Assembly (NCBI GenBank): GCA_963713705.1 | Contig: CAVQMY010000024.1 | Location: 746 to 64,745 of the forward strand | Direction: 5' to 3' | Origin: an uncultured Verrucomicrobiae bacterium | Lineage (GTDB): Bacteria; Verrucomicrobiota; Verrucomicrobiia; Palsa-1439 | DNA length: 64,000 bases | In this document: in pieces, positions 1 through 64,000 of the stretch | How the letters are laid out: each line of letters opens with the position of its first letter | How positions within the stretch are numbered: the stretch's first letter is position 1 | The notes under the pieces: model-generated | The model's input: only the letters and a program-made list of their open reading frames with translations | The model's database searches: none | Told to the model about the DNA's origin: nothing | Position numbers and translations under genes: made by a program

Positions 1-257
1 CTCGCATCGGGCGCGCTCCGATACATCCAGCGATCAGCCAGCCCGAGTTTTTCCATCACGCCGCGGAGGTAGTTGACGTTGTAGGTGCAATCCTCGCTGA
101 TGGTGTTCTGGATCGGGTCATACGGCCACATCTCGGTGTCTTCGAGGTAAAACACATCGTGGCCCAGTTGGCGGAACCCCTCGACGAACTGCAGGTAGTC
201 CCACGCCACGCCCCCGAAAGCATATTGGCCGACCAATCCCGTGACGATGATGCGCAC
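1..257 (-). CDS. Partial CDS running off the window start; probable glycosyltransferase-like protein
   Basis: Manual translation from GTG at 257: MRIIVTGLVGQYAFGGVAWDYLQFVEGFRQLGHDVFYLED...; the 'G...L..LGHDV' pattern resembles GT-B N-termini. Not in the ORF track because it is truncated. Confidence 0.6.
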   Translation of the reverse strand, partial: MRIIVTGLVGQYAFGGVAWDYLQFVEGFRQLGHDVFYLEDTEMWPYDPIQNTISEDCTYNVNYLRGVMEKLGLADRWMYRSAPDA

Positions 258-683
258 AGCGGGAAGTTATAGTGGCTGCTCGCCCAAGAGACAACCTTGG
301 CGAGCCGCGTCGTTGTCGCGTATCCGTCTGACGCAGCACATTGTTGAGATTGGTTCCCAAGCGGACGGCTTACACGAGGACGGCAGCGCCAAGGGCAAAA
401 TCAGCTAACCGGGTGCTGTGTCAACACCTCCGATGGCCTTGGAAGGCCCGAATTTGCTTGATTTCATGGGCTTAACTTGCTTTACTTCGCCTTTAATGGA
501 GAGGTGAAGAGGCTGGCGCCTCGTTTCGCGTTTGCTGTTCTCACCGTTTCAGGATGATAGGGTAGATTGACGTTAACGGCATCGCGCGGGTCGTACCGTA
601 AAGCGGTTCATCAGGCCGCAAATCTCGTCGTCTACCCGCACAACGGTCCCAAGCTCCTGGCGCGATCGAAGAAGAACCAACAC

Positions 684-1607
684 ATGAAGTCGAGAATCCT
701 CACCGCCATTGCCCTCACCGCTGCATTGGGTTTTCGATCCGCGGCCTTCGCTACGAGCATCATCACCACCACCACGATTGACAGCGGCGGATTGCGTACG
801 TCGAGCGCCAATTACACGATGGACAGTAGTATTGGCGGCATCGGCGGCATCTCCAGCGCCTCGGCCGACACGGCGAAAGATGGGTACATCGGCCAACTCT
901 CGGAAGTGGTCGGCGTCGTGGTTACAGCCCAGCCGAATCCGGTCGGCGTCGGGAGCACGACGCTACTCAGCGGCACCGCTACGCTCGACGACAGCACGGT
1001 GGCCAGTTTGTCCGGTTCCGATGTCGCGTGGAGCAGTCCCAACGAGCCATACCCGGTCGCGTCGATCAGCGGCGGCGGAGTTCTCAGCCCTGCGGACGTG
1101 TACGCCGTGACGCCCGCCTTTGTGCCCGCCATCGTGGATGGGTATTATCTCGGCGCCACCAGCAACACGACCTTGGAAGTGTTTGCTCCCGATAGCATCG
1201 GCGACGGCATCCCGGATTGGTGGCGGCAGACGTATTTCGACGTCGCGACACCGACCAACAACTCCGACTGCGCGACCTGCGATGCTGACGGGACAGGCCA
1301 GGACAACCTGTTCAAATTCGTGGCAGGATTGAACCCGACGAATCCAGCCTCTGTGTTCGTCCTGAAGGTCGCCCCAGTGGCGGGTCAGCCGACGCAGAAG
1401 ACGTTGACGTACAACCCGATCCTGATTGGATTTGGGCAGACTTACACGGTGCAATACCGCACCAACCTGACGGGCGGCGCCGCGTACGCGACGCTCACGA
1501 CCACCAGCGCGCTGACGACCAACGTCCCGCAGGCGCAGGTCGCTGTCACCGATCTGAGCGCGACCCAACCGCAGAAGTTCTATCGGGTCAATATCAGTTT
1601 GCCGTAA
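684..1607 (+). CDS. Secreted protein with DGDGIPD-type Ca-binding motif and verrucomicrobial-type C-terminal domain
   Basis: ATG 684 gives signal peptide MKSRILTAIALTAALG; GDGIPDWW and DADGTGQDN motifs; ends ...KFYRVNISLP. Confidence 0.7.
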   Translation: MKSRILTAIALTAALGFRSAAFATSIITTTTIDSGGLRTSSANYTMDSSIGGIGGISSASADTAKDGYIGQLSEVVGVVVTAQPNPVGVGSTTLLSGTATLDDSTVASLSGSDVAWSSPNEPYPVASISGGGVLSPADVYAVTPAFVPAIVDGYYLGATSNTTLEVFAPDSIGDGIPDWWRQTYFDVATPTNNSDCATCDADGTGQDNLFKFVAGLNPTNPASVFVLKVAPVAGQPTQKTLTYNPILIGFGQTYTVQYRTNLTGGAAYATLTTTSALTTNVPQAQVAVTDLSATQPQKFYRVNISLP

Positions 1608-1660
1608 GAGGAAATGCCCGCTCAGACTTCAGCCGATTCGCTCACGCGTAAGTCAGACGG

Positions 1661-1810
1661 CTAGGGGATGGTGCCTTCGAGGTGGATCTCGTCGAAGGCG
1701 TCGCGGATCTGAATTATCCTACCCGATAGATCGCGGACGGTGGGGGCTACGAAACGGCAGCGTCTCCCTCTTGCGGGTGTCACAAATGTAGCTGGCATTC
1801 CTTCGGCGCT
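1661..1810 (-). pseudogene. Frameshifted remnant resembling the C-terminus of the neighbouring gene 1922..2914
   Basis: Two frames give ASYICDTRKRETLPF and RDLSGRIIQIRDAFDEIHLEGTIP*, versus GQYVRDTKVGDSLPL...DDLSNHLLMIEDEDNLIYLQGVIP* in the neighbour. Confidence 0.55.
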
Positions 1811-1921
1811 GGAGACTCCCGGGTTGCCCGTTGTGCGCCGATGCGAAGCTTGGCGTTTTCTTGCGGAGTGACAGTGGCGAGGGGCGCGCCCATGAAATGC
1901 ACATCGTGCAAGAATCTGCAC

Positions 1922-2914
1922 TTACGGGATCACGCCTTGCAGATAAATGAGATTGTCTTCGTCTTCAATCATCAGAAGGTGATTCGACAGATCATCGGCA
2001 TACTCGAATTGCAGTGGGAGGGAATCCCCGACTTTGGTGTCCCGCACATACTGGCCACCACTCCCCGAGATGGATAGCGTCAGTTGATCAAGATTGGTTA
2101 GACAGGAAGACACGCTATTCGTGATGCAAGCCGGATACGCAGGATCGTCGACGGTTGTGAGTGTCATCCAAACCGAATAGCTGTGGCCACCGAGAAGATT
2201 CTCGGCGTTCACTTCGATGAATGATTGTCCAGTGAGCCCTGAATAGCGCAGATTGATCTTCCCGCGTGCATTCGGAGCCGGCACCCACAGCTGCCCGTTG
2301 ATCACGGGAGGAACGGGAAGAGCCAACAACGCATGTTTGTTGAAGCTTGTCTTGCCCGGCGCGGGCAGAAGCGCTGGAATGGGAGCCCACAGAACACAGT
2401 CAACAACGACATTGGTTGTTCCGATCATCGTCGGAGATCCGATGCAAATAGCGTGGTTCGCCAAGTCATTCAGATCTGGTATACTGACTGCGAGAAATTG
2501 AGGTGCTGTGTTCAATGCTTCCTGTGTCGCTACATACTGTTCTCCCGTCGAAACCAGACGATTCAACTGACAAAGCAGACTAACTGGATCATTGGTGCGA
2601 AAGGTCGAGTTCAGATCCAACCAAACGCCCCAGCCGGCGTTGGAGGAACTCAGCGAAGAAGAAAGATTGCGTACATCCACGTCAAAAATCTGCTTGATCC
2701 CCTGCTTCCGCAAGGTGACCCTTCCGCTTGGTTTCACCACGGCAACGGCGTTGGAACCAGCTGCGCTAACGTGCGCGCTCTCGATGGTCTCCCGCAACAT
2801 GCTGATGGAAGCCGAATTCTGCGCACGAACTTCGCCGGGCAGAATTGCTATCGCGGCTGCGACCGCTACTCCCGCGAGCGCGATTGGAATCGTGCGACAA
2901 AATATGTTCAACAT
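1922..2914 (-). CDS. Secreted hypothetical protein with two internally similar halves
   Basis: ATG 2914 preceded by GAGGAGG; signal peptide ending VRA; SGRVTLR..FDVDVRNL..DLANH versus RGKINLR..IEVNAENL..DLSNH. Confidence 0.7.
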   Translation of the reverse strand: MLNIFCRTIPIALAGVAVAAAIAILPGEVRAQNSASISMLRETIESAHVSAAGSNAVAVVKPSGRVTLRKQGIKQIFDVDVRNLSSSLSSSNAGWGVWLDLNSTFRTNDPVSLLCQLNRLVSTGEQYVATQEALNTAPQFLAVSIPDLNDLANHAICIGSPTMIGTTNVVVDCVLWAPIPALLPAPGKTSFNKHALLALPVPPVINGQLWVPAPNARGKINLRYSGLTGQSFIEVNAENLLGGHSYSVWMTLTTVDDPAYPACITNSVSSCLTNLDQLTLSISGSGGQYVRDTKVGDSLPLQFEYADDLSNHLLMIEDEDNLIYLQGVIP

Positions 2915-3011
2915 GACGACTGCCTCCTCACTTGCCCGTTTTCTTCTACGCTTCCGAACGACACTGATTACAGCAGAAATTGCGCTAGGCATACCAATCC
3001 AATGGCGTCTG

Positions 3012-6000
3012 TCACTTTGCCCGCACGGATGCGATGACTGTGTCACTCAGCGAGGGTACACTGACGGATCGCACAGTTACCGGCACACTATTCGTCATTC
3101 CTTGGAGCACGTTGATGGCTTGGATATCCATACGGATCATCGCGTTCTTCGCTGTAATGGCGCCGGCCGCCAGGGGCGAAGTCGTATATGTTCCTCCCAC
3201 AACAGCATCCGTAATGTCCGCGGCTTTCTGCGTGGATCCAAGGTAGTACTTCACCGCAAACTGCGAAGTGCTTCCCGCGCCCGAAACAACGAAAGAATCA
3301 GGCTGCGAGCCCAGGTTCTGGATCGCAATGTAAAAGACTTCCTTCTTGCCGTTACCAATCGTCGTGGAGAGTGTTTCTGACAATCCCGTGGGATCCAGCA
3401 CGTTTTTGCCGATGAATTTCTTCAGGTTGGTGGAGGTGCCGATTAAAGCGTCCGGCAAGGCTGTCATCGAGTTTCCGTTGAGTGCTATCGTCTGTGGGCT
3501 GCCAGCGGCACTGTCGAAAACCATCAACGACGCCGTGGAGGCGCTGGCGCTGGTAGGCGTGAACCGCACCGAAACGGAGCAGATTCCTCCCGTGGGCACA
3601 CTGCTGCACGTATTCCCGACGACAGAAAACTGAGCGGCATCGGTCCCGGTAAGCGTCACATTCGTGATCGACAGTGCCACGGTGCCACAATTGGTAACCG
3701 TCAGCGTTTGTACGTCGTTGCTACCGGTACGCACGTTTCCGAAGGTGAGGGAATTGGCCGAGTAACAGATGTCCGTAGTCGAGATTATTCCCGTGCCAGA
3801 GAATCCAATGGAGTGCGGATTGCCCACGGCGTTGTCGTACAACGTCAACGTCGCGGCACGAGCACCACCACCGGTTGGCGCGAACGAGACACTAACCGTG
3901 CAGATCCCGCCAGTCGGAATCGATCCACTTTGGCAGTCATAACCAACCAGTGTGAAGTCGGCAGAATTGGCGCCGGAGAACACGTTGTTCGTCACCAGCA
4001 ACGCCGCGGAACCGCAATTCGATACCACGACACTCTGCACAAGGCTTGTGGTTCCCACGTACTGATTGCCAAATGTCAGACTCCCCGCGCTCAAGCACAC
4101 CAATGGGGTTGGCAGTAGGCCAATGCCGCTCAACGGCAAGGACTGCGACGCTCCGGTCGTGTCCGACAGAAGCTGCAGGACGGCGGTTCGCGTTCCCGTC
4201 GCCGTTGGCTGAAACACCAACTCGATCTGACAGATGCCGCCGGGTGGCACGGTCGCCCCGGAGCATTGGTTCGCAACAATTTGGAAGTCGTCAGGATTGG
4301 CGCCCGCCAACGAAATATCGTTGACGTTCACGGCGAGCGTCGATCCGTTCGTGTAAGTCACGATCTGCGGAGCCGTTGCGGTGAAAGGATACGCTGTGCC
4401 AAAGTCGAGACCGGCGGGAAGAAATTCAATGGCAGGAACCTGGGCATTGGCATTTACCACCAGATGGCCGGTGGCTCCCCCCAGGCCTTCAGCCACGATG
4501 TAGTACGTGGCATTGGTGTCCGTCACCGTCCACGAAACCGATGGCGGCACTGGCGGAATCGTGAGGCTGGGGGCGGCCGAGGCGCGTTCAAACAATGCCC
4601 CGCATTGTCCCTCCCAGATTGACACTTCCGTGGGAAAGCCGCTGCCGATGGTGTCGGCGCTGATGATCGTTCCTGGTATGGGGCGGACGATCTGGAAAAA
4701 CTCCTTTAGCCCGCCCGGTCCTGCGGAAGGACTCGGATAGGCATTGACATAAACGGGTGACACCAACGTGTTGGTCCACGAGAATGGGAAGTCAGAGATT
4801 TGGATGGCGGTCTGGCAGGTGTCGTTTGTCTGTCCCGTTGAAACGTCCGACGCATTGGTGCCGTTGTACACCACCAGGGCGAAGTCTTGGTTAACGAGCG
4901 ACTCTTTCACGTTTGGCACCGCGGCACCGGCGATATCCTGCGCCTGCACCACCACGCTCCACGTGCCGGTCTGCCCGGCGGGCAGGAACACGCTCTCCAT
5001 GTTGTTGACCTGGTCCAAAACGCCACCGGGCACGGAGTTCGGCCCCGCAAACACGTTGCCCAGATACAACTGCCCACCGATTGTCACCTTCAGATTGAGA
5101 CCGTTCACCAGTTGTTTGAACGCTGCCGGATTACCCGGCGCATCCGTCCACGCCAGCGTGACACGAAACGGCTGTGTGGGGTCCGCCACGGTGCCGCTCA
5201 ATTCGTACGTTTGCCCGGATTGCGAGAAGAACGTCTGTTGCGACACCGCATTGGTGCCCAGGAGCGGTGTGTCAATGGCTCGCGGCGTGGTCTCATCGCG
5301 CAGCACGCGAGACACGCCGTCGAACATCCGCGCCAAATCCATCCGACCCATGCCTTGCGCGATCGATGGCAGGGTGTCCTGTGCTCCCGTGAGCGGGTCG
5401 GTGATTTGCAGATAAAGCGCCGAGTTGCAAAGGTACGCTTTCAACATGGCCGGACTGGGGGGCAGCATATCGAGGTGATGCTGGAAGTACCACCACAACA
5501 GTTGCGCTCCGCCCGACACCGCCGGAGCCGAAAAGCTCGTGCCATCGTAGGCCGTGAGGCCATTATCGACGTCGCTGTATAAACGCGTAATGACCGCATT
5601 GGTCACAACGTCGGGTGAACAGGCTGGCGGACTGGGATTGTTTGGATCGCAACCATCACACTGCGGATGAATGTACGTCGCCTGTGATGTTGCTCCCAGA
5701 ATACCCTCGCCGGGCGCGACAATGTCCGGCTTGAAGCGACCGTCTTCGCAGGGACCGAAGGAACTGAACGAAGACATCCCATTACTCAACGTGCTCGATC
5801 CCACCGCGATGACATTCTTCGCGGTGGCCGGGGGCGTCACGATAACATCCCCGAATCCGCCCACTGTCGAATCGGCCCCGTTGGCATTACCGCCGGCAAA
5901 AACATAGAAAAGCTCCTGGTTAACGGGCGAGTTACCCGGGGTGGGAGGATTCGTCGACCCGGTTTGCACGGCGTCGCGGACGAGACTGTCATACGCTTGC

Positions 6001-7520
6001 GAGTTGGCGTCGTACACGCCGCCGTTGACACCCATGCTCAGAACCTCACCCCAACTGTTGTTGCTGATTCGCGCTCCGTTAAGATAAGCGCGTAAGCCCG
6101 CCGTAAGCGCGCCCGGATAGTCGCTCTGGGCGCCGCCAGGACTGGAGCCGATGCGGCCATAGGGTGAAATTCCCAGCCCGCATTGCAGCGACCCGAAGCG
6201 GTGGAAGATCGTGACCGGGAATGGCGGGTTTGGGATGTCCGTGACAACGGCACAAACGGTATCTTGAGTAACGTTGGTGACACCCGCAACAATGTTGGTA
6301 ACATCCACAATGTCGTTGCTCTGGGTATAGCAATGGATCGTTTCGTTGGGGTCCGTGTCGAAACCGGCCGCCACCGACGCGACAATCGTGCCATGCCCGT
6401 CTGTGTCGTCATCGGTCCTGTACACAACGCGACTAAGCGTGAGGTCACCACATTGGGCATCAGGAGATACCGGAAACGCTGGGTCATAGAAACAGGGATG
6501 CCACGTATTAATCGTTCCAGAGCCTGAGAGAAGCGGTGCTGGATTGGTCGTATCCAATCCTGTGTCGGCAATATCCAAAATGGGGTATTGCGACGGGTCG
6601 TTGGGAAAACCGACTGCGTTTAGAAAATCAAGATATCGTGCGGGTGACGGACCGGTACTACCGGTGGCCAGCACAATGGCTTGATTTTCGTCCATGCGCT
6701 GCATCGGCACGACCTGCTGAACCCACAAAACATCCGGCAGTCGCACCACCGGCAACAGCGCCGTCGCCGGCAACGTTGCCCGAATCTGGATTCGACCATC
6801 AAGCTGTATCGGCTCGCCGCTCTTGCCACCATGGCACAGCCCTCGAATCCGGCCAAGGCTCTGCGGTAACTGGGGTGTATCAACCAATTCAACAGTCACC
6901 TCGACCGTCGGATTGGTCGTCTGCAGCAGCGAAGATTTCGCCTTGTAAAACGGATGATAGGCGCCGATCCACTGAACGGGTCCATTCGAGACAATCAGAC
7001 TGTGCAGATTGGACTCAGCCGCTGCATCAGCCCACACCACGTACGCATTGTTCGGCACGTAACTCACAATCTTGACGTCCCCAACGCTCTGGAGTTGCTC
7101 CAACCACTGGGGTTTCACCGGTCCCTTGAATTGGACGAGCCGAAGACGATTGCCCGAGGTGGTGCTTTCACGCAGACTGTCAGGAATGTCCGAAGGTTCC
7201 CCCTGAGTCGCATCGATCTCACAAACGTTCAGCTCGATGCGGTTCATGTAGTCGGCCTTCATGACGCGCTTGCCATACTTGGCCTTTACCGATGCCACCT
7301 GGTCATCGGTCGCCTCCACCAGCCAGTAGGAGCCGTAATTGATGACGTGGCTGATTCCAAGCCCTTGCATCTGTGAAATCGGTTCGTTTGCCGATGGATA
7401 AATGACGATCTTGCTCCTGTGACTGCTCGCCAACTGCCCCAAGACAACTGTGCTAGTTGACAACACGGACACACCTAGAATCCACACCGCAAGAAAACGA
7501 AAACAAGACGAATTCTTCAT
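3012..7520 (-). CDS. Secreted S8 (subtilisin-like) serine protease with C-terminal Ig-like (choice-of-anchor D/ASH-type) repeats
   Basis: Catalytic motifs DTG (IADTGLD), HGT (GHGTIVAS) and GTSFSAP; three repeats of type 'L.FG......Q.V..TN.G...C....V.F.PT..G...A.L'. Confidence 0.9.
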   Translation of the reverse strand: MKNSSCFRFLAVWILGVSVLSTSTVVLGQLASSHRSKIVIYPSANEPISQMQGLGISHVINYGSYWLVEATDDQVASVKAKYGKRVMKADYMNRIELNVCEIDATQGEPSDIPDSLRESTTSGNRLRLVQFKGPVKPQWLEQLQSVGDVKIVSYVPNNAYVVWADAAAESNLHSLIVSNGPVQWIGAYHPFYKAKSSLLQTTNPTVEVTVELVDTPQLPQSLGRIRGLCHGGKSGEPIQLDGRIQIRATLPATALLPVVRLPDVLWVQQVVPMQRMDENQAIVLATGSTGPSPARYLDFLNAVGFPNDPSQYPILDIADTGLDTTNPAPLLSGSGTINTWHPCFYDPAFPVSPDAQCGDLTLSRVVYRTDDDTDGHGTIVASVAAGFDTDPNETIHCYTQSNDIVDVTNIVAGVTNVTQDTVCAVVTDIPNPPFPVTIFHRFGSLQCGLGISPYGRIGSSPGGAQSDYPGALTAGLRAYLNGARISNNSWGEVLSMGVNGGVYDANSQAYDSLVRDAVQTGSTNPPTPGNSPVNQELFYVFAGGNANGADSTVGGFGDVIVTPPATAKNVIAVGSSTLSNGMSSFSSFGPCEDGRFKPDIVAPGEGILGATSQATYIHPQCDGCDPNNPSPPACSPDVVTNAVITRLYSDVDNGLTAYDGTSFSAPAVSGGAQLLWWYFQHHLDMLPPSPAMLKAYLCNSALYLQITDPLTGAQDTLPSIAQGMGRMDLARMFDGVSRVLRDETTPRAIDTPLLGTNAVSQQTFFSQSGQTYELSGTVADPTQPFRVTLAWTDAPGNPAAFKQLVNGLNLKVTIGGQLYLGNVFAGPNSVPGGVLDQVNNMESVFLPAGQTGTWSVVVQAQDIAGAAVPNVKESLVNQDFALVVYNGTNASDVSTGQTNDTCQTAIQISDFPFSWTNTLVSPVYVNAYPSPSAGPGGLKEFFQIVRPIPGTIISADTIGSGFPTEVSIWEGQCGALFERASAAPSLTIPPVPPSVSWTVTDTNATYYIVAEGLGGATGHLVVNANAQVPAIEFLPAGLDFGTAYPFTATAPQIVTYTNGSTLAVNVNDISLAGANPDDFQIVANQCSGATVPPGGICQIELVFQPTATGTRTAVLQLLSDTTGASQSLPLSGIGLLPTPLVCLSAGSLTFGNQYVGTTSLVQSVVVSNCGSAALLVTNNVFSGANSADFTLVGYDCQSGSIPTGGICTVSVSFAPTGGGARAATLTLYDNAVGNPHSIGFSGTGIISTTDICYSANSLTFGNVRTGSNDVQTLTVTNCGTVALSITNVTLTGTDAAQFSVVGNTCSSVPTGGICSVSVRFTPTSASASTASLMVFDSAAGSPQTIALNGNSMTALPDALIGTSTNLKKFIGKNVLDPTGLSETLSTTIGNGKKEVFYIAIQNLGSQPDSFVVSGAGSTSQFAVKYYLGSTQKAADITDAVVGGTYTTSPLAAGAITAKNAMIRMDIQAINVLQGMTNSVPVTVRSVSVPSLSDTVIASVRAK

Positions 7521-7583
7521 CGGGTCCTCTTCTATTCTGTACTTAAACAGGGCATTCTTCCGCCATCAGAAGCCCATGTGAAA

Positions 7584-7600
7584 AGCAATTCTTGTTCCAA
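7584..7600 (-). promoter_or_regulatory. Sigma-54 (-24/-12) promoter upstream of the S8 protease
   Basis: Minus strand TTGGAACAAGAATTGCT has GG-N10-GC spacing, about 65 nt before the ATG. Confidence 0.6.
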
Positions 7601-7751
7601 GTACGCTATAAACACGTGGCATACCGCCCGGCATTGTCATGACTTGCCTGGTGTCGCACCGATTTCCGCGTTGAGGATCAGGAGGCGGCGGTATTATCGC
7701 GTGTCCAACCTGTAAGCCTTCCTCGACGGAGCGAGCCAAGCGAAGCCGATC

Positions 7752-7856
7752 TCAGTTCGCCGGCTGGGACGCGCCGAGGGTGCTTGCGGCGAAACCCGAC
7801 AACAACGCTACGGCCAAAGCAAATGCCCCCGGCGAACCAAGTGGTTTTTGTTTCAT
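7752..7856 (-). CDS. 34-aa ORF consisting almost entirely of a signal peptide
   Basis: MKQKPLGSPGAFALAVALLSGFAASTLGASQPAN*; lies downstream of a sigma-54-like motif. Confidence 0.35.
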   Translation of the reverse strand: MKQKPLGSPGAFALAVALLSGFAASTLGASQPAN

Positions 7857-7914
7857 ATTTTGGTTCTTTCGCTCAATCCATCGCCTCCGGTGAGGCGCTC
7901 AGGTGTTGCTTTAT

Positions 7915-7931
7915 ATGCAACGGTTGTGCCG
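7915..7931 (-). promoter_or_regulatory. Second sigma-54-like promoter
   Basis: Minus strand CGGCACAACCGTTGCAT has GG-N10-GC spacing. Confidence 0.5.
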
Positions 7932-8078
7932 GAGTAACGGATTTCACCGACTCAGTTCCCATCCGCAAGTGATGAAGGAGCAATCGGTTACAAAACTGTC
8001 CACCCCGTCTTAGCGTGGATTGGTGGCGAGTACCTTTTGCGCTGGACACTGGCGTTGGTGCATTTCAGAGTGCGCGGG

Positions 8079-9560
8079 ATGCGGAACGAAAAATGGTTCG
8101 TGGCCGTTTCCCTGGTCCTCGGCGCCTTCGCTTTTGCCGTCGTGCTGGCCGACCACCACGCCATCGATGGCGATCTGTGGGCGCGTCTGGCAGTCGGCGC
8201 ACACGTGTGGAAGACGGGTACGGTGATGCGCCACGACGTGTTTGCATTCACACCGACGCTACCGCAATGGATTGACCACGAATGGGGCGCAGGGTTGCTG
8301 TTTTTTGCGATGCTGAATTGGTTTGGGCCGGCATCACTGATGGTGTTCAAGATCAGCATCGCGCTGGGCGCTCTCGCCGTGTGCATCGCCGCCTCGCATG
8401 CCAGCGGGACAACGTGGGCTGGCGTGCTGATTCTGGCCGTGCCGTGCGCGCTAGCGGTATTGCCCGGTTATATGCCCGTGGTGCGCAGCCATGTGCTCAC
8501 GTATTTTTTCTTCGCTTTAACGCTGTGGTGGCTGGAACTGATGCGGGGCGGGCGGCGTTGGGCGTCGTTCGCCATCGTGGCACTGATGCTCGTATGGGCC
8601 AACGTCCACGGCGGATTCATCGTGGGCCTCGCGGCAATGGCCGTGTACGCGGCATGGTTAAGGACGCGCGCCGCCTTGGCCACGCTGCTGGCCGCCCTGG
8701 CGGTCACGTGCGTGAATCCGTATGGATTGAGTTTTTGGACATATCTCGTGCCCGCGTGGCTGCATCCGCGCGCCGATATTGCGGAATGGGGACGAATGCC
8801 GCTGTGGGGATTTGATTCGTATTTTGGCTTTCGGCTGCTGTTCGTGGTCGTCCTCGGCGCCGTTGCCTGGGGATGGAAACGCCGCACCGGGAGCGGGCTG
8901 ACCATGCTGGCGCTGACGGCAGCAGCGGCGGGGTTGCACCGGCGACACGCGCCGTTTTTCGGCCTGGCCGCGCTCGTGTACGTCGGGCCGTACCTCGACG
9001 GAAAGCGGTTGCGAGTGGAGGCCGTCGCGGCGGCGTACGTGGTGATCGCGGCGGTGGCGGCGTGGAGGTTTTTGCCGCAAGCGGCGCTGCAACCGTCGGA
9101 ACTGGCCAAATTCTTCTATCCCGTACGCACGGTGGACATCCTCGATTTGGCCCATGCGGAAGGAAATCTGGCCGTGCCGTTTCGCTGGGGCAGTTACGCA
9201 TCCTGGCGGCTGGCCCCACGAATCAAGGTGTCGATGGATGGACGTTACGAAGAGACCTATCCCGACAAGACGTTCGAAATGAACCACGCGTTGTTCTACA
9301 AGGACGGCGCGAATTGGGATGAATTGCTGCGGCGATATCGCGTGGATTTCATCATTGTTGAATTGCGGACGACGCTGTTGCAGCCCAACGATCTTTTGTC
9401 GCGTGGCTACGAGGCGGTATGGTCGGATGATACCTCGGCGTTGTTGGCCCGTCGTGAACTCGCGCCGGGACTACGCCGCGCCGCCGCCAATCTTCCCCCG
9501 ACGACACCCGAGCCCCTCGACCCGCATCTGGCCGATCGGTGGCTGCCCGGGGGCAGGTAA
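8079..9560 (+). CDS. Polytopic membrane protein, probable GT-C-fold glycosyltransferase
   Basis: Many TM segments; DLW..L..G, W.DHEW, WANVHGGF, NPYG and DGRYE motifs. Confidence 0.65.
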   Translation: MRNEKWFVAVSLVLGAFAFAVVLADHHAIDGDLWARLAVGAHVWKTGTVMRHDVFAFTPTLPQWIDHEWGAGLLFFAMLNWFGPASLMVFKISIALGALAVCIAASHASGTTWAGVLILAVPCALAVLPGYMPVVRSHVLTYFFFALTLWWLELMRGGRRWASFAIVALMLVWANVHGGFIVGLAAMAVYAAWLRTRAALATLLAALAVTCVNPYGLSFWTYLVPAWLHPRADIAEWGRMPLWGFDSYFGFRLLFVVVLGAVAWGWKRRTGSGLTMLALTAAAAGLHRRHAPFFGLAALVYVGPYLDGKRLRVEAVAAAYVVIAAVAAWRFLPQAALQPSELAKFFYPVRTVDILDLAHAEGNLAVPFRWGSYASWRLAPRIKVSMDGRYEETYPDKTFEMNHALFYKDGANWDELLRRYRVDFIIVELRTTLLQPNDLLSRGYEAVWSDDTSALLARRELAPGLRRAAANLPPTTPEPLDPHLADRWLPGGR

Positions 9561-9565
9561 GAGGG

Positions 9566-11740
9566 CTACAGTGATTGGAGCATCTCGGCGGGCGGTTTCG
9601 CGATTTTGTCGATGCGGAGCTTTTGCGGGGTGGTTTCGCCGGCGGCTTCAACCGTGTCGCCGACCTTTTTATTCAGCAGCGTCTGCGCGAGGGCGGCGGG
9701 GTAACTGATGATGCCGCGCGCCGGATCGCCGTCCCACGCGCCGAGGATGTGATAGGTCTGCGACCGGTTGGCGCTGAGGTCCGTCACGGTGACACTGGTG
9801 CCGATACTGACGACATCGGTCTTGGTGTCGGCGAAGTCGGTCGGCTGGGCGCGCGATAAGAGGATTTCCAGTTCGGCGCGTCGGCGCATGAGAAGCTTCT
9901 GCATGTCCTTGGCGGCTTTAAATTCGAAATTCTCGCGCAGATCGCCGTAACTGCGGGCCAGCCCGATCTCTTTGCTGTTCTGCGGGATCTTTTTCTGGAT
10001 GATGTCGTCGAGTTCGGCGCGGCGCTTGTTGTAGCTGCCCCACGAGACGATGAGCGGCTGCTCCTTGACGGTTTTGGTGACGAGAAACTCCTGCACGAAC
10101 GGATGCTCTTTGACGACGCGCGCGAGGAGCGAGCGGCGATCCAGTTCTTCGAAGGCCGAGGTGGAGAGAATCAGGCGGGCAATCTTGCGCACGGTCTCGG
10201 TGTCGGCCTCAACCAAAAGATCGGCCATGAGTTCCTCTTCCCCGAAGAGCACATCGCGCAGCTTCTTGCTCACGGACTTGTTGGGGGCGGACTCGATCGA
10301 CTCGATGACGGCGAACAGCAGCCCGGGAGTTTGCAGTCCATCCAGCCACGGATGCGCCTTGCGGGAAGCGGGAGTTGAGATGTTCCGGCAAATCCAGCAC
10401 AATAATTCCGTTCCGGCAGTTTGATTGTGGACCCATTGCTCAATCGCGTCGGCTCTCTGGGCAAGCACGTCCGGAATCTCATCGAGGGACTTGGTGGACA
10501 ACCGGTTCAGTTCCCGCACCAAGCGGTCAGGATCGGCGGTCTTGAGGACAGCCAGCGCCCGCCTTTGAGTCGACGTGCCCAACTCGTCCAACACCGTCGA
10601 CAGATTCGGGGTTGTCGACAGGAAGCTGGCAAGCAAGGCCGTGGTGTCCTCAGCGGGCGCCTTCTGGTGCTCGCGTAGTTCTTCAAGAACGACGATAGCT
10701 TCGATGCGCTCAACGTACCGGCTCGCCGGAGTTTTCTGGAGCGTTTCGAGCAGCGTGTCCTGAAACTCCTCGATCAAAAGCTCGGCGTTTTCGAGTTCGT
10801 CCACGAGCTTGAGGAACTGGCGGGCCACCTCGATCTGCTGGGTGAGCCCTTTGGCATCGTGGAAAGCCTCGAGAAGTTCGTCCTGCTGTGAAACCGGCGC
10901 GGTGCGCAGAACGACGGGACCGGTTTTCTTCGCCGGGAGATCAAAGTGGGAGTCTTTCTTCAACAGCTTGCGCGTGTTCTCCCACCATTTTTTCCATTGG
11001 TCGGCGGGAATGACCGTGCCCACGAGCAACGCTTCAATCCGCTCGGTCGTGGCCGCGCGGTGCTGGCTGAGAAGCACGAGACGGAGCAGCGCGACGGGGT
11101 CTGCGGCGGCGAGCCGCTTCAGGCCATCGACGTCGGTAAGCTTGCGGACTTCGATGTGGTCGTTGCTGACGGGCGTGAGGCTGTCGGCGGCGTAGGCCAG
11201 CTGCATGGAGTGGGATGGATTGTGGGCGAAGCCGACGACGATCTGGCCGAGTGTCGTGTCGAAGGATTTCACACGGCCGACCCCCCAACTCTTGTGCTGG
11301 CCGTAGGTCCCTGCTTGAAGGGCGAGCAAAGTTTCAATCCGGGCAATTGCGGTGGGCAGAGGTGTACGATTTTGATCAAGCTCCGCGACGGCGAGGATGG
11401 TCTTCAGGCGGGGGTCGGACTCGTGGAGCTGGCTAAAGGCCATGACAAGCTCGGCCCGGAGCTGCTTGTCAGTTGGCTTCGCTTCTGCTTGCAGCTTAAG
11501 GGCATAGAGCCATTCGTGATGTTTGCCGTCGGATTTGATGCTCTCGGTGATCAGTGAGGCCAGTTCGGCGGCCATTTCGGTCTGTCCGGCGTCGGCAAAT
11601 TCTTTCACGAGTAGGAGCAGAAACTCGGGTTGGTCAGAGAATTGCTCTGCTAGCTCCAGCCAAAGGGCTTGGGCGCCGTCCCAGTCGGATCGGGACAGGA
11701 GGTCTTTAAGTTGCTGATGATGTTGTTGTGTTGAACTCAT
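9566..11740 (-). CDS. greA: Transcription elongation factor GreA with long N-terminal extension
   Basis: C-terminal ARSYGDLRENFEFKAAK...VSIGTSV...ISYPAALAQTLLNKKVGD is the Gre domain with both catalytic acidic residues. Confidence 0.85.
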   Translation of the reverse strand: MSSTQQHHQQLKDLLSRSDWDGAQALWLELAEQFSDQPEFLLLLVKEFADAGQTEMAAELASLITESIKSDGKHHEWLYALKLQAEAKPTDKQLRAELVMAFSQLHESDPRLKTILAVAELDQNRTPLPTAIARIETLLALQAGTYGQHKSWGVGRVKSFDTTLGQIVVGFAHNPSHSMQLAYAADSLTPVSNDHIEVRKLTDVDGLKRLAAADPVALLRLVLLSQHRAATTERIEALLVGTVIPADQWKKWWENTRKLLKKDSHFDLPAKKTGPVVLRTAPVSQQDELLEAFHDAKGLTQQIEVARQFLKLVDELENAELLIEEFQDTLLETLQKTPASRYVERIEAIVVLEELREHQKAPAEDTTALLASFLSTTPNLSTVLDELGTSTQRRALAVLKTADPDRLVRELNRLSTKSLDEIPDVLAQRADAIEQWVHNQTAGTELLCWICRNISTPASRKAHPWLDGLQTPGLLFAVIESIESAPNKSVSKKLRDVLFGEEELMADLLVEADTETVRKIARLILSTSAFEELDRRSLLARVVKEHPFVQEFLVTKTVKEQPLIVSWGSYNKRRAELDDIIQKKIPQNSKEIGLARSYGDLRENFEFKAAKDMQKLLMRRRAELEILLSRAQPTDFADTKTDVVSIGTSVTVTDLSANRSQTYHILGAWDGDPARGIISYPAALAQTLLNKKVGDTVEAAGETTPQKLRIDKIAKPPAEMLQSL

Positions 11741-11808
11741 TTGATATCAGGGAGATTCTGTGTTTGCGACAAAGACGATAGCGAACGACAAACCGCTGGT
11801 CCGCCAGC

Positions 11809-11837
11809 TTGACGATGCTGGTGGCCAGAGATACGAT
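11809..11837 (+). promoter_or_regulatory. Sigma-70-type promoter for wza-wzc (near-leaderless transcript)
   Basis: TTGACG-17 nt-TACGAT, 9 nt before ATG 11847. Confidence 0.5.
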
Positions 11838-11846
11838 AAAATACTC

Positions 11847-12542
11847 ATGAGGTGGATTTCCACGTTTGGTGCACTTTGGCTATTGCTTGCCGCCGGGTGC
11901 CAGTCTAACCAAAATGTACAGGTCTTGTCTCCAGAGAAATTTGCTGCCACAACCGGCGGTGGAGCCTACAGCACCGTCGACACGAATGCAACGACCGGAA
12001 CCAACACCAAGCCGCGGGTGATTGTCCCCGGCGTCAGCATCAGCGTGACCGTGGACCAGGATCACAGTCTCGATCACGTCTACGTGGTGCCGATCAGCGG
12101 GGCGATTGACTTTGTGCCGCTCGGTCGTGTGCCGGCGGAGGGACTGACGGCCGATGAGGTGGCGCAGAAGATCAAGGAAGGCTTGGAGAAAGACTATTTC
12201 CAGAAGGCCACGGTAACCGTGGCCATCGAGTCCGCCCTCGCCACGGGTGGCGGCGGTGCGGGGGGCGTCATCTACGTGATCGGGAACGTGAATCGGCCCG
12301 GTCCGTTGTTGCTGCCGAAGGACGAACGTTTCACGGTGACCAAGGCGATCATCGCGGCGGGCAACTTCGCGACGTTTGCCAATGGCGGCAAAGTGCAACT
12401 GATCCGCTACGACAAACTGGGAAAAAAATACCTCACGTACATCGATGTGGATCGAATCATGAAGCGCGGTGAGTTTGAAAAGGACATCCAGGTCCAGGAC
12501 GGCGACTGGATCATCGTGCCGGAGAAGTTGATCAACTTTTAG
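11847..12542 (+). CDS. wza: Polysaccharide export lipoprotein (short OPX/Wza: Poly_export plus one SLBB domain)
   Basis: Lipobox LLAAGC; G.I....G...AEGLT; VIGNVNRPG; ends GDWIIVPEKLINF. Confidence 0.85.
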   Translation: MRWISTFGALWLLLAAGCQSNQNVQVLSPEKFAATTGGGAYSTVDTNATTGTNTKPRVIVPGVSISVTVDQDHSLDHVYVVPISGAIDFVPLGRVPAEGLTADEVAQKIKEGLEKDYFQKATVTVAIESALATGGGGAGGVIYVIGNVNRPGPLLLPKDERFTVTKAIIAAGNFATFANGGKVQLIRYDKLGKKYLTYIDVDRIMKRGEFEKDIQVQDGDWIIVPEKLINF

Positions 12543-12544
12543 CC

Positions 12545-15139
12545 ATGGGGGGCCAGGACGCCAAACGGGAGTTGCCTATGATGAACCAAAACGCCGCGGA
12601 ACCCAGGTCCGAGAGCGTCGACATCAAGGAGTACGTCGTCGTACTGCTGAAGCGGAAGTGGCTTGTGCTGATTTGCTTTCTGCTCAGCATGGCCGGCACC
12701 ACGGCGTTCCTGTTTACCCGACAACAAATTTACGAAGCGGATGCCAAGTTGCTGGTGACCACCGCCGGCGGATCGGTGCCGGTTTCCGAAGTGACGCGCG
12801 AGGACGAGAGCCGGTTCTATGCCACGCAGATTGAGATTCTCACCGAGCAAACCATGTTGCATCGCGTCCAGTTGCGGATGCGGAAGACCCAGGACGAAAT
12901 CCGGGAAAACCTCGCGGACCTGAAAGTCGAGCCCGTTCGTGGCGCGGCGGTCCTGATGGTCCGCGTGCAAAGTCCCTCGACGGATTTTGCGAAGGATTTC
13001 GACAACACGCTCTGCGAGGAATACATGCATTTTCGTGACGAGCAGCGCGCGCAAAGTTCCGAGTCCGCGCTGCTGATGTTGACGCGGGAAATCAAGCGTC
13101 TCGGGGAAGAAAAGCAGGCGGCGACCGAGAAGATGCTGGACTATGCCAAGCGGAACCACGTGGATCCGATGGGCAGCGTGGGGTTCGCCTGGTACAAGCG
13201 GTTCAACATGCTGAACTACGGTTATGCCACGGCCGCCAAAGCCTACAACGAGGCCAAGACGCGCAAGGAATTGCTCGACAGCCGGCCGGATACCTCGACG
13301 GTGCTGGCCCTGCTGGCAGCGGAACGCGAGGAGGGGATCGATTCGTTCGCGCAAGGGGCAGCCAGCTCCAATGAAGCCCAGCGGGTTATCTCCAAGGGGA
13401 TGCAACTGGACATCTTTGTGGAAGAAGATCCCTCCCTGAACACACAGCTGCAGGTTGGGATGGACGGCACCATTAACTATCCCGGCATCGGCGCCATACC
13501 GGCCGATGGTCTCACAGCGCAGGCTCTTGCCGAAAATATCAAGCAGGGACTGTTGGGCAACAAACTGGTCAAACCCAAGGAATGGGGTGACCGCGGTGGG
13601 ATCGTTTACACGGATGAGATGCAGAAGGTCATGACGGCCACGGTGAGAATCATGGTCGAAGATCCGAACGCCCCTCCCGTCGGCGACGTTCAAGCGAAAG
13701 CCTCGGACGAATTGGGCCGGTACTCTTTTGGCGCATTGAATGAAACGGTATCCAAACAACTCTTTGAACTGGAGAGACGGAAGCGGGAATTGGAGGTCAA
13801 GCTGGATGGAATGCGCAAGATCTACAAACCGCGACATCCGGCGCTGATGGAAGTTGAGCAACAACTGACCGAGACAACCTCACAGATTAATGGGGAGATC
13901 GAGTTTATCCGGCAGAAGGCGGACGCGGATCTGGTGGTCGCCAAGAAAAACTTTGATGAAATGTCGGCCTTGGGCAAGCAACTGGACGACGCCGTGTATA
14001 TCGACGGTGAAAAGGCGACCGAATGGAAGACGTTGAAGGATGACGTTGACCAAATCCAAAGCCTCTACAATGCACTTCTGTCCCAGTTGATGAAAATTGA
14101 TGTGTCGCAGGGATTCAATTCGCGGACCGTGTCCGTATTGGAGCCCGCCCTTCTACAACCCGAGCCCGTCTACCCCAAGAAGATGAAGATCTTGCTGATG
14201 GCAGCGTTCTTTGGCCTGGGCATGGGATTGGCACTGGCGTTCTTCATCGAGTACATCGACGATTCCATCAAGTTGGCGGAGGAGGTCGAGCGTGATCTGC
14301 AACTGCCGTTCCTCGGGATGATCCCGGCCGCGCAATGGAACCCCGACGATCTTAGCGCCCATCGGCTGGACCGGCTGAAACAACAGGGCGGCGTCGCTGA
14401 ATCGTATCGCGTCGTCCGCTCGGCAATCATCTTCTCCACGCCGCGCGAGAAACTTCGTTCGATTCTGGTCACCAGCGCGGTGCCGCGCGAAGGCAAGACC
14501 ACCACGTGCGTGAATCTCGCCATCGGGTTCTCGCAGGTCGAGGACCGGGTGTTGCTGGTCGATGCGGATCTCCGTCGCGGCGAGACCCACAAGTATTTTG
14601 GCTTTGAAAAAGAAAAAGGGTTGGCCGATGTGCTGCTCGGGGAAGCGACGCCCGAAGAAGTCATCAAGCGCGGTGATGTTGCCAAACTGGACGTCATCAC
14701 TTGCGGCGCCTATCCGGCGAACCCGGCGGAGTTGCTGCTCGGATGGCGGTTGAAGGAGTTCCTCGAGTGGGCCTACAAACAGTACGACCGGGTGGTCGTG
14801 GATTGCCCGCCCGTGATGGGCATCGCGGACAGTGCCATTCTCGGCTCGGCCGTTGACGGCGTCCTGTTCATCATCTGGGCTGGTCGCACCTCGCGCCGGT
14901 ATGTCCGCGTGGCGAAGATGACCGCGGTCAGCCGCGGGGCGAAGGTGTTTGGTTTCGTGCTCAACAACCTTGAACCCGGCCGTGTCGGCTACTACCATTA
15001 CTACCCATACTACTACAGCTACTACTCGCGCGGGTATTACTACGCCCACAAAGAAGACGAGGGCAAGGGTGGCGATATCAAGGGCATCGAGGTCCCCTCG
15101 CAGCAAGACGGCAAAGACGAAATCGACGACGTGTATTGA
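12545..15139 (+). CDS. wzc: Polysaccharide co-polymerase / BY-kinase (Wzc) with an inserted Poly_export-like domain
   Basis: Two TM helices; Walker A SAVPREGKTT; VDADLRR; VVDCPP; Tyr-rich tail YYHYYPYYYSYYSRGYYY. Confidence 0.9.
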   Translation: MGGQDAKRELPMMNQNAAEPRSESVDIKEYVVVLLKRKWLVLICFLLSMAGTTAFLFTRQQIYEADAKLLVTTAGGSVPVSEVTREDESRFYATQIEILTEQTMLHRVQLRMRKTQDEIRENLADLKVEPVRGAAVLMVRVQSPSTDFAKDFDNTLCEEYMHFRDEQRAQSSESALLMLTREIKRLGEEKQAATEKMLDYAKRNHVDPMGSVGFAWYKRFNMLNYGYATAAKAYNEAKTRKELLDSRPDTSTVLALLAAEREEGIDSFAQGAASSNEAQRVISKGMQLDIFVEEDPSLNTQLQVGMDGTINYPGIGAIPADGLTAQALAENIKQGLLGNKLVKPKEWGDRGGIVYTDEMQKVMTATVRIMVEDPNAPPVGDVQAKASDELGRYSFGALNETVSKQLFELERRKRELEVKLDGMRKIYKPRHPALMEVEQQLTETTSQINGEIEFIRQKADADLVVAKKNFDEMSALGKQLDDAVYIDGEKATEWKTLKDDVDQIQSLYNALLSQLMKIDVSQGFNSRTVSVLEPALLQPEPVYPKKMKILLMAAFFGLGMGLALAFFIEYIDDSIKLAEEVERDLQLPFLGMIPAAQWNPDDLSAHRLDRLKQQGGVAESYRVVRSAIIFSTPREKLRSILVTSAVPREGKTTTCVNLAIGFSQVEDRVLLVDADLRRGETHKYFGFEKEKGLADVLLGEATPEEVIKRGDVAKLDVITCGAYPANPAELLLGWRLKEFLEWAYKQYDRVVVDCPPVMGIADSAILGSAVDGVLFIIWAGRTSRRYVRVAKMTAVSRGAKVFGFVLNNLEPGRVGYYHYYPYYYSYYSRGYYYAHKEDEGKGGDIKGIEVPSQQDGKDEIDDVY

Positions 15140-15161
15140 CCGCCGTTTTCGCGGGGGACTC

Positions 15162-16319
15162 CTAGTGTAGTGTCCAATAAGTGATTGATATTATTGTCGG
15201 ACGGGGTAAACTCCCGTCATGCCGCGTTGCGCTCAACCACTGGTATTGACCGTCCTAGAACAGAAACAACTGACCGACCGTGTGCGGGATCGCCGTTCGA
15301 CACAGCAGACCGCGTTGCGGGCCCGTATCATCCTGCTGGCCGCCCAAGATTGGGAGAACCGAGAGATTGCCGCGGAACTGGAAACGACCCCACACACCGT
15401 GGGAGTCTGGCGGCGGCGGTTTGCGCGCGAGCGACTGGCAGGGCTCGAAGATGCGCTACGGTCAGGGCAACCCGTGTCGTTGGCGACGGCGACGGTGACC
15501 AAGGTGCTCACGACGGCGACCCGACCGCCCAAAGGGCGATCCCGCTGGAGTGTGCGCAGCATGGCCCGCAGCGCCGGGCTGTCCAAGAGTCGCGTACAGC
15601 AACTCTGGCAGGCTAACGACCTCAAACCGCACCGGGTGCGCACCTTCAAACTCTCGCGGGATCCGCAGTTCGAGGCGAAGTTCTGGGATGTCATCGGGCT
15701 GTATCTGCAACCGCCGCAGAAGGCGCTGGTGCTGTGCTGCGATGAGAAGAGCCAGTGTCAGGCTTTGGAACGCAGCCAGCCGGGCTTGCCCCTTGGCGTG
15801 GGCCACATTCGCACTCGTACCCATGACTACGTGCGCCACGGCACCACGACACTGTTTGCCGCACTGAGCACGCTGGACGGCCGGGTGATTGCACGCACGG
15901 AGACCCGCCACACCCATCTGGAATGGCTGCGGTTCCTACGCCAGATTGAGCGGGAGACGCCGCCCGCACTGACGCTGCACCTGATCGTGGACAACTATGC
16001 CACGCACAAGCACCCGGCGGTCCGCGCGTGGCTGGCCCGGCATCCACGCGTGCGGCAGCACTTCACTCCCACGAGCAGCTCGTGGCTGAATCTGGTCGAA
16101 CGCTTCTTCCGTGACCTGACCGAGGAGGTCGTTCGGGAGGGCAGCTTTCGCAGTGTGCGCGAACTGGTGCGCACGATCGAAGTCTGGTTGGCAGAACGCA
16201 ATCGCCAACCCCAGCGCTATGTGTGGCACGCCAAGGGTACCGCCATCCTGGAGAAAATCATCCGCGCCCGCGCTAAACTCGAAGAAATAAAGGCAGACAC
16301 TTCAAGGACACTACACTAG
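15162..16319 (+). mobile_element. IS630-family insertion sequence
   Basis: Terminal inverted repeats TAGTGTAGTGTCC (15163-15175) and GGACACTACACTA (16306-16318), with CTAG at both ends. Confidence 0.92.
15219..16319 (+). CDS. IS630 transposase
   Basis: N-terminal HTH; DDE motifs CCDEKSQ, IVDNYATH, LNLVERFF; the stop codon is the TAG of the right-hand CTAG. Confidence 0.93.
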   Translation: MPRCAQPLVLTVLEQKQLTDRVRDRRSTQQTALRARIILLAAQDWENREIAAELETTPHTVGVWRRRFARERLAGLEDALRSGQPVSLATATVTKVLTTATRPPKGRSRWSVRSMARSAGLSKSRVQQLWQANDLKPHRVRTFKLSRDPQFEAKFWDVIGLYLQPPQKALVLCCDEKSQCQALERSQPGLPLGVGHIRTRTHDYVRHGTTTLFAALSTLDGRVIARTETRHTHLEWLRFLRQIERETPPALTLHLIVDNYATHKHPAVRAWLARHPRVRQHFTPTSSSWLNLVERFFRDLTEEVVREGSFRSVRELVRTIEVWLAERNRQPQRYVWHAKGTAILEKIIRARAKLEEIKADTSRTLH

Positions 16320-17627
16320 CAGGCTACTAAAGAAGTCTGCATTACGGCAGTGGTTTGGGTGATGGCGGTTTGGGAGGGCTGTAACGATGCCCTGTCCTGA
16401 GTGTCGTGCGGGTTGAGCCAACAGTTCGACATAATCGGTCGGTTCATGAACTGGTCTCCAAACGAACCAGTCGCACCAAGTTGTACGCGCTGACCATCAC
16501 CAGGACCTCTTGGGCAATCTTCCACCGACCTACGAAGCGGGTTCGGGCCAGCCGGCCCACCGTCTTGCACCAGCCGAAGATTTCTTCGACCCGTTTGCGG
16601 AGGCGTTGGCTGACCCGGTAGCGCGCCGTGCGCATCCGCTGCCGTGCTCGGTGGCGGGCCCGCCCGGCCGCATCCCGGGCCACGAGGCGCCCCCGGCGAA
16701 TCGGCACGTGCGGTTCGATCCCGGTGCGCTCCAACTGCGCCAGAAACTTGCCGTCCTGGTAACCGCCATCCAGGCCCAGCGTTCGCGGATGCAGTCGCTG
16801 TCGACGTTTGGCGCGTCGCACCAACGCCCGCGCTTGCCGCCGCTCGGCGTGTCCGTCCGCGGCATCCACGGCGACGCCGACGCACAGACCGTGACGGTTC
16901 TCCATTAACACGTGCGCGCTGTGGCACAACTGCGCCTCCTTGCCCAGGCCCTTGCGCGCCAAGCGGGCTTGGGGATCGGTGGCACTCTGGTGGGTGTCGT
17001 TGGTGCGACGCTGCCCATGAAAGTTCACCGTCGGATTGCCCGGATCGTCGGGCGGTTCGCTGGACGCGGCGCCGTCCTTGGGCTGCACGCTCTTCAGGCT
17101 GGCCCACGAGCGTAGCAACGTGCCGTCCACCGTAAAGTGTTCGTCACTGACGTAGCCTTCCAGCATCGCTTGGCGCACCAGCGCATCGAAGAACGCCTGC
17201 ACCAATCCATGCTCGGCAAAACGCTCACGGTTGACGCTGAACACTTCCGGCGTCCACGCGCGTTGCTCCAACGGCAAGTCCACGAACCACCGATACAGTT
17301 GGTTGAACTCGATATGCTCCATCAGGGCGATCTCACTACGGATCGAGTACAGCGCTTGCAGCAGCAGGGCTTTGAGCAATTGCTCCGGCGGAATGGAGGG
17401 CCGCCCCAGCGAACTATAGGCGCGGGTAAACTGCCGATTCATCTGGGCCAACAGTTCGTCACAGCGGCGCTTGATGGGCCGCAATGGATGGTTCGGGGGC
17501 ACCCGCTGCTCCAACGAAACGACCACAAACAACGACTCTTGCCGATCAATCTGTCCACGCATGCGAAACCCTCCCTGTTCGCCACGTAGTATAACCGGCC
17601 CGTCAACCCGACTTCTTTAGTACCCTG
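16320..17627 (-). mobile_element. IS5-family insertion sequence
   Basis: Inverted repeats CAGGCTACTAAAGAAGTC and GACTTCTTTAGTACCCTG (17/18 match); CTAG direct repeats at 16316-16319 and 17628-17631. Confidence 0.9.
16444..17562 (-). CDS. IS5-family transposase
   Basis: VPPNHPLR, GRPSIPPEQLLKALLLQALYSIRSE, TVDGTL, LDGGY, RKRVEEIFGW. Confidence 0.9.
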   Translation of the reverse strand: MRGQIDRQESLFVVVSLEQRVPPNHPLRPIKRRCDELLAQMNRQFTRAYSSLGRPSIPPEQLLKALLLQALYSIRSEIALMEHIEFNQLYRWFVDLPLEQRAWTPEVFSVNRERFAEHGLVQAFFDALVRQAMLEGYVSDEHFTVDGTLLRSWASLKSVQPKDGAASSEPPDDPGNPTVNFHGQRRTNDTHQSATDPQARLARKGLGKEAQLCHSAHVLMENRHGLCVGVAVDAADGHAERRQARALVRRAKRRQRLHPRTLGLDGGYQDGKFLAQLERTGIEPHVPIRRGRLVARDAAGRARHRARQRMRTARYRVSQRLRKRVEEIFGWCKTVGRLARTRFVGRWKIAQEVLVMVSAYNLVRLVRLETSS

Positions 17628-18050
17628 CTAGACATCGAAAATCACTACCGCGCGCCACGAGCCGTCGGGCTGTGATTCTACGCGGAGTTGATGGTAGGTG
17701 ACGGCTTTGATTTCTTCGTTGGTCTGCGACCGCGCGAAGTCGATCGGGCCGCCGCGGAGCGTGGCCTTGACACGATGGGGCGTTAATTCGTGAAACTGAA
17801 AGTCGTCGTATAAAATGTGGTTCGCCTCGATTTCATACAGGAGATCGGCGAGCCAGTCATGCAACAGATCTTCCGCTGATTCGGCATGGAGTTCGACGGA
17901 TTTGTGGAGGTTGCTTTCCGGTTTGTACAATCGCCCGAGCGCCTCGTGCATGGCGCGGGCGGCGTTTTCGAACAATTCGGCGAGGCTGTTGCCATAGACG
18001 CGGACGCCGATGTCCACCGTGTGGTCGAAGAATTCGAACCGATCAGTCAC
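17628..18050 (-). CDS. Archease
   Basis: GTG start; FEFFDHTVDIG and IKAVTYH...VIFDV* are archease hallmarks. Confidence 0.88.
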   Translation of the reverse strand: MTDRFEFFDHTVDIGVRVYGNSLAELFENAARAMHEALGRLYKPESNLHKSVELHAESAEDLLHDWLADLLYEIEANHILYDDFQFHELTPHRVKATLRGGPIDFARSQTNEEIKAVTYHQLRVESQPDGSWRAVVIFDV

Positions 18051-18429
18051 TCTTGTAGTTTGCCCACTTCGCTTTGCGATCCGCAACCAGTTTGTCGAAT
18101 CTTTCAAGCTGGTCGGGCCGCAACACGACGCGGGCCTTGGCATAGAAATCATCCAACGCCGCCAGGACCTTCGGCTGGCACTGACTGCGCGCGTCCGTGA
18201 TCTGCACGTGCGCAGCCTGAACGAGTGTGAGCACCTGCTCCCGCTGTGCTGCATCGAGGCGTAGTTGCCGGGACCACCACCGGGTGATCTCCTCCGCAGT
18301 AAACGCGGTTTGACCGTGCAACACACGTTGGAGACGCCTGGCCGCCGCGTCGCGCATCAGAAACGCGCCGGTGGTCATTCCCAGCAGGAACACCACTACC
18401 ACTCCGAGGATCGCCTTCCAGTTCTTCAT
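18043..18429 (-). CDS. Exported helical protein (Spy/CpxP-like)
   Basis: N-terminal TM/signal; L.LDAAQREQV and VLRPDQLERFD resemble LTxxQ repeats. Confidence 0.65.
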   Translation of the reverse strand: MKNWKAILGVVVVFLLGMTTGAFLMRDAAARRLQRVLHGQTAFTAEEITRWWSRQLRLDAAQREQVLTLVQAAHVQITDARSQCQPKVLAALDDFYAKARVVLRPDQLERFDKLVADRKAKWANYKSD

Positions 18430-18430
18430 A

Positions 18431-18718
18431 CTATTCACCACCAATCAGGCCCGCCAGGGCCGTTTCGCCTCCCGCTCCGAGCGCGGCCTCCGTGCCCGTT
18501 TGGGATTGCACATTGTAGGACCATGCGCCGGTGACGACGACAATGGTTGCAAACACGGGCATGAGTCGCCACGTGAGAGCCGCCCACGGCGTCGGCTGTT
18601 CCCGGTCTTCTCGCAGGGCCGCCAGCAGCCGCGTCTCGAAGCCGTACTCGGCGCGCGAGGTGTCGGGACGCGACCCACGTGCGGTCTGAAACAGTTGGTT
18701 CAGTTGTTCATCGTTCAT
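18431..18718 (-). CDS. Probable single-TM anti-sigma factor
   Basis: Overlaps the end of the ECF sigma gene; GFETRLLA followed by one TM helix. Confidence 0.65.
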   Translation of the reverse strand: MNDEQLNQLFQTARGSRPDTSRAEYGFETRLLAALREDREQPTPWAALTWRLMPVFATIVVVTGAWSYNVQSQTGTEAALGAGGETALAGLIGGE

Positions 18719-19256
18719 GGCTCGTCTCCAGAATCTTCTTGAGCACCTGTCGCGCGCGAAACGCGCGCACTTTTACGTTCGACTCACTCCAGCCGGTCAG
18801 CTTCGCCGTTTCGCGCACCGGCCGTTCCTCCAGTTCCAGCAACGTAATCACGAGTCTCTGGTCAGGGGTGAGCCTGGTCAAGGCCCATTGCAGCAGCTCG
18901 CGGGCATGCTCAACGTTGCCGCTGGGTTGCGTGCCGATTTCAATCCCGTCAAGCGGTACGCTTTCCCGATCGTGGCGCGTCGCGCGCAGGAAGTCATAGC
19001 AGGAGCGCACCGCGATGCGCGACACCCAATGCTCGAAGGGCGCGTCGCCGCGAAAACTCTTCAACCTTCGATAGGCCTTCACGAAAATCTCCTGGCAAAT
19101 GTCCTGCAGTTCGGCGTCGTTATGGGCGAACCGCGCCGCGATACCGAACACTTTTCGCTTGTGCCGGGCCACCAAGGCCCCGAACGCCTCATCGTCGCCC
19201 GCGAGGGTGGACTCAATGAGGCGTTGATCTGTCGGTTCATCGATCGGGGCGCTCAT
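18708..19256 (-). CDS. ECF RNA polymerase sigma factor
   Basis: GDDEAFGALV, DICQEIFVKAY...F..W..RIA..., VKVRAFRAR. Confidence 0.92.
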   Translation of the reverse strand: MSAPIDEPTDQRLIESTLAGDDEAFGALVARHKRKVFGIAARFAHNDAELQDICQEIFVKAYRRLKSFRGDAPFEHWVSRIAVRSCYDFLRATRHDRESVPLDGIEIGTQPSGNVEHARELLQWALTRLTPDQRLVITLLELEERPVRETAKLTGWSESNVKVRAFRARQVLKKILETSHER

Positions 19257-19269
19257 CGCGCCGCTATTA

Positions 19270-19749
19270 TTAGTCGGTCGCGATGCGATTGGCAATGTGT
19301 TGCAGCAACCCATCAAAACGGGCGTCCGCGTCCATCTGCATGGCCTTCAGTTTCTGGATTTGCTCGGGCGTGAGCACGGCGCGAATGTCGTGGGCAACGT
19401 GTGCGCGTTGCACGGCCAGATCCGCTTCGAGGGACGCGACCTTGGCGGCCTCCGCGCGGATGGCCGTTTCATCAATCGTTTGCGCGCGGACGGTGTCGCG
19501 CAACGCGCGCCGCTCGGTTACGACCTCTTTCACCAACGGCCCGACCGTTGGCTGATAACCGCGCAAAATGGTTTTCACTTGCGCCCTCTGCGAGTCAGTG
19601 AGACCAAGTTGGGCCAGTCTTCGCCCGAACCGGCCGTTGGCAGTGCCGACCGCGTTGGTATCGGCATGCGCCAGGAAGGCGAAGAAGCCCCCGACGGTCA
19701 TGGCGGCCACGATCCCCGCACCAATCAAAGCTTTCGTATGTGTTTGCAT
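19270..19749 (-). CDS. Spy/CpxP-family periplasmic chaperone
   Basis: Signal peptide; LGLTDSQ and VLTPEQ motifs. Confidence 0.85.
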   Translation of the reverse strand: MQTHTKALIGAGIVAAMTVGGFFAFLAHADTNAVGTANGRFGRRLAQLGLTDSQRAQVKTILRGYQPTVGPLVKEVVTERRALRDTVRAQTIDETAIRAEAAKVASLEADLAVQRAHVAHDIRAVLTPEQIQKLKAMQMDADARFDGLLQHIANRIATD

Positions 19750-19777
19750 AAAGTTGTTACATCCCTTTCACCAACAC

Positions 19778-19805
19778 TAGACGCGGGACGGCGCGCAAAG
19801 GTTAC
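19778..19805 (-). promoter_or_regulatory. Putative ECF-sigma (autoregulatory) promoter
   Basis: Minus strand GTAACC-16 nt-CGTCTA directly upstream of the spy-sigma operon; overlaps the rlmN stop codon. Confidence 0.55.
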
Positions 19806-20857
19806 GATCTTTCGTGCTGGAGACGGAGTTGTCCACACGCGGCATTGATGTCGGTGCCCTTTTCCATGCGGAGGGTGCTGGTGACGTCGTGGGACTGGAG
19901 GGTATGCTGGAACATCTTGCAGCGGTCGCGGTCGGGACGCTTCCACGGCAGGCCCTCGACGGGATTGTAGGGAATAAGGTTTACCTTGGCGCGGAGACGC
20001 CTGGCGATAGCGCCGAGCTTGTGCGCCTGTTCGAGTGAGTCGTTGACGCCGTCGATGAGGATGTATTCGAACGTCATCATCCGTTTCTTGGTGTTCGCGT
20101 AGTAATCGCAGGCGGCGAGAAGTTCTTTGAGTGGATATTTCCTGTTCACGGGCATGATTTTCTCGCGTACCTCGTCGGTCGCGCCGTGCAACGAGACGGC
20201 GAGACGAATCTGCATCGGCTCATCGGCGAGCTGCTTGATGCGTGGAACGAGGCCGACGGTGGACACCGTGATCTTGCGCGCGCCGATGCCGAGACCCCAC
20301 GGCGCATTGATGATCTTCAGGGCACGCAAGAGGTTATCGTAATTGGCCAGAGGTTCGCCCATGCCCATGACGACGATGTTGTTGACCTTCTCGCCGCTGA
20401 GCTTCTGGACCTGCAACACCTGATCCACGATCTCGGCCGCCGTAAGATTGCGTTTCACACCGTCCAGGCCGCTCGCGCAGAATTTACACGCGAAGGCGCA
20501 TCCGACCTGCGTCGAAACGCAAACGGTGTGTCGGTCGCTGCTGCTGGTGAGACCCGGTGTGGCTGGAATCAGCACGGTCTCGATGAGCGAGTGGTCACGG
20601 AGTTGGAAGAGGAATTTCTCCGTTGTGTCGGTGGCGTTGCGTGTCTTGAGCGCGTGGACGGCATTCAGGTCGAAGCTGACGGCGAGTTTTTCGCGCAGAG
20701 CCGCGGGCAGATTGCTCATCTGGTCGAACGACTCCACCGGCTTCTGGTAAATCCACTGCAAGACCTGGTCGGCACGGTACGCGGGTTGGCCCAACGCCGC
20801 GAAGCGCGAGACAAGTTCCTCGCGAGAGAGCGACTTGATGTCTTCCTTGGCGTTCAT
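19802..20857 (-). CDS. rlmN: 23S rRNA/tRNA adenine C2-methyltransferase RlmN
   Basis: CVSTQVGCAFACKFC, MGMGEP, DINAACGQL. Confidence 0.96.
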   Translation of the reverse strand: MNAKEDIKSLSREELVSRFAALGQPAYRADQVLQWIYQKPVESFDQMSNLPAALREKLAVSFDLNAVHALKTRNATDTTEKFLFQLRDHSLIETVLIPATPGLTSSSDRHTVCVSTQVGCAFACKFCASGLDGVKRNLTAAEIVDQVLQVQKLSGEKVNNIVVMGMGEPLANYDNLLRALKIINAPWGLGIGARKITVSTVGLVPRIKQLADEPMQIRLAVSLHGATDEVREKIMPVNRKYPLKELLAACDYYANTKKRMMTFEYILIDGVNDSLEQAHKLGAIARRLRAKVNLIPYNPVEGLPWKRPDRDRCKMFQHTLQSHDVTSTLRMEKGTDINAACGQLRLQHERS

Positions 20858-22009
20858 ACCTTGTTGGCCTTGAGTTCCGTCAGCGAATAGTGCGTGCCGC
20901 GCCAGTTGATACCGTCATTTCGCAATGTCTTCAGCGTGGCTCGCCAAATAATGTACTGAAACAATAGTGCCGTAACGGGGAGGCCCACGCAATGCCAGCG
21001 TTGGGAGCCGTGGCAGTGCGCGGTGTCCATGTAGAGGGCGGCGAGCAGTCCGATGATGGTGACGTTGAGCCACCACGTCGTGCCGCTCGTGAGTGCGAGA
21101 GCCACGATAGGCCAGACGAAGACCACTAGTTGGGCGGCGGATGCGGCCGCAACCGCAGCAAGGTTGTATTCGACGCCCGCGAACGAGTTTTTCTCCAGGC
21201 CGCGAATCACTTCGCCAATCGAGCTATACCATTCGACCGCGATCAGTCCGTCGCTGATGACCATCTCCTGACGGAACCCGTGCTTCTTGATGAGTTTGCC
21301 GAGTTTCATATCGTCGTCCGGGCGCATGGCGATGGCGCGGTGACCACCGACAGCGCGGTACACCTCGGCGCGCACGAGGTTAAACGCGCCGATGCCGATA
21401 TGCCGCGGGCTTTTCGGGTCGCGCGCTTTCCATGGTTTGGCGTAGAGGCCGAAGAACAACGCGAACGCCCCGGCGAACATGCTCAACAATGTGCCGGGCA
21501 TCTGCAATTGCGGCGTGATGGCGAGATGGTCGATCTGGTGGCGGAGGAGGTAACCGACGGCGCGGCTGATCGCTGAACGCTCCATCACCACATCCGCGTC
21601 GGTAAACAAGAGCAGTTCGCCCGTGGCTCGTTTCGCGCCGAAGTTGAGGGCATGAGTTTTCCCGAGCCAGCCACCGGGTAGGTCGGTGACGTGCGCGACG
21701 TGCAAGCGCGGTTCCGCGCCGGCAATCCGGTCGAGAATGCCAGCCGGTTTCATCCGTAGAGCGGTCGTCGACAGCAATGAACTCGATGTTCGGGTAATCC
21801 TGCGCGAGGACTGTTTGCAATCCTTGCTCGATGGTGCGGGCTTCGTTCCGCGCCGCGATGATCACCGAAACTTTCGGAGCAGGACTGCTTGTAAATGGCG
21901 GGAGACCTCCGAGGCGGGACAGGGACCGGTTCCCAATGGCAAACTCAATGGTGGTTGCCAACACGAGCAGGAGCGTCACCACCGCGAGCCAGAATAGAAA
22001 CGTTGCCAT
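20854..22009 (-). CDS. Family 2 glycosyltransferase (one frameshift near 21750, probably a sequencing error)
   Basis: VSVIIAARNE...VDDRSTD in one frame; GWLGKTHAL, FTDADV and PDDD in the next. Confidence 0.85.
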
Positions 22010-22186
22010 GTGTGGAATGTTATCAGAAGGACACCAGCTTGTGTCGAGAACAGGACGGAGATAATAAGGACAATATCGTCGCGAGGTGACGAATTACAGA
22101 TCCGAACTCAGCAGACGGCGCTTACCTGGCGGGCGTCACTGGGGACACTAAGTTCCGCATCTCCAGTGAAGCCCGCAACTGCGGCG

Positions 22187-22243
22187 CTAACGTTTCTTCT
22201 TCTTGCCGCCCTTCTTCTTCTTACCTTTTTTCTTCGCTGCCAT
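22187..22243 (-). CDS. 18-aa Lys-rich micro-protein
   Basis: MAAKKKGKKKKGGKKKKR*, preceded by GGGGGTGAGG-CAGA-ATG (SD-like). Confidence 0.55.
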   Translation of the reverse strand: MAAKKKGKKKKGGKKKKR

Positions 22244-22370
22244 TCTGCCTCACCCCCGTTTCCGCTCCGTGAAGAGCTGTCACTTGCTCACCATGAACCT
22301 GTCGGGGGTACTACGCCAGCACAAAGAGACACAGAACATTCTCTGCTCTTGGTGTGCTGCGCGGTGAAAG

Positions 22371-24838
22371 TCAGGATTTCTTCGTGTCTTCAACGACCTC
22401 CGCCGCTTCTTCCTGTTGCTCGCTGATGACGCGGGCGATGGCGACGAGTTTGTCGCCTTCGTTGAGGTCGATGAGTTTGACGCCCTGGGTGTTGCGGCCG
22501 GCGATGCGGATGTCTTTGCAGTTGGTACGAACGGTCTGGCCCTGGGAAGTCGTGAGCATGATCTCGTCAGAATCAGTGACGCTGAGAGCGCCGACGACGC
22601 TGCCGACCTTGTCGGTGGTCTTCATGGTGATGATGCCTTTGCCGCCGCGGGATTGGACGCGGTATTCGTCAAATGGGGTGCGTTTGCCGATGCCGTGTTC
22701 GCCGGCGACGAGGAGCGTGGCGTTGACGTCGACGATTTCGACGCCGATGACATAATCACCCTTGTCCGGGCGGATGCCCCAGTTGCCGACGGAGGCGCGG
22801 CCCATGTCGCGAGCCTGTTCCTCGTGGAAGCGGATGCTCATACCGTCCTTGGTGACGAGGACGATTTCGTTGTTGCCGTTGGTGAGCTTGACGCCGATGA
22901 GGCGGTCGCCTTGTTCGATCTTGATGCCGATGACGCCGCCTTTGCGCGGGTTGGCATATTCGCCGAGATTGGTCTTCTTGACGATGCCCGACCTTCGTCG
23001 CCATGAAGAGATACTGCTTGTCGGTAAATTCCTTCACGCGAATAAGTGCGGAAACCTTTTCTTCGGGACGGAGTTGAAGGAAGTTCGCGAGACTCTTGCC
23101 TTTCGCCGCACGGCCCATCTCCGGAAGTTCATAGACCTTCTCGACGTAGACGCGGCCTTCCTCCGTAAAGAACATGATGTAATCGTGCGTGGAGCAGGTG
23201 AAGAGATGTTCGATGAAATCCTCTTCGCGCTGTTCCATGCCGATCACGCCCTTGCCGCCGCGACGTTGCGAACGGTAAGCGCTGACGGCGGTGCGCTTGA
23301 TGTACCCTTGGTGCGAAATGGTGACGATACAGGCCTCGTTGGCGATGAGGTCTTCGATATTGATCTCGCCTTCATCGGCCACGATGTCAGTGCGACGCGT
23401 GTCGCCGTACTTCTCTTTGACGTTCGAGCAACTCGGTCTTCACGACGCCCATGAGCTTCTTCTCGCTCGCCAGGAGGCTCTTGAGGTACTCGATGCGCTT
23501 GATGAGTTCGAGATACTCTTCCTCGATCTTGTCGCGTTCGAGGCCCGTGAGCTGGTAGAGGCGCATTTCGAGGATGGCGTTGCATTGAAGCTCGGACAAC
23601 TTGAATTTGGCCATCAACTTCTTCTTTGCGTCCTCGCGGTCGTCGGCGTTCCGGATGATCTTGACGACGGCGTCGATGTTGTCGAGCGCGATGCGGAAGC
23701 CTTCGAGGATGTGGGCGCGTTCCTCGGCCTTTTGCAGCTCGAACTTCGTGCGCCGGGTGATGACTTCTTTGCGGTGCGCGATGTAGCATTCGATCATCTG
23801 CTTGATGTTCATCGTGCGCGGGCGACCGTGATCGATCGCGAGCATGATGACGCCGAAGGTGTCTTCGAGCTGCGTGTACTTGTAGAGGTTGTTGATGACG
23901 ACCTTCGGAATGGCATCGCGTTTCAACTCGATCACCACGCGGATGCCGTCCTTGTTGGACTCGTCACGGATATCGCTGATGTCGTCGAGCTTCTTCTCGT
24001 TGACGAGTTCCGCCATGCGTTCGATCAGCGTGGCCTTGTTGACGTTGTACGGGACCTCCGAGATGATCAGGCGTTCCTTGCCGCCTTTGACCTCCTCGAT
24101 GCCGATGCGGCCGCGCATCTTGAGGCTGCCGCGGCCGCTGAGCAGGTAATCCTTGATGCCCTGCTTGCCGCAGATCATGCCACCCGTCGGGAAGTCGGCG
24201 CCTTTGATAAACTTCGCAACGTCTTTGACGTCAGTCTCCGGATCGTCAATCAACGCGCAACAGGCGTCGATGACTTCGGAAAGATTGTGCGGAGGGATAT
24301 TCGTGGCCATGCCGACCGCGATGCCGGTGCTGCCGTTGACAAGGAGGTTCGGGATGCGCGCCGGCAGGACCACCGGTTCCCGTTCCTTCTCGTCGAAATT
24401 GGGCTGGAAATCGACCGTATCCTTGTCGAGGTCGGCGAGTAGTTCCTCGGCGATTTCGAGAAGACGACACTCTGTGTAGCGGTAGGCGGCGGCCGGATCG
24501 CCATCGATGGAGCCGAAATTGCCCTGGCCGTCGATAAGCGGGTAGCGCATGGCAAAATCCTGCGCCATGCGCACGAGCGTGTCGTACACGCTGGTGTCGC
24601 CATGCGGGTGGTATTTGCCGAGGACTTCGCCAACGACCTTGGCGCATTTCGAGTAGGAGCGGTTGTGCAACAGGCCGAGTTCACGCATCGCATACAGGAC
24701 ACGGCGATTCGACGGCTTCAGGCCGTCGCGGACATCTGGCAGCGCCCGCCCGACGATGACCGACATCGAGTAGTCGATGTACGCCTGCTCCATCTGCTTG
24801 CTGATGTTGACCAGTGTCACGGGATACTTGTCTTGCAT
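22371..24838 (-). CDS. gyrA: DNA gyrase subunit A (split by two apparent indel errors near 23420 and 22990)
   Basis: ALPDVRDGLKP, YHPHGD, AAYRYTE, GyrA-box QRRGGKG, C-terminal pinwheel repeats. Confidence 0.95.
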
Positions 24839-24885
24839 AATCTGTCAGGCTCCTATCAGCACAACCGTTATCAATCCATCCGCGG

Positions 24886-25279
24886 CTACTGTTTCCCCAC
24901 GAACAGCTTGGTTGTTGTTACAAAATTCTCGGCGTCAGCGATCAATTCCTTCATCCGCTGGCAATCCGGCGGCGCTTGCGGGCCGATGCCCGGCATCCTC
25001 GTGCAACTGCGTCGCCCTCTTGAAGCGCTCCCCAATCTCACGCGGCATCAAACCTGTCTTCACAAATTCCTGATGAAACTTCGCGGCCACATTTCCATCG
25101 CGGGACGGCCCGAACTCCTTCGTCGCCAACAGCGCGCACGCGCAATAAAACATCGTGAAATGCACCCGGTCCATCGCGCCCCGGCACATCTTCTGATCGA
25201 TCAGCAGACGCGCCTCGTTCAAGCTCTCGGCAGCCTGCGTGAGCCGTAGATTGATCAAGTCCTGGGCTTCGGGCGTCAC
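24886..25279 (-). CDS. HEPN-domain protein (one frameshift near the 3' end)
   Basis: A.E.L.EA..L......A..R....MFY.A.ALL....F...FVKTG; continues in another frame as ...KELIADAENFVTTTKLFVGKQ*. Confidence 0.7.
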
Positions 25280-25287
25280 GGCGCGAA

Positions 25288-27993
<2,706 letters not shown>

Positions 27994-28056
27994 TCATGTA
28001 TAAGTGGCGATGGGCGAGAAAGTTCTACAGGATTCTTTCGGGTCATAAATAGGGGA

Positions 28057-28084
28057 TTGACAAGACATGGATTCATGGTAAAAT
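28057..28084 (+). promoter_or_regulatory. Sigma-70 promoter for rrf2
   Basis: TTGACA-16 nt-TAAAAT with an extended -10 TG. Confidence 0.6.
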
Positions 28085-28115
28085 AAAGCAACATTGGTAA
28101 GATACTTAGGATTAC

Positions 28116-28535
28116 ATGAAAGCATCGGTCAAGAGTGATTACGCGTGTCGGGCGGTGGAAGCCTTGGCGCTTCATCATCCGAGCGTGAGGCCGCTGCGGA
28201 TTGAGGAAATTGCATCAAGTGAGGCGATCCCGGCGAACTATCTCGTGCAAATCCTAATCGAGTTGAAGAGCAAGGGGCTTATCCAGAGCCGGCGGGGCAA
28301 GGCTGGCGGGTATGCACTGGCCAAGACGCCCCGGGAGATTACGGTTGGGGACGTTCTCCGGGCGGTGCAGGGGGATGTGCTGGAGATGCCATTACTGAGG
28401 GAGGCACGGTGTCCGGAAGAGATCAAGCGTGCGTGGCGGCGGATCAAGGAGGCCGCCGAACGCGCGGCGGACGATGTGACCTTCGAGCAGTTGTGCATGG
28501 AGGCAAAGAGTCGCCCGGAGATGTACTACATCTAG
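28116..28535 (+). CDS. Rrf2-family regulator (CymR-like)
   Basis: YLVQIL..LK..GLIQSRRGKAGGYALA; lacks the IscR three-Cys set; precedes the sulfur operon. Confidence 0.9.
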   Translation: MKASVKSDYACRAVEALALHHPSVRPLRIEEIASSEAIPANYLVQILIELKSKGLIQSRRGKAGGYALAKTPREITVGDVLRAVQGDVLEMPLLREARCPEEIKRAWRRIKEAAERAADDVTFEQLCMEAKSRPEMYYI

Positions 28536-28539
28536 GGCA

Positions 28540-28567
28540 TTGACAGGCAATTGTTCTTTGATATAGT
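28540..28567 (+). promoter_or_regulatory. Sigma-70 promoter for the riboswitch/sulfur operon
   Basis: TTGACA-16 nt-TATAGT. Confidence 0.6.
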
Positions 28568-28601
28568 CCCTCAGTTGTCCCGCCATGGGCGGAACAGCAA
28601 A

Positions 28602-28732
28602 CTCATCAAGAGCGGTCGAGGGACTGGCCCGTAGAAACCGCGGCAACCGTTCCGTCACCAGAGGGTGGCGGAAGACAAGGTGCCAATTCCAGCTCCGAGG
28701 CCCGACGCGAGTCGGGAGCGGGGGAAGATGAG
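28602..28732 (+). ncRNA. SAM-I (S-box) riboswitch
   Basis: P1 CTCATC/GATGAG; AAGAG...GAGGGACTGGCCC...GGCAACC...GGTGCCAATTCC consensus. Confidence 0.93.
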
Positions 28733-28756
28733 GGAGAGCAATCAGGTTGTTTGGAT

Positions 28757-28805
28757 GCCTCTTCATCGTCGCCCGCCATTGGGGATGCTGAAGAGGTTGT
28801 TTTTT
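28757..28805 (+). terminator. Riboswitch expression-platform terminator
   Basis: GCCTCTTCA...TGAAGAGGT stem followed by a T-tract. Confidence 0.75.
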
Positions 28806-28853
28806 GTGTCTCTGGGCGTGGTGGCCGCCACTTGGTGAAGAAAGCGAGATGCG

Positions 28854-30100
28854 ATGAAGGCAAAACATGGATTCTTCACCAGTTTAAAGTGTCGCGAGTG
28901 CGGACGGCATTACCCGAAGGAGGCGCTGCATGTCTGCGAGTTCTGCTTCGGGCCGCTGGAAGTGGATTACGACTACGGCTTGATCAAGACCGTGTTGACA
29001 CGCGCGAAGATTGCTTCGCGCCCCACGAACATGTGGCGATACCGCGAACTGCTTCCGATCGAGGGCGAACCGACGATCGGTTTCCAGGTTGGTTTTACAC
29101 CACTGGTGAGGGCGGATCGCCTCGCCAAACGGCTGGGCCTGCGGGAGGTCTGGATCAAGAACGACACGGTCAATTATCCGACGTTGTCGTTCAAAGACCG
29201 GGTGGTCAGCGTGGCGTTGTCGCGAGCGCGGGAATTGGGGTTTGAGATCGTCGCGTGCGCGTCGACGGGCAACCTGGCGAACTCCGTGGCGGCAAACGCC
29301 GCAAGCGGCGGCCTGAAAAGCTACGTGTTCATCCCCGCGGACCTGGAGACGGGGAAGGTGCTCGGTTCGCTGGTATATGGAACAACCGTCATCGGCATCC
29401 GCGGCACGTACGACCAAGTGAACCGTCTGTGCAGCGAGATCGCCGGGAAATACGGCTGGGCGTTTGTGAACGTCAACATCCGGCCCTACTACGCCGAAGG
29501 CTCGAAAGCCATGGGCTACGAGATCATCGAGCAATTGGGGTGGCGGTTGCCGGACCATGTGGTGGTGCCGATGGCGGGGGCTCGCTCATCACGAAAATCC
29601 ACAAGTCCTTCAAAGAGTTTGTGAAACTGGGTCTGGTGGACGAGCATCCATGTTCCATTCATGGCGCCCAGGCCGAAGGGTGCGCGCCGATTGTGAACGC
29701 GATGAAGGCCGGTGCGGACATCATCAAGCCGGTGAACAAACCGCAAACGATCGTGAAATCGCTGGCGATCGGCAACCCGGCGGACGGGTTTTACTCGATC
29801 CAGACGATGAGACAGACGGGCGGCTGGGCGGAGAACCCCAACGACGAGGAGGTCGTGGCGGGAATCCGATTGCTGGCGGAAACGGAAGGGATTTTTGCGG
29901 AGACCGCGGGGGGCACGACCGTCGCGGCGACCCAGCGGCTGGTGGATGCGGGCCGGATCAGGCCGGGCGAATCGCTGGTGTTGTGCATTACGGGCCATGG
30001 GCTGAAGACGCAGGAAGCCGTGAGCGGCAAATGTGGCGAGGCGCGCGTGATCGGGCCGCATCTGCACGAGTTTTCAGCCTTGTTGGACGAGAAGAATTGA
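28854..30100 (+). CDS. thrC: Threonine-synthase-like PLP enzyme (frameshift in a G run near 29580)
   Basis: CxxC...CxxC N-terminus, PTLSFKDR, CASTGNLA, ITGHGLKT. Confidence 0.85.
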
Positions 30101-30121
30101 TCAGGAGAAGGAGAACGAACC

Positions 30122-30397
30122 ATGCCGATAAATGTGCGGATTCCGACGCCGTTGCGGAAATTGACGAAGGACAAGGACATCGTGCAAGCCTCGGGCGCGA
30201 CGATCCAGGACATTATTGACAGTTTGGAGAAGCAGTACCCGGGGTTGAAGGAGCGGATTTGTGATGAGCGCGGCGAGCTGCGCCGGTTTGTGAACGTGTA
30301 TCTGAACGACGAGGACATTCGATTTGCCCAGGGCAAGGGCACGCCGGTGAAAGACGGGGACGAGATTTCCGTCATACCGGCCATTGCGGGTGGCTAA
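30122..30397 (+). CDS. MoaD/ThiS/CysO-family sulfur carrier
   Basis: Ubiquitin-like sequence ending ...IPAIAGG. Confidence 0.92.
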   Translation: MPINVRIPTPLRKLTKDKDIVQASGATIQDIIDSLEKQYPGLKERICDERGELRRFVNVYLNDEDIRFAQGKGTPVKDGDEISVIPAIAGG

Positions 30398-30421
30398 ACC
30401 AAGGTCGCGACCAAGGAAGAC

Positions 30422-30697
30422 ATGGCAAAAAAGACAAAAGCTGCGAAGGCGGCGAAGGAGACAAAACGTCTCTGGCTGACCTATCCGAAAAAGGTTATCC
30501 GGCAGCCGGCCATTTATGAGTTGGGTCACAAGTTCCAGGTAGTGACCAACATTCGACAGGCCAGCGTGACGGAAGAGGTCGGGATCGTCTCGCTGGAGTT
30601 GCTCGGCACCCGGGATGAGATCAAGAAGGCCATCAAATGGCTGGAAGGTCTCGGCATCAAGGTCGAGCCGGTCGAGATCAACGTGATTGAGGGTTAG
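30422..30697 (+). CDS. NIL-domain protein
   Basis: LTYP......PAIY.L...F.V.TNIRQA.V....G...LEL.G. Confidence 0.8.
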   Translation: MAKKTKAAKAAKETKRLWLTYPKKVIRQPAIYELGHKFQVVTNIRQASVTEEVGIVSLELLGTRDEIKKAIKWLEGLGIKVEPVEINVIEG

Positions 30698-30705
30698 CAA
30701 GCGGC

Positions 30706-31428
30706 GTGAAGTTCACAGCGGAAGAGATTCAGAATCTGGCGGCGGAGTTCGAGGGTCGGGCTCCGCGCGAGATTCTGCAGTGGGCGACGGACAGTTTCGG
30801 TCCGCGCGTCGCCATTTCCTCCGCGTTTGGTCCCGAAGGGCTGGTGGTGATCGACATCGTGATGCGCCAGGTCACGCCGCGCATTCCGGTATTCACAATC
30901 GACACGGGATTCTTTTTCAAGGAGACGGTGGAACTGATTCACCGGATCGAACAGGAATACGGGATCACGATCGAGCGGCTGCACCCCGAGTTGACGCCTG
31001 AGCAACAGGGTGAGAAATACGGCGCCGAGCTGTACAAACGCGAGCCGGACAAGTGCTGCTACATGCGCAAGGTCCTTCCGCTGCAAGAGAAACTGCCCGA
31101 ACTCGACGGGTTGATCACGGGATTGCGTCGCAGTCAGGGGGAGAGCCGCAAGGGGGCGAAGATCCTGCAATTGCAGGAGTCGCCCCAGGGCCACCGCTAT
31201 CTCAAGATCAATCCGTTGGCGTCGTGGACCAAGGAAGAGGTCTGGTGGTATATCATCAGCCACCAACTTCATTACAACCCGCTGCACGACCAGGGTTACC
31301 CGAGCATCGGTTGCTGGCCCGAGTGCTGCACGCGCCCGGTGAAGGACGGCGAGGGCGAGCGCGCGGGCCGCTGGGCGGGATCGGACAAGAAGGAGTGCGG
31401 CCTGCACACGTTCGCCGCGAATATTTGA
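30706..31428 (+). CDS. cysH: APS/PAPS reductase (Fe-S Cys motifs suggest APS type)
   Basis: [34 protein letters not shown]. Confidence 0.92.
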
Positions 31429-31453
31429 CCGCGCGGCGCCGGGATTTTTGATT

Positions 31454-32255
31454 ATGGATCATCTCGACAAGCTGGAGAACCAGAGCATTTTCATCATCCG
31501 CGAGGCGTTCAACAAGATTGAGCGGCTGGCGATGCTGTGGAGCGTGGGCAAGGATTCGCAAACGATCCTCTGGCTGGCGCGCAAGGCGTTTTTTGGCCAC
31601 GTGCCGTTCCCGTGCGTGTTCATGGAGACAAGTTTCGACATGCCCGAGTTGATGGAGTTGCGGGACCGGCTGGCGAAGGAATGGAAGCTGAACCTTGTGA
31701 TCGCGCGCAACGACGAAGCGCTGGCGCAAGGGATGAACCACACACGCGGGCGGGTCAATTGCTGCTCGGCATTGCTCAAGGAGAATCTCAAGAAGATCGT
31801 CGACCGCGAGAGGTACGGCGGGCTGATCGTCGGCGTGCGGCGCGACGAGGAGCCCACGCGGGCCAAGGAGCGTTATTTCAGCCCGCGCGACAAGAACATG
31901 GAATGGAACGTCGAGGACCAGCCGCCGGAATTGTGGGACCAGTTCAAGACGGACCTGGCGGGCGGCACGCATATCCGCATGCATCCGTTGCTGCACTGGA
32001 CGGAGATGAACATTTGGGAGTACATCGAGCGCGAGAAAATCCCGAACGTGTCGCTGTATTTCGCCAACGAACGGGGAGCGCTATCGGAGCCTCGGTTGCG
32101 CCCCCTGCACGTTCCCGATCAAGTCGAACGCAGACACGTATGAGAAGATTCGGGAAGAACTGCGCACGACCAAACGGAGCGAGCGCTGCGTCCGCGCCCA
32201 GGACAAGGAGAGCGAAGATGCGTTCGAGAAATTGCGGCGCGATGGGTACATGTAG
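31454..32255 (+). CDS. cysD: Sulfate adenylyltransferase subunit 2 (frameshift near 32075)
   Basis: [22 protein letters not shown]; shifted frame [10 protein letters not shown]...LRRDGYM*. Confidence 0.92.
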
Positions 32256-32276
32256 GCCGCGGCGGTGGATTTGGTT

Positions 32277-34165
<1,889 letters not shown>

Positions 34166-34233
34166 CCGGCGAGGATTTGCTTCTGGCCGGAACCGCGATA
34201 CGTTAGAATTGTTCTAGTCCACGAAAGGATGAC

Positions 34234-34707
34234 ATGGCGAAATCGGGGTCGAAGATCAACGAGTCATTGCAACAGCCGCTGGTTCGGCAGTTCTCGGTAT
34301 TTCTGGAGAACAAGGTCGGAGCGCTCCTCGATCTCGACGCGGACGTTGAGCGAGTCGAACGTCCACGTCTGCGGCATCTCGGTCGTGGACACGGCGGACG
34401 CGTCGGTGGTGCGGATCGTGGTGGACGATCCCGAGAGCGTGCCATGAGGCGCTGGGCAAGGCCGGGATACCGGTCAACGAGTCCAACGCTTGTGGTGGTG
34501 GAACTGCCGCGCGGGCCGGAGAAACTGGACACGGTGTTGCGCGGGCTGGTGGCGGCGGAAGTGAACATCCAGTACACGTATTCGCTGATGGTCCGGCCGC
34601 ACGACAAGGCGTTGCTGGCGCTGCACTGTGAAGACTCGGAGTTTGCCCGGGACGTGTTGGTGAAAGAGGGCTACAGCGTACTCAGCCAGAAGGATATTTC
34701 CCGCTGA
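34234..34707 (+). CDS. Tandem ACT-domain protein (middle garbled by indels)
   Basis: RQFSVFLENKVG and VNIQYTYS motifs. Confidence 0.75.
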   Translation: MAKSGSKINESLQQPLVRQFSVFLENKVGALLDLDADVERVERPRLRHLGRGHGGRVGGADRGGRSRERAMRRWARPGYRSTSPTLVVVELPRGPEKLDTVLRGLVAAEVNIQYTYSLMVRPHDKALLALHCEDSEFARDVLVKEGYSVLSQKDISR

Positions 34708-35132
34708 TGATCGACAAGCCCAGCCCCATTGGTTTGGCGCTCGTGATCTGCGACCAGATCATCGAGGACAAGCTTACCAATAAGAAATCCCTGATCGGGG
34801 TCTTCAACCAGATCGGCGCGCAGACGTTTCCCGTGCCGTCATCCGCAAGTTTGCGTTTTCATCGCGCTCACCGATGGCCACGGACAATCCGCGGCGCGAC
34901 TGCGGATCGTACACGACGAGAGCGACCACGTGGTGGCGGAGGTGAATGGCCAGATCCAGTTTCCCGACGTTCACACCGTGGTCGAATTGAATTTTGGTCT
35001 TGGTGGGTCTCGCGTTTCCGGACCCGGTGCGTATGCCATCGAGTTTTATTGCGACGATGCGCTGGTGTTGGAACGCCGGTTCCACGTCTCCACATCAAAC
35101 CCCCGCAAGGCCCGCCCGCCGCGGAGATGTAG
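34707..35132 (+). CDS. Conserved hypothetical protein (DUF6941-like; several indels)
   Basis: ALVICDQIIED..TNKKSLIGVF...; later frame FP.PGAYAIEFYCD. Confidence 0.6.
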   Translation: MIDKPSPIGLALVICDQIIEDKLTNKKSLIGVFNQIGAQTFPVPSSASLRFHRAHRWPRTIRGATADRTRRERPRGGGGEWPDPVSRRSHRGRIEFWSWWVSRFRTRCVCHRVLLRRCAGVGTPVPRLHIKPPQGPPAAEM

Positions 35133-35227
35133 GGCGAAGGCACGCTGAGGACTTGCTGGCTCGTGGTTTCCCGCTTGTTGCACGCCGTTCGCGGTGTCAG
35201 CATGCATGGCCAAGGAAAGGGCTGGTT

Positions 35228-35902
35228 ATGACGATGAAAAGCAGGAGTGTTGTTCGTGTGGCCGGGCTGGTGTTGCTCGCCGCAAGCCTCCACGTCATTG
35301 TTTACGCGGCGGGACCTGTCGCCAATATCACTGCGGACGAGGCGCTGGCGCGGTTGAAGGCGGGGAACGAACGATTTGTCACGGGGCAGGTTATCCATCC
35401 CAATGCGGGTGCGGAGCGCCGCGCCGAGGTCGCCAAGGGACAGAAGCCGTACGCCATCGTGGTCGGTTGTTCCGACTCGCGGGTCGGGCCCGAGGTGGTG
35501 TTCGACCAAGGGCTGGGCGATCTGTTCGTGGTCCGCACAGCGGGCAACGTGGTGGATGATGTCGCGCTGGGGAGCATCGAGTACGCCGCCGAACATTTTG
35601 GCGTGCCGGTGATTTTCGTGCTGGGACACACGCGTTGCGGGGCGGTGGCGGCGGCGGTGGCCGGCGGCGAGGCGCCCGGGCACGTCGGGTCGGTCGTCGA
35701 GAAGATCAAGCCTGCGGTCGAGGAAACCAAAGGCAAGGAAGGCGACGCCGTGGACAACGCGGTCCGCGCCAACGTGCGCAATGTGGTCAATCAACTGCGC
35801 GGTGCCGGGCCGATTCTTTCGGGACTGGTCAAGTCCGGCAAGTTGCGAGTAGTGGGCGGGTGCTACGATTTGGACACGGGCCGGGTCGGGATGTTGGAGT
35901 AG
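35228..35902 (+). CDS. Beta-class carbonic anhydrase with signal peptide
   Basis: GCSDSRV, RTAGN, LGHTRCGA. Confidence 0.93.
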   Translation: MTMKSRSVVRVAGLVLLAASLHVIVYAAGPVANITADEALARLKAGNERFVTGQVIHPNAGAERRAEVAKGQKPYAIVVGCSDSRVGPEVVFDQGLGDLFVVRTAGNVVDDVALGSIEYAAEHFGVPVIFVLGHTRCGAVAAAVAGGEAPGHVGSVVEKIKPAVEETKGKEGDAVDNAVRANVRNVVNQLRGAGPILSGLVKSGKLRVVGGCYDLDTGRVGMLE

Positions 35903-35977
35903 AGGCCGGCAGCGCGGGTCGAAGCGGAAGGCACGCGGCCTACAGATTTCGAGCCGATGGCAAGCGGGCCGCTCGCC

Positions 35978-36289
35978 CTACAAGGTTTTCAGCAATTCCT
36001 CCAACTCTTCGCGGGGGGTGTCGTGGTGTTGGGCGATGGCGAGTTTTAGGGCGTGTTCGAGGGTGGGCTTGGCTTCGGGCGAACGGCCGAGGGCGATGAG
36101 TGATTTGCCGAGCTGGATGTGGACGACCATCCAATCTGGTTTCTTGTCGCACAGGGCGCGGAGATGTTCGATGGCGTTGGCGAACTCGTTCGCGTCGCAG
36201 TACGCCTGAGCGAGATTGAATCGGGACAAATCGTTGTCGGGGAAACGTTGCCAGAGGTCGCGGGCTTTGGCGATTCGGTCGTTGCTCAT
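35978..36289 (-). CDS. Small TPR protein
   Basis: Two TPR-like helical pairs. Confidence 0.75.
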   Translation of the reverse strand: MSNDRIAKARDLWQRFPDNDLSRFNLAQAYCDANEFANAIEHLRALCDKKPDWMVVHIQLGKSLIALGRSPEAKPTLEHALKLAIAQHHDTPREELEELLKTL

Positions 36290-36318
36290 CGTGGGTCTTC
36301 TAGCTAGGCTGGCGCGCC

Positions 36319-37062
36319 GTGGAAAGCAAATTCTACCAGGCCGACGAGCACCGCGCGGAGAAGGTGCAGAAGTTGTTTGCCACGATTGCGCGGCGGTACG
36401 ACCTGCTCAACGACATCATGAGCGCGGGGCTGCATCGGCGGTGGAAACGGCGGTTGGTGGAGTTGGCAGGCGGAAAGCGGAGAGCGAAGAGCGGAGAGCG
36501 GGAAGCTGACGGCGAGAAACGGATGCGGGTGCTCGATTTGTGCTGCGGGACGGGGGACATCGCGTTGGCGTTCGCGCGGGCGGGGGCGGATGTGACGGGC
36601 GCGGATTTTACGGAAGAGATGTTGCGCGTGGCGGAGGCGCGGACGGAGGCGGTGCGCTGGGTGCGGGCCGACGCGCTGGGGCTGCCGTTTCCCGACAACT
36701 CATTTGACGTGGTGAGCGTGGGATACGGGTTGCGGAACCTGGCGGACATCGAACGCGGGTTGCGCGAGATTTTGCGCGTGCTGAAGCCGGGCGGGAAATT
36801 CCTGTCGCTGGATTTTGGGAAACCGGAGTCGAAGCCGTTTCGGGCGCTGTATTTTGGTTATTTGCGGGTCGTGTTGCCGATTCTCGGACGCGTCTTCTGC
36901 GGCGATCCCGACACGCACGGGTATATCCTGGCGTCGCTGCAAAACTACCCGGCGCAACGGGGGATCCAAAAGCTGATGGAGACGTGCGGGTATCGGGAAT
37001 GCGGGTTCGAGGAATTTTGGTTGGGGTCGATGGCGATCAACTACGGCGCGAAGCCGGGGTGA
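36319..37062 (+). CDS. ubiE: UbiE/MenG quinone C-methyltransferase
   Basis: YDLLNDIMSAGLHRRWK, LDLCCGTGD, GYGLRN. Confidence 0.9.
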   Translation: MESKFYQADEHRAEKVQKLFATIARRYDLLNDIMSAGLHRRWKRRLVELAGGKRRAKSGEREADGEKRMRVLDLCCGTGDIALAFARAGADVTGADFTEEMLRVAEARTEAVRWVRADALGLPFPDNSFDVVSVGYGLRNLADIERGLREILRVLKPGGKFLSLDFGKPESKPFRALYFGYLRVVLPILGRVFCGDPDTHGYILASLQNYPAQRGIQKLMETCGYRECGFEEFWLGSMAINYGAKPG

Positions 37063-37124
37063 TGGTGGAGACCTGTCGGTCGATAGACACGGCGCGGTCA
37101 GGAGACCGGCGCCGAACGGCGAAT

Positions 37125-38168
37125 CTACGCCACGCCAACGCGGAACAGGGTTTTCTGTTTATACGTTTGGCCGGGACGCAGGATGACGGATGGGAAGTTC
37201 GGTTGGTTGACGGAATCGGGGAGATGCTGGGTTTCGAGGCAGAAGCCACTGTGCTGCGGGTAAGCGACGCCGTGTTTGCCGGTGATGGAGGCGTCGAGGA
37301 AATTCCCCGTATACAATTGGACGCCCGGCTCGGTCGTGTGCACCTCGAGGACACGGCCCGATTGCGGATCGCGCACGCGGGCGGCAAGCTTGATTTCATT
37401 TCCGTTTCCGTCCAGCACAAACGTGTGATCGTAGCCGACGGGGTCGCCTTTGACCTGGTTGATGCGTTGGCCGATCGGGGTGGGCCTGGTAAAATCCATG
37501 GGCGTGCCCGTGACGGGTTTGATTTCGCCGGTGGGAATCAGCGTGTCGTTCACGGGGACGAACCGCATGGAGGGAATCATCACCTCGTGGCCGAGGATGG
37601 TCCCCGAGCCAGCGAGATTGAAGTAGGTGTGATTGGTCAGGTTGACCGGCGTGGGTTTGTCGGTCGTGGCGGTGTAGTCGATGACGAGTTCGTTGTCATC
37701 CGTGAGCGTGTAGACAACCGCGACGTTGAGGTTGCCGGGATAACCTTCTTCGCCATCGGGACTCTGGCGGGTGAATTTGACGGACGGGTTTTTGCCGTCA
37801 GCCGCTTCAGCCTGCCACCAGGCCTTGTCGAAACCTTTGTTTCCGCCATGCAAATGATGGGGACCGTTGTTGGTGGCGAGGCGGTATTCTCGGCCGTCCA
37901 GATGGAAGCGTCCGTAGGCGATGCGGTTGGTGCAGCGTCCGACGATGCAACCGAAATAGGGGCTGTTGCGCTGGACGTAACCGTCGAGGTTATCGAAGCC
38001 GAGGGTGATGTCGCCGGGGTGGCCGTCGCGGTCGGGGGCTTCCAGGGAGACGAGAGTCGCGCCGTAGTTCATCACGGAAGCGGCCACGCCGTGTTGGTTG
38101 CTGAGGGAGAACAAGGTGACGACGGAATGATCGGGGAGTTTCCCGAATGACTTTGTGCGCAGGCTCAT
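37125..38168 (-). CDS. galM: Aldose 1-epimerase
   Basis: HLHGG, NLTNHTYFNL, FCLETQ. Confidence 0.95.
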   Translation of the reverse strand: MSLRTKSFGKLPDHSVVTLFSLSNQHGVAASVMNYGATLVSLEAPDRDGHPGDITLGFDNLDGYVQRNSPYFGCIVGRCTNRIAYGRFHLDGREYRLATNNGPHHLHGGNKGFDKAWWQAEAADGKNPSVKFTRQSPDGEEGYPGNLNVAVVYTLTDDNELVIDYTATTDKPTPVNLTNHTYFNLAGSGTILGHEVMIPSMRFVPVNDTLIPTGEIKPVTGTPMDFTRPTPIGQRINQVKGDPVGYDHTFVLDGNGNEIKLAARVRDPQSGRVLEVHTTEPGVQLYTGNFLDASITGKHGVAYPQHSGFCLETQHLPDSVNQPNFPSVILRPGQTYKQKTLFRVGVA

Positions 38169-39403
38169 ATTCCTTTCCCGACGGTCACGCCATCGACGAG
38201 ACTACAGACGTGGACGGCATATTTGTCGGCGAGATGAGGATAGCGGGGCGGATACTGAGTGTCCACGGCGATCTTGAGGGCATCAACGCTCTCGGGGCGC
38301 ACGAGCGCACCCGCCGCGCCCTTGTCGCCGCCGCCGAGCATGCGTTCGCCGAGCACGCCGGGGACGGTGCGGGCGATCTCGCACATCGTTTCCAATTCGG
38401 GGCCGGAAATCTGGTAATCGTCGCGCAACCCGATGCCATCCTCACGAAAGATCGCCCCGACGGTCTCGATGTCGCCGGATTTCCACGCGTCGAGCATCCT
38501 GCCGAAGCGCTGCTGCGCGTGAAAAATGTATTTCAGGCGCGCGCAAAGATGGGGATGCGACGCACCGTATCGCGCGGTCACGCGGTTGTACAGGTGTTGG
38601 TCCCGAATATCAGCGAGATGGGAGAAGCCGAATTCCTTGCCGGCGAGGGCGACGAGTTCCTCGCATTCGGCGCGGCGAATCCGGTACGTGGATTTTTCCA
38701 AGCCGGGCCGCACGGTGCCGGTATCAAGACTGACGAAGCGAAAATCGACGGTGGGACGACCGAGGGGCACGTGACGGACGACGCCGTCGGCCGGATTGTA
38801 ATGGGTGCCCATGCCGGCACGGGCGAAATAGATCATGAGCGGGTCAAGTTTTCCGCAAGGCGAGCCGATGTAGTCGTTTTCGACGGCCTGCGCCATGTCG
38901 ACGATTTTCATGCCGTCGGGGAGGGGGATGGTATTAGCATCGAGGAACGTGAGCAACAGGTTGATGTTAAGGGATGCGGAGCGGGACATGCCGCCGCCGG
39001 GGATGTTGCCGAAGAGGACGGCATCGAAGCCGCGGGTCAATCGGAATCCTTCCCGGCGCAGGATGAAGTCGACTCCGAACGGAAAGCGCGCCCAAGTGTC
39101 GGCGATGGCCGTGGACCTGGGCGGCGGGACGTTGCCGAGTTGGAAGTCGACGATGCCGTCGCGCGGAAAGTTGGCGCTGAAGAGGCGGACACGATTGGTG
39201 TCATTTGGTTTGCCGGCGAGCCAGAGGAAACGGTCGGTACCGACGCCAAAGAGCGCGGTGTCGTTGTAGTCGCCGTGTTCGATACCGAGACAGAATCGCG
39301 ACGACGTCTGCCGAACCGTCCCGCCCCGGACATCAAGACTGGTGTCCGCGGCGGCGCGGGCGAGAATTTCTCGCGCGTGGAGGTCGGAGTCGTGATCGTT
39401 CAT
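38165..39403 (-). CDS. galK: Galactokinase-like GHMP kinase
   Basis: GIEHGDYN, IPGGGMSRSAS, GERMLGGGDKG; overlaps galM. Confidence 0.75.
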   Translation of the reverse strand: MNDHDSDLHAREILARAAADTSLDVRGGTVRQTSSRFCLGIEHGDYNDTALFGVGTDRFLWLAGKPNDTNRVRLFSANFPRDGIVDFQLGNVPPPRSTAIADTWARFPFGVDFILRREGFRLTRGFDAVLFGNIPGGGMSRSASLNINLLLTFLDANTIPLPDGMKIVDMAQAVENDYIGSPCGKLDPLMIYFARAGMGTHYNPADGVVRHVPLGRPTVDFRFVSLDTGTVRPGLEKSTYRIRRAECEELVALAGKEFGFSHLADIRDQHLYNRVTARYGASHPHLCARLKYIFHAQQRFGRMLDAWKSGDIETVGAIFREDGIGLRDDYQISGPELETMCEIARTVPGVLGERMLGGGDKGAAGALVRPESVDALKIAVDTQYPPRYPHLADKYAVHVCSLVDGVTVGKGI

Positions 39404-39602
39404 CCTGTGCCTGACGAACGCGCAGGTTATCACAAGCGCCGCACGATGGTCGAGCGCTCGGACGAGAATGGGGCATTCGAGGTTTTTTGCTTGATGAATG
39501 GGGATGCGCGGAGCGAAGATGGCGGTCGAGATTGTTTTTCTAGTTTGACGAGAAGTGTGCCGTGAAAGAAGCATTTTGACTGGAGGATTTTGCGTGAAAG
39601 CG

Positions 39603-40469
39603 ATGAGACTCCCGAGAAGCGTTGGTTTGATCTTGCTGGGTTTGCTGATGGCGGGTTGTCCTGAGTCAAAGCAAGAAGCGGATACCGCGGTGGAAGCGCG
39701 GAAGGTGGGAGAGGGAGCAAAGGTTGTGATCCGGGGATCCAACACGATCGGGGAAGAGTTGGGGCCGCGGCTCATTGCCGAATACAAGAAGAACCATCCC
39801 GCCGCCGATTTCGACCTGGCACCCAAGGCGACCGGATATGGCATGGCGGCGTTGATCGCGGGACAATGTGACATCGCCGGGGCATCTCGACTGCCGATCT
39901 CCGAGGAACAGGAGTTGGCGAGTATGCGCGGCATCGAGCTGGCTGATCACGTCGTCGGCGCGTACGGCGTGGCGGTGGTGGAAAACGCCAGCAACCCGGT
40001 CGGGAACCTGACGACGAGTCAGGTCCGCGATATCTTCACGGGAGTCATCCAGAATTGGAAGGACATGGGTGGGCCCGATGCCCCGATTCACTTGTACGTT
40101 CGCGATCCAGTTTCCGGCACGTATCTGGGCTTTCGCGAACTGGCCATGGAAAACAAGCCTTACGGCCACGCGCAAATGCTGTTTACCAATTATGCGGCCA
40201 TCGTGCAGGCTGTTGGTGAAGATCCGAGCGGGATTGGTTATTCAAGCCTGGGCCTTGCCAAGGGAAGTGGGGTCAAGGCGGTCTCCATTGGCGGAGTGGA
40301 GCCAAGCTTCGATGCCGTGAACAATCACAAGTATCCGTATGCGCGCGCCCTGCACCTGTATACCAATCGGAACCAGGAAGCGCCCACAGCACACGACTTC
40401 ATCCTGTTCGTGGTATCGCCCCACGGCCAGGAAATCGTCCAGCAAATGGGCTTCGTGCCGCGTTCCTGA
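39603..40469 (+). CDS. pstS: PstS-family phosphate-binding lipoprotein
   Basis: Lipobox LMAGC; IRGSNT, DIAGASR, RDPVSGT, IGYSS. Confidence 0.85.
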   Translation: MRLPRSVGLILLGLLMAGCPESKQEADTAVEARKVGEGAKVVIRGSNTIGEELGPRLIAEYKKNHPAADFDLAPKATGYGMAALIAGQCDIAGASRLPISEEQELASMRGIELADHVVGAYGVAVVENASNPVGNLTTSQVRDIFTGVIQNWKDMGGPDAPIHLYVRDPVSGTYLGFRELAMENKPYGHAQMLFTNYAAIVQAVGEDPSGIGYSSLGLAKGSGVKAVSIGGVEPSFDAVNNHKYPYARALHLYTNRNQEAPTAHDFILFVVSPHGQEIVQQMGFVPRS

Positions 40470-40507
40470 TACGTTTCGGCGCAGCGATCCAACCCATTCA
40501 GCCGGAT

Positions 40508-40738
40508 TTATCCTGTCCTCGACACGGTGGCGATGAGGAACTGAGTGACGGACCACAGAAAATCGTAATCGAGGATGTGCAGCATGTCGGTGGCCTGATG
40601 GTAGTGGTGATTGCGGAACTCCGAGGTATCGGTCCACATCACGGCAGGAATGCCGGCCTTCCGAAACGGTGCGTGATCGCTCTGCAGGAGCACCGGCAGG
40701 AGTTGCTCGATACCGACGTAGACCTTGAGACTCCGCAC
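40508..40738 (-). pseudogene. C-terminal fragment of an M28 peptidase
   Basis: SDHAPF..AGIPA...TDT..FRN.HYH...D; the N-terminal part is absent. Confidence 0.7.
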
Positions 40739-40763
40739 CGGTGCTGCGGCTTGGGCCGTTATT

Positions 40764-41507
40764 TTATTCTGCGGCAGGAGGGCTGGGCGCCTGCCAGACC
40801 ACGCCCATGAAGTATTTCAACGGAATGAACGCGGCACCGGGCAGGGCTGCCGCATAGACGTCGCGAAACCGGGCCCGGGAAGGGATCTGGTCGCTGTTCA
40901 CATGATCGAGCCAGTGGCGCGACGAGTAAAATCGGAAAATCCGCCAGGCGGAACGAGGCCCGTGTCGGAACAGATTCGGCGCGAATTTCAGACAGGCTTT
41001 GGCGGTCGACGTACAGGCATTGCGAGGAATCAGGGGCCAACGGCAGGCGTTGTCGATCAGGATGAGTCGGCCACGTGGTTCGAGGGAAGCTTTCAGTGTG
41101 CGCAAGGTTTCCGAAACATCCTCCAGATGGTGGAAGGTGGTGTGGCTGACGATGCAGTCGAACGTTTGGTTCAGTGCGAGGTGGTTCGCATCTTCACGCC
41201 GATAGTCAATGTTTGGGGCGGCCCGTCGAGCGCGGGCAATGGCGAGCATGGGTTCCGAGATATCGATGGCCACGACGGAAGCAAAATGACGGGAAAGTTC
41301 GTGCGCCAGAATGCCGGTTCCGCAACCGACATCGAGGATCCGCTGGTGACGTTCGGGAAGATGGTTCAGAAAGAACGCGGAACTTCGCTCCCATGTGGCG
41401 ACAAAATCGTATTCTTCGGCCATATGGTCGAAGGAGCGGGGGTTATAGATTTTCGGGCCAGCGGCCTGCCCGGAGGCTGATGTGTTGGCGGAGGATTGTG
41501 TGAGCAT
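40764..41507 (-). CDS. Class I SAM-dependent methyltransferase
   Basis: ILDVGCGTG, AIDIS, FDCIVS. Confidence 0.88.
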   Translation of the reverse strand: MLTQSSANTSASGQAAGPKIYNPRSFDHMAEEYDFVATWERSSAFFLNHLPERHQRILDVGCGTGILAHELSRHFASVVAIDISEPMLAIARARRAAPNIDYRREDANHLALNQTFDCIVSHTTFHHLEDVSETLRTLKASLEPRGRLILIDNACRWPLIPRNACTSTAKACLKFAPNLFRHGPRSAWRIFRFYSSRHWLDHVNSDQIPSRARFRDVYAAALPGAAFIPLKYFMGVVWQAPSPPAAE

Positions 41508-41674
41508 GGTCGCTGGCCGATGGTAGGATGGAGGATGGCTGGACGCGACTGAATTCGCGCACGCGGTGCCGCCGGCGGCTTGACCCGGGCGATGCCGGGC
41601 ACTAGTGTTAGTGCGATTCGCGGGAGAAACACGGGCGGGATTCGGGGTCAGTGTCGGCGCCCACAGTCGCGAAC

Positions 41675-41764
41675 GGAGAGGTGGCAGAGTGGTCGAATGC
41701 GGCGGTCTTGAAAACCGTTAGACGCGCAAGCGTCTCGGGGGTTCGAATCCCTCCCTCTCCGCCA
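41675..41764 (+). tRNA. tRNA-Ser (TGA)
   Basis: GGAGAGG...CCTCTCCGCCA, anticodon loop CTTGAAA, long variable arm, GTTCGAATCC. Confidence 0.97.
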
Positions 41765-42026
41765 ATTCAGTTTTGCTAGGAAAATCGCTGTTTTTGTCGC
41801 AGGGCGGCCAAAGTCATAAACGAAAGTCATAAAACGTCATTCGCATTCGCCCTTGTCCGCTGGCGTTTAAGAGCGGTTGCGGTGAGGTCTGACGAAAGGC
41901 GTTGCCGGGGGCGTAGCAGTGGCGCGGATCGCCAGCAGTAGGAGATTTCCCCATTCAGGTTGTCCGCAAGAATGCCCTATGTCGCGCACAGGACGCCCGC
42001 CAACTCGGTGGCCCTTCCGTTGGCCA

Positions 42027-42260
42027 TCACGACACATCAGCTTCCATTTGAGCGGTCAGGTAGTCGCGGACAGATTGCAGGTGGATCAAACGGCAGCCAG
42101 TTTTCGCACCGGGTTTTCTCAGGCAAACAGATTTGACCTTGCCGCTATTGATGAGTTGGTAGGTGAAGCCACGTTTCAGCCCGAACAACCGTTGAACGTC
42201 CGCGAGCCGTCCGAACTCAGGAAGTACCGCGCCGCAACTACCGGGCGCAATCGGTGCCAC
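42027..42260 (-). CDS. Excisionase/AlpA-like HTH protein (island remnant)
   Basis: RLADVQRLFGLKRGFTYQLINSGKVKS...RLIHLQSVRDYL, close to the tRNA 3' end. Confidence 0.65.
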   Translation of the reverse strand: MAPIAPGSCGAVLPEFGRLADVQRLFGLKRGFTYQLINSGKVKSVCLRKPGAKTGCRLIHLQSVRDYLTAQMEADVS

Positions 42261-42289
42261 GGTGGTTTCCGCGCCCGTGGTGCGCGCTG

Positions 42290-43100
42290 GTGTTGGTTGG
42301 TTGTTCAGCCCGTTTACCCGGGTGCAGAAGACCCTCTATTGTTTTGGATACTTCGCGCTGTTCGAGTACTGCTTGATCGCGCGGGAATACGTCTGGATCG
42401 TGCTGTTGCTATTCAGTTTGTGCGCCGTGCGCGAGCGGCGAAAGGACAGCTTCGTTGCCCAAGCGGTCATCCTGTTCCTGCTCTCCAACATCAACGCGTT
42501 GGCGACGATCATCGCCTTCTCGTTTGTCGCGGCGGCCGCGTTGGAGCACATTCGTCGCCGAGACGTGGGAAAGTTGTGGGCCACGCGGAAACGAGCATTG
42601 ATCCTGAGTGGCGTGATTCTGTGCGCGGCCCTGATCGGCGACGCGGTTCAGTCGATCAAGCCGCCCAAAGACGCGACGGCCTTCCAAAGTTGGCCGCGCC
42701 ACATGAGCGGCTCAACTTTTGTCGTAGCGCTCTGCGACGTGTGGCGCGGCTATGTCCCGATCCCCATGAAATTCCCTCATTTGCTGACGCAGGTTGGGGG
42801 ATCGCCTCATTTTCGGCAGCTGAGGTGGGGATCGAATTTCCTGTTGGATCCTGCACCTCAAAACCTGGCATTGGGTGCGACCTTGTCTGTCGGCTTGCTG
42901 GCGCTGTCGGCTTGGACGCTTCGGCGGAGCCCGATGGCCGTGGCGTGGTACTTGTTCGGGACCGGCCTGATGCTGTTGTTTCATTTCGTGATCTCCGAGG
43001 CCTCGGTGCGGCATGACGGCCTTTATTTTATCCTGTACCTTGCGTGCTTATGGTGCAGGTTCACAACGGGTGACGGCCAGAAGCTGCGGTCATCCTCAGC
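42290..43100 (+). pseudogene. Internal fragment of a polytopic membrane protein
   Basis: FSPF...GYF.LFEY..IAR.Y motif; no evident N-terminus; runs into the antisense strand of the next gene. Boundaries are approximate. Confidence 0.6.
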
Positions 43101-44438
43101 AACTCTACCCGATTGCGCCAAGGCATTCCCGAGGTTGTTGTGGGCCACCCAATTGCCGCGGGTCACATCCAGAGCATGCCGAAACAGTGTCTCAGAGTCC
43201 CTCCAGTACCCGACCTGAACCCTGGACAACGCCGCACAAACTGCAACCACTGCTGCCGCAGCGACCCGGGCAATCGCTTTCAGATCCCACCGCTCCATCA
43301 CGCGGGACGGCACGCTCCAGCACAGCATGATGAACAACCCGATCAACGGCAGATACGTAAACCGGTCCGCCATGGACTGGCTCCCGACCTGCACCAATCC
43401 AATCACCGGCACCGATACCCCGATAAACCAGAACCACCCCACGACCAGATGCGGTTTGCGCAGCGCTTTCCGAATCACCACGCCCGACACCGCCACCAAG
43501 ATCGCGCCCGCCGCAATCACCGCCCCCGTCGGCCACGCCCGATGCGGATAAAAAACCGCCAGTCCACTCGGCCACACGGCCTTCTCCATGTACCGCACAT
43601 ACGACACCGCCGCGTTGGCGATCCGCAGCCCCACCGGCAGCCGCTCCAACGAACTGATCGCTCCTCCCCTGTGCTGCGCCCAGATGGTCACGCCAGATGA
43701 CACCGCCGCCAGCGCAAACAACGGAACCTTCTCCCAGACCAACTCACCGAAGCGCAACGGAGCGTTGTTACCGACAACTGACCGCCTCCACCGCGTCCTC
43801 CCCAGCGGCCAATAATCCAGCAGCAGCAGCACACACGGCAGCGTGACCACCATCGGCTTGGCCATCAATCCCATCGCGTACCATCCCACCACCACCGCAT
43901 ACTGCCCCCGCGTCGGCCGCTCCACATACCGCACGTACCCCCACATCGCCAGCATCCAGAACAACCCGCTCAACACATCCTTGCGCTCCGCCACCCACGC
44001 CACCGACTCCACATGCAGCGGATGCACCCCGAACAACGCGGCCACGCACGCGCTCCGCCACGTCGCGCCTGTCATCCGCCGCAACACCAAGAACAACAGC
44101 AGCGTATTGGCTACGTGCAACAACACGTTCACCGCATGATGTCCGCCCGCGTTCATCCCGAAGCATTCGCAGTCCAACGCGTGCGACAGCCACGTCAATG
44201 GATGCTAGTATCCTGCGCGAACTGCGGTGAACGCCCACACCACGTCCGGAGCCGTCAATCCCCCCAAGACATGCGGGTTCGCAGTCACATACGCATCGTC
44301 ATCGAAGTTGACAAACCCGGCCTGCCTCAGCGGCCAGTACACGGCGGCGATCAACACCGCCAGACACACGCAGATCAAGATGGCCTGCTGCCGTTGACGA
44401 GGTGCACTCATTGGGTCGGCTGGCTTCTTCGTGCTCAC
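43100..44438 (-). pseudogene. TMTC-like membrane/TPR protein with internal amber codon and truncated TPR tail
   Basis: FVNFDD; GY*HPLTWLSH (TAG at 44205-44207 where W is expected); HPLHVESVAW.AERKD; breaks off inside the first TPR. Confidence 0.75.
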
Positions 44439-44673
44439 GATGTCAGTCTACCGCCAACGAAAGAGTGTTGACAATCCTGAGGGACGCAACGAGGCGGCCC
44501 GCGGCTACGGTTGGCAGGCAGGCGAGGGATGGTACCCGCTGATGGTTCGGTTCGCAGGGAGGCGGGGCGCGCGGTAAGCGGCAGCTGTCGGCCGCTCGCG
44601 GAGCGTTCTCAATTGCGTGTGGGCGGGGCGTGTGGTTGGATTTGGGGGAAGCGGACGGATAGCCCTGAATTGC

Positions 44674-46365
44674 GTGAAGATCAGCCGGACAACATTGGTG
44701 GGAGTGGCGCTGGCGATTATGGCCGGCACGGTCTGGTTGTATTGGCCGAGCGTCCACGGCGGATTTCTTCATCGTATGGACGATGACGAGTATTTGCGAC
44801 AGTCGGTGCGGCTGAACGGCCTGACGTGGAACGCCGTGACGTGGGCGTTCACGACCGCACACCCCTACTATCATCCGCTGCCGCGGCTGTCGCACGTCCT
44901 CGACTACCAGATGTGGGGGACAAGTCCCGTGGGACATCACGCAACCAGTATCGTCGTGCATGCGCTGAACGCGGCACTCGTGTTCGGCTTCGTGTGGGCG
45001 TTGCTGGGGGCAGTGGGCCTGACGACCGGCGAACGGCTGGCGATGGCCATGGCTGTCGCGGTGGCGTTCGCGATTCATCCGCTGCAAGTCGAGTCGGTGG
45101 CCTGGATGTCGGGGCGGACACAATTGCTGTGCATGACGTTCGGAATCGGCTGCTTGTGGGCGTACATGGCGGGCACGCGCCGGTGGGTGGTGTGGGGGCT
45201 CTATGTGTGCGCGTTGCTGAGCAAGCCGATGGGGGTGTCGCTGCCGTTCGTGATGCTGGTGATCGATTACTATCCGTTGCGGCGATACGAACGGTTTGGT
45301 TGGGGTCGGTTGTTGCGGGAAAAAGCGGCAGCCTTCGCTCTGGCGGTTGTGGTGGCCGTGGCCACGACGATCACCGAAGCGCGGGCGGGCGGGTTGATCG
45401 TTTCCGCGGAAATGCTACCGCTGCCACAACGGGTGTACTCGATGTTCCAGAGCCTGGTGTTTTATCCGTGGCGGCTGGTGTGTCCGGTGCATTTGTCGCC
45501 ATTCTATCCGTTGCTGTTCGGGCGTCCGATGGACTGGCCAACGCTGGCGTCGATGCTGGTGGTTGGCGTGGTGACCGGCCTGGTCTGGTGGGACCGGCGA
45601 CGGATGCCGGCGGCCGCCGCCGGCTGGGCGGCGTATGTGGTGTTGGTGCTGCCCGTGTCGGGGCTGATGCAAACGGGTCTGTCGGCGGTGGCACAGCGGT
45701 ACGCGTACATGGCGATGGTGCCGCTGCTGTTGTTGGCGGGTGGAGCGGTCGTGTGGTTATGGCGGCGATCGGCGAGCATCGCGCGTCTTGGGCTCGTCGC
45801 CTTGCTGGCGTGCGAGATGTGCGTCTTTGGAGTGCGAACCCGCAGCCTGATACCGGTGTGGCACGACGATGAGACGTTGTGGGGAACCGTGCTGACGGAA
45901 TACCCCGACTCGGTGGTGGCCAATAACGCCATGGTGCTGATTCTGTTCGGTCGCCACAGGCTGCCCGAAGCACTGGCGTGCGCCCAACGATATGAGGAAC
46001 TGATGCCGAAATTGGGCGACGCGCATAATAATCTCGGGTTTATACTGGCGGCGATGGACCGTGTGCCGGAGGCGATGGCGGAGTTCGAGCAGGCGTTACG
46101 CCTCAAGCCGAATTATGCCGAGGCCCACAACAACTTCGCCAATACGCTGATGCAAGTGGGCCAGGTGGAGGCCGCGATGCGGCATTACGAGCGGGCCTTG
46201 CAGATCAAGCCGCATTACGTGGATGCGCACCTCGGCCTGGGGTGGGCGCTGCTCGATCTGGGCCGACGCGCCGAGGCCAGGCGACATTACGAGCAGGCAT
46301 TGGAGTTCGACCCGGATTCGGTCATCGCCAGCAACATGCTGGCTCGTCTGCAAGGCAGTCAATAG
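44674..46365 (+). CDS. TMTC-like GT-C membrane protein with C-terminal TPR repeats
   Basis: MDDDEY, YYHPLPRLSH, HPLQVESVAW, three to four TPRs. Confidence 0.85.
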   Translation: MKISRTTLVGVALAIMAGTVWLYWPSVHGGFLHRMDDDEYLRQSVRLNGLTWNAVTWAFTTAHPYYHPLPRLSHVLDYQMWGTSPVGHHATSIVVHALNAALVFGFVWALLGAVGLTTGERLAMAMAVAVAFAIHPLQVESVAWMSGRTQLLCMTFGIGCLWAYMAGTRRWVVWGLYVCALLSKPMGVSLPFVMLVIDYYPLRRYERFGWGRLLREKAAAFALAVVVAVATTITEARAGGLIVSAEMLPLPQRVYSMFQSLVFYPWRLVCPVHLSPFYPLLFGRPMDWPTLASMLVVGVVTGLVWWDRRRMPAAAAGWAAYVVLVLPVSGLMQTGLSAVAQRYAYMAMVPLLLLAGGAVVWLWRRSASIARLGLVALLACEMCVFGVRTRSLIPVWHDDETLWGTVLTEYPDSVVANNAMVLILFGRHRLPEALACAQRYEELMPKLGDAHNNLGFILAAMDRVPEAMAEFEQALRLKPNYAEAHNNFANTLMQVGQVEAAMRHYERALQIKPHYVDAHLGLGWALLDLGRRAEARRHYEQALEFDPDSVIASNMLARLQGSQ

Positions 46366-46615
46366 GCTGGCGGCAGGACGGCATCTTGATAATTGTAACC
46401 GTGCGACGTAATGGTGCGTCATTAGAAACTGAGGGGAGACGAACCGCGTCGCCGCCTTTCGGCGTAGATGGTGAGACCGCCAGCGGGGCAGAGAATGTGT
46501 CCGGCATGATGTGGGTGGAGAGGAATAATTGCGATTTTAAGGTGTGGTGCTGGTAAAGTCCCCCTGTGGCGCGTCAAATGTTCGAGGAATGGTCGGTATG
46601 GAGGTTGATGGCATA

Positions 46616-49033
46616 ATGAAAATTTCTCGTGTTGTACTGACAATCATCCTGGTGGCGTGGCTGGGGCAACCCGGCCGGGCGAGTGCCGCAGACACCATCA
46701 AGACCTTGCACACGTTTGCCGGCAGCCCTAAAGACGGAGCCCAGCCATACGGGGGACTGATCCAAGGCCGCGACGGCAATTTTTATGGGACGACGTACTC
46801 GGGAGGCGGGAGCGACTTGGGCACGGTGTTCTCGATCACCGGGGCCGGTGTATTGTCGAACGTTTACAATTTCGGTGGGAGCAGTGACGGGAAGAACCCG
46901 GAAGCCGGACTGATCCAGGGCAGCGATGGGTTTCTGTACGGGACGACGTACGGCGGCGGCACGGGCGGGGCGGGCACGGTATTCAAGGTCGGCACGACGG
47001 GCGGGCTGACGACGCTGCATTATTTCACGGGCGTCGCGGACGGCGGTTATCCGCAAGCCGGGATCGTTCAGGGCAGCGACAGCAATTACTACGGGACGAC
47101 GTCTGGCGGGGGGGCAAGCGGCGCGGGCACGCTGTTCGTGGTTTTTCCGGCGGGTTTCATCTCGGAGTATAGCTTCACGGGCGGCACGAACGGCGTTAAT
47201 CCAAAAGCCGGGCTGGTTCAAGGCACGGACGGTAGTTTTTACGGGACGACGTACAGCGGGGGCGTGAGCAACGCCGGTGCCGTATTCCGTTACAGTTTGG
47301 GCAATGGGTTGACACCCCTGTACAATTTCACGGGCGGGGAAGACGGTGCGAATCCGCAGGGCGCGTTGGTGGAAGGCATCGACAGCAATTTTTACGGGAC
47401 GACGTTTGGTGGGGCATACGGCTATGGCACGGTGTTTCGGATCAGCTCGGCGGGCACGTTGACCGTGCTGTGGATTTTCGGTGACGGATCGGACGGCGGC
47501 AATCCCGAGGGTGGGCTGATCCTGGGTCAGGACGATAATTTCTACGGGACGACCTCCACCGGGGGAACTAGCGGCGCCGGCACGGTATTCAAGATCAAGG
47601 TGACGAAGAATAGCGCGTCACTGACGACGCTGTATAATTTCGCCGGCGGCAATGATGGAGCCGTGCCCCAGGCGGGTTTGCTCCAGGCCTCCGCCACGAA
47701 TTTCCTTGGGACAACCTCCGCGGCCGGGGCTGATTCGCTGGGAACGGTTTTCAGCCTGATACAGCCGTGCACATTCTCAGTCTCGCCGTCGCACGTGACG
47801 CTCATCGGGCTTGCCAATGGCGGCACGTTTACGGTCACCAGCAGCGGCACGGGTTGCGTTTGGACGGCGACGAGCAACGCGGATTGGATCTCCGTCACCT
47901 CGAGCAACAGCGGCATCGGTGATGGGACGGTGGCGTATTCAGTGACGGTCAACAGCAACAGCAACTCACGCGTCGGTACCATCACGGTCGGTGGAAAAAA
48001 CTTCACGATCTCGCAACAGGGAGAAGTGTTTGGGGCATTTCTTCCCGGAAGCTACAACGGCCTGGTCATGATAACGAACGCTCCCGCGCAAGCCAGTTCC
48101 GGGTTGATCACGGTGGTTCTCAGCAAGACAGGATCGTTTGCGGCGGACCTGACCGTGGGCGGTGTGAAGTCCACGTTCAAAGGACAATTTGACAGTTCGG
48201 GCAACTCGACGAACACGGTGACGCCCAAGAACCAGAGTCCGCTGACCGTCATTCTCGAGGCGGCGGCCGTGAGCAACGCGACGGACGAGATTGTGGGGAC
48301 GGTGTCCGATGGCGGCGCATTTACGGCGCAGTTGGTGGCCGACCTGGCGGTCTTTAGCGCGGTCAACACGAGTCCGTGGGTGGGCGCGTTCACGTTTGCG
48401 CTGGCGCCGGCGGACAGCAGTGATACGACGGTGCCGCAGGGATACGGGTACGGGACATTGACCGTGACGAGCCTCGGCAGCGGATCGCTGAAAGGGGTGC
48501 TGGGCGATGGAACGAAGATCAGCGGCAAGTTTCCCGTCTCGGGCTACGGGACATGGCCGCTATACGATTCGCTGTACAAGAATACCGGCGCGTGCATCGG
48601 TTGGGTGACGTTCAACGAGGACAATACCATCAGCGGGACGGTGTACTGGTTCAAGGAACCCGGGGCAGCCGGTGCGCTTTACACGAATGGGTTCTCAACG
48701 ACGAATTCGCTGACCGGAGACATTTACGTTCCGCCTGCGGCCGCCGCGACCGGGCAATTGACGCTGGGCGGCGGCAATTTGACGAGCAATATCGTCATCA
48801 GCATGTCGATCAGCGCGAAGGGAACGGGCACGGCATCGCCTGTCGACAGCAATGACCTGAAGTTGAAGGTGGCGCCGACAACGGGGGCATTGAGCGGCAG
48901 CTTCCTCGATCCGACCGTCGGCAAGGCGGTCAAGTTCGATGGCCTGCTGTTGCAGAGCAGCGGCGCCGCGTTTGGAAACTTCCTGGGCACGAGCGAGAGC
49001 GGGTTCGTCACGTTTGTGCCGGATTCGGAGTGA
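46616..49033 (+). CDS. Secreted tandem-repeat (GloVer-type beta-propeller) protein with BACON-like domain
   Basis: About seven repeats of G..P..GL.QG.DG.FYGTT..GG....GTVF; C.WTATSNADWI...G.GTV.YSV..N....R.GTITV. Confidence 0.85.
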   Translation: MKISRVVLTIILVAWLGQPGRASAADTIKTLHTFAGSPKDGAQPYGGLIQGRDGNFYGTTYSGGGSDLGTVFSITGAGVLSNVYNFGGSSDGKNPEAGLIQGSDGFLYGTTYGGGTGGAGTVFKVGTTGGLTTLHYFTGVADGGYPQAGIVQGSDSNYYGTTSGGGASGAGTLFVVFPAGFISEYSFTGGTNGVNPKAGLVQGTDGSFYGTTYSGGVSNAGAVFRYSLGNGLTPLYNFTGGEDGANPQGALVEGIDSNFYGTTFGGAYGYGTVFRISSAGTLTVLWIFGDGSDGGNPEGGLILGQDDNFYGTTSTGGTSGAGTVFKIKVTKNSASLTTLYNFAGGNDGAVPQAGLLQASATNFLGTTSAAGADSLGTVFSLIQPCTFSVSPSHVTLIGLANGGTFTVTSSGTGCVWTATSNADWISVTSSNSGIGDGTVAYSVTVNSNSNSRVGTITVGGKNFTISQQGEVFGAFLPGSYNGLVMITNAPAQASSGLITVVLSKTGSFAADLTVGGVKSTFKGQFDSSGNSTNTVTPKNQSPLTVILEAAAVSNATDEIVGTVSDGGAFTAQLVADLAVFSAVNTSPWVGAFTFALAPADSSDTTVPQGYGYGTLTVTSLGSGSLKGVLGDGTKISGKFPVSGYGTWPLYDSLYKNTGACIGWVTFNEDNTISGTVYWFKEPGAAGALYTNGFSTTNSLTGDIYVPPAAAATGQLTLGGGNLTSNIVISMSISAKGTGTASPVDSNDLKLKVAPTTGALSGSFLDPTVGKAVKFDGLLLQSSGAAFGNFLGTSESGFVTFVPDSE

Positions 49034-49066
49034 GGACGGGGTGCGAATAGGCCAGCCAGAGAGGTC

Positions 49067-49095
49067 TTGACAGAAGGGTGGGGGTTTGGTAGAAA
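49067..49095 (+). promoter_or_regulatory. Sigma-70 promoter for csp (long 5' UTR)
   Basis: TTGACA-17 nt-TAGAAA with an extended -10 TG, about 195 nt upstream of the ATG. Confidence 0.5.
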
Positions 49096-49289
49096 GTGAG
49101 GCGTACGACGTTGAGACTGTGTTATTTGTACGTGCTGTTGTGAGAGAATCTGGAGGAATGCAGTCAGATGTGACCGTGCGCGCCCGGGCTGGGTAGGCAC
49201 GGCCTTTTTATTTATCCCGCCAAAATAGGATTTTCCATCAAGCAATGTCCTCAAATGTCCTTATTGATTCCTGAGGAGGTGAGCAACAT

Positions 49290-49490
49290 ATGGCACGCGG
49301 AACAGTGAAGTGGTTCAACGAGAAGAAGGGGTTCGGGTTTATCCAGCAGGAGGGTGGGCCGGACGTGTTTGTGCATTTCTCGGCTATCAAGGGTGAGGGG
49401 TTCAAGACGCTGGCTGAGGGGCAAGCGGTGGAGTTTGAAATCATCCAGGACGAGAAAGGCGCCAAGGCCCAGAATGTGATGCGGGTGTAG
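49290..49490 (+). CDS. cspA: Cold-shock protein
   Basis: [22 protein letters not shown]; SD GAGGAGGTG. Confidence 0.97.
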
Positions 49491-50267
49491 GGCGTTGGGC
49501 GTGGGATGATGCGCACCGTGAGGGGTGCGTAGCTGGAAAATAGACGGGATTGGCAACTCCAGTGCGACGGGGTGATGGTGTGTGCGCACCCACGGCTTGG
49601 CCGGAACGGCCTAGTTTATGCTTTATTTTGGGGTTTGGCCGATTGCGGCAGTTGGCTTGCCGGGCAGGGATTGCAAGGGTTTTGAGTGGAACGGTGCCAG
49701 CTTCTTGACATCTTTGAAAATAGTTCTTGCATACGGGGCGGCGGATCGGTAGTTTGGCCGTCCTTTCATGGGAACCGTTGTTGCGGGAACGCGGCAACGA
49801 TTTATCGGTGAGGGGCTTGACAGGCGCCCGAAGTGCGGGTACATAGTTAATGCTTGCGAGGGGATGTAGCAGCACGGATGGTTCTTTAGGAGTTCGGCAA
49901 AACTCGAAACTCGATGACGGTGGTTTTGTCGTCTGAAGACGGGGCGGCGATCAGCAGTTAGACATCAGTGTTCAGCCCGATGGCTGAACGTTGATTATCT
50001 GAAAGCAGATTGCACGCATCCTGAGAGAATCGGGGTGCGTCGCGTTCTTTGAAAATTGAAATGTGCGATACGTGAGAGCCCACGTTCCCTGACGCAGGTC
50101 AGGGGACTTTGAGTAATATGTAGTAACACGACCAGTTCGGTTAGCCCCGGCTGGTCGCCCTCGAAGCAATTCGGGGGTGAACTCACGTGGAATCGGTTGG
50201 ATCAGTCATGGCCCCGAAAGGGTCATGGCGAGCCTCGGAGCAATTCGGGGCAGGTCTGGTTGATTAT

Positions 50268-51825
<1,558 letters not shown>

Positions 51826-51998
51826 CCTTGATTCGAGACTTCGGTCCCGAATCGGATCCTAGGTCGAATCCTGGAGAAATCCGGGAAGCTTGATCGTATC
51901 GCACAATTCAGTTTTTGAGGAACGTCATGTTCTTTGCCAACGTGAGTACTGGAGAGAAGACCTTCTGGGGCAGAAGCAGCCGCCCAGCAACGCCCTGC

Positions 51999-52074
51999 GG
52001 GGCCGTAGCTCAGCTGGGAGAGCGCCTGCTTTGCAAGCAGGAGGTCACGAGTTCGATCCTCGTCGGCTCCACCA
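51999..52074 (+). tRNA. tRNA-Ala (TGC)
   Basis: GGGGCCGTAGCTCAG...TTTGCAA...GGCTCCACCA. Confidence 0.97.
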
Positions 52075-52097
52075 GTTTCCGGCGCGACGCGCCGCGT

Positions 52098-52174
52098 GGG
52101 CGCGTAGCTCAGCTGGTTAGAGCATGCGCTTGATAAGCGCAGGGTCATAGGTTCGAATCCTATCGCGCCCACCA
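52098..52174 (+). tRNA. tRNA-Ile (GAT)
   Basis: GGGCGCGTAGCTCAG...TTGATAA...CGCGCCCACCA. Confidence 0.97.
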
Positions 52175-52802
52175 GTTTTCACGACGGGACAATTTCCGCC
52201 GGGCAGAGGCCGGGTGGATGTTCTTTGACAATTGCATACAGTGTAGTGGGTAAAAACTACAATAAATGCTGAGAATATGTCAGTCTGGAACTCAGAGTTG
52301 AGAACCGGACGGATAGTTTGTGATCAAGCTACTAAGAGCGCAGGGCGGATGCCTTGGCGACGATAGGCGATGAAGGACGTAGTAAGTTGCGATAAGCCAC
52401 GGGAAGCGGCAAGCACGCGTTGATCCGTGGATGTCCGAATGGGGGAACCCATCCAGAGTAATATCTGGATACAGTGGTCTGAATACAATAGGACCATATG
52501 AGCCATACCCGGTGAAGTGAAACATCTCAGTAACCGGAGGAACAGAAAGAGCACATCGATTCCCTGAGTAGTGGCGAGCGAAACGGGAACAGCCTAAACC
52601 GAGGTACTTGTACTTCGGGGTTGCGGGACCTCAATGTGGTACGCAGAGAGTTAGCCGAAGTCCGTGGAAACGGACCCCATAGGGTGTGATAGGCACGTAA
52701 GCGAAAACTCAAAGCGACCTAGAGGTATCCCAAGTAAGACGGCACACGTGAAACGTTGTCTGAATCCGCGCCGACCACGGCGCAAGGCTAAATACTCATC
52801 GT

Positions 52803-52849
<47 letters not shown>

Positions 52850-52899
52850 TTTGAGGGGAGTAAAAAGAACCTGAAACCCTGTGCTTACAAAGTGTCATA

Positions 52900-53184
52900 G
52901 CCCCGCTCATTCTGGGGCCAGGACCCATGAACTACGTGTATGTGTTGAAGAATCCGAAGAGCCAGGCGATTTACATCGGTTTCAGTGCGGATCTGCGACA
53001 GCGGATCCAGCAGCATGAACCGGTGAGCATCGCGGATGGGAACTCGTTTACTACGAGGCCTATCGTGACGAAAGTGAGGCGCGGTTGCGGGAGCGGAAGC
53101 TCAAGCAGTACGGCGCGGCACTTGGACATCTGAAAACACGTATCCGAAAGAGTTTGGGTTCGCGGGCTTTGGAATGAGCGGGGT
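52900..53184 (+). other. Intervening sequence in 23S rRNA helix 25
   Basis: Sits between ...CTTACAAAGTGTCATA and GATGGCCTGCCTTTTGCATAATG; closed by CCCCGCTCATTCTGGGGCC / GGCTTTGGAATGAGCGGGG. Confidence 0.9.
52927..53177 (+). CDS. GIY-YIG nuclease encoded inside the 23S IVS (one base missing near 53019)
   Basis: MNYVYVL...IYIGFSADLRQRIQQH, then shifted frame WELVYYEAY....ARLRERKLK. Confidence 0.85.
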
Positions 53185-53691
53185 GATGGCCTGCCTTTTG
53201 CATAATGAGTCTGCGAGTTATTGTCAGTGGCAAGGCTAACCCCGGTCAGACGGGGGCAGCCGCAGCGAAAGCGAGTCTGAACAGGGCGACCAGTCGCTGG
53301 CAATAGACCCGAAGCGGAGGTGATCTACGCATGGTCAGGGTGAAATCTGGGTAACACCAGATGGAGGCCCGAACGGGTGAATGTTGAAAAATTCTCCGAT
53401 GAACTGTGCGTAGGAGCGAAAGACTAAACAAACCCCGTCATAGCTGGTTCTCCCCGAAATATATTGAGGTATAGCGTCCGGCCACTAGCGCGCGGAGGTA
53501 GAGCACTGGATGGGATAGGAGCCTTACCGGGCTACCGAATCCAACCAAACTCCGAATACCGCGTTGCACTACCCGGGCAGTCAGACGGTGGGGGATAAGC
53601 TTCATCGTCGAGAGTGAAACATAAACAGACTATCAGCTAAGGTGCCTAAACTACGTTTAGTGGAAAGGATGTGAGGTTGCTAAGACAGTGA

Positions 53692-53733
<42 letters not shown>

Positions 53734-54501
53734 CAGCTGACTCATCGAGCGATCTCGCGCCGAAAATGATTGGCGATCAAACGTAGTACCGAAGCTATGG
53801 ATTCACCAGGTCCTCGGACCTGGTGAGTGGTAGGGGAGCGTTCCAAGCGCAACGAAGGTGGAAGGTGACTGAAACTGGAGTGCTTGGAAGTGAGAATGCA
53901 GACACGAGTAGCGATAAAGTCGGTTAAATTCCGACTCGCCGTAAACCCAAGGTTTCCTGGGGAAGGTTCGTCCGCCCAGGGTTAGTCGGGACCTAAGTCG
54001 AGGCCGTAAGGCGTAGATGATGGACAGTTGGTTAATATTCCAACACCACCTTGGTTTAAGCTGTCAGGAACCCAGAAGGGAATGCGAGCCACCGGTTGAA
54101 AGTGGTGGTCAATACCGTCGGAAGGCGGCGTTGGACGCGGAGACTACGGTCGAAGCGGATTCGTTAATACCACGCTGGCGAGAAAAGCCTGGCAGTGTTC
54201 ACCAGGGTGCCCGTACCGTAATCCGACACAGGTGGGTGAGATGAGTATTCTCAGGCGCGCGAGTGAAATCTCTCTAAGGAACTCGGCACATTAGCCCCGT
54301 AACTTCGGAAGAAGGGGCGCCCCGGACGGTCAGATTATATCAAAGCCATCTGGGGCCGCAGTGAAAGGCGCTCTGCGACTGTTTAACAAAAACACAGCTC
54401 TGTGCGAACTCGCAAGAGACGGTATACAGAGTGACAAGTGACCAATGCGGAAAGATTAAGGCAAGGGGTCAAGGCGCAAGCCTGAAGCTCTGAACTTAAG
54501 T

Positions 54502-54581
<80 letters not shown>

Positions 54582-55097
54582 TTGTAACGAAAGAGCGACT
54601 GTCTCGGAGAGAGGCTCGGCGAAACTGTAGTTGCGGTGAAGATGCCGCATACCCGCAGTAGGACGGAAAGACCCCGTGCACCTTTACTGTAAGCTGATAT
54701 TGGACTTTGATGTGTGATACGTAGCGTAGGTGGGACCCTTCGAAACCGGGCTCTCGGGCCCGGTGGAGGGAACAATGAAACACCACTTTTCGCTCATTAA
54801 GGTTCTAACCACGCGCCGTTAACCGGCCGCGGGACCGTGTCAGCGGGTCAGTTTGACTGGGGCGGTTTCCTCCCAAAGAGTAACGGAGGAGTACGATGCT
54901 TGGCTCAACCTGGTTGGCAATCAGGTGTTGAGGATATGGCTAAAAGCCAGGCTCACTGTGAGACCTACAAGTCGAGCAGACGCGAAAGCGGGTCCAAGTG
55001 ATCCGGTGGTTGAATGTGGAATCGCCATCGCTCATCGGACAAAAGGTACGCCGGGGATAACAGGCTTATCGGTTCCAAGAGTTCACATCGACGAACC

Positions 55098-55138
<41 letters not shown>

Positions 55139-55170
55139 GAGAAGGTCCCAAGGGTCCGGCTGTTCGCCGG

Positions 55171-55221
<51 letters not shown>

Positions 55222-55344
55222 TATCCACTGTGGGCGCAGCAGACGTGAGGGATTTGTTCCTTAGTACGAGAGGACCGGGAACAACGCACCTCCAGTATTC
55301 CGGTTATTCTGTCAAGAGTAGCGCCGGGTAGCTGTGTGCGGAAA

Positions 55345-55377
<33 letters not shown>

Positions 55378-55697
55378 CCTCCCAAGATTACGTCTGACGG
55401 TCGCAAGACCCTAAAGGCTCGGGGAAGACTACCCCGTTGATAGGCCGGGTGTGTAAACGTAGCAATACGTGAGCTGACCGGTACTAATCAGCCGTGAGGC
55501 TTGATCACTTAAACTTTTCCTCGCAAGAGGGAGGGTCAGTGATTTAAACAAACCTCAGCCATTGTAGCCCCGCTTACTGTATGCAATTATCAGAGAACAC
55601 TGTTCTTTTGACATGATACAGAGAAGTTGTCGGTTGTTGGCCCTCCGTGCCGCTTCGGCGGGAGTGGAGACGCCGATCGCCGACGGCTTCGAAGATT

Positions 55698-55814
55698 TCC
55701 CGGTGGTTTTGCCGCAGTGGTCCCACCCGTTCCCATTCCGAACACGGTCGTGAAACGCTGCAGGGCCGATGGTAGTGCCTGTATAGCTTGCGCGAGAGTA
55801 GGTCGCTGCCGGGG
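55698..55814 (+). rRNA. rrf: 5S rRNA
   Basis: CCCGGTGG...CCCATTCCGAACACGG...GCCGATGGTAGT...GAGAGTAGGTCGCTGCCGGG. Confidence 0.95.
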
Positions 55815-55826
55815 TAATTTCACAAC

Positions 55827-55862
55827 AGCCCGCATTCAGAAATGAGTGCGGGCTTTTTGTTG
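55827..55862 (+). terminator. rRNA operon terminator
   Basis: AGCCCGCATTCA-GAAA-TGAGTGCGGGCT followed by a T-tract. Confidence 0.85.
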
Positions 55863-55946
55863 TCTTGGAGAATCAGGTTCGGGAGGACGGCGAAGCATAT
55901 TCGCCGACAGACTGATCGAGCAGGGACCACACGCCCCAGTCTTGGT

Positions 55947-56783
55947 TTACGGCACGGAGGTTTTCGTGAGCTTGACGAGGGTCTTCCACATTTGTTCGGG
56001 TGTGTCGCAGTCGAGTAATTCCTTGCGGGCGTCGGTGGACTCGAACGTGCGCACCAGCCCGGCCAGCAAGCGGAGATAGAATGCGGTGGCCGCCGTCGGG
56101 ATCACGATAAAGAAGAAGATCTTGCTCAGGTGATCTTCGTGCGCGCCGAATTTGATGCCCTTTTCTTTCATGCCGACGGCGAAGGTCAGGCCGCCGCCTT
56201 CCACGTCGCGAACATGCGGGAAGGCGAGCCCATGTTCCACGGCGGTGCTGACAATCGCTTCACGGCGCAGCGCCAACTCGGTCAATGTCGCGGGTTCTTC
56301 CACAAACCCACCGTCACCCAGCGCCTTCGCCAGCTCGCCGATAACGCCTTCGAGGGTCGATGCCTCGAGCTTTGGCACCATCAGGTTTGCTGCTGAGAAG
56401 CGCGCGATGCCGACCTCGACCGGCCGCTTCGTATCCGGTTTTTTCTTCGGCTGGCGGGCCACCGTGTCGGGGAAGAAGAGGAACCGGCCGCAATGCGGGC
56501 AATACTGCAATTGGTCGCCGGCCTTGGCGGCGTTGACCACCGCGATGGGCACGGCCAGGCCGCACCGCGAACAATTTCCATTCGCGAGCGGGACCACCGC
56601 CAGCGGGTAGTGCTTCTGCAGGCGATCGTAGCGCTCGGCCACCTCGGGCGGCAACTGCGCGCGGATCTTGGCAATGGATTTTTCCAACTGCCCGAGGGGC
56701 ATTTGGGAATTGGAGGCCTTTTGTTCTTCCTTGGCAAAGTTGAGTTCCTGCAACTGGATCAATTGATTCAAGATGTTATTCAT
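55947..56783 (-). CDS. C4 Zn-ribbon (DUF164-like) fused to a PTS EIIA (Fru/Ntr-type) domain
   Basis: CSRCG...CPHCGRFL, then RE...STAVEHGLAFPH. Confidence 0.85.
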   Translation of the reverse strand: MNNILNQLIQLQELNFAKEEQKASNSQMPLGQLEKSIAKIRAQLPPEVAERYDRLQKHYPLAVVPLANGNCSRCGLAVPIAVVNAAKAGDQLQYCPHCGRFLFFPDTVARQPKKKPDTKRPVEVGIARFSAANLMVPKLEASTLEGVIGELAKALGDGGFVEEPATLTELALRREAIVSTAVEHGLAFPHVRDVEGGGLTFAVGMKEKGIKFGAHEDHLSKIFFFIVIPTAATAFYLRLLAGLVRTFESTDARKELLDCDTPEQMWKTLVKLTKTSVP

Positions 56784-56901
56784 GGATGTGCTGGATTGTC
56801 GGACAATCACAACTGACTGTAGAACCTTTGCCCCCGGACGCCAATGAAAAACTTTCGCCCGGGCAAGGAATCGCTTCCCCTCCGCCCTGCGGCAGGGTAC
56901 C

Positions 56902-57636
56902 ATGCTGGGCGTGGCCGAGTCGCAGAGAGAGCCTGGTAAATTTACGCTTGGGGACACGGCGCGCGTCGTTGGTGTCGTGTCGCAACCGGGCACGCTGGCC
57001 CGGTTGGCGGCCCGCGCCGAGCGCGATTGCGATATTGTGGAAGTGCGCGTCGACCTGATCGGGCCGTACGCGCCGCACTCGCCCCGGGCGGAACCGGTCT
57101 GGCTCCAGCACGCGCAAGCCATCGAAGCGCGCGGCTTGCCGGTGGTGGTGACGGTTCGTCTCGACGCCGAGGGCGGGAAATGGAAGCAACCCGATGAATT
57201 GCGCCTGCCGCTGTTCGAGGAAGCATTGCGCCATCTGGCGGCAGCGGACATCGAATTGCGCAGTCCGATTATTGAGCAGGTATCGGCGCTGGCGCGGGAG
57301 CACAAGCGCGCGCTGATCGTGTCGCACCACGATTTCGGACGGACGCCGCCGCTGGAGGATCTCCGGGTGATCGTCGACAAGGCCTCCCGCTACGGCACGG
57401 TGGCTAAGATCGTCACGATGGTCAGGACCGAGGAGGATCTCGCCATCTTGCGGGCGCTGCTCGCCGAGAAACGTCCCACACCGTTGTGCGTGCTCGGAAT
57501 GGGGCCGCTCGGCCCGCAGACACGCGTTGATTTCCCGAGGCTCGGTTCGTGCCTGACGTACGGCTACCTCGATACACCCGTGGCGCCCGGGCAGGTGTCC
57601 GCGCGCGAATTGATGCGGCAGTTGTACGGCCGATGA
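56902..57636 (+). CDS. aroD: Type I 3-dehydroquinate dehydratase
   Basis: VEVRVD, TVR...EGG, IVSHHDF..TP, GMGPLG..TR, APGQ. Confidence 0.9.
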   Translation: MLGVAESQREPGKFTLGDTARVVGVVSQPGTLARLAARAERDCDIVEVRVDLIGPYAPHSPRAEPVWLQHAQAIEARGLPVVVTVRLDAEGGKWKQPDELRLPLFEEALRHLAAADIELRSPIIEQVSALAREHKRALIVSHHDFGRTPPLEDLRVIVDKASRYGTVAKIVTMVRTEEDLAILRALLAEKRPTPLCVLGMGPLGPQTRVDFPRLGSCLTYGYLDTPVAPGQVSARELMRQLYGR

Positions 57637-57640
57637 TGGG

Positions 57641-58510
57641 TCAGGCGGATACCTGCGCCAACCGTTTCATCGCGATCTGGCAGTACTTCTTCGAAACGTC
57701 GACGTGGATGAAATGCCGTCCCGTCTTCTTCGCCACGACGGCCACGGTTCCCGTCCCGCCAAACGGATCGAGCACCATGTTGCCCCGGTAGCTGTAGAAT
57801 TTAATCAGGCGGTAGATCAACTCTTCGGGAAATGGGGCGGGATGTCCGTCTCGGTCTGGTTGGGCGGTTTTCGTTCCACGGCGTGTCGGATACAAGCTTT
57901 TCAAAAACGGCTGACGGCCTTTCGTTTCCGGCCCGATCCGCCAGAACCCGTCGGAGAACTTGATGAACTCCCCGCCATCGATATCGGCGAGCTTCTTGTC
58001 GCCCTCGAGCGTCCACGAACCTTTGGAAAAGACGAGTACGTACTCCCAACTGGGAATGATATGCGGATTGCGCGGACTTTTCCACGAACCCCAGGCGGTC
58101 CGGCGGCGCATGGTCTGTTTGTACCAAATGATCTCGGTGCGCATGATGAAGCCCAGGTCGCGGAGTTGCGCGGCGATGTCGTAGTGGATCGGCTTGAAAT
58201 CTTTGATACTGGTCGGCGCGATGTTGAGGGCGAACCGCCCGCCATCGACGAGGACGCGGTGAAGTTCGCGCCACACCGGCAACAGCCAGGCGAGATACTC
58301 GGCGTACGACATGCGGTCGATGTGGCCGTCGTAGTCGAGTCCGACGTTGTACGGCGGCGATGTGATGGCCAGATGCACGGATTCCTTGGGCATCTCGCGC
58401 AGCACATCACGGCAATCACCGCGGATCAGACGGTCTTTCCAGCCGGGCTTTTTCACATGCTTCTTATAGCGCAACACCTTGCTCGCCGGAAGCGGAATCT
58501 GTTGGTACAA
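57641..58510 (-). CDS. Orphan amino-DNA methyltransferase (beta class); true start may be GTG 58456
   Basis: ITSPPY precedes HPAPFP and VLDPFGGTGT. Confidence 0.9.
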   Translation of the reverse strand: MYQQIPLPASKVLRYKKHVKKPGWKDRLIRGDCRDVLREMPKESVHLAITSPPYNVGLDYDGHIDRMSYAEYLAWLLPVWRELHRVLVDGGRFALNIAPTSIKDFKPIHYDIAAQLRDLGFIMRTEIIWYKQTMRRRTAWGSWKSPRNPHIIPSWEYVLVFSKGSWTLEGDKKLADIDGGEFIKFSDGFWRIGPETKGRQPFLKSLYPTRRGTKTAQPDRDGHPAPFPEELIYRLIKFYSYRGNMVLDPFGGTGTVAVVAKKTGRHFIHVDVSKKYCQIAMKRLAQVSA

Positions 58511-58519
58511 TCAACCACG

Positions 58520-59041
58520 ATGAAAAACCTGGTGTTGGTTGGATTCATGGGCAGCGGCAAGACGGACGCGGGCAAGGTCGCCGCTGCGCGGCTCGGGATG
58601 AAGTTTGTGGACATGGATGGGATTATCGAACAGCGCCATAACCAGACGGTCTCACAGATTTTCGAGACGAAGGGCGAGGCCCATTTTCGTCAGCAGGAAC
58701 GGGCGCTGGTTCGCGAACTGGCTTCCGGAGAAGGTCGGGTGATCGCCACCGGCGGTGGTGTCGTGCTGGATCCGAACAATCTTCGAGATTTCGGCCGCAC
58801 GAGCGTCGTCATTTGCTGTTGGGTGGACCCCGACGTTGCTTACAAACGCACCAAGGATGCCAAGCATCGGCCCTTGTTGGAAGAAGCTGATGCCGATCGC
58901 CGCACGCGGATTGAGACGTTGTTGCGTGACCGCGAACAGTTGTACAAAGCCATTCCACTGCGAATCGACACCTCGGCGATGACCGTGGAGCAACAAGCCG
59001 GTGAAATTGTCCGCATCTACAAAGAGCAAACCGGATTGTAG
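58520..59041 (+). CDS. aroK: Shikimate kinase
   Basis: LVGFMGSGKT, VDMD, IATGGG, RPLL. Confidence 0.95.
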   Translation: MKNLVLVGFMGSGKTDAGKVAAARLGMKFVDMDGIIEQRHNQTVSQIFETKGEAHFRQQERALVRELASGEGRVIATGGGVVLDPNNLRDFGRTSVVICCWVDPDVAYKRTKDAKHRPLLEEADADRRTRIETLLRDREQLYKAIPLRIDTSAMTVEQQAGEIVRIYKEQTGL

Positions 59042-60209
59042 CGGCCCGCCTTCGCCAAGCCCGCCACAGCGGGTAAAGCTTCCGCCTGCGCCGAGGCTAC
59101 GGCGGACAAGTCGGCGGGCAGGGACGCCCCGACCTCGGAGTCGGGGTAAACTCGCTCGACAAATCAAGGAGAAGGCCCGCGCGATCGGTTTCGATCTCGT
59201 CGGCATCTCAAACGCGCAGCCGCAGCACACGCAGGAATTCCGGCAGTGGCTCACGGCAGGTTTTCACGGTGAGATGGGCTACATGGCCAGGAACGCGGAG
59301 AAGCGCGTCGATCCATCCAAAATTCTGGCCGGCGTGCAATCCGTGGTGGTTGTTGGATTGAATTACAATGCCGAGACGCCGCGACAGCCCCGCTCGGAGC
59401 GGGGTAAAGGGACGCGGCCTACAACGGCTCGGATTGCGCGGTACGCATGGGGGGCGCGCGACTACCACGACGTGATGTCCGAAAAGTTGAAGCAACTCGC
59501 GGCGGCCATCGATGAATGTGGCGGACCGGGCACGCGTTCGCTCTGGTATGTGGACACCGGCCCGATTCTCGAACGAGACCTGGCGCAGCGCGCGGGGATC
59601 GGATTCATCGGCAAACACACGAACCTCATCAGCCGTCGGCTGGGCAATTGGATTTTCGTGGGCGAGGTGCTGACGAATCTCGAATTGCCGCCGGATAAGC
59701 CCGAGCGCGAATACTGCGGCACGTGCCGGCGGTGCATCAACGTGTGTCCCACGCGCGCGATCGTCGCGCCGTACCAACTCGACGCGCGGTTGTGTATCAG
59801 CTATCTGACGATCGAGTTGAAGGGCGCGATTCCCGTCGAGTTGCGGCCGCTCGTCGGCGACCATGTGTTCGGCTGCGATGATTGCCTCGACGTATGCCCG
59901 TGGAACCGGTTCGCGAAGCTCTCGCCCGCGCGCGAGTTTCAGCGGCGCGAGACGCCGCCGCTGACCGAGTTTCTCTCGTGGGACGAGCAACAGTTTCGCG
60001 ATTTCTTCCATGGCACCCCGATCCTCCGCATCAAGCGCCGCGGCTTCCTCCGCAACGTCTGCGTCGTGCTCGGCAACATCGGCGACGCCTCCGCCCTGCC
60101 TGCGTTGGAGCGGGCATTGGCTGACCCCGAACCGCTCGTGCGAGAGCACGCGGCGTGGGCCATTGACCAGATTCAGAGCCGCTGTTTGGGCATAAAGTCT
60201 GCTGTTTAA
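59001..60209 (+). CDS. queG: Epoxyqueuosine reductase (start codon uncertain)
   Basis: ARYAWG.RDYH, VDTGPILER, CGTCRRCINVCPT, GCDDCLDVCPWN. Confidence 0.92.
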   Translation: MKLSASTKSKPDCSGPPSPSPPQRVKLPPAPRLRRTSRRAGTPRPRSRGKLARQIKEKARAIGFDLVGISNAQPQHTQEFRQWLTAGFHGEMGYMARNAEKRVDPSKILAGVQSVVVVGLNYNAETPRQPRSERGKGTRPTTARIARYAWGARDYHDVMSEKLKQLAAAIDECGGPGTRSLWYVDTGPILERDLAQRAGIGFIGKHTNLISRRLGNWIFVGEVLTNLELPPDKPEREYCGTCRRCINVCPTRAIVAPYQLDARLCISYLTIELKGAIPVELRPLVGDHVFGCDDCLDVCPWNRFAKLSPAREFQRRETPPLTEFLSWDEQQFRDFFHGTPILRIKRRGFLRNVCVVLGNIGDASALPALERALADPEPLVREHAAWAIDQIQSRCLGIKSAV

Positions 60210-60232
60210 TGGCCGTTTTGGGGGGCAAATCG

Positions 60233-62440
60233 ATGTTGATCGTTTATGGCATAACCATATTTACGGGCGCCGCGCTGCTATTTGTCGTGCAGCCGATGGT
60301 CGGGCGGATGGTATTGCCGTTGCTGGGCGGTTCGCCCGCGGTGTGGAACACGGCGATGGTTTTTTATCAGGCGGTGTTACTGGCCGGATACGCCTACGCG
60401 CATTTCACGATCCGATGGCTGGGCGTGCGTCGCCAGGCCGCACTGCACGCCGTGCTGCTCGTGCTCCCGTTCCTGGCGATGCCGGTGGTGATCCCACTCG
60501 GTTGGGTGCCACCCACGACGCACAATCCGATTCCATGGTTGCTGGCGGTGCTGGCGATGACGGTTGGCGTGCCGTTCTTCGTCGTGTCGGCCACGAGTCC
60601 GCTGTTGCAGCGCTGGTTTTCCGCGAGTGGACATCGCGACGCGACCGACCCGTACTTTCTGTATGCGGCGAGCAACTGCGGCAGCCTACTCGCGCTGGTG
60701 TGCTATCCCGCGTTCATCGAGCCGCACCTGCGATTGAGTCAACAGAGCCAGTGGTGGACGGTCGGGTACGATTTGCTGGCGGGGCTCACCGCGGTGTGCG
60801 GATTGTGGATCACGCGCAAGCTTCGCCTGGCCGGCGTGGCGGAGATTTCTTCCCGCGAGGCGTCGTCGGAGGCTTCTCCCGAAAAACTGACCGCGCGTCG
60901 TCGGTGGCGGTGGGTGGTGCTGGCGTTCGTGCCGTGCAGCCTGATGTTGAGCGTGACGACGTACATCACGTCGGAGGTCGCGCCGATCCCGTTGTTGTGG
61001 GTGATTCCATTGGGGATCTACCTGCTGGCGTTCATTCTCGTGTTTGCCCGGCGACGAGTGCTGCCGCGTCGCTGGATGGCGTGTGCGTTGCCGGTGGCGG
61101 TAGCCGCGGTGGTGGCCACGCTGATCGCGCGGGTGGTGCACCCGATTGGGTTGCTGATCGGGTTGCATCTGGCGTGTTTGTTCATCGTGTCGATGGTATG
61201 CCTCGGTGAACTGGCGGACGACCGGCCGTCCACAGCGCACCTGACGGAATTTTATCTGTGGCTGTCGGCGGGCGGCGTGCTCGGCGGGATATTCAACGCC
61301 ATGCTGGCGCCGGTGATTTTTTCGACGGTGGTGGAATACCCGCTGACGCTCGTGCTGACATGCGCGCTGATGCCGAATTGGACGAAGGCGCCGGCGACGC
61401 GGCGGCAGCGAGTCGTCGATTTCGCGTTGCCGCTGATCATCGGATTGTTCGCGGCGAATCTCCTGGAAGTGTTGCGTGGTGGGACGAGGTGGCCGGTGTC
61501 GGTCACGATGATGGTGATGTACGGCGTACCGACGGTGCTGTGCCTGTTGTTTGTACGACGACCGCTGCGGTTTGCGTTGGGGTTGGCGGGCGTGCTTGTG
61601 GCCTGCGCGTTTGTGCCAGGGTATGCGGACCGCACGCTGCTGGTGGAGCGCAACTTTTTCGGCATCCACCGGATCAGCCTGGACCCGGCGGGACGATATC
61701 ATTGGTTGATGCACGGGAACACGATCCACGGCATCCAACACGTCGATCGGCGCGAGCGCGACGAGCCATTGGCCTATTTTACAACTTGGGGACCGTTCGG
61801 GCAGGCATTCGCGACGCTGGACGATTCGTTGAAGAAACGCGTGGGCGTGATCGGGCTGGGGGCGGGATCGCTGGCGGGATACGGGCGGCGCGGCGAGCGC
61901 TGGACGTTTTACGAGATCGACCCGGCAGTGGAAGAGATTGCGGAGGACCCGCGGTACTTTACGTATTTGCACGATTGCCCGGTGGACGTGGATGTGGTGA
62001 TGGGCGACGCGCGGCTGTCGTTGCAGCAGGCGCCGGACGGTCAATACGGGGTGCTGGTGCTGGACGCGTACACGTCAGACACGATCCCGCTGCATTTGAT
62101 CACGCGAGAGGCGTTGGCGCTGTATTTACGGAAGCTGGCGCCGGATGGGGTGCTGATTTTCCACATCTCGAACCGTCATCTGCGGCTGGAGCGCGTGTTG
62201 GGCGTGCTGGCGCAGAACGCGGGGCTGGCATGCGTGATCCAGAACGAATCGGGAGGCGGCGAGGGCGAATTGCTGGCGACGGGAAAGATTTCGTCGAAAT
62301 GGGTGGTCATGGCGCGGCGCCCGGAAGCGTTGGCGGGATTGATCCGCGATCCGCGCTGGCAACGTCCGCCACCCCATCTGCAAGCGCGTTTGTGGACCGA
62401 CGACTACGCGAGCGTGTTCAGCGTGTTCATCTGGCGGTGA
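60233..62440 (+). CDS. Fused membrane / spermidine-synthase-like methyltransferase protein
   Basis: LLGGSPAVWNT, HGNTIHG, VIGLGAG, YEIDP, LDAYTSD, WTDD. Confidence 0.88.
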   Translation: MLIVYGITIFTGAALLFVVQPMVGRMVLPLLGGSPAVWNTAMVFYQAVLLAGYAYAHFTIRWLGVRRQAALHAVLLVLPFLAMPVVIPLGWVPPTTHNPIPWLLAVLAMTVGVPFFVVSATSPLLQRWFSASGHRDATDPYFLYAASNCGSLLALVCYPAFIEPHLRLSQQSQWWTVGYDLLAGLTAVCGLWITRKLRLAGVAEISSREASSEASPEKLTARRRWRWVVLAFVPCSLMLSVTTYITSEVAPIPLLWVIPLGIYLLAFILVFARRRVLPRRWMACALPVAVAAVVATLIARVVHPIGLLIGLHLACLFIVSMVCLGELADDRPSTAHLTEFYLWLSAGGVLGGIFNAMLAPVIFSTVVEYPLTLVLTCALMPNWTKAPATRRQRVVDFALPLIIGLFAANLLEVLRGGTRWPVSVTMMVMYGVPTVLCLLFVRRPLRFALGLAGVLVACAFVPGYADRTLLVERNFFGIHRISLDPAGRYHWLMHGNTIHGIQHVDRRERDEPLAYFTTWGPFGQAFATLDDSLKKRVGVIGLGAGSLAGYGRRGERWTFYEIDPAVEEIAEDPRYFTYLHDCPVDVDVVMGDARLSLQQAPDGQYGVLVLDAYTSDTIPLHLITREALALYLRKLAPDGVLIFHISNRHLRLERVLGVLAQNAGLACVIQNESGGGEGELLATGKISSKWVVMARRPEALAGLIRDPRWQRPPPHLQARLWTDDYASVFSVFIWR

Positions 62441-62508
62441 ACGGGCGTCACGGCTATCCCTTTACAGGGTAGTCATCTTTCCGTAGTCTGTGGGCAGGTT
62501 CCCTACAA

Positions 62509-64000
62509 ATGAATTCTTGTCGGCGGCACTCATGGCAGCTCACGCTCGTGTGGCTTGGTCTGTTGGGACTGGCGGTGGCGCTACGGGCCTATCATCTGAC
62601 GGGGTTTACCTTCAACTACGACGAGGCGCACTGGCTGCTGTATGAGTTGGACAAACGACTGCTGTTCGAAGCGTTGCGAAGTTCGCGACCGCGGCCTGAC
62701 CTTTTGTTTCCGCTGATTGCCAGCGTTCCTGTCAGAGCGTTTGGGCCCAACGAACTGGCGTTGCGCTTGTGGTCCGTGCTGGCGGGATCGTTTTCCATTT
62801 TCCCGTTGGGGGCACTGATTTTTCGGCTGACCGGAAAGCGCGGGGTCGCGTTGATTGGCGCGGCATTCCTCACGGTGCTACCCTTGCATGTCTACTATTC
62901 GGCGCACGGGATTCCGGATGTGACCGCGTTGTTCTTCGGTCTGTGCGCGCTGGCGTTGCTGATCCGCGCGCGGGAGACGAACTCACTGGCGAGCTTCGTC
63001 GGGATGGGGATTTTTCTGGCGTTGGCCCTGCTCACGAAAGCAACGGCGCTGTACGGCTGGGGATTCCTCGTGGTCGCCGGGTACTTCCTATTCGAGAATT
63101 CACGTCAACGCCGCACGTTCTACGCGGCGCTCGGTCTGTCGATCATTCCGCTGGCGTTGGTGACGTCGGTGATTCTGCTGCGGGGCCAGCCCATGACGTT
63201 TCTTCACGAACCGGGTGTTACTCGCCAGTTCGGGCCGTCGCTGACCCGACTCGGGTTGCATTTGCGGTCCGTAATTGGCTTTTACGGCGTGTTGCTTCTG
63301 GTGGCCGGGATCGGCGCGGCGGTGGTGGCCGTTCGCGCCGCGGGAGGCTCAGTGGCGGACCGTCGGCTTTTGGTCTGGCTTCTGCCTGTGGTCAATCTGG
63401 TCGTGACGCCGTTCTTTCGAGATGGACACGTGGAGTTGCTCTGGCTGATTCCGAGTGTGTGTCTGTTTGCCGCGGTGGCGCTGACGGCGTTGCGGGGCGG
63501 GTGGAAGTGGCTGGGTACTTGGTCGGTATGCGCGATCCTGCTGATGCGTTCACTGAACGGAGTGTCGCTGCCCGATCCGGGGCCGGGGCTGGCGGCGAGC
63601 GATTACACGACCGCGGTGCTGGATCGACCGGTCGGCTGGCCATCGCGGGACGCGGCGCGCTGGCTGACGTCGCACTCCACGGCGGACGACACGATGTTGT
63701 TCACGGCGTACACGTTCACCGATCCGTTGCTACTGGAGCTGAGCCGGGTTCGCCACGTGATTCCCAACGGCGGCGAGAGCTGGGAACTGTTGCGTGATTC
63801 CACCAATCGGGTGCGATACGTGGTGTTCACGCATGACTACCACGCGTATGTGCCGTCGCTGGCGCGGTACGCCGACACGCATTTTGCGCAGCCCGCCGAT
63901 GCGCGGTTTCCGGGTTATGGCATCTACGACTGCCAGAAGGGGGGCGAGTTCGTCGCGTACGCGGATGCCTACAACAGCAGCGCCCGTTACGTGCAGGAGG
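62509..64000 (+). CDS. Partial GT-C (ArnT/PMT-like) membrane glycosyltransferase running off the window end
   Basis: Manual translation MNSCRRHSWQLTLVWLGLLGLAVALRAYHL...FNYDEAHW...ELALRLWSVLAG...LALLTK. Confidence 0.75.
   Translation, partial: MNSCRRHSWQLTLVWLGLLGLAVALRAYHLTGFTFNYDEAHWLLYELDKRLLFEALRSSRPRPDLLFPLIASVPVRAFGPNELALRLWSVLAGSFSIFPLGALIFRLTGKRGVALIGAAFLTVLPLHVYYSAHGIPDVTALFFGLCALALLIRARETNSLASFVGMGIFLALALLTKATALYGWGFLVVAGYFLFENSRQRRTFYAALGLSIIPLALVTSVILLRGQPMTFLHEPGVTRQFGPSLTRLGLHLRSVIGFYGVLLLVAGIGAAVVAVRAAGGSVADRRLLVWLLPVVNLVVTPFFRDGHVELLWLIPSVCLFAAVALTALRGGWKWLGTWSVCAILLMRSLNGVSLPDPGPGLAASDYTTAVLDRPVGWPSRDAARWLTSHSTADDTMLFTAYTFTDPLLLELSRVRHVIPNGGESWELLRDSTNRVRYVVFTHDYHAYVPSLARYADTHFAQPADARFPGYGIYDCQKGGEFVAYADAYNSSARYVQE

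What the first reader, a model, noticed from the sequence alone, without database searches (positions are those of the whole stretch)
52900..53184. 23S rRNA helix-25 insertion encoding a stand-alone GIY-YIG nuclease
Seen: the 23S gene is interrupted at the tip of helix 25 (E. coli ~545) by ~285 nt. The ends form a 19-bp stem (52901-52919 with 53165-53183, four G-U pairs). The loop is almost entirely one sense-strand ORF. Restoring one base at 53017-53020 (GAAC to GAAAC) gives an 83-aa protein: MNYVYVLKNPKSQAIYIGFSADLRQRIQQHETGEHRGWELVYYEAYRDESEARLRERKLKQYGAALGHLKTRIRKSLGSRALE. It keeps the YVY/YIG motifs, the Arg and His after them, and the downstream Glu. Established: helix 25 is a known site for RNase III-excised IVSs, usually short and non-coding. 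Classical coding IVSs carry four-helix-bundle proteins, and rRNA homing endonucleases normally sit in group I introns. ORF-bearing rRNA insertions are reported in CPR bacteria, so novelty must be checked. Inference: there is no room for a ribozyme core, so this may be a minimal ribozyme-free selfish element. The nuclease would spread it among rrn copies while host RNase III removes it from the rRNA.
Basis: partly seen in the sequence, partly recalled or inferred. Interest (0 to 1): 0.88.

Follow-up and report, generated by a model that had tools for sequence, protein, structure and literature searches.

The report
Hairpin-framed GIY-YIG gene inside 23S rRNA
A soil bacterium's large ribosomal RNA gene carries a 280-base hairpin whose loop encodes a tiny nuclease, and the same hairpin-plus-gene module recurs in ribosomal RNA genes and between genes in many bacterial phyla, so it looks like a very small mobile element.

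Summary
The 23S gene (52322-55508) has about 279 extra bases in the terminal loop of helix 25. A 19-bp stem with four G-U pairs brackets a sense-strand GIY-YIG ORF that is one base short at 53017-53020. Contigs from two other peat metagenomes span both junctions and are in frame there. Five same-genus genomes and one same-family genome carry an empty helix tip.

The element is not specific to helix 25. Relatives sit at the same site in Verrucomicrobiota, Saccharibacteria, Aminicenantes and Planctomycetota. They also sit in at least six other 16S/23S sites, several of them mapped to hairpin tips, and in intergenic DNA. The arm core is shared (CCCAGCAC...GTGCTGGG, with variants). The arms covary, the ORF is under purifying selection, and the ORF is always sense to the rRNA.

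My reading: this is a minimal hairpin-framed GIY-YIG element. Its stem probably serves as an RNase III-excised intervening sequence. Its nuclease probably resembles the Ssn hairpin-specific ssDNA nucleases more than a classical homing endonuclease. GIY-YIG ORFs in non-intron rRNA insertions are already published for CPR bacteria, so this is a new variant. Excision, translation and nuclease target remain untested.

The parts
52322..55508 (+). 23S rRNA gene that hosts the element. The operon is 16S 50268-51816, tRNA-Ala 51999-52074, tRNA-Ile 52098-52174, 23S, 5S 55699-55814.
   Evidence: Rfam cmscan; ARAGORN
52894..52904 (+). 5' strand of native helix 25 as aligned to Rfam LSU model 573-583. Its last bases overlap the element's first bases.
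   Evidence: cmscan alignment
52900..53184 (+). The bases not shared with empty alleles are 52903-53181 (279 nt).
   Evidence: Alignment with 6 relatives that have an empty tip. Contigs from two other metagenomes span both junctions.
52901..52919 (+). 5' arm of the terminal stem. It contains the conserved core (CCC-N-GC-N-C).
   Evidence: Sequence, fold, covariation count
52920..52923 (+). AGGA, a possible Shine-Dalgarno 3 nt before the ATG. It is weak and is not conserved in relatives.
   Evidence: Sequence. Relatives mostly lack it. Inference only.
52927..53019 (+). GIY-YIG ORF, N-terminal part (31 codons, from the ATG at 52927)
   Evidence: Translation; Pfam GIY-YIG E 1.2e-7
53017..53020 (+). 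Frame break: one base is missing relative to in-frame relatives.
   Evidence: The two frames share 53019. The X1 and X2 contigs each have one extra base at 53016/53017.
53019..53177 (+). GIY-YIG ORF, C-terminal part (52 codons plus the TGA stop at 53175-53177). Its last codons are encoded by the 3' arm.
   Evidence: Translation; Pfam E 0.0034; 98% identity to the intact 83-aa P0002
53165..53183 (+). 3' arm of the terminal stem (core G-N-GC-N-GGG)
53180..53190 (+). 3' strand of native helix 25 (Rfam model 590-600)
   Evidence: cmscan alignment

Best explanation
The feature is one copy of a widespread, very small genetic module of about 250-310 bp. Two complementary arms of about 20 nt carry a conserved core, and the loop between them is filled by a GIY-YIG nuclease gene of about 75-90 codons.

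Shown here:
- The window's copy sits in the terminal loop of 23S helix 25 of a Verrucomicrobiota MAG and replaces the native tetraloop tip.
- Same-genus genomes with 95-99% identical flanking 23S lack it.
- Related copies occupy the same site in four phyla, other 16S/23S sites, and intergenic DNA.
- The arms covary and the protein is under purifying selection.
- In rRNA genes the ORF is always on the rRNA sense strand.

Inferred:
1. At RNA level the arms extend the rRNA helix into a long duplex. Host RNase III cuts it, so the insertion behaves as a classical intervening sequence and the ribosome tolerates it.
2. The ORF has no promoter of its own. It is expressed from the pre-rRNA or the excised hairpin RNA.
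3. At DNA level the nuclease acts on the hairpin formed by its own arms in single-stranded DNA, like the Ssn nucleases with their flanking hairpin repeats. That activity maintains or spreads the module, rather than double-strand cutting of an empty rRNA allele.

This particular copy is one base short at 53017-53020. That is either a dead copy or an assembly error. I put it at about even odds and could not resolve it.
For: - Site and stem.
- GIY-YIG identity: Pfam on both halves. Intact homologues score 46-52 bits. The AF2 model has pLDDT 86 with a beta-beta-alpha-beta-alpha order. The top Foldseek hits are 1zg2, the UvrC N-domain, the I-TevI catalytic domain and Slx1.
- Independent junction-spanning contigs that are in frame at the break.
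- Empty sites: readable H25 in 5 of 7 same-genus genomes that matched the 23S flank, plus 1 same-family genome. All 6 have a 10-14-nt native tip.
- Same site elsewhere: 9 of 80 genome loci plus G045, and 31 of 80 metagenome loci.
- Other rRNA sites.
- The hairpin belongs to the element. The 60 non-rRNA copies have a flank duplex median of -42.9 kcal/mol against -30.0 for displaced controls. 20 of these loci show no Rfam RNA except one tRNA. They lie between ORFs. The core arm pattern is found in 113 of 160 loci against 5.1 in shuffles.
- Covariation: 91.6% of cells are paired against 74.8% shuffled, 16 of 23 pairs show double changes, 0 of 500 shuffles reach this, and slid controls give 34-54%.
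- Pairing is selected on the sense strand: G.T against A.C is 90:16 in rRNA copies and 28:12 in free copies.
- dN/dS is 0.14-0.29 where dS is not saturated.
- 29 of 31 metagenome H25 ORFs are full length.
- Orientation: no locus has rRNA on the opposite strand.
- No sigma-70-like promoter in 52600-53400.
- An rnc gene is present at 234.6 bits against a cut-off of 166.
- Ssn analogy: PMC11893778 (sections 7, 10, 17, 18 read). The profile of this family matches an SRM-flanked 94-aa Rhizobium GIY-YIG with hhalign probability 97.9, E 3e-13 and 41% identity.
- ORF-less hairpins share the arm core. The L034 H25 hairpin shares a 10-nt core on both arms with the GIY-YIG element in the same 23S gene.
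Against: - There is no RNA evidence. Two peat metatranscriptomes gave no contig over 52918-53169, and the joints seen there are other organisms' short helix tips.
- The published SRM search pattern is not enriched around these genes: 4 hits in 160 loci against 2.4 in shuffles.
- Here one hairpin is split by the gene. In Ssn loci a complete hairpin sits on each side.
- The window genome has no other copy of the arms at up to 2 mismatches, so there is no dispersed target set as in Neisseria.
- Empty H25 alleles do not contain the arm core, so it is unclear what a nuclease would recognise there.
- Element identity tracks flanking-23S identity (r = 0.85 over 780 non-independent pairs). That fits long vertical residence as well as transfer among kin.
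- The protein tree is poorly resolved: 5 of 89 branches are starred.
- Close variants differ by 6 synonymous to 6 nonsynonymous and 2 to 6 codons, so constraint is not visible at short range.
- The window's own copy is frameshifted.
Confidence: 0.55

Rival explanations
1. Classical homing. The GIY-YIG protein makes a site-specific cut in double-stranded, insertion-free helix-25 DNA. The element is then copied in by recombinational repair, between rrn copies or incoming DNA.
For: - Presence/absence among genomes with 95-99% identical flanks.
- The same site is occupied in four phyla.
- The native tip is replaced rather than interrupted, as gene conversion from a donor rRNA gene would do.
- GIY-YIG homing enzymes are an established class (PMC3943268, search listing only).
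- Some element pairs are as similar as, or more similar than, their 23S flanks, for example L113/L135 at 0.91 against 0.87.
Against: - There is a single rrn operon in the assembly.
- The protein has no DNA-binding domain: 83 aa and one Pfam domain.
- One lineage uses different rRNA hairpins, and L003's two copies are sisters.
- 62 of 80 genome loci are intergenic with the same arms.
- No co-conversion tract was found. The nearest substitutions against G014 are 220 nt upstream and 65 nt downstream.
Confidence: 0.15
2. A resident, mainly vertically inherited rRNA expansion. Its small protein serves the host, for example in DNA repair or nucleic-acid quality control. The hairpin is only a processing and expression device, and mobility is negligible.
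For: - Purifying selection.
- 29 of 31 H25 ORFs are intact.
- Element divergence tracks host 23S divergence, r = 0.85.
- Strict sense orientation.
- Pairing is selected on the transcript strand.
- No dispersed copies in this genome.
Against: - Six relatives, five in the same genus and one in the same family, have empty sites with ordinary and mutually different tetraloop tips. That points to gain in the window's lineage.
- Among same-class genomes only G045 has it, 1 of 11 readable H25 sites.
- Several different rRNA sites and intergenic sites share homologous arms.
- Two copies sit in one 23S gene.
- Truncated or stop-containing copies occur: L005, L023, L028, L039, L040, L067, G045.
Confidence: 0.15
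3. The protein acts on RNA, not DNA. It would help excise or process its own hairpin from the precursor rRNA, making this a protein-assisted intervening sequence.
For: - Pairing is conserved on the sense (RNA) strand with many G-U pairs.
- The ORF is always sense.
- Conserved single bases are interleaved with covarying pairs, which suggests sequence-specific recognition of the stem.
Against: - Characterised GIY-YIG enzymes are DNases.
- The closest characterised small family, Ssn, neither bound nor cut an RNA copy of its site (PMC11893778, section 8 passages).
- ORF-less hairpins at the same sites (L004, L014, L034) would need the protein in trans or RNase III anyway.
- An RNase III gene is present.
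Confidence: 0.07

Closest known systems
GIY-YIG ORFs in non-intron rRNA insertion sequences of CPR bacteria (Tsurumaki et al. 2024, PMC11270868; passages read, supplements closed)
   Same: A GIY-YIG ORF sits inside a 16S/23S insertion that is neither a group I nor a group II intron. The insertions are scattered over several less-conserved sites at stem-loop tops. Those authors doubted homing.
   Different: The host here is a 4.4-Mb Verrucomicrobiota MAG, not CPR. The paper does not describe conserved complementary arms ('inverted repeat' has 0 occurrences), intergenic relatives, a sense-strand rule or a link to Ssn. Its Table S4, which may list a helix-25 case, could not be seen.
Classical RNase III-excised 23S intervening sequences at helix 25 and helix 45 (Salmonella, Leptospira, Coxiella and others; recalled, and cited in PMC11270868)
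   Same: The site is the same helix-25 tip. A long stem extends the helix. Distribution among close relatives is sporadic. ORF-less hairpin versions of 93-134 nt occur at the same site in L004, L014 and L034.
   Different: Classical IVSs are non-coding or carry the four-helix-bundle 23S_rRNA_IVP protein. Here the loop encodes a nuclease. Fragmentation of the 23S is not shown here.
Ssn family of site-specific ssDNA endonucleases with flanking NTS/SRM hairpin repeats (Chenal et al. 2025, PMC11893778)
   Same: Both are single-domain GIY-YIG proteins of under 100 aa whose gene is bracketed by inverted, hairpin-forming repeats with a C-rich/G-rich stem base. The paper notes this IS-like architecture. 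Ssn tolerates split hairpins and extended loops. A profile of this family matches an SRM-flanked Rhizobium member at E 3e-13.
   Different: The published SRM pattern is not found here. One hairpin is split by the gene, instead of a complete hairpin on each side. The C-terminal motif differs (KLKQYG...LK.RI). The Ssn paper does not mention rRNA ('rRNA' has 0 occurrences). Membership of cd10448 could not be tested.
GIY-YIG homing endonucleases of group I introns (I-TevI type)
   Same: The catalytic fold is shared. The I-TevI catalytic domain is among the top fold hits, TM 0.57.
   Different: There is no intron ribozyme, no DNA-binding domain and no single target site.
IS200/IS605 and REP/RAYT hairpin-dependent elements
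   Same: Very small elements whose ends are hairpins, read on one DNA strand.
   Different: Those use HUH Y1 transposases. Here the enzyme is a GIY-YIG domain, and no transposition chemistry is known for it.

Membership tests
GIY-YIG nuclease superfamily (Pfam PF01541) | Profile match above the curated cut-off | tested here: met
   The window N part scores 32.3 bits against a cut-off of 22.6. The C part scores 18.1 bits over model 44-70. Intact homologues P0002 and P0003 score 46 and 52 bits.
GIY-YIG nuclease superfamily (Pfam PF01541) | Three-stranded sheet with flanking helices | tested here: met
   The AF2 model of P0002 has pLDDT 86.1, with elements E2-8, E15-20, H23-32, E39-46 and H49-77. 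Foldseek ranks 1-7 are all GIY-YIG domains, though the E-values are weak at 1.3e-3 or worse.
GIY-YIG nuclease superfamily (Pfam PF01541) | Conserved Tyr (GIY), Tyr (YIG), Arg and Glu | tested here: met
   Y16, R26 and E44 are invariant, and Y5 and H30 are conserved at 90% or more, in 19 sequences. All are present in the window's two parts. The catalytic role is assumed from the family.
RNase III-processed 23S intervening sequence | Insertion at the tip of a variable helix (helix 25) | tested here: met
RNase III-processed 23S intervening sequence | Long double-stranded stem that continues the helix | tested here: met
   A 19-bp arm pairing within a longer helix, z = -8.8. It covaries across 13 copies.
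RNase III-processed 23S intervening sequence | Removed from mature rRNA, leaving the 23S in fragments | tested here: inconclusive
   RNA contigs of runs X4 and X6 do not cover the element at all, and the organism is rare in those samples.
RNase III-processed 23S intervening sequence | Host encodes RNase III | tested here: met
   TIGR02191 match at 234.6 bits, G000:C7:11543-12202
Ssn nucleases (CDD cd10448) | Single-domain GIY-YIG protein under 150 aa | tested here: met
   83 aa and one domain
Ssn nucleases (CDD cd10448) | SRM motif in both flanks (pattern given in the paper's Methods) | tested here: not met
   4 hits in 160 loci against 2.4 in shuffles, and 0 hits in window 52400-53700. The pattern does find the NTS consensus and the repeats flanking the Rhizobium gene.
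Ssn nucleases (CDD cd10448) | Gene bracketed by hairpin-forming inverted repeats | tested here: met
   Stems of 17-31 bp bracket most copies. Here they form one hairpin split by the gene.
Ssn nucleases (CDD cd10448) | Top CDD hit is cd10448, or BLAST E below 1e-10 to N. meningitidis SsnA | not testable with these tools
   No CDD and no SsnA sequence were at hand. Indirect evidence: hhalign probability 97.9 and E 3e-13 to an SRM-flanked Rhizobium protein.
Ssn nucleases (CDD cd10448) | Cuts ssDNA only, next to its hairpin | not testable with these tools
   Needs biochemistry
Intron-encoded GIY-YIG homing endonuclease | Resides in a self-splicing intron | tested here: not met
   No intron family is among the Rfam matches. 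The ORF fills the loop.
Intron-encoded GIY-YIG homing endonuclease | Separate DNA-binding domain and one long target site | tested here: not met
   Only the catalytic domain is present. Relatives lie in at least seven rRNA sites and in intergenic DNA.
23S_rRNA_IVP four-helix-bundle IVS protein | Pfam 23S_rRNA_IVP match | tested here: not met
   The Pfam hits are GIY-YIG, T5orf172 and GIY_YIG_2 only.
CPR rRNA insertion sequences with GIY-YIG | Host is a CPR/Patescibacteria bacterium | tested here: not met
   The genome is 4.4 Mb. The nearest named rRNA is a Verrucomicrobiia MAG, with 23S at 90-94% and 16S at 92.5%. CPR relatives of the element do exist (L003, L012, L014, L016...).

The most novel reading that the evidence does not exclude
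The long-known rRNA intervening sequences are vehicles or remnants of a new class of minimal autonomous mobile element of about 280 bp. The element is a single hairpin whose loop is a GIY-YIG gene. It would settle in hairpin tips of structured-RNA genes and in intergenic DNA. It would borrow rRNA transcription and RNase III to release its own near-leaderless mRNA. It would use an Ssn-like, strand-specific ssDNA hairpin nuclease to maintain or spread itself and its ORF-less derivatives.
Probability: 0.25. Interest if true: 0.85.

Novelty: new variant of a known kind. Interest (0 to 1): 0.62.

Why it matters
How rRNA intervening sequences arise and move between distant bacteria has been open since their discovery. 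A nuclease gene sitting in the loop of the IVS hairpin, with conserved covarying arms and free-living intergenic relatives, offers a concrete and testable candidate for the agent.

It also links two recent findings that their papers do not connect. One is GIY-YIG ORFs in CPR rRNA insertions. The other is the Ssn hairpin-specific ssDNA nucleases.

If the link is confirmed, this would be among the smallest self-contained genetic elements known. It would also provide a set of natural hairpin and nuclease pairs of possible use as ssDNA tools.

On the practical side, these insertions lengthen 16S/23S genes in several phyla and can disturb rRNA-based surveys and annotation.

Tried and rejected
- **Mis-assembly: rejected.** Junction-spanning contigs come from two other studies.
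- **Group I/II intron: rejected**.
- **Programmed frameshift: rejected.** Close relatives are simply in frame.
- **Phage or plasmid origin: no support.** 1 of 50,697 phage records and 3 of 72,556 plasmid records gave weak hits at 33-39% identity.
- **Insertion DNA in relatives.** 0 of 60 relatives matched at E 0.001 or better. However, G045's divergent copy was missed by that DNA search and was found only by reading its H25.
- **Dispersed arm repeats in the window's genome:** none at up to 2 mismatches.
- **SRM pattern:** not enriched.
- **NCBIfam:** nothing above a cut-off.
- **Co-conversion tract:** none seen, but the resolution is poor.
- **RNA evidence.** Runs X4 and X6 gave no cover over 52918-53169. 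The 'joints' there carry other organisms' short loops. This is uninformative about excision or expression.
- **Runs.** No run held half or more of the sampled words, so the window's own strain was not found, and the frameshift could not be checked against reads.
- **Exact-motif search for helix-25 flanks.** It failed for most loci and was replaced by local alignment.
- **Scan of the window's long ORFs to judge the assembly's frameshift rate:** inconclusive.
- **Protein tree.** It is too short (86 columns) to settle how often rRNA residence arose.
- **Scripts.** They left three copies without a start codon (L014 main copy, L052, L062) and four (L147-L149, L151). These were not scored for intactness.
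- **Unassigned metagenome loci.** 19 of 80 were unassigned by the strict rule. Of these, L123, L138 and L171 are probably rRNA too.
- **Closed or unused tools.** Supplementary tables of PMC11270868 and PMC11893778 were not available.
Full report
**What is there**

Rfam finds a complete rrn operon: 16S at 50268-51816, two tRNAs, 23S at 52322-55508 and 5S at 55699-55814. The tRNAs are Ala and Ile. The 23S is about 260 nt longer than the model.

The alignment puts all the extra bases after model position 583, inside the loop of the hairpin at model 573-600. This is the helix-25 tip; the helix name and the E. coli numbering are recalled.

The fold of 52885-53200 gives -152.3 kcal/mol against -106.5 +/- 5.2 for shuffles, z = -8.8, and none of 100 shuffles fold as well. 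No intron family is among the Rfam matches. No sigma-70-like promoter is found in 52600-53400.

**The ORF**

Frame 1 from the ATG at 52927 reads 31 residues of a GIY-YIG N-terminus: Pfam E 1.2e-7, 32.3 bits against a cut-off of 22.6, model positions 1-30. The frame that starts at 53019 reads the remaining 52 residues (E 0.0034, model 44-70) and ends at the TGA at 53175-53177. The two frames share base 53019, so one base is missing.

Intact 83-aa proteins exist in public metagenomes. P0002 is 98% identical to the C part, and P0003 is 92% identical over the whole. They score 46-52 bits on Pfam GIY-YIG. An AlphaFold model of P0002 with 19 aligned sequences has pLDDT 86 and the order strand-strand-helix-strand-helix. 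Its best Foldseek hits are the UPF0213 protein 1zg2, the UvrC N-domain, the I-TevI catalytic domain and Slx1, with weak E-values. The conserved Tyr, Tyr, Arg, His and Glu are all present.

**Is it an artefact, and is the frameshift real?**

The genome (G000: 4.4 Mb, 65 contigs, 77% complete) holds one copy of the insertion and one rrn operon. No public run holds the same strain; the best share of sampled words is 0.46.

Contigs of two peat-metagenome DNA runs from different studies span both junctions. They are X1 at 52872-53212 with 14 differences, and X2 at 52827-53221 with 10 differences. Each has one extra base at 53016/53017, which puts the ORF in frame.

So the insertion is real, and near relatives carry an open gene. 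Whether the window's missing base is real could not be decided. A look at the window's long ORFs was inconclusive. The two RNA runs gave no contig over the element. This says nothing either way.

**Empty sites**

Sixteen of 41 genomes, G000 included, matched the 450 nt of 23S upstream of the insertion. In the window's genus, G014 and G009 are 99% identical over those 450 nt, and G006, G005 and G017 are 95-96% identical. All five have an ordinary 10-14-nt tip with a GCAA or GTAA loop, as does the same-family G021. G001 and G024 could not be read.

The flanks are identical up to GTCATAGCC on the left and GGTGATGGCC on the right. The element therefore replaces the native tip rather than splitting it. 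No cluster of substitutions lies beside it. Of 11 relatives' H25 sites that could be read, only G045 (same class) has a 286-nt element, and that copy has TGA at the Trp codon.

**The family**

A pattern scan of one genome per species confirmed 419 relatives, and the best 80 loci were kept.

- **Within 23S.** With the window's rRNAs as BLAST queries, 14 of the 80 loci have the gene inside a 23S gene.
- **Within 16S.** Four more (L016, L018, L022, L074) have it inside a 16S gene.
- **At helix 25.** Copies lie in Verrucomicrobiota MAGs (L005-L009), Saccharibacteria (L003, L012), Aminicenantes (L050) and Planctomycetota (L075).
- **Second copies.** L003 and L008 carry a second copy in another 23S hairpin, and L004 has its only copy there. 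This site is the loop of the hairpin at Rfam model 1750-1775. L014 and L034 also have two copies.
- **Metagenome scan.** It confirmed at least 506 relatives. Of the 80 loci kept, 31 are at helix 25, 19 are at four other 23S sites, 11 are in 16S and 19 are unassigned. Of the 31 helix-25 ORFs, 29 are full length.
- **Orientation.** In none of the loci is the rRNA on the strand opposite to the ORF.
- **Family size.** A profile search of 1.84 billion representatives gives 6255 proteins at E 0.001 or better and 705 at 1e-10 or better.

**The hairpin belongs to the element**

The 62 genome loci without rRNA mostly have the same architecture. The duplex between the 80 nt before the start and the 100 nt around the stop has a median of -42.9 kcal/mol over 60 copies. 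The values are -56.6 for 23S copies, -55.1 for 16S copies and -30.0 for displaced controls.

Most of these copies have a near-perfect stem of 17-31 bp. Twenty of the loci show no Rfam family except one tRNA. The units lie in short gaps between ORFs.

The arms share a core: 5' CCCAGCAC and 3' GTGCTGGG, with variants CCGAGCAC, CCCCGCCC and CCCGCACAC. This holds at every kind of site. The core pattern, spaced 180-330 nt, occurs in 113 of 160 loci against 5.1 in shuffles. In many free copies the ATG is the last triplet of the 5' arm and the stop lies at the start of the 3' arm. In the helix-25 copies the last codons are encoded by the 3' arm.

ORF-less hairpins of 93-134 nt sit at helix 25 in L004, L014 and L034. 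The L034 hairpin shares a 10-nt core on both arms with the GIY-YIG element elsewhere in the same 23S gene.

**Selection**

On an alignment of 13 rRNA-borne copies, 91.6% of stem cells pair, against 74.8% in shuffles and 34-54% in slid controls. Sixteen of 23 pairs show changes on both sides, and 0 of 500 shuffles reach this. Six pairs are invariant and are interleaved with the covarying ones. The sequences are related, so the shuffle count overstates the case.

Wobble pairs are strand-biased. G.T against A.C is 90:16 in 63 rRNA copies and 28:12 in 53 free copies. So pairing is kept on the sense strand, as RNA or as sense-strand ssDNA.

dN/dS is 0.14-0.29 wherever dS is not saturated. Against the very close X1 and X2 variants the counts are 6 synonymous to 6 nonsynonymous and 2 to 6 codons. 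These numbers are too few to read.

Element identity correlates with flanking-23S identity, r = 0.85 over 780 non-independent pairs. This fits long residence, or transfer among kin.

The protein tree has 92 rows and 86 columns and is weak. It groups the window's copy with rRNA-borne and metagenome copies only (SH-aLRT 94). It makes L003's two copies sisters (87). It clusters the free copies apart, with 6 changes against 28.7 in shuffles.

**Comparison with what is known**

PMC11270868 (passages read) reports that in CPR bacteria all GIY-YIG ORFs in rRNA insertions lie in insertions that are not introns. It says they are scattered over less-conserved sites, and the authors doubt homing. It does not mention inverted repeats (0 occurrences).

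PMC11893778 (abstract, sections 7, 10, 17 and 18, and passages read) describes Ssn. These are single-domain GIY-YIG proteins (cd10448; 94 aa in N. meningitidis) that cut ssDNA next to a hairpin repeat (NTS/SRM). Their genes are flanked by those repeats in an IS-like arrangement. They ignore dsDNA and RNA and tolerate split hairpins and extended loops. The paper does not mention rRNA (0 occurrences).

The published SRM pattern is not enriched around my loci (4 hits against 2.4). However, it does flag both flanks of a 94-aa Rhizobium plasmid GIY-YIG gene. The profile of my family matches that gene with probability 97.9, E 3e-13 and 41% identity. I could not test cd10448 membership.

Searches found nothing that joins these threads or reports the element outside CPR:
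- GIY-YIG + intervening sequence + 23S rRNA: 11 papers.
- SsnA + GIY-YIG: 2 papers.
- GIY-YIG + rRNA + Verrucomicrobia + insertion: 5 papers.
- GIY-YIG with inverted repeats, hairpin and miniature.

**Verdict**

It is probably wrong about how it moves.

The best reading (0.55) is a minimal hairpin-framed GIY-YIG element. It lives in rRNA hairpin tips because its own stem makes it an RNase III-removable intervening sequence there. Its nuclease is more likely an Ssn-like hairpin and ssDNA enzyme than a double-strand homing enzyme. The host encodes RNase III.

Excision, translation and the nuclease's substrate are inferred, not shown. The kind is known in CPR rRNA and, separately, as Ssn. The non-CPR host, the classical helix-25 site, the conserved split-hairpin architecture and the intergenic relatives make it a new variant.

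Noticed in passing
G000:C22:67197-67409 (-), outside the window (locus L101): Another small GIY-YIG gene sits directly after a tRNA gene. A direct repeat of about the last 40 nt of that tRNA follows it, like the att duplication of an integrated element.
   Followed up: partly
G000:C45:9274-9501 (-), outside the window (locus L100): A third small GIY-YIG gene. Its last codons and stop run into the 5' end of a tRNA-like sequence. No hairpin arms of the window's type are present.
   Followed up: partly
L003 (Saccharimonadales), L008 (Verrucomicrobiae), L014 (Microgenomates), L034 (Moranbacteria): Single 23S genes carry two GIY-YIG hairpin elements at different hairpins. In L003 the two proteins are each other's nearest relatives in a weak tree.
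   Followed up: partly
L041:3572-3874 and L071:3574-4034: The helix-25 tip holds 303-nt and 461-nt hairpin insertions with unrelated ORFs of 79 and 80 aa. The second looks hydrophobic. The GIY-YIG element sits at another site of the same 23S.
   Followed up: no
L097 (G045) about 1907-2192; L005:3001-3009: Helix-25 copies with a single in-frame stop: TGA at the conserved Trp codon in G045, and TAG at codon 3 in L005. Otherwise the ORFs are conserved. L005 also has a degenerate RERKLKQ motif.
   Followed up: partly
L044, L046, L054, L061, L073, L080, L081 (Omnitrophota / Planctomycetia), flanks of the element: The arms are extended outward by a second conserved inverted repeat (CGAATTTGA ... TTAATTCG, and further). 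The unit may be nested in another palindromic repeat, or may have 40-bp ends.
   Followed up: no
L057:2688-3043: Here each flank carries a complete small palindrome made of the arm core, instead of half a hairpin. This arrangement resembles the published repeat-gene-repeat layout of Ssn loci.
   Followed up: no
window 54324-54400: The 23S hairpin that hosts the second insertion site in other genomes is itself hypervariable among same-genus relatives. G006 differs over the whole stretch.
   Followed up: no
L184 (Rhizobium sp. CIAT894 plasmid) 1442-2379: Five copies of an SRM-type hairpin repeat surround a 94-aa GIY-YIG gene that lies next to an IS4 transposase gene.
   Followed up: partly
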